Source: an uncultured Porphyromonadaceae bacterium (lineage in GTDB: Bacteria > Bacteroidota > Bacteroidia > Bacteroidales > Muribaculaceae). Taken from it: DNA of 27,174 nt. The notes under the pieces were generated by a model. The model saw only the letters and a list, made by a program, of their open reading frames with translations, did no database searches and had not been told where the DNA came from. The stretch spans positions 1-27,174 of the forward strand of contig CAMWOD010000001.1 in assembly GCA_947175715.1 (NCBI GenBank), in the 5' to 3' direction. The translations under genes and the position numbers were made by a program. Each line of letters opens with the position of its first letter. Positions within the stretch are counted from its first letter, which is position 1. This document shows positions 1 through 27,174 of the stretch, piece after piece.

Positions 1-8
1 GACAAGGA

Positions 9-362
9 TTATTTGTTGTATAGGGTTTTTGTGATAGATTGAAGTAGTCGAATCAATTCTCTACAATCTATGAGCAAGCTTTCAGATTGTTCTTTCGTGA
101 TATAGTCTTCATCCCCGAGTAAACGAATCCAAAACTCAGTTTCCCCAGCTTCTTTCTGAGCAATTGATAGTTTGCTGGCAAAATCTAACTTACTTTGTCC
201 ATATTGGCTTTCAGCAATATTTGCTCCTATGCTTGTACCGCTGCGAAGTAGTTGTTTTGATAAGACATATTCCTTCTTCTCATCGCAAAGATACTTATAT
301 AACCTTACACAACGCCTTGCGAAAGCATAGCTTTTATCCCTCACTACATTTTCTCGTTTCAT
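9..362 (-). CDS. Four-helix bundle protein (TIGR02436 / 23S rRNA-IVS protein / Avd-like family)
   Basis: 117 aa with family hallmarks 'KSYAFA..C', 'LSKQLLRSGTSIGANIAE', 'DFASKLSIAQKEAGETEFWIRLL'. AT-richer than the neighbouring gene (hand count 24/60 GC at 61-120 vs 40/60 at 481-540). Confidence 0.92.
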   Translation of the reverse strand: MKRENVVRDKSYAFARRCVRLYKYLCDEKKEYVLSKQLLRSGTSIGANIAESQYGQSKLDFASKLSIAQKEAGETEFWIRLLGDEDYITKEQSESLLIDCRELIRLLQSITKTLYNK

Positions 363-367
363 GCTTT

Positions 368-416
368 AAATTCCTAATTACTAATTCCTAATTACTAATT
401 GCTAATTGCTAATTGC
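368..416. repeat. Tandem heptamer array, 7 units, consensus TAATT[ACG]C
   Basis: Read directly: aaattcc taattac taattcc taattac taattgc taattgc taattgc. Confidence 0.97.
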
Positions 417-1177
417 TTGTGGTTGACGCCGATGCCGAAGAGGGCATAGTCGTAGAGCACCGGATCGTCGGGGCGAAGCGTGCGCAGAGTGTCGGTGAGC
501 TGCACCGCCGAGCGCTTGTCGTTGGCGTGACGGTCGAGCAATCCCAATTGGCGCGACACATTCCCCACGTGCACATCAAGAGGTATATATAGCTGCGAAG
601 GCTTGATTACGTCCCACACACCCATGTCAACGATGCCATCGTTGCGCACGAGCCACCGCAGCGCCATGTTCACGCGCTTGAGGGCGGTGGTGTCGAGATT
701 CTGAGGCATGCACCGCGAATTGCGCACACCGTCGTTGGCCTCGGCAATGACATCGTTCATGGCCGCTACGAGCGCCCATGCCGGCAGCTCTTCCTTATCG
801 ATGTGTGCGGCAGCCGCCAGCCCCTGCACCGAGCCGTAGCGATCGAATATCAGCTTCATGCCTCGCAACAGGTGACGCAGGTCACGCGCGAAGAACGTGC
901 GGTGAATGTTTTGGTCGGGGAGCTCCTCATAACCTTGGTCCATCACATATTGATAAGGACGGCCATCCATCAGGTCGATCATCTTCTGGCAATTGCGGCA
1001 TATCATCTTGCGGTTGCCCCATGCGATGGCCGACGACAGCAGAGCCACTATCTCGATATCCTGCAGACGGTCGAAAAGTCGGGGGAACTGCACCGGGTCG
1101 TTGGCGATAAATTCGGGGGAATTGATGAGCCGTGCCTGCTCATCGAGCAATTCGCGTATATCTTGAGCTACTTTCAT
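395..1177 (-). CDS. TIGR02757 family protein (DUF2400)
   Basis: 'FIANDPVQFP', 'DIEIVALLSSAIAWGNRKMI', 'KRVNMALRWLVR', 'LYIPLDVHVGNVSRQLGLL', 'DPVLYDYALFGIG'. Confidence 0.9.
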   Translation of the reverse strand: MKVAQDIRELLDEQARLINSPEFIANDPVQFPRLFDRLQDIEIVALLSSAIAWGNRKMICRNCQKMIDLMDGRPYQYVMDQGYEELPDQNIHRTFFARDLRHLLRGMKLIFDRYGSVQGLAAAAHIDKEELPAWALVAAMNDVIAEANDGVRNSRCMPQNLDTTALKRVNMALRWLVRNDGIVDMGVWDVIKPSQLYIPLDVHVGNVSRQLGLLDRHANDKRSAVQLTDTLRTLRPDDPVLYDYALFGIGVNHKQLAISN

Positions 1178-1181
1178 GCCG

Positions 1182-1189
1182 CAAATTTA
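1182..1189 (-). promoter_or_regulatory. Bacteroidetes sigma-A -7 element (TAAATTTG) for the TIGR02757 gene
   Basis: Matches TAnnTTTG on the minus strand, 4 nt before the ATG at 1177; divergent from the recF element. Confidence 0.6.
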
Positions 1190-1201
1190 CTGAAAATTGC
1201 G

Positions 1202-1209
1202 TATATTTG
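1202..1209 (+). promoter_or_regulatory. Bacteroidetes -7 element (TATATTTG) for recF
   Basis: TAnnTTTG match 6 nt before the ATG at 1216. Confidence 0.65.
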
Positions 1210-1215
1210 CGCGTT

Positions 1216-2325
1216 ATGACACTCCGCGAGATTACGATTGCCAACTTCAAAAATATCCGTGACGCAAGGCTGGAATTTTCCCCTAAAATCAACGGACTGC
1301 TCGGCCATAACGGCATGGGCAAGAGCAATCTGCTCGACGCCATCTATTACCTGAGCTACTGCCGCAGCTACGCCGGCATCCCCGATGCCCAGCTCATCAC
1401 CCGCGGCGAGGGTTTTACCACCATCCGCGGCGACTACACCCGCCGTGGCGTAGAGGAGAATGTGGCGATAGGCATGATGCCCGGCCAGCGCAAGAGTGTG
1501 AAGCGCAAGGGTAAGGAGTACCAGCGCCTGAGTCAGCATTTCGGGGTATTTCCACTGGTGCTCGTGTCCCCCGCCGACCAGGTGATAATATCGGGTGGCG
1601 CCGAGGAGCGCCGCCGGTTTATGGATATGATGATAGCGCAGAACGATCCCGTGTATCTCGACCGCCTGCTGCGCTACACCAACGCCCTTGAGCAGCGCAA
1701 CAAGCTGCTGCGCGACCGTGTGGTCGACCATCACCTTTACGAAGCTGTGGAGATGACATTGGTGTTGAGTGCCGATGAGATATATCGCGGGCGCAAGGAG
1801 TGGATTGAGCGGTTGCAAGCGGTGTTTGATGAGTACTACCACCTCATAGCCGGCGACGATGAGCCTGTGAAGCTCAGCTATGCCCCACCCGAGCTGCCAT
1901 TGCAGCTGCTTCTCGACCAGGCTCGCCGACACGATGAGATGGTGGGACACACGTCGGTGGGCCCCCACCGCGACGACTTGACGATGACCGTAGGCGATCT
2001 GCCCGCACGGCGCATGGCCTCACAAGGGCAGTGCAAGACCTTCACAATAGCCCTACGCCTCGCTCAGTATGACTTCCTGAGCCGCACCGCCGGCATGAAG
2101 CCGCTGCTGCTGCTCGACGATATATTCGACAAGCTCGACGCCCTGCGCGTGGAGCGCATCATATCGCTTGCCACCCGCCCCAATATGGGACAGATATTCA
2201 TCACCGACACCAATCGCGACCACCTCGACCAGATTATGCGCCGTGTGGGTGGCGACTACCGCCTGTGGGAGGTCGACAGCGGACATTTCACCCCAATTAC
2301 CACCAGCAACGATGAAGCGCAGTGA
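1216..2325 (+). CDS. recF: DNA replication/repair protein RecF
   Basis: 'NFKNI', Walker A 'GHNGMGKSNLLDAIYYLS', 'GPHRDDL', 'ASQGQCKTF', 'LLLLDDIFDKLD'. Start moved to ATG 1216 (ORF track starts at 1132). Confidence 0.97.
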   Translation: MTLREITIANFKNIRDARLEFSPKINGLLGHNGMGKSNLLDAIYYLSYCRSYAGIPDAQLITRGEGFTTIRGDYTRRGVEENVAIGMMPGQRKSVKRKGKEYQRLSQHFGVFPLVLVSPADQVIISGGAEERRRFMDMMIAQNDPVYLDRLLRYTNALEQRNKLLRDRVVDHHLYEAVEMTLVLSADEIYRGRKEWIERLQAVFDEYYHLIAGDDEPVKLSYAPPELPLQLLLDQARRHDEMVGHTSVGPHRDDLTMTVGDLPARRMASQGQCKTFTIALRLAQYDFLSRTAGMKPLLLLDDIFDKLDALRVERIISLATRPNMGQIFITDTNRDHLDQIMRRVGGDYRLWEVDSGHFTPITTSNDEAQ

Positions 2326-2602
2326 CCCACAGTCGATTGCTGCCGTTATCGACCAGGCATTGGCCGATACCGAGCTCACCGGTGTATTCCGCGAGCAAAA
2401 TGCATGCTACCTGTGGGCCGAGGTGGTGGGGCCTGGCATCAATCGCTATACCACCCGCCGCTATGTCGACCGCGGGGTGATGCACGTCTACATCTCGTCG
2501 GGGCCTCTCAAGGGTGAGCTGCAATTCATGCGCTCCAAGCTCGTGGAACAGCTTAACAAGGCCGTGGGAGCCCCTGTGCTCACCGACTTACAAATCCATT
2601 GA
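2312..2602 (+). CDS. dciA: DUF721 / DciA family protein
   Basis: 'MKRSDPQSI..', 'WAEVVGPGI', 'GVMHVYISSGPLKGEL'. Typical position overlapping the recF 3' end; start ATG 2312. Confidence 0.85.
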   Translation: MKRSDPQSIAAVIDQALADTELTGVFREQNACYLWAEVVGPGINRYTTRRYVDRGVMHVYISSGPLKGELQFMRSKLVEQLNKAVGAPVLTDLQIH

Positions 2603-2605
2603 AAT

Positions 2606-3076
2606 ATGCGCCAAATAGAGTTTTCACAGCAGCACAACAAGCGGGTGCCCGAGCCCCGGGTGCCATTTCACCACTCGGTTGACCTGCAGACACGATTCAA
2701 CGACGCCGATATGCTCGGCCATCTCAACAACACTGTGTATCTGTCGTTTATGGACCTGGGAAAGACCCGCTACTTCACCGATGTGATGGGTGGCGACATC
2801 GATTGGCGCCATATCGACATTGTGGTGGTGCATATCGAGTGCGACTACTTCGCTCCGGCGTTTCTCGACGAGCCCCTGGCCGTGGCCACCACTGTGTTGC
2901 GAGTGGGTGAGCACTCCTTCACACTCGAGCAGCGCATCTATAACACCGCTACAGGCCAGGTGAAATGCGTGGGTACTACTGTGATGGCCGGATTCGACCC
3001 CGCTACCGGCACATCGCTACCCATCAACCCCGAGTGGACTGCCGCCGTCTCAGCCTACGAGCAGCGCCAGCTTTAA
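2606..3076 (+). CDS. Acyl-CoA thioesterase (4HBT / hot-dog fold)
   Basis: 'RFNDADMLGHLNNTVYLSFMDLGK' motif. Confidence 0.9.
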   Translation: MRQIEFSQQHNKRVPEPRVPFHHSVDLQTRFNDADMLGHLNNTVYLSFMDLGKTRYFTDVMGGDIDWRHIDIVVVHIECDYFAPAFLDEPLAVATTVLRVGEHSFTLEQRIYNTATGQVKCVGTTVMAGFDPATGTSLPINPEWTAAVSAYEQRQL

Positions 3077-3140
3077 GAGGTAGCGAGGGCTCTTTTAGCT
3101 AAAAGTTCCTAATTCGGTTTTAGATTAATTGCAAAGTTAT

Positions 3141-3148
3141 TAACTTTG
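3141..3148 (+). promoter_or_regulatory. Bacteroidetes -7 element (TAACTTTG) upstream of riboflavin synthase
   Basis: TAnnTTTG match in an AT-rich intergenic region; it is the right arm of the palindrome caaagtta-t-taactttg (3132-3148). Confidence 0.55.
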
Positions 3149-3189
3149 TGATTCAATTATAATTGAATCATTACCTCAGTAACCAAGAT

Positions 3190-3810
3190 ATGTTTTCAGG
3201 AATTGTAGAAGAAGCAGCCCGCGTGGAGCGCGTAGAGCGCCAGGGGGGCAATGTGAATCTTACAGTACGTTGCTCATTCGTCGATGAGCTTCGCATCGAC
3301 CAGTCGGTGGCCCACAACGGCGTGTGCCTTACAGTAGTGAGCCTTAACCCCGACGGCACTTATACCACCACCGCCATCCAGGAGACACTCGATCGCTCCA
3401 ACCTCGGCGACCTAAAGGAGGGCTCGCTGATCAATCTTGAGCGTTGCATGGTGATGAACGGCCGACTCGACGGCCACATCGTGCAGGGGCACGTCGACTG
3501 CACCGCCACATGCACCGCTGTAGAGCAAGTCGAGGGCTCAACCTACTTCACTTTCAGCTACTCACCCACTCCCGAGCTGTTGGGCAAAGGGTATTTCACC
3601 GTAGAGAAAGGCTCTATCACCGTCAATGGCGTAAGCCTCACGGTGTGTGACTCGGAGATGGACTCATTCCGAGTGGCCATCATACCCTACACCATGGAGC
3701 ACACCAACTTCTGCGAGATCAAGGAGGGGACACGTGTCAACCTCGAGTTTGACATCATCGGCAAGTATGTGTGCCGACTGCAGCAGATACAAAACATCAT
3801 TGACAAGTAA
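3190..3810 (+). CDS. ribE: Riboflavin synthase (alpha chain)
   Basis: Invariant N-terminus 'MFSGIVEE', 'SVAHNGVCLTV', 'GHIVQGHVD', 'KGSITVNGVSLTV', 'VNLEFDIIGKY'. Start ATG 3190. Confidence 0.97.
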   Translation: MFSGIVEEAARVERVERQGGNVNLTVRCSFVDELRIDQSVAHNGVCLTVVSLNPDGTYTTTAIQETLDRSNLGDLKEGSLINLERCMVMNGRLDGHIVQGHVDCTATCTAVEQVEGSTYFTFSYSPTPELLGKGYFTVEKGSITVNGVSLTVCDSEMDSFRVAIIPYTMEHTNFCEIKEGTRVNLEFDIIGKYVCRLQQIQNIIDK

Positions 3811-3817
3811 TTACGCC

Positions 3818-6175
3818 ATGAAACTACTATCACTGATAACCATTGCATCAATATCTTTTACAGCCTCGGCCGCCAGTGACGGCGTGGTGAGTGTCACCAC
3901 CCCCGCCGGGCGTGAGGTGACCGTACAGGTGATCAACGACAATATAATCCGTGTCACCAACGCACTACCGGGCGAGACGGTGCCACAGTCGCGTGCGGCT
4001 GTGCTCAAAGCAGCCCCATTTACCGGCACCACTTCACGCGCCGGCAACTATACCACAATCACTACCCGCCAGGGAGTTACCGTGAGCCTCAACAACAGCA
4101 CCGGAGCTGTTGACATCAATGGTGGGGGTGGCCGTGTAGTGTCGGACAACGGTATACGCCTGAAAGCCGACGGCAAGCAGAGCCTCACACTCACCACATC
4201 GGGGCGCGGATCGTTCTACGGCGCCGGCGAGCGTGGCCATTCGTTCAACCTCAAGGGTGACACTCTGGTGATGTACAATCGCCAGAACTATGGCTACACC
4301 AAGCAAGACCCACGCATCTCGCAGATGAACATCACCATGCCGCTATTCATCTCATCTACAGGATATGCTGTAGTGTTCGACGATTTCGCGGCTGCCGAGA
4401 TGATCATGGCCGACCCCATAGAGTACATATCCGAGTCGCGCTCACCCATATCCTACTACTTTATCAACGGCGCCGGCACACTGCCCGGTGTCACCGCCGA
4501 GCTGTCGCGGCTTACCGGCCGCCAGGAGTTGCCACCCTTCTGGGCTTTGGGCTACATCAACTCAAAATACGGCTACAAGACTCAGAACGAAACCGTGGGA
4601 ATAATCGACACCCTCAAGATGCGCGGCTATCCGGTTGATGGAGTGGTGCTCGACCTTTACTGGTACGGCAAGGAGGAAGACATGGGACGACTCTCCTGGG
4701 ATAAAGACCAGTGGCCCGATCATGGCAAGATGCTTGCCGACCTTAAAAACCGCGGCGTCAACACCATTATAATCTCCCAGCCATATATCTTGCAGAACGG
4801 CCGTGGCGTCGACAACTACAATGCCCTTGCCGAGGCCGGCATGATGGTGAAAGACTCGGCCGGAGGTGTTGAGCCCGTGACGATATGGGTAGGTCACGGA
4901 GGCATGTTTGACGTATCCAATCCCGACACCCGCCGCTGGCTCACCGACCGCTACGACCAGCTCACCGCCGAGGGCGTGGGTGGATGGTGGGGCGACCTGG
5001 GTGAGCCCGAGGTGCATCCCGAAACCGGCTACCACGCCAATGGCCTCACCGCACGAGAGTATCACAACCAATACGGCAACGACTGGTCGTCGATAATCTA
5101 CGACCTCTTCAAGGAGAAATATCCCGATACCCGACTGATGACGATGATGCGCGGAGGCACTACCGGCCTGCAGCGATATTCAGTATACCCCTGGTCGACC
5201 GATGTGTCGCGCTCTTGGGGAGGACTTCAACCCCAGATTACCATAATGCTCAACTCAGGCCTGAGCGGCTTGGGGTATATGAGCCACGATGTTGGCGGAT
5301 TTGCCGTCGATCCCGACAATCCCTATATCCCTGAGCTTTACACTCGTTGGGTGCAGTTGGGACTATTCTCACCCATCTTCCGCACTCACGCCCAGGAGTA
5401 CGCCGAGCCTATCCGCTACCCCCAGCAGGAGGAGTACCTCAAGCAGCTGGTGAAGGAGCGCTACCGCTGGTTGCCTTACAACTACACCCTGGCCTACGAA
5501 AACGCCTCGCAAGGTCAGCCATTGGTACGCCCGCTCAACTACTATAGCCAGGGTGCTAACACCTACGACGACATCGACGACGAGTATCTGTGGGGCCGCG
5601 ACGTACTGGTTGCCCCGGTGCTTACCCCCGGCACCACGGAGCGCCTTGTGGTTTTTCCCGACGGTGAATGGGTTGACTATGCCGACCCCACCAAGGTGTA
5701 CCACGGTGGCGATACCGTGCTTTATCCGGCACCGCTCGAAATGCTCCCTCTGTTCGTCCGCGCCAACGCATTCATACCGATGGCCGACTATAAGATGGGC
5801 AACACACTCGATTACACCCCCTCGCAGTATACCGTCAACTACTACCCCACCGAGGGTGAGTCGACCTATACACTCTACGAGGACGACCGCAGCTCAACCA
5901 CCTCAATCGCCGACAAAGCCTATGCGCTGCTGACCTTCACCGGCAAAGCCACACCCAAGGATATCACAATCGACTACGCCTCATCGGGTTACTATAAGGG
6001 GATGCCCGCCAAGCGCACCATCACCTTCAAGATCCACGGATGCAAGCAGGCTCCCGCATCGGTCACAGTCAACGGCACAAAAGCCAAATGGATCTATGAT
6101 GCCAAGACCGGTGTAGTGACAGTGAAAGTAAACAGCATAGTGAATAATACCAAAATCATAATCACAAATAAATGA
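3818..6175 (+). CDS. Secreted glycoside hydrolase family 31 (alpha-glucosidase/dextranase-like) with C-terminal DUF5110-like domain
   Basis: Signal peptide 'MKLLSLITIASISFTASA'. GH31 motifs 'FYGAGER', 'WWGDLGEPE' (nucleophile), 'WSTDV' (acid/base), 'HDVGGF', 'ELYTRWVQLG.FSPIFRTH', 'EYLWGRDVLVAPV'. Start ATG 3818. Confidence 0.92.
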   Translation: MKLLSLITIASISFTASAASDGVVSVTTPAGREVTVQVINDNIIRVTNALPGETVPQSRAAVLKAAPFTGTTSRAGNYTTITTRQGVTVSLNNSTGAVDINGGGGRVVSDNGIRLKADGKQSLTLTTSGRGSFYGAGERGHSFNLKGDTLVMYNRQNYGYTKQDPRISQMNITMPLFISSTGYAVVFDDFAAAEMIMADPIEYISESRSPISYYFINGAGTLPGVTAELSRLTGRQELPPFWALGYINSKYGYKTQNETVGIIDTLKMRGYPVDGVVLDLYWYGKEEDMGRLSWDKDQWPDHGKMLADLKNRGVNTIIISQPYILQNGRGVDNYNALAEAGMMVKDSAGGVEPVTIWVGHGGMFDVSNPDTRRWLTDRYDQLTAEGVGGWWGDLGEPEVHPETGYHANGLTAREYHNQYGNDWSSIIYDLFKEKYPDTRLMTMMRGGTTGLQRYSVYPWSTDVSRSWGGLQPQITIMLNSGLSGLGYMSHDVGGFAVDPDNPYIPELYTRWVQLGLFSPIFRTHAQEYAEPIRYPQQEEYLKQLVKERYRWLPYNYTLAYENASQGQPLVRPLNYYSQGANTYDDIDDEYLWGRDVLVAPVLTPGTTERLVVFPDGEWVDYADPTKVYHGGDTVLYPAPLEMLPLFVRANAFIPMADYKMGNTLDYTPSQYTVNYYPTEGESTYTLYEDDRSSTTSIADKAYALLTFTGKATPKDITIDYASSGYYKGMPAKRTITFKIHGCKQAPASVTVNGTKAKWIYDAKTGVVTVKVNSIVNNTKIIITNK

Positions 6176-7521
6176 ACACACTAAAACATCTGCTGGCTCT
6201 CAGCATGACCATCCTGCTCATTGCCGGATGCTCCTCGAAAAAAGATGAATCAAGTGATTCTTCATCGTCAAGCAATTCGGAAGGCGCCGCATGCGTCACC
6301 GAGGTCAACAACGAGTTGCTGCGCACGGTCGACTATAACGCCACTGCAGTATTGGTGGCCAATCTCGAAAGCGTATTTAGCACTTACAGCGTCGATAATG
6401 CAGTTATAAAGGATTATGATGAATTCGCCGATCTTTCGTCGGTGGTATTGGTAATGCCTTCACTTAATGGCGAATCTTACACCACCTTCCTGATCGATAA
6501 CGCTGACGCATTCAATACATACGCCAACGGCAATCTCACCCAGCTCACCGACCGTGGCGACTTCGCCGTATACGCAAACCGCTATGACGATAGATACGTT
6601 ATGGTCAAAGGCTCGCAGATGTGGGTTGGCCGCAGTCCGTCGTCGATTGAGCAGAGCGTCAAGAATGCCGCCACACGCCACTTCGGCCAGGGTCTTGCCA
6701 TCTCTACAAGTATCGAACAGCCTCACTCGGTCAATATAGCCGTCAATATGAGCGCCATCCCCAATATCAAGGAGTATGGCAGCGAGTTTGCCGACGCATG
6801 GGGTATAGCCAATGTCGACATGACCAAATCGACCATCACCGGCGACGCAAAAATTATTTCAAGCAATGGCGATGCAGTGATGGTGCCCGGTATGCGTGAA
6901 CTGAGCACCAAATTTCTCAACTACACCATGGGTGAGCCCAATGTGGCTCTGGCCATGGGTATAGGTAAGGACTTCCCATGGAAGACAGTGCAGAAAGTCC
7001 TCACCGAGGCTGGTGCCGATCCTTCCGACCTGTCGTTGCTCCCTATCTTGGGTAAGATGATCGATGGCACCGTGAGCGCATCGGTTTCGATCGACTCCAA
7101 TAGTGGTGAAATATACTTCTCGGCCCTCATTGAGTCGTCAAATGCCGATCCCGAGGCTGTCATTGGTATGCTCCAGGGCTTCGTGGGCCAGGTGTCAAGC
7201 ACATCTGATGGTTTCTACAGTATACCGGTCGACGCCTTACCCTCGGGCAATATATACTTAGGCGCAGTTGGGGAGGCATTCTTTATAGGTAGCCACCACC
7301 CCTCACAGCTTTCAGGCAACAACAACCTGCAGTCGGTATTCTCGGGCAACGAAGCTGCTCTTTCTATCAATGTGCCCAAGAGCTTAATGATGATGCTGAC
7401 CGAAGGTGAAGGCACTTTTGGCCTGAATGGTAAGGTTCAGGTAGAAAAATCTACCGCTCACTTCGAGGTAAAAGTCACTGATACCGACATGAGTATTATC
7501 GAAGCTTTCAACAAGATGTAA
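6172..7521 (+). CDS. Lipoprotein, DUF4836-like (tentative)
   Basis: Lipobox 'LIAGC' followed by 'SSKKDE'. ATGA overlap with the GH31 stop; weak similarity to the downstream lipoprotein. Confidence 0.65.
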   Translation: MNTLKHLLALSMTILLIAGCSSKKDESSDSSSSSNSEGAACVTEVNNELLRTVDYNATAVLVANLESVFSTYSVDNAVIKDYDEFADLSSVVLVMPSLNGESYTTFLIDNADAFNTYANGNLTQLTDRGDFAVYANRYDDRYVMVKGSQMWVGRSPSSIEQSVKNAATRHFGQGLAISTSIEQPHSVNIAVNMSAIPNIKEYGSEFADAWGIANVDMTKSTITGDAKIISSNGDAVMVPGMRELSTKFLNYTMGEPNVALAMGIGKDFPWKTVQKVLTEAGADPSDLSLLPILGKMIDGTVSASVSIDSNSGEIYFSALIESSNADPEAVIGMLQGFVGQVSSTSDGFYSIPVDALPSGNIYLGAVGEAFFIGSHHPSQLSGNNNLQSVFSGNEAALSINVPKSLMMMLTEGEGTFGLNGKVQVEKSTAHFEVKVTDTDMSIIEAFNKM

Positions 7522-7546
7522 TCGCTATTAAATCTGAGTCAACGAC

Positions 7547-9130
7547 ATGAAATTTTCAACACATATCACCCGTAAGCTGAGTGCTGCCGCCATCATCCTG
7601 ACGGTAATGTTAGCCACAAGCTGCTCAAAAACCAGCGACATACACGAGACCATACCCGACGATGCCGCTGTGGTAGTTCATCTCGATTTAAAACAATTGA
7701 TCGATAACGCCGAGCTGCGAGAAAAGGGTAAATCGTACGCACTCCCCAAGGAATTTGACGAGCTCAACAACGACGGCCTCGAAGAAGATCTTGAGATGCT
7801 CTACAAAATGAAAGATTGCGTCGACTTGAGCAACATATTCGTAGTTAATATTTCTCGTGAAAATGGTGAAACTGCTCGCTATGATGAGCCGCATGATTAT
7901 GGCGAATACGTGACATTTCCGATCACCGATTTCGACGAATTTGAGAAGCAAATCAAGAGTATGGACTACTCGAAGGACTCCAGTGAGAGTGGGCTCGAAT
8001 GCTACACAATGAGTAAATACGAGTGGGCAACTAATTATATGCTGGTCAACGAGAGTCATACCCAAGGATGGCATGCCAATATAGAAAATAAAGTTGACTA
8101 TGATTATGACACTGACAAAAGGAAAATTATCCATAATCCACCGCAGGTAGTTACCGCAGCTGTGAAGAAAGCTGAAAGAGGCTCGCTTGCCGACGTAAAG
8201 GGTCCGGCCAACGTACTCAAGAGCGGCAAGGCGATCTCATTGGTGGCTACTCATAAGATACTTAAAAACAAGTGGTTTACATGCACAGCAGAAGCCCTTG
8301 GCGACGGTGAGGCACAGCTCGAAGCCAATCTGATGGATGCTGATGGCACCCTATGTGCGCTCGACAACTACTTCAACACGGTCAATACCAATGCGCTTGC
8401 GTTGCTCCCCGACGATGCCGACCTTGTGGCCGCTATGTCGCTCAATGTGCCCAACGACCTGAAACTTATCGAAGACCTGATTGGCAAGTTCGGTAGCGAG
8501 CGCGACCTGCGCATGTTCAAGCAACAGGCCAAATTGATTGAAACAACGGGCGATGTAGCATTCGGTGCCAAGCTCGCATCATTTGACAATCTGCTTAACT
8601 CTAATTTTTATCATGCCGAGCAGCTTCTTGAGGGTAAATGGACCCTGGTAGTAGGTGTTAAAGACCCCGAAACTATCCTCGGGTTGATTAAATCTTTTTG
8701 CGGAGGCGATGCCCGTATCACCGATATCGGCGATAAGAAATTTGACATAGAGATTAACAGGAACTTGTATAGGTATGATTATACTCGCGATACCGATGTG
8801 TTTGACGCCAGGCTGTCGGCCACATTGCACGTAGGGGTGATGGACGGCTATCTATATGTTTCTACCGTCGATGTCAAGAACAGTCCGGTGCCTGCGCAGG
8901 TAAGCAAAGTATTCGACAACGCTTCATTCGGTATCTACGCCCACACACCTTCAAAAATCAAGACATACTTTGACTTGCCCAACGAGATCACCGCTACCGC
9001 ACGCTGGAAGGGCACCCATACCCTTGTGGTCAATGCCAAGTTTGAAAACTCGACCCACGGCTTCATATACGACGTGATAAATATGTGTTTCAGGGCTGAG
9101 AAACAGATGAAAAAGAACATAAATTATTGA
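7547..9130 (+). CDS. Lipoprotein, DUF4836-like
   Basis: Lipobox 'LATSC', N-terminal 'TIPDDAAVVVHLDLKQL'. Lies directly upstream of an ABC ATPase/permease pair, the arrangement I recall for DUF4836 in Bacteroidales. Confidence 0.7.
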   Translation: MKFSTHITRKLSAAAIILTVMLATSCSKTSDIHETIPDDAAVVVHLDLKQLIDNAELREKGKSYALPKEFDELNNDGLEEDLEMLYKMKDCVDLSNIFVVNISRENGETARYDEPHDYGEYVTFPITDFDEFEKQIKSMDYSKDSSESGLECYTMSKYEWATNYMLVNESHTQGWHANIENKVDYDYDTDKRKIIHNPPQVVTAAVKKAERGSLADVKGPANVLKSGKAISLVATHKILKNKWFTCTAEALGDGEAQLEANLMDADGTLCALDNYFNTVNTNALALLPDDADLVAAMSLNVPNDLKLIEDLIGKFGSERDLRMFKQQAKLIETTGDVAFGAKLASFDNLLNSNFYHAEQLLEGKWTLVVGVKDPETILGLIKSFCGGDARITDIGDKKFDIEINRNLYRYDYTRDTDVFDARLSATLHVGVMDGYLYVSTVDVKNSPVPAQVSKVFDNASFGIYAHTPSKIKTYFDLPNEITATARWKGTHTLVVNAKFENSTHGFIYDVINMCFRAEKQMKKNINY

Positions 9131-9131
9131 T

Positions 9132-9782
9132 ATGCGTATTGACACGATAGAGCTCAAGGAAGCACTCCCACAGGTGTTTCGTGACGACCCGGCCCCCGAG
9201 TCGCAGATATGGCTCACCGACGTTGAGTTCCGCCGCCCCAACCTGTATATGGTCGCTGCCGAGTCGGGCAAAGGTAAATCGTCGATGTGCAGTTATATCT
9301 ACGGCAACCGCAACGACTACATGGGTCAGATACTCTTCAATGGCGAGGATATCCGCAACTACGATATAATGCGATGGTCGGAGATACGCCGCTCGCACTT
9401 GGCGCTCCTCCCCCAGGAGTTGCGGCTCTTCCCCGAGCTGTCGGCAATGGACAATATAAGGCTTAAAAACCGCCTTACCGACTTCAAGACCGAGGAGGAG
9501 ATACTCATGATGCTCGACATGCTTGGCATCAAGCATAAGGCCAATCAGCTGGCAGCATACCTGTCGGTAGGTCAGCAGCAGCGCGTGGCCATAGTGCGCT
9601 CACTGTGCCAACCTTTCGACTTCATAATGCTCGACGAGCCGGTGAGCCACCTCGATGCCGGCAACAACCGCATTGCCGCCGACCTTATCGTCGAGGAGGC
9701 TAAGCGGCAGCAGGCCGGTGTGATCACCACCTCGGTGGGCAACCACTTGGCTCTGGTCGACCCCATCACCTTGAGGCTTTAA
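9132..9782 (+). CDS. ABC transporter ATP-binding protein
   Basis: Walker A 'AESGKGKSS', signature 'LSVGQQQR', Walker B/D-loop 'FIMLDEPVSHLD'. Confidence 0.95.
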   Translation: MRIDTIELKEALPQVFRDDPAPESQIWLTDVEFRRPNLYMVAAESGKGKSSMCSYIYGNRNDYMGQILFNGEDIRNYDIMRWSEIRRSHLALLPQELRLFPELSAMDNIRLKNRLTDFKTEEEILMMLDMLGIKHKANQLAAYLSVGQQQRVAIVRSLCQPFDFIMLDEPVSHLDAGNNRIAADLIVEEAKRQQAGVITTSVGNHLALVDPITLRL

Positions 9783-9817
9783 CCCATCATATTATTTAAC
9801 AAGATAAATATCATACC

Positions 9818-11002
9818 TTGTCACAACCCAGTATAGTGTGGCGCCTGTTGCGCCGAAATATATCAGCCGGGCAGATTGCAGGATTTGCCGCAGCCAATCT
9901 TGTGGGCATGATTATCGTGCTCACCGCATTGCAGTTTTACCGCGATGTCACATCGGTAATCAATACCGAGGACAATATGCTTACGCAGGATTACATCGTG
10001 TTGTCGCGTAAAGTTAAGGATGTGTCGTTTGGCAAGTCGACGGGCTTCTCTGTTGCCGACATTGCCGACATTGAGAAGCAGCCGTGGGTCAAGCGGGTAG
10101 CCCCTTTCACAGCCTCGCGATTCCATGTCACAGGCAAGATCGACCTGGGCTCCGGTATGTACACCCATCTATTCTTCGAGTCAATACCCGATGATTATTT
10201 CGACACCCTGCCCCCCGACTGGAGCTTTGACCCCGAGGAGGAGAATCCTACGATACCTATTGTGCTGTCGCGCGACTATCTGGCGCTCTACAACTTCGGT
10301 TTCGCCGCTACGCGCGGCCTGCCGCAGTTCAGCGAGGAGCTGATAAGCGAGCTCGAGCTTAAGGTGTCGGTGAGCGGTAATGGTTTGGAGCGCACTTTCC
10401 CGGGGCGCGTAGTGGGTTTCAGCAACCGACTTAACACGATTTCGGCTCCGCAAGCCTTTGTTGAATGGGCCAACGGTATCTATGCTGTCGACAAGGAGGA
10501 AGACCCAATGCGACTGATCGTGCAGGTGACCGACCCCGGCGACCCCGTCATCAAGGCATACCTTGAGGAGCACGGCATGGAAAGTGCCGGCGACAAGCTC
10601 GAATCGGGCAAGGCCGCCCACTTCTTCACTATCGCCACGACTGTTGTGGTGGGTGTGGGTGTGATTATTTGCCTGCTGTCGTTCTTCATCCTGATGCTCT
10701 CAGTTTATCTGCTGATACAGAAGAACCGCCAGAAAATACACGACCTCATTCTCTTGGGCTATACCCCCGGGCAGGTGAGCAAGTACTACATACGCCTGTC
10801 GGTGATCACCAACGTGTCGGTGCTGCTGCTCAGCTGCATCACGGTGTTTGTGGCACAGCAGCTATGGCTTGAACCGGTGAGAACTATCGGCTCGGAGGTA
10901 GCGTCGTTGATCCCCACTTACATCGTGGGCCTGATAATGGTGCTGGTGATTATAGGCTTCAATGTGGCTGCCATCAAGCGCCTTACTCGCCGTTCCGTCT
11001 GA
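9818..11002 (+). CDS. ABC transporter permease (FtsX/MacB-like topology)
   Basis: One N-terminal TM helix, a large periplasmic domain, three C-terminal TM helices; TTG start. Confidence 0.85.
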   Translation: MSQPSIVWRLLRRNISAGQIAGFAAANLVGMIIVLTALQFYRDVTSVINTEDNMLTQDYIVLSRKVKDVSFGKSTGFSVADIADIEKQPWVKRVAPFTASRFHVTGKIDLGSGMYTHLFFESIPDDYFDTLPPDWSFDPEEENPTIPIVLSRDYLALYNFGFAATRGLPQFSEELISELELKVSVSGNGLERTFPGRVVGFSNRLNTISAPQAFVEWANGIYAVDKEEDPMRLIVQVTDPGDPVIKAYLEEHGMESAGDKLESGKAAHFFTIATTVVVGVGVIICLLSFFILMLSVYLLIQKNRQKIHDLILLGYTPGQVSKYYIRLSVITNVSVLLLSCITVFVAQQLWLEPVRTIGSEVASLIPTYIVGLIMVLVIIGFNVAAIKRLTRRSV

Positions 11003-11531
11003 ATATTGAGAAGTTGACCGAGCCATAGGCGCGGTGCTCAACAAACATGGGGTGCGACGAGTAGTCGTGATGCTTGTTGTGCTCGAGTATGAAATATCCT
11101 CCGGGGCGAAGCAGATTGCCGTCGAGCACCATTTGCGGCACTTCGTCGAAGTTGGGCAGGTCGTAAGGAGGATCGGCGAATATCAAGTCATACCCGTTGC
11201 CTGCCGATTTTGCTGCAAGAAATTTGAATACATCACCCCGTATCAGCCTCACCTCGCGAGCGCCCAGCTCATCTATCACTTTGGATATAAATCGGGCTTG
11301 CGTGGGAGCCTTTTCCACGGCTGTGACCGATCGGCTCCCTCGCGAGGCGAGCTCAAAACTTATAGCGCCGGTGCCGGCAAAGAGGTCGAGGGCATCCACC
11401 TGATCGAAGTAAACCAGGTTGTCGATCACATTGAATATGTTTTCGCGGGCGAAGTCGGTGGTGGGACGCGCCGTGATGTTGGTGGGCACCGAGAATCGGC
11501 GGCGCCCGTATTTACCTGTGATTATTCGCAT
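10983..11531 (-). CDS. rsmD: 16S rRNA (guanine966-N2)-methyltransferase RsmD
   Basis: 'MRIITGKY', 'RPTTDFARENIFN', 'LDLFAGTGAISFELASRG', 'DLIFADPPY'. Start ATG 11531. Confidence 0.93.
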   Translation of the reverse strand: MRIITGKYGRRRFSVPTNITARPTTDFARENIFNVIDNLVYFDQVDALDLFAGTGAISFELASRGSRSVTAVEKAPTQARFISKVIDELGAREVRLIRGDVFKFLAAKSAGNGYDLIFADPPYDLPNFDEVPQMVLDGNLLRPGGYFILEHNKHHDYSSHPMFVEHRAYGSVNFSIFRRNGE

Positions 11532-12313
11532 AGTGGCATCACTATTAGTGAGAAAGGAGCTTCCGAAGCACACTCGTTCGAACCGTAGAGCGTGGCTGGA
11601 AATATGGCTGGCATCACACCTGCCAGGAGGTCGCGCAGGGTTTCGGTGAGTTGGTCGCGCAGAGTGCGGTCGCCTGCTATGATTAGCTCATCGGTCATCT
11701 GGTCGAGTTGTAGCAACTCGCGGGCAGCCATTATGAAATATACGGCATCGACTGTGTCGGTATATGTGAATGTATTGAGCATTCTGAGGCCTCCGCGGCC
11801 ATAAACGATGATGTCGAGGGTACGTCGGTCGCTGACGTTGACATACATCTTGCCAGCTTGACCTATACGGCTCTTGGAGTAAAAATAGCGGCTCAACGGG
11901 GCAACGCGGTGCTCGATTGTGGCGCTCGGCCATGTGCGCATCACAAAGTTGCTCAGCGATGGTGGTATCTTGAAGTCGAGTGTCTCCACGGCTCCGGCCT
12001 GGCACCGTATCCACCCCTCGGCGGGTTCGGTGTCGGCGGCGATGGCGGGTGGAAGCACCGTGTAGTCGGAGCCGTCGTAGATTACGCTCACGCGTCCGAA
12101 GTCGTTTACCAGCCATTCGTTGGCATAGATTGTCTCCTCCAGCCGGCGGGTAATGCTGTCGGCATTGTCGTCATCGTCGATGTCGAGGGTGTACAGCTGC
12201 AGTCCCGCGGCATCGGCCGAGTGAAACAGCATGGCATAGAGATGCCTCGATGTGATGAGCATATACAGTCGCCACAGTCGTGGCTGCTCGATATTGGGTG
12301 CTTCTATGGTCAT
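11522..12313 (-). CDS. DUF3822 family protein
   Basis: 'YFYSKSRIG..GKMY', 'LNTF', 'DAVYFI', 'DELIIAGD', C-terminal 'LCE*' overlapping the rsmD start, as I recall for the Bacteroidetes DUF3822-rsmD pair. Confidence 0.8.
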   Translation of the reverse strand: MTIEAPNIEQPRLWRLYMLITSRHLYAMLFHSADAAGLQLYTLDIDDDDNADSITRRLEETIYANEWLVNDFGRVSVIYDGSDYTVLPPAIAADTEPAEGWIRCQAGAVETLDFKIPPSLSNFVMRTWPSATIEHRVAPLSRYFYSKSRIGQAGKMYVNVSDRRTLDIIVYGRGGLRMLNTFTYTDTVDAVYFIMAARELLQLDQMTDELIIAGDRTLRDQLTETLRDLLAGVMPAIFPATLYGSNECASEAPFSLIVMPLCE

Positions 12314-14367
12314 CGACTTAAGCTTGAGTTGCTATTGTTGTTGCGTAGGCCGCCGCCGTGCGATATGCCCGACGAGCCGCGGTGGTTGTAGTCATATTGA
12401 TTGCCTCCACCCTGGTAGAAGTTGTCAAATTCATCATCATCTTCATCATCATCGGTTCGGCGAGTCGACTTCTCCTTGGTTACTGGCTTATTCTTCTTGA
12501 TGGCGAGAGGTTTCTGCATGTCGAGTGGCAGCTCGTAGATATTCCACGACTGCTCGATATCCCAATTGGCCCTGGCGTTTATCTTTTTGGGGTAATAGTA
12601 CACTTCCTCGGGTTGAACCGAATCCATCAGCTTCCCCGCGTCCCACTTCCCGTTGCCGTTGGCGTCGATATAGGCACGTGCAAAGTAGGTGCCTGGGTCG
12701 ACGAAGTTGAACACGGCGCTACCGCTGTTGACGCGCGACTGAGCCACGGGACTATCGCCGCTATTGAGCAATTCCACCACTATGGGCTGATCAATACCGG
12801 GTGTGATATTGAATATCAGTGTTGAATAGTCTTCCTCGTTTTTTACCTTAAATTCGATGTTGGTAAAATCGTTATGTTCGCCGTATATATTGGTTACGGC
12901 AGCCGAATCGACTGCAAGACGATAGGAAGCACCAGGGTTCCAGTTGTACCATATAGTGTCGGCGAATACGGCTTGGCGCATTCCGCCACGTAAGGGTGGC
13001 TCGATGTCGGGGAATGGCGGCAGGGGCACCTCCTTCCATATCGTATCTTCCTTAATCGACAAGTGGTAGCCGCTGCGGTCTACGCTCCCAAGCGGGTCAT
13101 CCCATTTGATTACCAAGGGCTTGTTGAGGTCGAGTGTGCTCCCTCCATCTTTTTTAAGGGTGATGTGGTTGATCGGTGGTATGGAGTCATTGATCTCTTC
13201 GTCATCCTTCTTCTTTTTCTTGTCCTTCACTTTCGGTGCGCGGTAATACATCTTCAATGTATCGGTGTGGGCACTCAGCTGATTGGTGGAGTCGGTGCGC
13301 AGATAGGTGGTCGACATCAGTATCGAATCCTGGGCTATCACCGCCTCGTCGGTGATCCAGTAAGTGATGGAGTCGTTGGTGGCGTTGGCCTGGATTAATG
13401 CCCATTCGCTCGCCGGACGCCCGGCGTTGGGTCCGTTGGCTATCACAAGATCGGGCAGCGTGTCGGAGGGTGCGCCAAACTGCATTGTGATGTTTTTGGC
13501 CGTCGGGCGCTTGTAGTCGCGTAGGTATTGCGAGCGGTAGTTCTCGTTAAACCATGTGAGCAGCACGTCGTCGGGGGTGAAGTGAGTGATGGCGTGGGTC
13601 ACTATCGAGTCGGTGCCGTCGACTGCTGTGAGGGTATCGGTGGCCATACCAGGCTCATGGCCGGGGGTGATGGGCACTTCGTAGAAAGCCACATCCTCCG
13701 AGCGATCCCAATAGTAGTCGCGGTTCACGTCGTTGACGGCATATACGCGGTAGGTGCCCTCTTTGAGATTGCGCAGGGTGAACTGGCCGAGCTGATTGGT
13801 CTTGGCGATGCGGTCAAAGGGTTGGCGCATTATCAGTGAGTCGACCACCACCGTGTCGGGGAGATTGTCGATACGGTAGGCTCCAACGAGCATCCCCTGA
13901 GCCGGCTCGAGAGTGTGAGCTTCGAGCACCAGTCCCGATATTTGCAGCGAGTCGCGTGTGGGGCCTGTGGAGAAGTCGATGGCAAATCCGTCGAGAATGT
14001 TACCCTCGTTGAGATCGCGTATAGCGTCGGAGAAGTCGATTGTGTAGGTGGTGTTGGAGAGAAGCGAGTCGCGCAGTTCAAGGGTCACGCGCCTTCCGTT
14101 GGCGAATACCGAGGGTGGAGTGCGCTGTGCTGGCGATACCACCACACGCTTCATAGCCTCTTCTACTTTCACGTTCTCGTCGAATATGATTTCGAGCTTG
14201 GGCTTGGTGTGGTTGACGGCGCCGGGAGCCGGATTGGAGCGTACATATCGGGGTGGACGCGTGTCGCGCGGACCACCCCCCGGGCGACCCATCGACGCGC
14301 ACGCCGCCAGCAGTAGCAGCAAGCCTACTACCACGCACGGCATCATATATAGTCCACGACGGCTCAT
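12310..14367 (-). CDS. Ig-like (Big_5) domain-containing lipoprotein
   Basis: Lipobox 'LAAC' + 'ASMGRPGGGPRDTRPP', 'IIFDENV', 'NTTYTIDFSDAIRDLNEGN', 'D.NGNGKWD.G'. ATG 14367 preferred because the GTG at 14376 overlaps the promoter element. Confidence 0.85.
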   Translation of the reverse strand: MSRRGLYMMPCVVVGLLLLLAACASMGRPGGGPRDTRPPRYVRSNPAPGAVNHTKPKLEIIFDENVKVEEAMKRVVVSPAQRTPPSVFANGRRVTLELRDSLLSNTTYTIDFSDAIRDLNEGNILDGFAIDFSTGPTRDSLQISGLVLEAHTLEPAQGMLVGAYRIDNLPDTVVVDSLIMRQPFDRIAKTNQLGQFTLRNLKEGTYRVYAVNDVNRDYYWDRSEDVAFYEVPITPGHEPGMATDTLTAVDGTDSIVTHAITHFTPDDVLLTWFNENYRSQYLRDYKRPTAKNITMQFGAPSDTLPDLVIANGPNAGRPASEWALIQANATNDSITYWITDEAVIAQDSILMSTTYLRTDSTNQLSAHTDTLKMYYRAPKVKDKKKKKDDEEINDSIPPINHITLKKDGGSTLDLNKPLVIKWDDPLGSVDRSGYHLSIKEDTIWKEVPLPPFPDIEPPLRGGMRQAVFADTIWYNWNPGASYRLAVDSAAVTNIYGEHNDFTNIEFKVKNEEDYSTLIFNITPGIDQPIVVELLNSGDSPVAQSRVNSGSAVFNFVDPGTYFARAYIDANGNGKWDAGKLMDSVQPEEVYYYPKKINARANWDIEQSWNIYELPLDMQKPLAIKKNKPVTKEKSTRRTDDDEDDDEFDNFYQGGGNQYDYNHRGSSGISHGGGLRNNNSNSSLSR

Positions 14368-14375
14368 ATTGCCCA

Positions 14376-14383
14376 CAAAGGTA
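14376..14383 (-). promoter_or_regulatory. Bacteroidetes -7 element (TACCTTTG) for the Ig-like lipoprotein operon
   Basis: TAnnTTTG match 8 nt before ATG 14367; divergent from the coaX element. Confidence 0.6.
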
Positions 14384-14417
14384 ACTATTTTTCCTGAGTC
14401 GTATTGCCAATTTTTAT

Positions 14418-14425
14418 TATCTTTG
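14418..14425 (+). promoter_or_regulatory. Bacteroidetes -7 element (TATCTTTG) for the coaX operon
   Basis: TAnnTTTG match 8 nt before ATG 14434. Confidence 0.65.
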
Positions 14426-14433
14426 TCGCCGAT

Positions 14434-15165
14434 ATGTCGCTACTACTCACAATCGACCGGGGCAACTCCGCTCTTAAGCTTGCCCTGTGGCGCGATGATG
14501 CCATAGTGGCTCACCGTCAGTGTCATCAGCTTTCGGCAGGTGACATAGGCTCGTTGTTGGCCGACTGGAAGCTCGACGGAGTGATATACTCGTCGGTAGT
14601 CGACGATACATGTGAAGGGGTAGAGGCCCTGCGTCAGCTCGGTATCCCCACCATCACCCTTACATGCGACACCGAGCTGCCGATATCGATAGGCTACATC
14701 ACACCCCACACGTTGGGGCGCGACCGTATAGCCGCCGCGGTGGGGGCATGGTCGCTCCATCCCCACAGCCACCTGCTCGTGGTCGACATAGGCACGGCTG
14801 TGACCTACGATGTGGTGCGCGACAACTGCTTCGAAGGGGGTAACATAGCCCCGGGCCCTTGGATGCGCCTTGAGTCGCTGCACCGCCTCACGGCACGCCT
14901 ACCCCAGGTGGACCCTGAGGGCGACTACCGATTGTGGGGCGATACCACGGCCACTGCCATGCGTGCCGGCTCGATCAACGGCATCATAGCTGAGATTGAG
15001 TACTATCGTGCGCATCTTGGGCCTGAATCTCAGGTGGTAATCACCGGTGGCGACTCATATCTGGTGACCCCGCACCTCAAGTTCAGGGCCGAATGCGAGC
15101 CCGATCTGGTGCATATAGGATTGAAAGAAATATTAACCCGTCATCTCGCCAACAATGCGGGCTGA
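14434..15165 (+). CDS. coaX: Type III pantothenate kinase
   Basis: 'LTIDRGNSALK', 'TLGRDRIAAAVGA', 'LVVDIGTAVTYD', 'GGNIAPG', 'ITGGD'. Start ATG 14434. Confidence 0.95.
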   Translation: MSLLLTIDRGNSALKLALWRDDAIVAHRQCHQLSAGDIGSLLADWKLDGVIYSSVVDDTCEGVEALRQLGIPTITLTCDTELPISIGYITPHTLGRDRIAAAVGAWSLHPHSHLLVVDIGTAVTYDVVRDNCFEGGNIAPGPWMRLESLHRLTARLPQVDPEGDYRLWGDTTATAMRAGSINGIIAEIEYYRAHLGPESQVVITGGDSYLVTPHLKFRAECEPDLVHIGLKEILTRHLANNAG

Positions 15166-15180
15166 CGCACTGACATAAAT

Positions 15181-16413
15181 ATGAAGAAACTGATTATTAC
15201 AGCCTTACTGGTCGTAGGTGCTACCCTGACATCACTCGCTCAGCTGTCGATGAGCCCATACTCACGCTACGGCTACGGCTTGCTCAACGATAACACCACA
15301 TCGACCCAGCGAGCCATGGGTGGCATTGGTTACGCCATGCACTCGGGGCGTCAGATCAACGTTATGAACCCCGCTTCGTATGCTCACTGCGACTCGCTCA
15401 CGTTTCTCTTCGACATGGGCATCGATATGACAGCCCTGTGGTCGAAAGAGAATGGGCACTCGGGCCGCGACCTGGGTGGCGGCCTCGACTACATCACCAT
15501 GCAATTTCCGGTGTCTAAGACTGTGGGCATGAGCCTGGGCCTTCTCCCCTACTCGTCGGTGGGCTACTCGTTCGGCAGCAAGATTGACTACGGTAAGTCG
15601 GAGCGTAGCGGCAACGGCGGCCTCAACCAGCTCTACTTAGGAGCAGGATGGGAGCCTGTCAAGGGGCTGTCGGCCGGAGTCAACTTGTCGTATCTGTTCG
15701 GCACCACCACCAACGATCTTTATGCCACCACCGACGCTGGCTCGCAGTCGCTCTACGAGCGCGTAATGATTGTGAGAGACTATCACGTGCAATTCGGTCT
15801 GCAGTACACCTGCAAGCTATCGAGCGCCAATACCCTCTCGGCCGGTCTCACCTATTCGCCCGGCAAGGACCTGCGAGGTCACACCTACGGCATATATTAC
15901 GACGTAAAAGCCGACGCCAAGCCCGATACTATCGGCTATATGTCGCTTCGCCACAATTATTCACTACCCGACACATGGGGCGCCGGTATCAACTACGAGT
16001 GGAACAATCGCTTCATGGCCGAGATCGATTTTACCTATCAGCCGTGGTCGAAGGCCAAGTATGCCCCAATGGAGAGCTTCGAGCAGACACGCCTGGCCGA
16101 CCGCTACAAGATAGCTGCCGGTGTGCAGTGGGTGCCGTCACCCCGTGGCTCATACCTGCGCCGCATCCAGTACCGTCTTGGCGGATACTTCAACCGCGAC
16201 TACCTGACCATACGTAGCAACAATGTGCACGAATACGGCCTGTCGGCTGGTTTCGGACTACCCGCACCGGGCTCCAAAACAATTGTGAACATTGGGCTGG
16301 AATACAAGCATCGCCAGGCGCACCCCGCACCACTGCTCAAGGAAAACTATTTCTGCCTCACAATCGGCGTCAACTTCAACGAAATGTGGTTCTGGCGCAG
16401 CAAGATACGCTAA
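15181..16413 (+). CDS. Outer-membrane beta-barrel protein (FadL/OmpP1-like)
   Basis: Signal peptide, 'SPYSRYGYG', 'AMGGIG.A', 'NPASY', alternating aromatic strands, C-terminal 'FNEMWF'. Confidence 0.8.
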   Translation: MKKLIITALLVVGATLTSLAQLSMSPYSRYGYGLLNDNTTSTQRAMGGIGYAMHSGRQINVMNPASYAHCDSLTFLFDMGIDMTALWSKENGHSGRDLGGGLDYITMQFPVSKTVGMSLGLLPYSSVGYSFGSKIDYGKSERSGNGGLNQLYLGAGWEPVKGLSAGVNLSYLFGTTTNDLYATTDAGSQSLYERVMIVRDYHVQFGLQYTCKLSSANTLSAGLTYSPGKDLRGHTYGIYYDVKADAKPDTIGYMSLRHNYSLPDTWGAGINYEWNNRFMAEIDFTYQPWSKAKYAPMESFEQTRLADRYKIAAGVQWVPSPRGSYLRRIQYRLGGYFNRDYLTIRSNNVHEYGLSAGFGLPAPGSKTIVNIGLEYKHRQAHPAPLLKENYFCLTIGVNFNEMWFWRSKIR

Positions 16414-16416
16414 AGT

Positions 16417-17079
16417 ATGCGCTCACTGCTGTGGATAATAGCCTCTTGCCTGGTGCTTAGTTGCGCTACGGCTTGCCGTGAGGAGCGCAAAGAGCGTGTG
16501 GGCGACATCAAGGATGAGGCCCACACCCCCACGATGGCCACCACCAACGTGTCGACGTTCATCTCCGACTCAGGCTATACCCGCTACCACATCACCGCCG
16601 ACCGCTGGTTTATCTACGACCAGGCCAACCCCCCTTACTGGTCATTTCCCGACGGCCTGTTTCTTGAGCGATACGACGACAACTTTGTGGCCGACGGCAC
16701 TTTCCAATGCGACTCCGCCACATTCCTGTCGCAAAGGAAGCTGTGGCAATTTGACGGCAATGTGCGTATGCGCAACAACGATGGTGACAAGTTTCTCACG
16801 CAGCAGCTATTCTGGGACCAAAATTCACACAAGCTCTACTGCGACTCGTTCATCCACATCGAAAAGAGCGACCGCGTGCTCGAAGGGGTAGGTTTCGTGT
16901 CAAACGAAAATCTCACCGACTATACGATACGCCGCCCCCAAGGCATATTCCCCGTCAAGGATCCTGAGCGTAACGATACTGTGACCGTCAACCCCGACAG
17001 TGTGCGTGCCGCTCGCCGGGCTCAGCAGGCCCCCATAGCCCCTGTCGAGGCCCCCAATACCATTACAATCTCCAATTAA
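16417..17079 (+). CDS. lptC: LPS export periplasmic protein LptC (Bacteroidetes type)
   Basis: Lipobox-like 'ATAC', 'ISDSG', 'FPDGLFLE.YD', 'FLTQQLFWDQ', 'G.GFVSNENL'. Confidence 0.85.
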   Translation: MRSLLWIIASCLVLSCATACREERKERVGDIKDEAHTPTMATTNVSTFISDSGYTRYHITADRWFIYDQANPPYWSFPDGLFLERYDDNFVADGTFQCDSATFLSQRKLWQFDGNVRMRNNDGDKFLTQQLFWDQNSHKLYCDSFIHIEKSDRVLEGVGFVSNENLTDYTIRRPQGIFPVKDPERNDTVTVNPDSVRAARRAQQAPIAPVEAPNTITISN

Positions 17080-17091
17080 CCCACTACAGCA

Positions 17092-18369
17092 TTGACCACC
17101 ACTCTGATAATAATAGTAACAATCGCCGCCCTGATTCTCTCGGGCCTTTTCTCGGGTACTGAGATAGCGTTCGTCACCTCCGACCGCGTGAGGGTGGAAA
17201 TCGACGTGAAAAAAGGGAATATCATAAGCCGTATTCTCAACTGCTTCTATCAGCGTTCCGAGCTGTTCATCTCCACCCTGCTTGTGGGAAACAATATCGC
17301 AGTGGTAATCTACGGTATGGCCGCCGCCAAGCTCGTGGAGCCGCAGTTGCAGCACTTCACCGACAACACATTTGTAATCCTGCTGCTGCAAACTCTCATA
17401 TCCACAATGGTGATACTCCTCACCGGTGAGTTCATCCCGAAGTCGACATTCAAGATCAACCCCAATATATCGATGAAGCTGGTGGCGATACCGATGTGGG
17501 TGCTCTACATCATACTTTACCCGATTTCACTCTTTACATCGTGGGTGTCGCGCTCACTGATGAAGCTCGTGGGTATATCGTCGAAAAACGACACCATGAG
17601 AGTGCTGTCGGTGGGCGATCTCAATGAGTATCTTGAGCGCACAATCGATGAGAGCCTTGAGGACAAAAAGCAGCTCGACAACGAGGTGAAGATGTTTCAC
17701 AACGCCCTCGACTTTTCATCAATCCACATGCGCGACTGCATGATACCTCGCAACGAGCTTGTGGCAGTCGATATTGACCATACCACCCGACAGCAGTTGA
17801 GCTCGCTATTCACCACATCGGGCCGCTCTAAGATACTGGTGTATCGCGATGATATCGACAATGTGTTGGGCTATATCCACGTATCCGAGCTTTTCGACCC
17901 GCATATCGACTGGAAAGACAAGCTTAAGCCGGTGGTTTTCGCTCCTGAGACTCTACTTGACTACAAGATGATGCTGCGCCTGCTCAGCGAGAAGCGCTCG
18001 CTGGCGGTGGTAATTGACGAATTTGGCGGAACGGCTGGATTGGTGACGCTCGAAGACCTTGTTGAGGAAATTTTCGGCGACATCCAGGATGAGCACGACA
18101 AGTCGCAAATCACTGGCAAAGAGGTAGCGCCGGGTGTATATGAGTTCTCTGGACGCGCCGAGGTGTCGGATATCAACGAGCAGTTCCACCTCGATATTCC
18201 CGAGGACGAGGAGTATCAGACACTGGCCGGATATCTGCTCCACACCACCGGTCAGATACCCGACCAGAACGCAAAGATATTGCTCGACAATATGGAATTT
18301 GAGGTGATCAAACGCACCGCCACTCGCCTCGAACTGATACGCCTTACTGTGCTTGCCAACGAAAACTGA
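17092..18369 (+). CDS. Hemolysin/HlyC-CorC family protein (CNNM + CBS pair + CorC), GldE-like
   Basis: 'FSGTEIAF', 'LLVGNNIA', 'GEFIPK', 'RDCMIPR', 'VIDEFGGTAGLVTLEDLVEEIFGDIQDEHD'. TTG start. Confidence 0.93.
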   Translation: MTTTLIIIVTIAALILSGLFSGTEIAFVTSDRVRVEIDVKKGNIISRILNCFYQRSELFISTLLVGNNIAVVIYGMAAAKLVEPQLQHFTDNTFVILLLQTLISTMVILLTGEFIPKSTFKINPNISMKLVAIPMWVLYIILYPISLFTSWVSRSLMKLVGISSKNDTMRVLSVGDLNEYLERTIDESLEDKKQLDNEVKMFHNALDFSSIHMRDCMIPRNELVAVDIDHTTRQQLSSLFTTSGRSKILVYRDDIDNVLGYIHVSELFDPHIDWKDKLKPVVFAPETLLDYKMMLRLLSEKRSLAVVIDEFGGTAGLVTLEDLVEEIFGDIQDEHDKSQITGKEVAPGVYEFSGRAEVSDINEQFHLDIPEDEEYQTLAGYLLHTTGQIPDQNAKILLDNMEFEVIKRTATRLELIRLTVLANEN

Positions 18370-18905
18370 TGGAGAAGAAAACCATATTCGATCTCAACCG
18401 CTGCGACATTGCCGGATTCAAGTCAATGCCGAAGTTGCCGCTGCGACTGGTGCTCGACAACATCCGGTCGCTCAACAATATCGGCTCGATGTTTCGCACC
18501 TCCGACGCTTTTCTAGTGGAGCGTATTCATTTGTGTGGCATCACGGCCACCCCACCCTCGGTCGAGATTCACAAGACGGCGCTCGGTGCCGAGGATTCGG
18601 TGGACTGGAGCTATCATGCCACCACTATGGACGCTGTCGAGGAGTTACGCCGCGAGGGCTACACCGTGTGCGCCCTTGAGCAGGTGAAGGAGTCAATCCC
18701 CCTCGACGAGTACGAAGTGCGCCCAGACGCTAAATATGCCATTGTGGTGGGGCATGAGGTTGACGGTGTCGACCCACAGGTGGTCAACGCATGCCAGGCG
18801 GCTATCGAAATACCTCAGATGGGCACCAAGCATTCGCTCAACGTGGCCGTCTCGGCGGGTCTGGCTCTGTGGACATTCTTCTCGGCCCTACGCCGCTATC
18901 ATTGA
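18369..18905 (+). CDS. TrmH/SpoU family RNA methyltransferase
   Basis: 'VLDNIRSLNNIGSMFRTSDAF', 'VVGHEVDGV', 'IEIPQMGTKHSLNVAVSAG'. Confidence 0.93.
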   Translation: MEKKTIFDLNRCDIAGFKSMPKLPLRLVLDNIRSLNNIGSMFRTSDAFLVERIHLCGITATPPSVEIHKTALGAEDSVDWSYHATTMDAVEELRREGYTVCALEQVKESIPLDEYEVRPDAKYAIVVGHEVDGVDPQVVNACQAAIEIPQMGTKHSLNVAVSAGLALWTFFSALRRYH

Positions 18906-18919
18906 TCTAATAGGAAATA

Positions 18920-18963
18920 ATCGACGGCCACTACGTTGCTTATGCGCGGTAGTGGCCGTCGAT
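18920..18963. terminator. Hairpin between convergent genes, probable bidirectional terminator
   Basis: Perfect 15-bp arms atcgacggccactac / gtagtggccgtcgat with a 14-nt loop, between the methylase and recA stops. No strong U-tract. Confidence 0.7.
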
Positions 18964-18984
18964 GTATATAGTGATGACAGACTA

Positions 18985-20142
18985 TTATTCTTCGTCGAGG
19001 TCGATGTCGTCGGTATCGATGTCGCCAAACTCATCGTCGGGAAGCTCCACAGAGGTTTTTTCGCTCTTATCGGCTTTCTTTGTCGAGGTAGTACCCCCCT
19101 TCTTCGGCTCACGGTTGCGCAGGGCGTCGGTAATCAGTGCCTCAAGCTCCTCTGCAAGTTCGGGATTATCGGAAATTACGCGCTTGGCGGCGTCGCGTCC
19201 CTGGGCAAGCTTACTGCCGTTGTAGCTGAACCATGAGCCTGATTTCTGTATAATGCCGTACTCTACACCCAGGTCGATGATTTCACCCGACTTGGAGATG
19301 CCTTCGCCGAACATGATGTCGAATTCGCACTTCTTGAATGGAGGTGCCACCTTGTTTTTCACCACTTTCACCTTGGTAAGGCGTCCTAAGATGTCGTCGC
19401 CATCCTTGATCTGCGAGCTGGGGCGGATGTCGATGCGCACCGATGCGTAGAATTTCAATGCGTTTCCACCAGTGGTGGTCTCGGCGGGGCCAAACATCGA
19501 GCCGATGTTGGCACGCAGCTGATTGATGAATATGCAGCAGGTGTTGGTACGGGCTATCGTGGCTGTGAGTTTGCGCAGTGCCTGCGACATCAGGCGTGCC
19601 TGCAGACCTACCTGGCGGTCGCCCATGGTGCCTTCAAGCTCGTTCTTGGGGGTGAGGGCGGCTACTGAGTCAACTACGATTATGTCGATTGCTGACGAGC
19701 GGATGAGCTGTTCGGCTATTTCGAGCGCCTGCTCACCATTGTCGGGCTGTGCCATAAGCAGGTTGTCGACGTCGACACCGAGCTTGGCGGCATAGAAGCG
19801 GTCGAAAGCATGCTCGGCATCGATGATGGCGGCTATGCCTCCAGCTTTCTGAGCCTCAGCTATGGCGTGGATGGCGAGAGTGGTCTTTCCCGACGATTCG
19901 GGGCCGAATATCTCGATGACGCGTCCGCGGGGAAATCCGCCCACGCCCAGGGCATAGTTCAGACCTATTGAGCCGGTGGGAATCACCTCTACATCCTCTA
20001 CGTTGTCGTCGCCGAGTTTCATGATGGCGCCGCGGCCATAGTCTTTCTCAATCTTGGCCATTGCTGCCGAGAGGGCTTCGAGGCGGGCTTTCTTGGGGTC
20101 GACCTCTGCGCCTTTCTTTATGCTTTTCTTGGGTTTTTCCAT
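18985..20142 (-). CDS. recA: Recombinase A
   Basis: '[10 protein letters not shown]', 'IDAEHAFD', 'VDSVAALTP', '[10 protein letters not shown]', '[14 protein letters not shown]', '[11 protein letters not shown]'. Confidence 0.99.
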
Positions 20143-20179
20143 TTTTATATGTTTTTGAGTTTATATTTCTAATCTGATG

Positions 20180-20187
20180 CAAAGATA
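20180..20187 (-). promoter_or_regulatory. Bacteroidetes -7 element (TATCTTTG) for recA
   Basis: TAnnTTTG match 37 nt upstream of the recA ATG. Confidence 0.65.
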
Positions 20188-20227
20188 TTGCCTGGTGTGT
20201 GCAATACTGCTGCACACTGCAATAAAA

Positions 20228-21289
20228 CTATGTTAAAAACGGCATCAGCTTGGCGGTAACGCTTGATGGTGGGATTCCGCTAAGACATAGGTAATCACCG
20301 CGGTAGCAGGGCTTGTTGCCGAATGTTGAGCATGGACGGCATGGCATGGGGAGCTGCAGTGTGAGGTCTTCTTTCTGGCGCCAACCTTTGAATCCGCAGT
20401 AGGGATGGGTAGCGCCCCATATGCTCACCACGGGCACATTGACAAGCGATGCCAGGTGCATGTTGGCCGAGTCCATTGTGAGCATCACGTCGAGGTGACT
20501 CATCAGCTCCATTTCGCGGGCGAATCCCCATCTTTTCTCGGCCAACGATATGGTATTGGGGTATTTTTCGGCCCATTGGCGCAATGTGGCCTGCTCCTTG
20601 TCGCCACCACCGAATAGGAATATCCTCACGTGGCCAAGTTCGGATATTTCTTTCACAACCTGCTCCATCAGCGGCAGCGGGTATATCTTCCCTTTGTGCT
20701 TGGCGAATGGGGCGATACCGAGCCACTTCTCTCCATCTTGTTTGGGAGATGTGATCTCGGCTATGTTGTCGAAGGGTGCGCGCCCATCCTTGCCGTAGAC
20801 GCCTTCGAATTTCTCGGTCATCGGAAATCCGGCGCGGAAGAACGCTTCGCGGTATCTTGCCCTCGACGACAGTAGTGGCAGCATCACCTTATTGTTGCGG
20901 CGGGTGAGGGCGCGTTTACCACGTCTACCCTTATTGATGCGCGACACCTTGATGCCACGCAAGCGGCACAGGGCGCTTAATATATATGTTCGTAGCACAG
21001 CGTGCAGATCGACGTAAGTGTCGAAGTAGTATTGGTCGCGCAATTCCTTGAGGAGTCGGTTCATACCCCCCACTCCTTTATAGTCGGTCTTTACATCGGC
21101 ACCGATTACCACGAGGTTTTCCGGGGGATTTACGAATATTGGAGTCATCGACGGGCGTGTGACCATGTAGAACATGTCGTGCGGCTGGGTGCGGCATACG
21201 CTGTAGAGTACGGGCACTGTCATGGCCACGTCGCCTATGGCCGAAAATCGAGTCACGAGCACTCGGTGTCCTTTGCGTTCTTTATTCAC
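20228..21289 (-). CDS. Glycosyltransferase family 9 (heptosyltransferase-like)
   Basis: 'RFSAIGDVAM', 'YVDLHAVLRT', 'GIAPFA', 'MDSANMHLAS', 'VVSIWGATHP'. GTG start. Confidence 0.92.
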   Translation of the reverse strand: MNKERKGHRVLVTRFSAIGDVAMTVPVLYSVCRTQPHDMFYMVTRPSMTPIFVNPPENLVVIGADVKTDYKGVGGMNRLLKELRDQYYFDTYVDLHAVLRTYILSALCRLRGIKVSRINKGRRGKRALTRRNNKVMLPLLSSRARYREAFFRAGFPMTEKFEGVYGKDGRAPFDNIAEITSPKQDGEKWLGIAPFAKHKGKIYPLPLMEQVVKEISELGHVRIFLFGGGDKEQATLRQWAEKYPNTISLAEKRWGFAREMELMSHLDVMLTMDSANMHLASLVNVPVVSIWGATHPYCGFKGWRQKEDLTLQLPMPCRPCSTFGNKPCYRGDYLCLSGIPPSSVTAKLMPFLT

Positions 21290-21322
21290 TGAGATGGCTT
21301 GTGTGGCTTAAGGCTGCGGTTA

Positions 21323-21937
21323 CTATTTCTGCTGTGACGATGCGTAGAGCACGGGATTGGTCTCGGGGTCGTTGTACATCTTCATCTGGCGGTACACTTT
21401 CATGTATTTGCGCCCTGCTGCGATGTCGTCGAGCAGTGTGTCGATGGCTTCGGTGAGGTCCTTACGCTGTTCGAGCAGCACATCGAGTTTGGCCTGGCAT
21501 TTGGCCTTGTGCGCTTCTGAAGCATCGTTGCGTGCCACTTCGGCCTGCATGTGGTATATCTTGAGTGCGAGTATCGACAGGCGGTCGAGAGCCCATGCGG
21601 GGCTTTCGGTGTTGATGGTGGCGGTGGGTAGGGGCTTTACATCGCGATATAGGTCGCGGAAGTATGAGTCGAGTTCTTCCACCATGTCGGTGCGGTGCTG
21701 GTTGGAGGCATCGATGCGGCGTTTGAGTGCGAGTGCGGCCACGGGGTCGATCTCGGGGTCGCGTATTATATCCTCAAGGTGCCACTGCACGGCGTCAATC
21801 CAGTTTTTGGCGTGGAGTGTGTGCTCTATCGAGCCGGGTGTATAGGGGTTGGGCTCGGGGGCGTCAACGTGGTCGGTAACGTGATAGGCGGCTGTCGACT
21901 GATCGAAAATCTCGTTGCTCTTTTGCGCGAATTTCAT
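21323..21937 (-). CDS. DUF4254 domain-containing protein
   Basis: 'KNWIDAVQWHLEDIIRDP', 'NTESPAWALDRLSILALKIYHM', 'KVYRQMKMYND'. Adjacent to GT9, as I recall for Bacteroidetes. Confidence 0.88.
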   Translation of the reverse strand: MKFAQKSNEIFDQSTAAYHVTDHVDAPEPNPYTPGSIEHTLHAKNWIDAVQWHLEDIIRDPEIDPVAALALKRRIDASNQHRTDMVEELDSYFRDLYRDVKPLPTATINTESPAWALDRLSILALKIYHMQAEVARNDASEAHKAKCQAKLDVLLEQRKDLTEAIDTLLDDIAAGRKYMKVYRQMKMYNDPETNPVLYASSQQK

Positions 21938-21971
21938 ATAGCGTGTATGTTTTTATTGAATTTTCCAAATA

Positions 21972-21979
21972 CAAATATA
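21972..21979 (-). promoter_or_regulatory. Bacteroidetes -7 element (TATATTTG) for DUF4254-GT9
   Basis: TAnnTTTG match upstream of ATG 21937. Confidence 0.6.
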
Positions 21980-22032
21980 GTCGTTTTATCGTTAACTCAA
22001 CTTATTTGAGCCGATTTTCTGCAGGACTATTG

Positions 22033-22068
22033 AAAAAAACGAGCCCCTGTGCTTGCGACACAGGGGCT
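22033..22068 (-). terminator. Rho-independent terminator
   Basis: 10-bp stem agcccctgtg/cacaggggct, 7-nt loop, then a T7 tract on the minus strand, 23 nt after the stop at 22092. Confidence 0.9.
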
Positions 22069-22091
22069 GGGTATTGTGTGAGTGAGTGTGA

Positions 22092-24161
22092 TTATTTCAC
22101 GATCACCTTGGTCACGTTGTTGCCCTGACGACGGATGTAGAGACCGTTGGCGGGATTCTCAACGCGTACGCCCTGGAGGTTGTAGTATTCAACGGGAGCG
22201 TTGTTTTCGTCAACTGCCACGTCGGCTACACCACCGTGGAGACCGCCTTCATACTTCACTTGGATGTAAGAGTAGCGGATCTGCTTGGCTGAGGTGAGTA
22301 CGAGGGGCTCTTTGGTGCTACCCTTCCAGGTGATGGGGGTGTCGGCCGATGTGCCTTCGCCGGTTACGGTGCCCACATTGGCTGTGAAGGCGCCCTTAGA
22401 GTAAGCTACGGTCTGAACGAATACCTCGGTGATGGTAGCGTCGTTGGCGGGAGTGATGGTAGCAACCTCACCCTGATACCAGCGTACCTGGTTGCCGAAT
22501 GCTGCTGCGTAGTATTCGCCTGAGCCGTGTGAGTAGCTGAGTGTGATGTCCTTGTCGGTGAAGTTGAGGCCAACGAGCGACTGACCCTGCGACTTAGAGT
22601 CGGCTGATGTGTCGCTGCCATCGGCATTGAGGAGCTTAACGCCTGCGAATGAGAGTTCGGCGTTGGGTGCGAGGAAGAATGCACCTGTTTCGTCAACGAT
22701 AGGATCGGGGGTCTCGCCCATAGAGATGATGGGGAGGAGCTGGAGGTTGCCTGAGTGGATGGCTACGAAGCCCTGGAACTTGTCGTATTTGCCTTCGCCA
22801 AGCGATACGCCAAACTGGTTGAAGATTGTCATCTCGAGTGTGCCGTCGCTCATGGTGAAGCTCTTAGCGTCGCCGGGGATGGCGGTGAGGGTAACGCCGG
22901 TTACTTCGATATAGGCTGAGAGGATGTCGGCTGATACCTCTTCGAGCTGATACTGCTCGGGATCAACGGCTGCGCCGGCGGTGGGGTCGCCAAATGTTGA
23001 AGCATCAACCGAGCTCATCTGGAGCTGGCCGTTAGAGTAGTTCTGGAATGTACCGGTTACGCCAGCGGGGATTACGTCGCCGTTTTTGTAAGTCTTGTTG
23101 ATGCGGCCGTAGATGAGCAGAGGGTTCTTGCCGTCGGTCACATACAGGTAGCTGCCATTCTGATATACGGCGGTGAGGGGGCAAGTGAACTTGCAGGGGG
23201 TGGTGAGCTGCTTCTGGAGGAACTCGGCAACCGATGCTACCTCGGTCACTTCGGCGGGAGGTGTAGCTGCCTGGTCGCTCAGGTAGAGCTGGGGCATGTC
23301 GCCGGTAGCGTCGGCATACGAGCCGAATGAGGTGTACTGGGTAGAGTACTGGATGTACTTGCCCATGGCCACGTTGGTGATCTTGAATGTACCGTCGCCA
23401 TTGGCTACGATAGTCCATACGTCACCGTCGGTGCGGCTTGCCGAGAAGTTGAAGCTGTTGTATGTGCCGCTCTGATAGAGGTAGCGGTTGAGGTTGTCCT
23501 GGATGGTGTAGCCACCGTCAACGGCTGTGATGGTGAAGCCATAAGTGTCAGCGCCTGAGAAGGCGTTGTTGGCTATTGTGGCGTTGTCTACGTAGAGGTA
23601 GCCGTAGGTCTTGTCTGATCCCTGGGGCTTAGCTACGTTGGTGCCTGATACGAAGGCGTATTTCTTGCCCGAGGTGATTGTAGAGGCAAGGGTGTAGGTG
23701 GTTGAGCCTGTTGTGCCGCCACCGCCGCCACCTGCGCCGTCGAGCGAGTAGGCTGTGGGAGCCTTAACGCCTGCTACACCGAAGTATTTGGTGAGCTGGC
23801 CGGTGATTGTGAGCTCTTTGAGGTAGTTGCCGGGGTTGTCGCCGAGGTTTACAGCGGCGCGGAGGTCGGTCTTCGACACGAGCTGCACGGGGATGCACTG
23901 GTTGTAGTCTTTGCAATCCTTTGAGTCGGCGATGAGCACGTTGGAGTAGGTGCCGGGATTTGCGCTAAACTGGGCAGATGAGAGAGCTGCGCCATTGCAA
24001 CCACCCACGATATAGCCCTTTACGGTAGCTGAGGCAACGTCGACGTTGGGACCCATGGCGATGACCTCGGCACAGGTATAGGGGTCGGCCTCGGTGCCGG
24101 TTCCTGCGTATGCGCCCATGATCGAGCCCATGCACAGCATTGAGAGTAATAGTTTTTTCAT
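22092..24161 (-). CDS. Secreted multidomain protein: DUF6359-like N-terminus, beta-rich and OB-like modules, T9SS-like C-terminal sorting domain
   Basis: Signal peptide 'MKKLLLSMLCMGSIMGAYA'; 'DPYTCAEVI..VKGYIVG..NVLIAD..CIPVQL..VNL.DNPGN..GQLTKYFGVAGVK'; Gly linker; tail 'VEYYNLQGVRVENPANGLYIRRQGNNVTKVIVK'. Start ATG 24161. Confidence 0.8.
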   Translation of the reverse strand: MKKLLLSMLCMGSIMGAYAGTGTEADPYTCAEVIAMGPNVDVASATVKGYIVGGCNGAALSSAQFSANPGTYSNVLIADSKDCKDYNQCIPVQLVSKTDLRAAVNLGDNPGNYLKELTITGQLTKYFGVAGVKAPTAYSLDGAGGGGGGTTGSTTYTLASTITSGKKYAFVSGTNVAKPQGSDKTYGYLYVDNATIANNAFSGADTYGFTITAVDGGYTIQDNLNRYLYQSGTYNSFNFSASRTDGDVWTIVANGDGTFKITNVAMGKYIQYSTQYTSFGSYADATGDMPQLYLSDQAATPPAEVTEVASVAEFLQKQLTTPCKFTCPLTAVYQNGSYLYVTDGKNPLLIYGRINKTYKNGDVIPAGVTGTFQNYSNGQLQMSSVDASTFGDPTAGAAVDPEQYQLEEVSADILSAYIEVTGVTLTAIPGDAKSFTMSDGTLEMTIFNQFGVSLGEGKYDKFQGFVAIHSGNLQLLPIISMGETPDPIVDETGAFFLAPNAELSFAGVKLLNADGSDTSADSKSQGQSLVGLNFTDKDITLSYSHGSGEYYAAAFGNQVRWYQGEVATITPANDATITEVFVQTVAYSKGAFTANVGTVTGEGTSADTPITWKGSTKEPLVLTSAKQIRYSYIQVKYEGGLHGGVADVAVDENNAPVEYYNLQGVRVENPANGLYIRRQGNNVTKVIVK

Positions 24162-24207
24162 AAAAAACAAAGATTGGTTTTTGATAAATATGATTTATGA
24201 TTGTTGT

Positions 24208-25254
24208 TTACCTTGTTTTCTTGAGGAAAATCTCGGTGGGGAAGTGGTCGGAGTAACCGTTGAGGAACATTCCGGCCGAGAATGTACGCAGCGGTGAGCC
24301 TAAACGTGTACCGGCCTTGTCCTTAAGGAAGTCCTTGTTGAGCACCTCACATTTCCAGTATTGGAGTGCGCCTTCGGGGGCGTTGGCGAGATTGCCCGAG
24401 ATGATTATCTGGTCGAAGAGGTTCCACGAGCCTTTGTAGGCGAGTGTGCCGATACCCTTGGCGAGCAACTTCCACCAGGGATTGTAAAAGCCATGTTCGC
24501 CAGCGTCTTTAGCCTCCTTGACTGCGCCGAGCGATTTGCAGCATGACTTGTCCCAAGGGTCGTCGTTGAGGTCGCCCATCACGATAACGCCGATATTGGG
24601 GTCGGCCTGCCACAGCGAGTCGGCGATGGCCTTGGAGAGTTCGCCGGCGGCTTCACGCAGGTAGGAGCTGCGCTCCTGGCCACCAAGGCGCGAGGGCCAG
24701 TGGTTAACGATCACGGCGATACGGTCGCCACCGAGTCGACCTACCACACACATCTGATCGCGGGTGCGGAATGATTCGTACCCTTCGATGCGCAGGCGGT
24801 GGTTGGTGACGTTTTCGAGAGTGAAGTAGCGGGGATTGTAGAGCAGGCCCACGTCAACGCCGCGACGGTCGGGCGAGTCGTGATGGCATATCTGCAGGTC
24901 CCATTTTGCTATCTGCGGGTCTTTCACCAGGTCTTCGAGCACCGAGCGGTTTTCAATCTCGCTCACGCCTATGATTGCCGGGCCGTTGGGGGTGGTTGAG
25001 GTGGTCATCGACGCGATGGCGCGTGCCATGTTGTGGATTTTAGACCAGTATTTGCGGCCATCCCACTGGCGGGCACCCTGAGGCGAAAATTCGAGGTCGT
25101 ATTTGCCGTTGTTGTTGATGGTGTCGAATAGGTTTTCGAGGTTGTAAAATGCCACGCCGTAGACTTTGTATTGCTTAGAGTCATTTTTCTGGGCGCTGAC
25201 AGTGATGGCTATGAGGGCTGTCAATAATAGAGGTAGTAAGAATAAACGCTTCAT
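24208..25254 (-). CDS. Secreted endonuclease/exonuclease/phosphatase (EEP) family protein
   Basis: Signal peptide; 'AFYNLENLFDT', 'GVSEIEN', 'RRGVDVGLLY', 'NHWPSR', 'MGDLNDDP', 'FDQIIIS', 'GYSDHFP'. Confidence 0.93.
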   Translation of the reverse strand: MKRLFLLPLLLTALIAITVSAQKNDSKQYKVYGVAFYNLENLFDTINNNGKYDLEFSPQGARQWDGRKYWSKIHNMARAIASMTTSTTPNGPAIIGVSEIENRSVLEDLVKDPQIAKWDLQICHHDSPDRRGVDVGLLYNPRYFTLENVTNHRLRIEGYESFRTRDQMCVVGRLGGDRIAVIVNHWPSRLGGQERSSYLREAAGELSKAIADSLWQADPNIGVIVMGDLNDDPWDKSCCKSLGAVKEAKDAGEHGFYNPWWKLLAKGIGTLAYKGSWNLFDQIIISGNLANAPEGALQYWKCEVLNKDFLKDKAGTRLGSPLRTFSAGMFLNGYSDHFPTEIFLKKTR

Positions 25255-25377
25255 TATGTTGAAGTTATGGAGTGGTATTGACGTTTGAGGTTTTACTGCA
25301 TTTTTGCACGGTAAAGGTAAGGATTTTTAAAACAACATCCCCCTTTTTTAACATATATTTTTGTTTCTACGCCTCAT

Positions 25378-25481
25378 CGACCTCGGAGAGGTCGGAATAG
25401 TTGATAGCCCCTGGTGGAAGCGGCGAAGCCGACGTAACCTGGGGAGGCGGATAACACCATATAATTCAGCCTCGGAGAGGC
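25378..25481 (+). repeat. Structured REP-like unit 1 (X)
   Basis: cgacctc-GGA-gaggtcg hairpin; cccctggt...acctgggg stem enclosing cggc-GAA-gccg; gcctc-GGA-gaggc hairpin. Confidence 0.85.
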
Positions 25482-25546
25482 GGCTTAATTGTGTTGATGA
25501 AGTTTTGGCAGATTGGAGCGATGCGTAGCATCAGCGACAATGCGCG

Positions 25547-25685
25547 GCGTAGCCGCCGGTCTCTGTTACAACCATGACATCGTACCTCCGGCACTCAGCG
25601 GAGCTTACGGGCATGGCCTCCCCGCGTTCGGGCTTACGCCCATCACACGGGGTTCGGTACGATATCGCCGCTCCGCGGCTCAGCT
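25547..25685 (-). repeat. Structured REP-like unit 2 (Y); direct repeat of 27032-27170
   Basis: 139 bp with 8 mismatches to 27032-27170 by hand alignment. On the minus strand: gccgc-GGA-gcggc, a CCCC..GGGG hairpin, gtgcc-GGA-ggtac. Confidence 0.95.
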
Positions 25686-25689
25686 GTCG

Positions 25690-25734
25690 TCAGATTGGTC
25701 TGATAATCCTAATTACTCCGATTACTCCGATTTG
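25690..25734. repeat. Tandem nonamer array, 5 degenerate units
   Basis: tcagattgg tctgataat cctaattac tccgattac tccgatttg. Confidence 0.8.
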
Positions 25735-25863
25735 AGCCGCGGCGCGGCGATATTGTTCTGAACCCCACATGAAGCGAAGCGAGTGTGGGGAATCCAAACC
25801 AAAAAGAATTCTGAGTGCCGGAGGCATGATGTCGTGGTGGCAGGCAAAGACCGGCAGCTACGC
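25732..25863 (+). repeat. Structured REP-like unit 3 (Y'), diverged inverted copy of unit 2
   Basis: tgagccgcggcgcggcgatattg..gaacccc..tgtgggg..ctgagtgccggaggcatgatgtcgtgg..agaccggcagctacgc aligns with the reverse complement of 25547-25685. Confidence 0.9.
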
Positions 25864-25908
25864 AGCGCATATCCTGCGGCATTCATTCTCTCCCCCCTCC
25901 TTCATTCA

Positions 25909-26018
25909 CCATGACATCGCCTCTCCGAGGCTCAATATTATGGTAGGACGTCCTTTCCCCAGGTTTCGGTCTACGACATGCACCTGGGGCTACCTATAAT
26001 TGCGGCCTCACCGAGGCC
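25909..26018 (-). repeat. Structured REP-like unit 4 (X'), diverged inverted copy of unit 1
   Basis: gcctc-tcc-gaggc (25919-25931), perfect ccccaggt/acctgggg stem (25957-25988), ggcctc-acc-gaggcc (26004-26018). Reverse complement shares 'tagcccc.ggtg', 'aacctgggga', 'agcctcggagaggcg' with unit 1. Confidence 0.88.
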
Positions 26019-26037
26019 ACCCTCCACCTCATCACCC

Positions 26038-26072
26038 CAATTGCTCATTACTAATTGCTCATTCCTAATTCC
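26038..26072. repeat. Second heptamer array, 5 units, T[AC]ATT[ACG]C
   Basis: caattgc tcattac taattgc tcattcc taattcc; same unit and strand as 368-416. Confidence 0.9.
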
Positions 26073-26094
26073 CCACCAACCTATGCGTCGTCGG

Positions 26095-26952
26095 TTATTC
26101 TTTATCAGGAGCTTTGGGAGCAGGGTATTGGTGTCGATATACGTAATCTTTGAAAGCTTTATTATTGAAATCCCTTATTTCCTCAAATTGGCGAGCTATA
26201 TCTATAAGTTCGCGTGCCTGCAAGGGTCTGTTCCCCATGGTAAGGGCGAGCTTATAAACGACTAATTTCTGTCTGAGCGCAAGATCGGACTCATTTAGCT
26301 CAGGTGAGATCTGACCCGCATAGCTGTCCAACAACTCGATAATTGCGCTTGTAGAATATCCATGATATATGCAATTGCAAATAACGGTATGTGGGTCGAT
26401 GGGACGTCTGTAGCCTCCTTCATCTTCCGGCTCATATGGCGTTACGGGTGGCGAATAAGGCGCTGGCGAGACATAGCGATTATCAACACGAATTTGTATG
26501 TACCCATTTAATGTAGGTTTTAACGCAGGGTCATTTAACTTGCCATAGCCATTTGTGTCGCTGTATGTGAATGAAAATTTGAGTGGTTCCAATTCGGCAT
26601 AATCCAGTTGTGAGTCTTCCAGTGCGCAGTCTGTTATCCACAAGGGAGACGGCTCACAGTAAATGTTTATGTTCAGCAAGCCGTTTTCAGCGGAAGTTTT
26701 GAATCGTGAGCAGCCAATAGATGTGAAAAGCAGCTGTTCATCACCTTGAGCCGTAACACCCTTAATTGTAATCCCCCCAGGCTCGATTCCTGTCGATCCA
26801 ACCCTGAGTAAGGAATAGTCACGGCTTGCGTTTATACAGTAATGATATGTATCCAAATAAAGCTTAATCTCATAGGCATGCGCAAATGAGCAAGACATGA
26901 GCGCAGAAACGGCCATCACAGCGCTTATTATAACCCGGAGTATTGTTTTCAT
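26095..26952 (-). CDS. Hypothetical exported protein (no family recognised)
   Basis: 285-aa ORF with N-terminal signal (SPI 'AHA|Y' or lipobox-like 'LMSC'), own upstream -7 element, AT-rich (23/60 GC at 26521-26580). Confidence 0.8.
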   Translation of the reverse strand: MKTILRVIISAVMAVSALMSCSFAHAYEIKLYLDTYHYCINASRDYSLLRVGSTGIEPGGITIKGVTAQGDEQLLFTSIGCSRFKTSAENGLLNINIYCEPSPLWITDCALEDSQLDYAELEPLKFSFTYSDTNGYGKLNDPALKPTLNGYIQIRVDNRYVSPAPYSPPVTPYEPEDEGGYRRPIDPHTVICNCIYHGYSTSAIIELLDSYAGQISPELNESDLALRQKLVVYKLALTMGNRPLQARELIDIARQFEEIRDFNNKAFKDYVYRHQYPAPKAPDKE

Positions 26953-26986
26953 ATCATTGAATTATCGTCAGAAGTTGTTACAGTGG

Positions 26987-26994
26987 CAAATATA
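26987..26994 (-). promoter_or_regulatory. Bacteroidetes -7 element (TATATTTG) for the 285-aa orphan
   Basis: TAnnTTTG match 34 nt upstream of ATG 26952. Confidence 0.6.
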
Positions 26995-27031
26995 ACAAAA
27001 TTATTGGAGAATGCTTGATAAAAAGAGGGCT

Positions 27032-27170
27032 GCGTAGCCGCCGGTCTCTGTCGCGACCATGACATCGTACCTCCGGCACTCCGAGGAGCTTACGGGTATG
27101 GCCTCCCCGCGTTCGGGCGTACGCCCATCACACGGGGTTCGGTACGATATCGCCTCTCCGCGGCTCAGCT
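27032..27170 (-). repeat. Structured REP-like unit 5; direct repeat of 25547-25685, reaching the window edge
   Basis: Hand alignment 131/139 identical to unit 2. Confidence 0.95.
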
Positions 27171-27174
27171 TTCG

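Follow-up and report, generated by a model that had tools for sequence, protein, structure and literature searches.

A BIME-like array of three-hairpin repeats in a Muribaculaceae genome and its probable cognate IS200-like Y1 transposases

To our knowledge, REP/RAYT systems have been studied almost solely in Proteobacteria, in which the RAYTs are of class 2 and the palindromes short and GTAG-tagged. Two subclasses of TnpA-Y1 proteins are relevant to the locus described here. Subclass 1.2 comprises low-copy proteins of Bacteroidetes, ~148 aa in length, with a Y---Q--HH motif, a DH[IV]H HuH motif, a C-terminal domain of its own, a short core and no IS200-type ends, and was listed without associated REP sequences, and subclass 2.6 comprises proteins of ~179 aa with the motifs NH[LIV]H ... 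YIH[QN]NP (Quentin et al. 2018, PMC6006769).

The window, the whole stretch of 27,174 nucleotides that was analysed (contig CAMWOD010000001.1), derives from a Muribaculaceae MAG of 1.45 Mb that is 69% complete. At positions 25375-26022 four units of ~105-115 nt were read from the sequence in + - + - orientation, each consisting in order of a hairpin (H1), a 14-nt spacer, a CCCC...GGGG hairpin (H2), a variable stretch of ~22 nt and a further hairpin (H3). H1 and H3 share one modular design and lie in direct orientation, each composed of GA, a 5-6-bp stem, a GGA-type loop, the returning stem and GATRT. Loops in the units are mostly of the C-GNA-G type, and such loops form very stable DNA mini-hairpins. 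The alternating orientation and tripartite design claimed for the four units in a preliminary description of this DNA were thus recovered, and all stem pairs listed there were present in the sequence. The nested dyad symmetry it proposed was also observed, with the array region matching its own reverse complement (66.8% over 668 nt, E 2e-27). The array sits between two co-directional genes. Features of the locus are given below, with bit scores from a covariance model of the unit, R1.

24208-25254, - strand: flanking gene of the Exo_endo_phos_3 family (Pfam E 2e-110), outside the element, which served as locus anchor
25375-25492, + strand: U1, with H1 at 25379-25393, H2 at 25408-25444 and H3 at 25469-25481; GCCTC/GAGGC subfamily (R1 63.4 bits, E 2e-12; sequence; ssDNA fold)
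25520-25561, - strand: two GTA-loop hairpins (REP type B), GATGC-GTA-GCATC at 25520-25532 and the U2 tail motif at 25544-25561, the reverse complement of GACCGGCGGCTACGCCGC (motif scan)
25571-25684, - strand: U2, with H3 at 25582-25594, H2 at 25620-25652 containing an inner GGGC-GTAA-GCCC hairpin, and H1 at 25667-25679 (R1 112.3 bits, E 3.5e-24; ssDNA fold z = -3.75)
25685-25730, no strand: U2-U3 head-to-head linker with AT-richer short repeats, TAATTAC / GATTACTCC (sequence)
25731-25838, + strand: U3, with H1 at 25736-25748, H2 at 25763-25790 and H3 at 25815-25827 (R1 103.6 bits)
25849-25866, + strand: U3 tail hairpin with GTA/TAC loop (GACCGGCAGCTACGCAGC), REP type B (motif scan; inverted repeat I7 with 25540-25565)
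25908-26022, - strand: U4, with H3 at 25919-25931, H2 at 25957-25989 and H1 at 26004-26018 (R1 91.1 bits)
26038-26072, + strand: heptamer array of five T/C-A-ATT-N-C units, adjoining U4
26095-26952, - strand: flanking ORF of 285 aa (ORF285), between two direct copies of the array
27029-27174, - strand: U5 (unit at 27056-27169) and its tail hairpin (27029-27046), with 93% identity to 25544-25689

Two repeat types are combined in the array, a BIME-like mosaic: the three-hairpin unit and a GTA-loop hairpin that stands as a fourth hairpin in the tails of U2, U3 and U5. Linkers resembling that between U2 and U3 were found before H1 in an alignment with other copies, and nine heptamer arrays occur in the genome, several of them beside repeat clusters and beside one of the Y1 genes described below (Y1-B), which identifies them as a recurrent companion module of the repeat clusters. 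U5 represents the start of a second copy of the U2-U3-U4 array that extends past the window end; in a second assembly of the same species (L065) the 536 nt beyond this point have 96.8% identity to 25544-26079. A Pfam search with the intervening ORF285 gave no family match.

Folding as single-stranded DNA gave three hairpins in the units folded. It had been suggested in the preliminary description that stem sequences differ between copies while pairing is kept, so that structure would be selected, and covariation bore this out. When 25 units were aligned with MAFFT, 94.3% of cells were paired compared to 35-50% when partners were slid by 1-3 columns, compensatory (double) changes were present in 14 of the 19 pairs, and the observed values were reached by none of 500 shuffles. 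The hairpin structure is under selection. On the GGA strand, G·T wobble pairs outnumbered A·C mismatches by 35 to 8 (29 to 2 in H2 and H3), indicating that one strand folds, and this strand asymmetry fits a single-stranded substrate.

The units belong to a multi-copy family, as anticipated, rather than being single-copy. A search of the MAG with nhmmer detected 32 unit copies and the covariance model 36 units on 17 contigs (E 1e-24 to 3e-5), the matches often lying near contig ends. A pattern scan for the H1/H3 module gave 39 matches, versus 1-5 in shuffled sequence, and a motif scan for the GTA-loop tail allowing up to 3 mismatches gave 26 matches on 17 contigs. Neither of two trivial origins was upheld. 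A decayed coding gene was rejected, as 25 of 35 units overlapped no open frame of at least 120 aa and the open frames over units were short and confined to repeat clusters; a known non-coding RNA was likewise rejected, a scan of Rfam 15 (E <= 1) giving only a spurious match across the U2-U3 palindrome to a plant miRNA precursor, MIR6440, which scored 37 bits where the gathering score is 95.

Within the MAG, adjacent R1 matches formed eight head-to-head and five tail-to-tail pairs, units occurred in both orientations inside one intergenic region, also as inverted pairs, and lone units were present on contigs C236, C149 and C162. REPIN-like tail-to-tail doublets without a gene exist: those at C110:4741-4971 and C113:4842-5082 have centres of 17-22 nt whose sequences are mutually reverse complementary, and one arm carries the exact H3 module found beside the Y1-A gene (below). 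In a related genome, G055, doublets with a 77-nt centre were found in both orientations. The most recent duplicates are multi-unit blocks, one of 248 nt shared at 92.7% with contig C96 and the 536-nt block beside ORF285, and could come from recombination instead of transposition. In the alignment of copies, conservation in many cases drops a few nt before H1 and ~12 nt after H3, and a constant target of 4-5 nt on the 5' side of H1 was not apparent.

The preliminary description pointed to a Y1 gene flanked by the same units as the likely partner of such an array, and one was found elsewhere in the genome. Y1-A (C33:6747-7190) is a Y1 HUH gene of 147 aa (PF01797, 86 bits) located between two inverted full units scoring 69-71 bits with R1. 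The inverted repeats are ~92 nt long, including 31 nt at 100% identity, and the whole three-hairpin unit aligns. H3 ends 39 nt upstream of the ATG and the downstream copy begins 3 nt past the stop codon, leaving no room for separate IS ends (LE/RE). Next to orthologs with 47-64% identity in Muribaculaceae-type MAGs, R1 detected a (+) unit immediately upstream and a (-) unit immediately downstream of the gene in ~20 species. The stems at these loci are species-specific, varying between species but matching each other within a locus, and together with the conserved layout this fits vertical co-evolution and not repeated targeting. A second Y1 gene, Y1-B (C33:536-997; PF01797, 67 bits), lies between inverted copies of the GTA-loop tail motif. 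Each gene is present in one copy in the MAG. A genome search, used in place of a word-based search that gave five loci, showed that Y1-B-like genes in other Bacteroidales also lie between inverted hairpin repeats.

Both proteins, within a length range of 147-153 aa, contain a Y---Q--HH motif (YIMNQEVHH in Y1-A, YVLNQPQHH in Y1-B) and the HuH motif NHIH. The cognate Y1 protein scored 78 bits against the NCBIfam IS200 model and 22 bits against REP_Tyr_transpos, for which the cut-off is 80. The closest solved structure to Y1-A is IS608 TnpA (E 1e-7), with which NHIH and YIMNQ align, and a PDB sequence search with Y1-A matched IS200/IS605-type transposases but not TnpA-REP. Judged by sequence, both Y1 proteins are IS200-like with a subclass-1.2 Y motif, and this motif together with the IS200 score separates them from classical RAYTs. 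The earlier assignment to a REP/REPIN-like family served by a Y1 enzyme therefore stands with respect to the bracketed Y1 genes and the doublets, and requires revision in that the enzyme is IS200-like rather than a classical RAYT and the array also holds a second repeat type.

Of 60 genomes sampled from the family, 19 contained units, numbering from 1 to at least 37 in each. A Y1-A homolog was present in 16 of these 19 genomes versus 12 of the 41 without units, although kin are not independent and these figures overstate the association. Relatives carry 0-7 homologs each; in genome G024, with its 25 or more units, a search for Y1-A homologs at E <= 1e-10 found none. The units beside one Y1 gene of G055 resemble the dispersed copies at only ~75%. 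The gene-proximal flanks of the Y1 locus on contig C42 of G055 were compared with the 77-nt centre of the doublets as its possible source; only the H2 region matched (~75%), and no exact relation by gene deletion could be shown there. At a second Y1 locus of this genome, on contig C24, H3 is nearer to the dispersed copies.

Comparison of the locus between relatives, as the preliminary description had proposed, showed the array to be missing both in sister species, in which the phosphatase ortholog is present with no unit upstream, and in a ~93%-identical relative with ~70 nt where the window has 672 nt. The shorter locus was read from Logan contigs derived from DNA metagenomes, its joints being supported at 87-93% identity by 36-nt sides. 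Among the genomes and metagenome contigs compared, no pair of empty and filled sites with exact junctions was recovered.

These data make it probable that the stretch is a BIME-like array of dispersed extragenic structured repeats of REPtron/REPIN type, serving as cognate DNA elements for IS200-like Y1 (HUH) transposases whose genes lie elsewhere in the genome. The proposed link of the Y1 proteins to the hairpins is positional and phylogenetic, and catalysis and mobilisation by the Y1 protein we infer by analogy. The strand carrying the GGA loops would fold whenever it is exposed as single-stranded DNA, such as at the replication fork, as for IS608 TnpA and E. coli TnpA-REP. The Y1 enzyme may then recognise the H1 and H3 hairpins via their conserved flanks, GA(G) on the 5' side and GATRT on the 3' side, and would cut and rejoin there, so that units or doublets are copied or moved in trans while the Y1 gene itself remains at low copy. 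The GTA-loop tail hairpin on many units is a repeat of the second type, to which a separate Y1 gene belongs. More tentatively, Muribaculaceae, and probably other Bacteroidales, may harbour a REPtron/REPIN-like system whose resident enzymes are IS200-like subclass-1.2 Y1 transposases and whose ~105-nt repeat is built like a miniature IS200 element, two end-type hairpins in direct orientation surrounding a cargo hairpin. If true, the system would be a living intermediate that links IS200/IS605 transposons to domesticated RAYT-REP systems, and the REP lifestyle would have arisen at least twice within the Y1 family.

A variant of this explanation concerns the unit of mobility. Each ~105-nt unit might be a miniature IS200/IS605-type (PATE-like) element, with H1 as left end and H3 as right end on the same strand and H2 as cargo, excised and inserted as ssDNA by Y1 in trans. 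The shared module of H1 and H3, in direct orientation on the folding strand with its conserved 5' and 3' flanks, mirrors the LE/RE hairpin logic of IS608, whose TnpA is also the nearest structure to Y1-A, and the loss of conservation outside H1 and H3 and the existence of lone units are in keeping with it. However, the most similar copies share blocks larger than one unit, and neither a constant target 5' of H1 nor an empty site with exact junctions was found; this variant is considered rather unlikely. The reverse relationship, in which the units are targets and not substrates, would have an IS200-like element preferring the centre of existing palindromic doublets while the repeats are spread by something else. 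This appears improbable given the 39 nt and 3 nt between ORF and H3 hairpins and hence the lack of a separate LE/RE, the single copy of Y1-A here, and a layout conserved at 47-64% identity in ~20 species with flanks that co-vary by locus, even though REPs are known targets of certain IS in Pseudomonas and enterobacteria, the Y1 gene is placed exactly at the short-centre position of the gene-less tail-to-tail doublets, and G024 combines many units with no detected Y1-A homolog.

The units might alternatively act mainly as RNA, either as structured small RNAs or as terminator or mRNA-stabiliser elements, the Y1 link being incidental. RNA would account equally well for the covariation and the G·U-type wobble, REP arrays are known from other bacteria to influence mRNA stability and termination, and the array lies between two co-directional genes. 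Set against this are the lack of an Rfam match, the occurrence of both orientations in one intergenic region and of inverted pairs, the conserved inverted bracketing of the Y1 gene, and C-GNA-G loops, whose stability is that of DNA mini-hairpins, rendering an RNA role quite improbable as the main explanation. The G·T over A·C asymmetry, implying a single folding strand, also counts against MITEs that were cut down from an insertion sequence of the DDE type and move in double-stranded form via terminal inverted repeats. Doublets and larger composites do form long palindromes (~300-480 nt) with inverted ends, as MITEs would; however, only Y1 HUH genes were found bracketed by units, and an unsystematic look noticed neither target-site duplications in the alignments nor a parent IS with the same ends, making this origin highly improbable.

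The preferred reading, of Y1-associated repeats, describes a well-delimited system in an abundant gut family, with an enzyme from an IS200-like branch reported to lack REPs, a composite three-hairpin repeat with clear covariation, and mixed arrays from two enzyme-repeat pairs. It offers a test case for the choice of hairpin substrates by Y1 enzymes and for transposons turning into resident repeat-spreading systems. Located at many contig ends, the repeats probably break Muribaculaceae MAG assemblies, and the covariance model R1 could be used to annotate them.

Among known systems, TnpA-Y1 subclass 2.6 (RAYT group 5) is similar in its occurrence in Bacteroidetes and in having non-canonical ('atypical') secondary structures that flank the gene and have copies elsewhere in the genome, but the proteins described here are of the YxxNQxxHH type and 147-153 aa long. 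IS200/IS605 elements (IS608, ISDra2) and PATEs include the closest protein relatives and share small subterminal hairpins on one strand; within a unit, two similar hairpins are moreover in direct orientation, as are LE and RE. In contrast, the gene flanks here are inverted, not direct, with a 31-nt perfect core, so that gene and flanks together are unable to act as an IS200-type element, and the gene is single-copy and far outnumbered by the repeats. Y1-A and Y1-B resemble subclass 1.2 (PMC6006769) in size, Y motif, low copy number and lack of IS200-type ends, and differ in the HuH motif (NHIH, not DH[IV]H) and in lying between structured repeats in inverted orientation, which have been amplified in the genome. 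Compared to the REP/BIME and RAYT (TnpA-REP) REPtron and the REPINs of E. coli and Pseudomonas, the unit is ~105 nt with three hairpins rather than a single 20-40-nt palindrome, the foot of H1 and H3 has GA(G) and GATRT flanks and no GT[AG]G (the tail hairpin contains GTAG, but across the loop), the protein is IS200-like (class 1) and not a class-2 TnpA-REP, and the host belongs to a gut Bacteroidales family. Shared with these systems are extragenic multi-copy hairpin repeats occurring alone, as inverted doublets and in alternating mosaic arrays with linker motifs, a patchy distribution with lineage-specific sequence variants, a low-copy Y1 HUH gene between inverted copies of its own repeat type, and two repeat types in one genome, each with its own Y1 gene.

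The array at 25378-26018, characterized in the preliminary description as REP/REPIN-like nested palindromes, lies in an 840-nt intergenic region between an Exo_endo_phos_3 gene and a 285-aa ORF. Reading of the sequence bore out four units of one architecture in alternating orientation (+ - + -), and over 668 nt the region aligns with its own reverse complement.

Features of the array and its flanks
24208-25254, minus strand: Exo_endo_phos_3 gene (phosphatase), one flank of the array
25375-25492, plus strand: unit U1, from sequence reading
25571-25684, minus strand: unit U2, from sequence reading
25731-25838, plus strand: unit U3, from sequence reading
25908-26022, minus strand: unit U4, from sequence reading
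25544-25561 and 25849-25866: tail hairpins of U2 and U3, GTA/TAC loop within motif GACCGGCAGCTACGCAGC
26095-26952, minus strand: 285-aa ORF without Pfam family, other flank
27029-27174: fifth unit with tail hairpin (U5), at the window end, 93% identical to U2

On the strand carrying GGA-type loops (GGA strand) each unit comprises an H1 module (GA(G), a 5-6-bp stem with a GGA-type loop, followed by GAT), a 14-nt spacer (pattern GATATNGTACCGAA), hairpin H2 (5' arm CCCC..., 3' arm ...GGGG, usually enclosing an inner mini-hairpin), approximately 22 variable nt and an H3 module (GAG, a 5-bp stem with a GGA loop, then GATGTCATGGT), H1 and H3 being of one module type. All three hairpins were recovered by ssDNA folding. 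Loops are mostly of the C-GNA-G type (GGA, GAA, GTA), which gives unusually stable DNA mini-hairpins, and this fits a DNA-level role of the units. In a MAFFT alignment of 25 units, not fitted to structure and used to build the covariance model R1, standard pairs filled 94.3% of 475 cells, against 35-50% after shifting the 3' partners by 1-3 columns; changes on both sides (71 cells) were seen in 14 of 19 pairs and none of 500 shuffles matched the observed pairing and covariation values. Selection on structure, as proposed earlier, is borne out by this retained pairing, by the two-sided changes and by both controls. Non-Watson-Crick cells on the GGA strand were G·T in 35 cases versus A·C in 8 (29 versus 2 in H2 plus H3), a bias indicating that one particular strand folds and pointing to a single-stranded nucleic acid.

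The MAG that has the window as contig C1 (1.45 Mb, 269 contigs, estimated 68.6% complete) contains a structured, strand-specific, multi-copy extragenic repeat. Iterated nhmmer found 32 copies on 15 contigs and R1 found 36 units on 17 contigs (E from 1e-24 to 3e-5), confirming genome-wide repetition. Many units lie close to contig ends, as expected because repeats break assemblies. GC content of the units was 58% versus 51.5% for the genome, 25 of 35 units overlapped no open frame of at least 120 aa, and an Rfam scan of the region gave no credible match. Adjacent pairs detected with R1 were head-to-head in eight cases and tail-to-tail in five.

A search outside the window, in which no transposase had been seen, recovered two PF01797 (Y1_Tnp) genes in the MAG, both on contig C33 and bracketed by the repeat types of the array.

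Y1 transposase genes
C33:6747-7190: Y1-A, 147 aa
C33:536-997: Y1-B, 153 aa

Y1-A is flanked by inverted repeats of approximately 92 nt (perfect core 31 nt) that align over the whole three-hairpin unit (H1, 14-nt spacer, H2 reading CCGGG...CCCGG, spacer and H3 with GATGTTAT) and score 69-71 bits with R1. Upstream, 39 nt separate the end of the H3 module from the ATG, and downstream the module begins 3 nt past the stop, gaps which make separate IS ends impossible. Immediately beyond the downstream unit are three tandem 50-nt repeats, 92-94% identical (L015:2030-2156; C33:7291-7417), each with a small palindrome of GTGGC...GCCAC type. Copies of the GTA-loop tail motif in inverted orientation flank Y1-B on both sides; the motif occurs 26 times on 17 contigs (up to 3 mismatches), partly joined to units and partly free. 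Since Y1-A goes with units and Y1-B with the tail motif, the window array is a mosaic in which two kinds of repeat are each paired with a separate Y1 gene, an arrangement paralleling the BIME/REPtron organisation of E. coli (PMC6006769). A conserved module of approximately 70 nt (containing ...GTTAGCCACATGCAAATGCGCCGTTAGGTGCATGC...) recurs beside GTA-loop hairpins (L016:1-480, equal to C33:1-480; C247:715-732; window 25500-25543). The MAG also holds at least nine arrays of tandem heptamers (TAATT[ACG]C and variants), several directly adjoining repeat clusters and also the tail motif upstream of Y1-B. These arrays look like a further component of the mosaic.

Heptamer arrays
window 375-416
window 26038-26072
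C6:606-633
C33:1091-1118
C40:1808-1842
C90:228-255
C152:1125-1145

Placement of a low-copy Y1 gene between inverted units is conserved: around Y1-A orthologs (47-64% identity) taken from 26 Muribaculaceae-type MAGs, R1 located, in approximately 20, a (+) unit whose end lies immediately upstream of the gene and a (-) unit that begins immediately downstream of it. Stems vary by species (GTCGC, GTCCC, GTGTC, GCATC, GCCTC and others) yet agree within a locus, the pattern expected of enzyme-substrate co-evolution. Units were present in 19 of 60 sampled family genomes at 1 to at least 37 copies (lower bounds; 61 candidates scored per genome), and Y1-A homologs (E <= 1e-10) were found in 16 of the 19 genomes with units and in 12 of the 41 without, a descriptive comparison only as kin are not independent. 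Across other Bacteroidales families (120) weak matches occurred in only 9 genomes; elsewhere in Bacteroidales, Y1-B-like genes carry inverted, species-specific hairpin repeats on both sides. Several homologs per genome were also seen (seven in G059, two of them 500 nt apart; two within 3 kb in G008), so Y1-A copy number is not low everywhere. Another family genome, G024 (98% complete), has at least 25 units and no Y1-A homolog at E <= 1e-10, and may hold an orphan repeat population or a divergent or unassembled Y1 gene. Two MAGs of the same NALB series titled Lachnospiraceae and Pseudoflavonifractor (L026, L033) each have an ortholog of Y1-A (54-55% identity) flanked by units, in one case on a 1.78-Mb scaffold; mislabelling of the bins seems a likelier explanation than transfer to Firmicutes.

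Doublets without the gene occur, and presence of the repeat is lineage-specific.

Doublets and direct block copies
C110:4741-4971: tail-to-tail doublet
C113:4842-5082: tail-to-tail doublet
window 25544-26079 and 27029 onward; L065:212-746: direct copies of the U2-U3-U4 block

The centres of the two doublets (17-22 nt) are mutually reverse complementary and one arm of each contains the exact H3 module of the Y1-A flanks; by sequence they look like the Y1-A locus minus the gene, in both orientations. The dispersed element of G055 is a composite palindrome of approximately 480 nt, with two units 77 nt apart and an asymmetric centre found in both orientations. Comparison of the array locus found the phosphatase ortholog without an upstream unit in sister species of the genus and in two other genera. 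In contigs of two public gut metagenomes, whose phosphatase gene is approximately 93% identical, 25366 is linked to 26039 via approximately 70 nt, versus 672 nt in the window, and a further metagenome contig omits 25931-26053; with sides of 36-60 nt, these metagenome contigs suggest shortened forms of the locus but do not establish them. A second assembly of the species (L065, 99.98% identical), extending past the window end, carries a direct repeat of block 25544-26079 beyond the 285-aa ORF (96.8% over 536 nt); this may reflect recombination or whole-block movement. The N-terminus of this ORF resembles a lipoprotein signal peptide.

Y1-A passes the NCBIfam IS200/IS605 model (78 bits, cut-off 55); with the model for REP-associated tyrosine transposases it reaches 22 bits (cut-off 80). 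Y1-B has 48.7 bits with the IS200 model. Among solved-structure sequences the nearest to Y1-A is IS608 TnpA (E 1e-7, HUH and Y motifs aligned), with no match to TnpA-REP. Both proteins carry Y---Q--HH (YIMNQEVHH, YVLNQPQHH), which marks subclass 1.2 of Quentin et al. 2018 (PMC6006769), although their HuH motif reads NHIH in place of DH[IV]H; on these motifs, membership of subclass 1.2 is probable, not proven. Neither fits the Bacteroidetes RAYT subclass 2.6 (YIH[QN]NP, approximately 179 aa).

By analogy with IS608 and TnpA-REP biochemistry (PMC8266576; background in PMC6006769), the GGA strand would fold once single-stranded, and the Y1 enzyme would recognise H1 and H3 via the GA(G) and GATRT sequences conserved on either side of them, cleave and rejoin, with units spreading in trans. 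As H1 and H3 are in direct orientation on one strand, like the left and right ends of IS200/IS605, a single unit may itself act as a miniature IS200-type element; however, nearest copies share blocks exceeding one unit, and exact junctions were not recovered.

The RAYT/REPIN literature found on Bacteroidetes or Muribaculaceae, of incomplete coverage, gave no account of the present system, which is absence of evidence only. The system is REP/RAYT-like, a kind already known; this part of the preliminary interpretation stands, the repeats being multi-copy, covarying and Y1-bracketing, whilst enzyme class and mosaic required refinement. The system would gain in interest if this branch of Y1 enzymes took up the REP lifestyle independently. 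In contrast to known REP/RAYT systems, the enzyme is IS200-like and probably of subclass 1.2, the unit is a three-hairpin structure of approximately 105 nt without the GTAG foot, two enzyme-repeat pairs share mixed arrays, and the host is a gut Bacteroidales.

Follow-up and report, generated by a model that had tools for sequence, protein, structure and literature searches.

The question raised by this locus is whether a low-GC gene lying between two copies of a structured repeat is a cassette moved through its flanking sites, or an accessory gene around which dispersed repeats have been duplicated. The window analysed here is the whole stretch of 27,174 nucleotides; it is one complete contig (C1) of an uncultured Porphyromonadaceae bacterium, and its source assembly, G000, is a fragmented metagenome bin of 1.45 Mb in 269 contigs, 68.6% complete, with a GC content of 0.515. 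An initial annotation had read the gene as a cassette captured or mobilised between folded single-stranded sites. Part of that reading stands, namely that the sites are folded and REP-like and that empty and alternative alleles exist at the locus, whereas neither an excision junction nor common junction sequences were found. The repeats mark a strain-variable spot, and the data stop short of a dedicated cassette system.

The features of the region are as follows, in window coordinates.

24208-25254, minus strand: EEP (endonuclease/exonuclease/phosphatase) gene (Pfam PF19580, E = 2.2e-110).
25255-25366: conserved EEP upstream region (BLAST end points; joint at 25366 in run X3).
25381-25492, minus strand: REP-like unit X of the about 110-nt three-hairpin family (nhmmer family model, E = 1.6e-12; alignment).
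25544-26098, plus strand: block B1, the proximal 555-bp copy, comprising Y, a hairpin/nonamer spacer, Y', X' and heptamers (alignment).
25547-25561, plus strand: A motif, GCGTAGCCGCCGGTC, at the 5' edge of unit Y (read from sequence; 21 genome copies at no more than one mismatch), with further copies at 25849-25863 (minus) and 27032-27046 (plus).
25571-25681, plus strand: REP-like unit Y, the core of unit 2 of the initial annotation (nhmmer, E = 5.9e-25; covariation).
25689-25732, plus strand: spacer with a small hairpin, TCAGA..TCTGA, then TAATTAC / TCCGATTAC repeats (read from sequence).
25734-25838, minus strand: REP-like unit Y' (nhmmer, E = 7.8e-24; inverted repeats).
25908-26017, plus strand: REP-like unit X' (nhmmer, E = 1.1e-16).
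26038-26072, plus strand: heptamer array, five copies of T[AC]ATT[ACG]C (regex scan), 22 nt beyond the orphan stop codon.
26095-26952, minus strand: orphan gene of 285 aa (ORF).
26909-27028, minus strand: lineage-specific 5' segment with promoter, 5' UTR and first 14 codons (BLAST; protein alignment).
27029-27174, plus strand: start of block B2 (unit 5 of the initial annotation; REP core 27056-27166), cut by the contig end.

Two 139-bp units (25547-25685 and 27032-27170) had been described in the same orientation, 1485 bp apart and with eight mismatches, and a recount in an alignment gave the same eight. A repeat search returned them as a 146-nt direct repeat (25544-25689 and 27029-27174), 93% identical at a spacing of 1485 nt, with a BLAST E value of 1.5e-58 against the whole 1.45-Mb assembly. 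The likeness of the two copies is thus real; they are not a unique pair, since a third copy, 92% identical, lies at G000:C96:5116-5261. The length of 139 bp has to be revised, because the true direct repeat is about 555 bp long and the two units are its first parts. The contents between the copies are as first described, namely Y', X', the heptamer array and one AT-rich ORF, whose GC content is 0.44 compared to 0.56-0.57 in the two neighbouring genes and 0.515 in the genome.

The full extent of the repeat could be read from a second assembly, L037, which is 99.97% identical to the window over 7519 bp and reaches 600 bp past its end. L037:193-746, aligned with 26098-25544 of the window, contains the entire block of Y, spacer, Y', X' and heptamers again at 95.7% identity, and the remainder of B2 is visible in L037:193-600. 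The 24 differences in 555 positions are arranged as a mosaic, with none in the central 279 nt; if they were evenly spread, the chance of such a clean core would be about (276/555)^24, roughly 5e-8 by our own arithmetic. The contig ends at 27174, one base into this 279-nt stretch of perfect identity (25688-25966 = 27173-27451). The window is cut inside unit 5 because the assembler halted at the onset of an exact repeat, and its end is therefore an assembly break, not biology. A REP unit likewise lies within 200 nt of a contig end in 8 of the 16 repeat-bearing contigs. Beyond B2, L037:1-192 holds the last ~29 codons of the next small gene and about 100 nt of its 3' flank, and this second block followed by another gene's 3' end indicates that the gene-block pattern goes on past the window. 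A search of L037:1-192 against G000 and its sister species, G005, gave no match except one 40-nt motif. In sequencing run X1, the unitig covering 25635-26024 has a depth of 19.6 compared to 7-10 in its flanks, as expected if the block is present twice, and the junction from the block to the next gene matches L037.

The units belong to a family about 110 nt in length with three hairpins, for which nhmmer gave 34 matches on 16 contigs of G000 (35 by BLAST). Y and Y' form a convergent, REPIN-like doublet with the spacer at its centre, and such inverted doublets are found on C1 (Y/Y'), C6, C46, C96, C101, C151, C218 and C224; the spacer motif has only four assembled copies (C1, C15 twice and C96). 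The description of the repeats as structured is borne out by pairing and covariation across 25 family members, in which 88.7% of cells pair, compared to 33-50% with the partners slid, and both-side changes occur in 13 of 18 pairs, compared to at most 7 in the slid controls; the DNA fold of unit 2 has a z score of -2.35. A scan of 25200-27174 with Rfam returned only a plant miRNA on the Y/Y' palindrome at 37 bits (gathering score 95), which is meaningless. Among 41 genomes, the family is represented by 35 copies in G000 and 12 matches in G005, and beyond these two only by two 44-nt matches to the spacer region in G009, which belongs to another genus. Low-GC genes are neighbours of REP units more often than expected (9 of 28, compared to 9.2% genome-wide; Fisher p = 5.5e-4), and include HigB/HTH, HEPN/MNT, Fic and Abi_2 genes.

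The same motifs are linked to Y1 (HUH) transposase genes. The two Y1 genes of G000, P_A (C33:536-994) and P_B (C33:6747-7190), are both on contig C33. P_B is flanked by full inverted units at C33:6609-6705 (minus) and 7196-7297 (plus), with E of about 1e-5 each, and P_A sits between inverted A motifs. In G005, inverted repeats of 40-63 nt flank three of five Y1 genes, and family-model matches are located beside two of them. These flanking copies agree with the earlier description of the sites as REP/REPIN-like. A catalytic gene, suggested earlier as a possible continuation of the array, was not found, as no recombinase gene is adjacent: this contig has no Y1 gene, the G000 set being confined to C33, and the matches to tyrosine recombinases (PF00589) are restricted to C12 and C269 in an assembly that does not include the far side of the islet. 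The P_A and P_B proteins, of 147-152 aa, contain NHIH plus a Y---Q--HH motif (YVLNQPQHH and YIMNQEVHH), and their nearest solved structures are the TnpA proteins of IS608 and ISDra2. The NCBIfam scores leave them outside the RAYT (TnpA-REP, class 2) sequence family, with 22 bits on the REP_Tyr_transpos (RAYT) model against a cut-off of 80, and 78 and 48.5 bits on the IS200 model against a cut-off of 55. The low RAYT score is a point against the reading that we favour below. Any action of the Y1 proteins on the units is putative.

The gene between the blocks is an orphan of foreign appearance. Its product is a predicted lipoprotein, as a hydrophobic stretch at the N-terminus leads into ..ALMSC. 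Searches of Pfam and NCBIfam gave no family over the cut-off, homologues form only two clusters among 5.8 billion proteins, and the AlphaFold model has a pLDDT of 44.8. ESM Atlas gave no usable match, plasmids and phages gave no match, and no relatives were found among metagenome contigs and genome contigs. The promoter that had been proposed for it could be recognised: a TAnnTTTG-type box, TATATTTG, is read on the minus strand at 26986-26993, 34 nt upstream of the ATG. By BLAST, the other two versions of the gene that are known (in L038 and L032) are homologous only as far as 26909, and the promoter of an unrelated G005 gene (L032:7339-7387) matches 26974-27022 at 84% identity; the promoter and first 14 codons (26909-27028) were replaced in this lineage, which counts against the cassette reading.

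Comparison with relatives shows how the site varies. The EEP gene, with orthologues in 40 of the 41 genomes searched, is a core-genome neighbour and the fixed side of the variable spot. Synteny with G005, the congener G001 and a strain in run X3 stops at 25365/25366, which therefore is the edge of a variable islet. Both kinds of allele called for by the cassette reading were found. In G001, about 85 nt separate serS from the conserved region upstream of EEP, and both the repeats and the orphan are absent; in G005 the same site holds an IS30-like gene, two unknown ORFs and REP-like units. The X3 strain, which at about 93-96% identity is closer to G000 than G001 and G005 are, has the orphan beside EEP with a single REP unit between them and lacks block B1, as seen in short contigs of 90-96% identity; that unit is read from 36-nt and 18-nt pieces in short contigs of about 93% identity. 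The proposal of a dedicated pair of sites does not hold: the units are parts of 555-bp blocks in a genome-wide family. The single unit beside the X3 orphan is a further point against the cassette reading. In G005, an orphan homologue (70% amino acid identity) is found at a different locus, with REP units on one side only and none upstream, and the two loci, in G000 and in G005, are homologous in the coding sequence alone. That the orphan occupies different loci in G000 and G005, with REP units beside both, also speaks against the favoured reading. We read the orphan as a rare accessory gene for a predicted lipoprotein, variable between strains, and the stretch from serS to the EEP gene as an islet prone to recombination.

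Excision of a 1485-bp circle had been predicted from the repeats. The assembled contigs of four runs contain no 1485-bp deletion and no distinguishable circle junction, and in the contigs of the source-like run X1 no joint goes back or skips about 1485 nt; contigs hide rare forms, and a circle junction would be indistinguishable from block B2. A joint in run X3 that goes back 1515 nt (27024 to 25510) is not a circle, and reflects an upstream repeat that is 34 nt longer in the related strain.

Direct repeats also bracket other accessory modules. On C15, a 73-nt repeat surrounds a REP unit, a promoter and a toxin-antitoxin pair, and in G005 a repeat of about 200 nt surrounds the P_A orthologue and a 70-nt repeat the orphan islet. 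In the C15 module and both G005 modules, the repeat begins at or near the stop codon of the preceding gene. The three direct-repeat-bracketed inserts compared have no junction sequence in common. This recurrence of bracketing repeats at accessory modules counts against the favoured reading too, as it is not explained by simple bystander repeats.

The explanation that we consider probable is that BIME-like REP blocks, of a family linked to Y1 genes, have been duplicated and homogenised around a strain-variable accessory gene, with homologous recombination perhaps contributing to its gain and loss. The three-hairpin units, scattered through G000 and G005 and associated with IS200-like Y1 genes, would constitute a system of the REP/REPIN-RAYT type, in which the Y1 proteins presumably spread the units. 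A repeat block in the 3' flank of the gene would then have been duplicated locally to give the direct repeat, and the duplicated blocks would later have been homogenised by gene conversion, because a perfectly identical core has diverged edges. The blocks begin right at stop codons, and B1 terminates at that of the orphan gene; REP clusters starting at stop codons are common. The blocks probably act on DNA as recombination sites and perhaps also as 3' mRNA stabilisers or terminators. They would favour gene gain and loss via ordinary homologous recombination, not a dedicated cassette recombinase, and recombination between blocks may in this way contribute to both.

A related but rather unlikely account gives homology a more active part: a circle of promoter, gene and 3' block would have integrated by a single crossover (Campbell-type) into a resident block, thereby duplicating it, and RecA-type recombination would re-excise the 1485-bp circle, the REP blocks serving as portable homology between loci and strains. 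The 555-bp direct repeats with their 279-nt perfect core, the empty and alternative-cargo alleles at one site, the G005 orphan at another REP-bearing locus, the three further bracketed modules and the enrichment of REP units by low-GC defence and toxin-antitoxin genes would all fit it. However, four runs yielded neither a deletion nor a circle junction at the level of contigs, which hide rare forms and in which a circle looks like B2. The X3 strain has the gene without B1, the G005 copy lacks an upstream unit, and the coding sequence is all that is homologous between G000 and G005. In addition, the blocks differ by 7% in their Y portions, and the event is therefore not a recent one.

A broader proposal, which we hold to be improbable, is that in this Bacteroidales lineage REP blocks and other shared 3'-flank repeats make up a general gene-shuffling system, in which promoter-gene-block units are inserted and excised at resident blocks by Y1 enzymes or by recombination that Y1 stimulates. 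If this were true, cassettes carrying lipoprotein, toxin-antitoxin and defence genes would form a pool resembling that of integrons and operating on HUH/single-stranded DNA chemistry, and the four direct-repeat-bracketed modules in two genomes, with repeats at or near stop codons, would be its footprints.

Movement by the enzyme itself seems very unlikely. Here a Y1 (HUH) transposase would take same-orientation hairpin units as ends and move the gene as single-stranded DNA, making the locus either a cargo-bearing element like IS200/IS605 or the functional equivalent of an integron attC cassette. IS200/IS605 ends are indeed same-strand hairpins, the two genomic Y1 genes are flanked by these motifs, and the structure of the units is conserved. 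However, G000 has just one copy of the orphan, no sequence is common to the three insert junctions compared, and the repeat is a multi-unit block of 555 bp rather than one hairpin at each end. This contig carries no Y1 or tyrosine recombinase gene, the orphan has its own promoter, and related strains show other repeat layouts around it.

It is still less credible that the 930-bp insert (26099-27028) is a transposase-less IS1634-type derivative and the 555-bp repeat its duplicated target. The IS1634-type group does produce direct repeats of up to several hundred bp, and a weak inverted similarity (TTTATCA..AGC, score 8, matched by 36 of 2000 shuffles) lies near the insert ends. However, this similarity is off the termini and inside the conserved last codons of the gene, and the C15 insert has none like it (1708 of 2000 shuffles equal it). 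No DDE_Tnp_1 (PF01609) gene was found in the 68.6%-complete assembly, the B1/B2 differences are mosaic, and B1 is absent from the X3 strain. Least likely of all is an assembly artefact, in which reads mis-joined across a dispersed repeat would have produced the second block or tied the gene to the pair of blocks: the bin is fragmented (269 contigs), the contig stops within a repeat and short unitigs are unable to phase a 279-nt exact repeat, but two assemblies agree at 99.97% through the gene and both block edges, each copy has its own variants at both edges and different flanks beyond, and run X1 shows the block at about twice the flank depth with both exits.

To our knowledge, REP/RAYT systems have received much study in Proteobacteria and hardly any in gut Bacteroidales. 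The large three-hairpin repeats described here form a lineage-specific family and are linked to an IS200-like Y1 subclass reported without associated repeats. REP units are found preferentially next to accessory genes of low GC content (lipoprotein, toxin-antitoxin, Abi, Fic), and entire blocks have been duplicated on either side of genes of this kind; should the blocks indeed promote the gain and loss of these genes, they would offer a simple, testable route to strain-level variation in gut commensals. The repeats also break metagenome assemblies right at accessory genes, which are therefore under-sampled in binned genomes.

Among known systems, integron cassettes resemble the locus in that a folded repeat comes after the gene, repeats in the same orientation lie on either side, the pattern goes on in the manner of an array, and the cargo differs from one relative to another. 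An integron cassette consists of an ORF with a single attC (about 57-141 nt) at its 3' end, is mostly promoterless and is recombined by IntI. In contrast, there is no IntI gene nearby (PF00589 matches only on C12 and C269, in an assembly 68.6% complete with the far side of the islet unassembled), the repeat on the 3' side comprises four units in a block of 555 bp, the gene is preceded by a -7 box of its own, no crossover point is conserved, and the repeats are dispersed genome-wide instead of forming one array. The locus also differs from an IS200/IS605-type element or PATE with cargo, in that the orphan is single copy in G000 and its G005 homologue shares coding sequence only.

Closer parallels are found among Y1 families. 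TnpA-Y1 subclass 1.2 comprises small IS200-like proteins of about 148 aa from Cyanobacteria and Bacteroidetes with a Y---Q--HH signature, generally without terminal IS200-type structures and with no REP listed (PMC6006769). The present proteins share its signature, its size (about 150 aa) and its low copy number, an assignment made by motif alone and not by a tree, whereas their genes lie between inverted structured repeats with dispersed copies. TnpA-REP subclass 2.6 (RAYT group 5) is mostly from Bacteroidetes and has 'atypical secondary structures' flanking the gene, with copies elsewhere (PMC6006769). The phylum, the atypical, larger structured flanks and the copies elsewhere in the genome all agree, but the proteins of that subclass have YIH[QN]NP and average 179 aa (PMC6006769), compared to Y..NQ..HH and 147-152 aa here. 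The remaining comparison is with the REP/BIME clusters and REPINs with RAYT (TnpA-REP) genes of E. coli and Pseudomonas fluorescens (Bertels & Rainey 2011, PMC3116915; Quentin et al. 2018, PMC6006769). The units here, of about 110 nt with three hairpins, differ from the single palindrome of 20-40 nt that makes up a REP; the IS200-like Y1 proteins fall far short on the NCBI RAYT model, with 22 of the 80 bits; and, unlike in REP/BIME clusters, whole 555-bp blocks are duplicated around a gene. Shared with these systems are hairpin repeats dispersed between genes, often in inverted doublets and in mosaic clusters that directly follow stop codons, Y1 (HUH) genes of low copy number between inverted copies, restriction to a narrow lineage and the breaking of short-read assemblies.

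The direct repeat at the right end of contig C1, upstream of the EEP gene and a DUF6359 gene, was confirmed, with positions 25544-25689 matching 27029-27174 at 93% over 146 nt, 1485 nt apart (E = 1.5e-58). Eight mismatches were counted over the 139 nt of the initial annotation, as it had claimed, and the content between the copies was also as described: Y', X', a heptamer array, and one AT-rich ORF with its own promoter box. The features are listed below, with the units as placed by nhmmer.

24208-25254, minus strand: EEP (endonuclease/exonuclease/phosphatase) gene
25381-25492, minus strand: unit X
25571-25681, plus strand: unit Y
25734-25838, minus strand: unit Y'
25908-26017, plus strand: unit X'
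26038-26072: heptamer array
26095-26952, minus strand: orphan gene, a single ORF of 285 aa
27056-27166, plus strand: unit 5

Although the repeat exists, its length of 139 bp was an underestimate. Another public assembly (L037), from a strain that matches this one almost exactly (99.97% over 7519 bp), extends 600 bp beyond the window end and carries the whole Y/spacer/Y'/X'/heptamer block (window 25544-26098) on the far side of the orphan gene at 95.7% identity over 555 bp, the true length of the repeat. Past position 27174, this second block gives way to another small gene, represented by its 3′ end, and in both copies the homology ends at the stop codon of the preceding gene. The reported closeness of units 2 and 5, which belong to the proximal (B1) and distal (B2) block, respectively, holds for the 93% pair, but contig C96 carries a third copy that is just as near (92%). 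All 24 differences between B1 and B2 fall outside a 279-nt core, a pattern suggesting that the duplication is older and was followed by gene conversion, rather than being the footprint of a fresh insertion.

In a base-by-base alignment, the two blocks are perfectly identical over these 279 nt from position 27173, and the contig stops at 27174. In a source-like metagenome run (X1), the unitig over the block is covered approximately twice as deeply as its flanks, and both exits were found. The window is the whole of contig C1 (27,174 bp), one of 269 contigs in a fragmented metagenome bin (1.45 Mb, GC 51.5%, completeness 68.6%). In this bin, a REP unit lies less than 200 nt from a contig end in 8 of the 16 repeat-bearing contigs, compared to just 7.4% of the assembly being that near an end. 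Collectively, these data identify the window end as an assembly break and not a biological edge. serS also ends where contig C53 does, which leaves the far side of the islet unassembled in this bin. The runs holding the window sequence are animal gut metagenomes.

The repeat family, defined by an iterated nhmmer search converging on a 111-nt core, comprises 34 copies spread over 16 contigs, among them all five window units, and many copies form convergent inverted pairs. The description of the repeats as structured is well founded: across 25 aligned members, 88.7% of cells are paired (33-50% in slid controls), and 13 of 18 pairs change on both sides (7 at most in the controls). The clusters also contain an 'A motif', GCGTAGCNGCCGGTC (21 copies), a 21-nt hairpin tagged with GTAG (10 copies), and a hairpin-plus-nonamer spacer (four copies), and this mosaic organization is the same as that known for BIMEs. 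The GTAG-tagged hairpin (GTAG + GGACGCG..CGCGTCC; e.g., C6:1193-1213, C46:6809-6829, and C101:1857-1877), classical-looking and usually adjoining larger units, is a second REP class in this genome. A search of 41 genomes gave 35 matches here and 12 in the sister species (G005); outside these two, it gave just two 44-nt matches, both in a genome of another genus (G009; E = 2.4e-5) and both covering the query's spacer. Heptamer arrays of the TAATTNC type are also found at C33:1091-1123 and window 375-416, at gene 3′ ends and beside REP units. TTAC is the target of IS608, and since the arrays contain it, they might be insertion targets.

Two Y1 (HUH) transposase genes of the same genome are located on contig C33:

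C33:536-994, minus strand: P_A (L016), 152 aa
C33:6747-7190, plus strand: P_B (L015), 147 aa

The two proteins are divergent (26% identity). Both have the NHIH and Y---Q--HH motifs, score as IS200-like rather than canonical RAYT, and have the IS608 and ISDra2 transposases as closest solved relatives. By motif only, they fit TnpA-Y1 subclass 1.2, in which terminal structures are generally absent (Quentin et al. 2018, PMC6006769). In contrast to that subclass, reported without associated repeats, the genes here are flanked by inverted dispersed motifs; P_B lies between two inverted, full-length, diverged units, and inverted A motifs enclose P_A, which also has a heptamer array just ahead of it. 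In the sister species, three of five Y1 genes have inverted flanks of 40-63 nt, with family-model matches beside two of them. Genes of this kind are present in 28 of the 41 genomes, and the repeats, apart from the two short G009 matches, in this genome and G005; the REP family is therefore specific to the lineage, and the enzyme family it is attached to is old and diversified.

The orphan gene has a GC content of 0.44, compared to 0.56-0.57 in neighbouring genes, and a TATATTTG box 34 nt before its ATG. Its sole distant homologue (70% aa) lies at a separate locus of the sister species, between carA and a nitroreductase gene, and homology is limited to 26150-26909. In a third gene version (L038, 96% nt), homology likewise ends at 26909, and the N-terminus shared by L038 and G005 differs from that of the window gene; in the latter, 26909-27028, which comprises the promoter and the first 14 codons, was therefore swapped in. 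The 49 nt at 26974-27022, including a TAnnTTTG box, match the promoter of a gene in the sister species at 84% identity (L032:7339-7387); that gene is unrelated and encodes a lipoprotein-like protein of 156 aa. Because this segment directly abuts a REP unit end in both places, it seems to be a promoter module that moves along with the edge of the repeat. A conserved motif of ~60-70 nt was also seen after three unrelated small genes (L032:5589-5658 and L032:7956-8025 on G005:C45, and L037:134-173); one frame ends in ITMEALNSGGIEVKSH and a stop. The motif may be either an RNA element or a very short ORF that carries a double-glycine-like motif.

The locus could best be described as a strain-variable accessory gene in a hotspot whose intergenic spaces have been colonized by REP-type units, presumably spread by the Y1 enzymes. 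A block of several units lying at a gene's 3′ end would have been duplicated to that of the neighbouring gene, and the duplicates then held similar by gene conversion.

An alternative to this accessory-gene reading, judged less likely, is that the repeats themselves drive gene gain and loss through recombination between blocks. The 555 bp of homology make it physically plausible that the 1485-bp unit is deleted by RecA-type recombination, and modules bracketed by direct repeats recur. On contig C15, a 73-nt direct repeat (L055:1868-1935 and 2818-2890; GTAG-tagged hairpin plus hairpin/nonamer spacer) surrounds a REP unit, a promoter, and a HigB(Gp49)/HTH toxin-antitoxin pair, which is missing at the syntenic sites of G005 and a congener (G001). 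In G005, a ~200-nt repeat surrounds a P_A orthologue, and a 70-nt repeat, consisting of ~60-70-nt motif copies, surrounds the orphan islet. Given this recurrence, it is a serious possibility that the repeats take part in gene gain and loss; recombination between blocks as the driving force is considered rather unlikely. As separate details, the TAG stop of the C15 antitoxin gene is the TAG of the GTAG, and the repeat around the P_A orthologue (L087:374-1408, G005:C2; 52% aa; copies 96.5% identical) begins at its stop codon, with a partial third tandem copy downstream.

The initial annotation had proposed a mobile gene cassette, an idea that drew partial support. The recurring modules between direct repeats speak for it. 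The empty allele sought is present in the congener (EEP 88%), where ~85 nt separate serS from the conserved region upstream of EEP and both the repeats and the orphan are missing, and different cargo occupies the slot in the sister species (EEP 95%), namely an IS30-like gene, two unknown ORFs, and REP-like units. This cargo lies at L031:5018-5980 (G005:C8), the IS30-like gene being HTH_38 plus rve. The orphan homologue at its other locus is surrounded by REP-like units and other small AT-rich genes, and REP units adjoin low-GC genes, including HEPN/MNT, Fic, and Abi_2 genes, five times more often than expected (9/28 vs 9.2%, p = 5.5e-4). On contigs C162, C236, and C237 (L058, L056, and L057), they stand beside defence-type genes of low GC, namely Abi_2 with a YhcG PDDEXK nuclease, a HEPN/nucleotidyltransferase pair, and Fic/DOC. 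However, contigs of a more closely related strain (run X3; EEP region 92.6% identical, orphan ~96%) pass from the EEP upstream region at 25366 through a single unit to 26030, so the orphan adjoins EEP without most of B1. Moreover, the homologue in the sister species has no REP unit upstream and matches only part of the gene, the 26909-27028 segment is replaced, the orphan is single copy in its genome, and the differences between blocks spare the core. The junctions of three compared inserts have no common sequence, contig C1 carries no Y1 or tyrosine recombinase gene, and the predicted excision junction was absent from the assembled contigs of four runs, in which a circle junction would equal B2. 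A dedicated site-specific cassette system is not supported. An IS1634-type long duplication, tested for the 555-bp repeat, found little support.

Repeats of the REP/BIME/REPIN type with a Y1 enzyme are an element kind already known. New here are a ~110-nt unit with a three-hairpin architecture, its apparent association with IS200-like enzymes of the subclass 1.2 type, and the fact that entire blocks have been duplicated around accessory genes.
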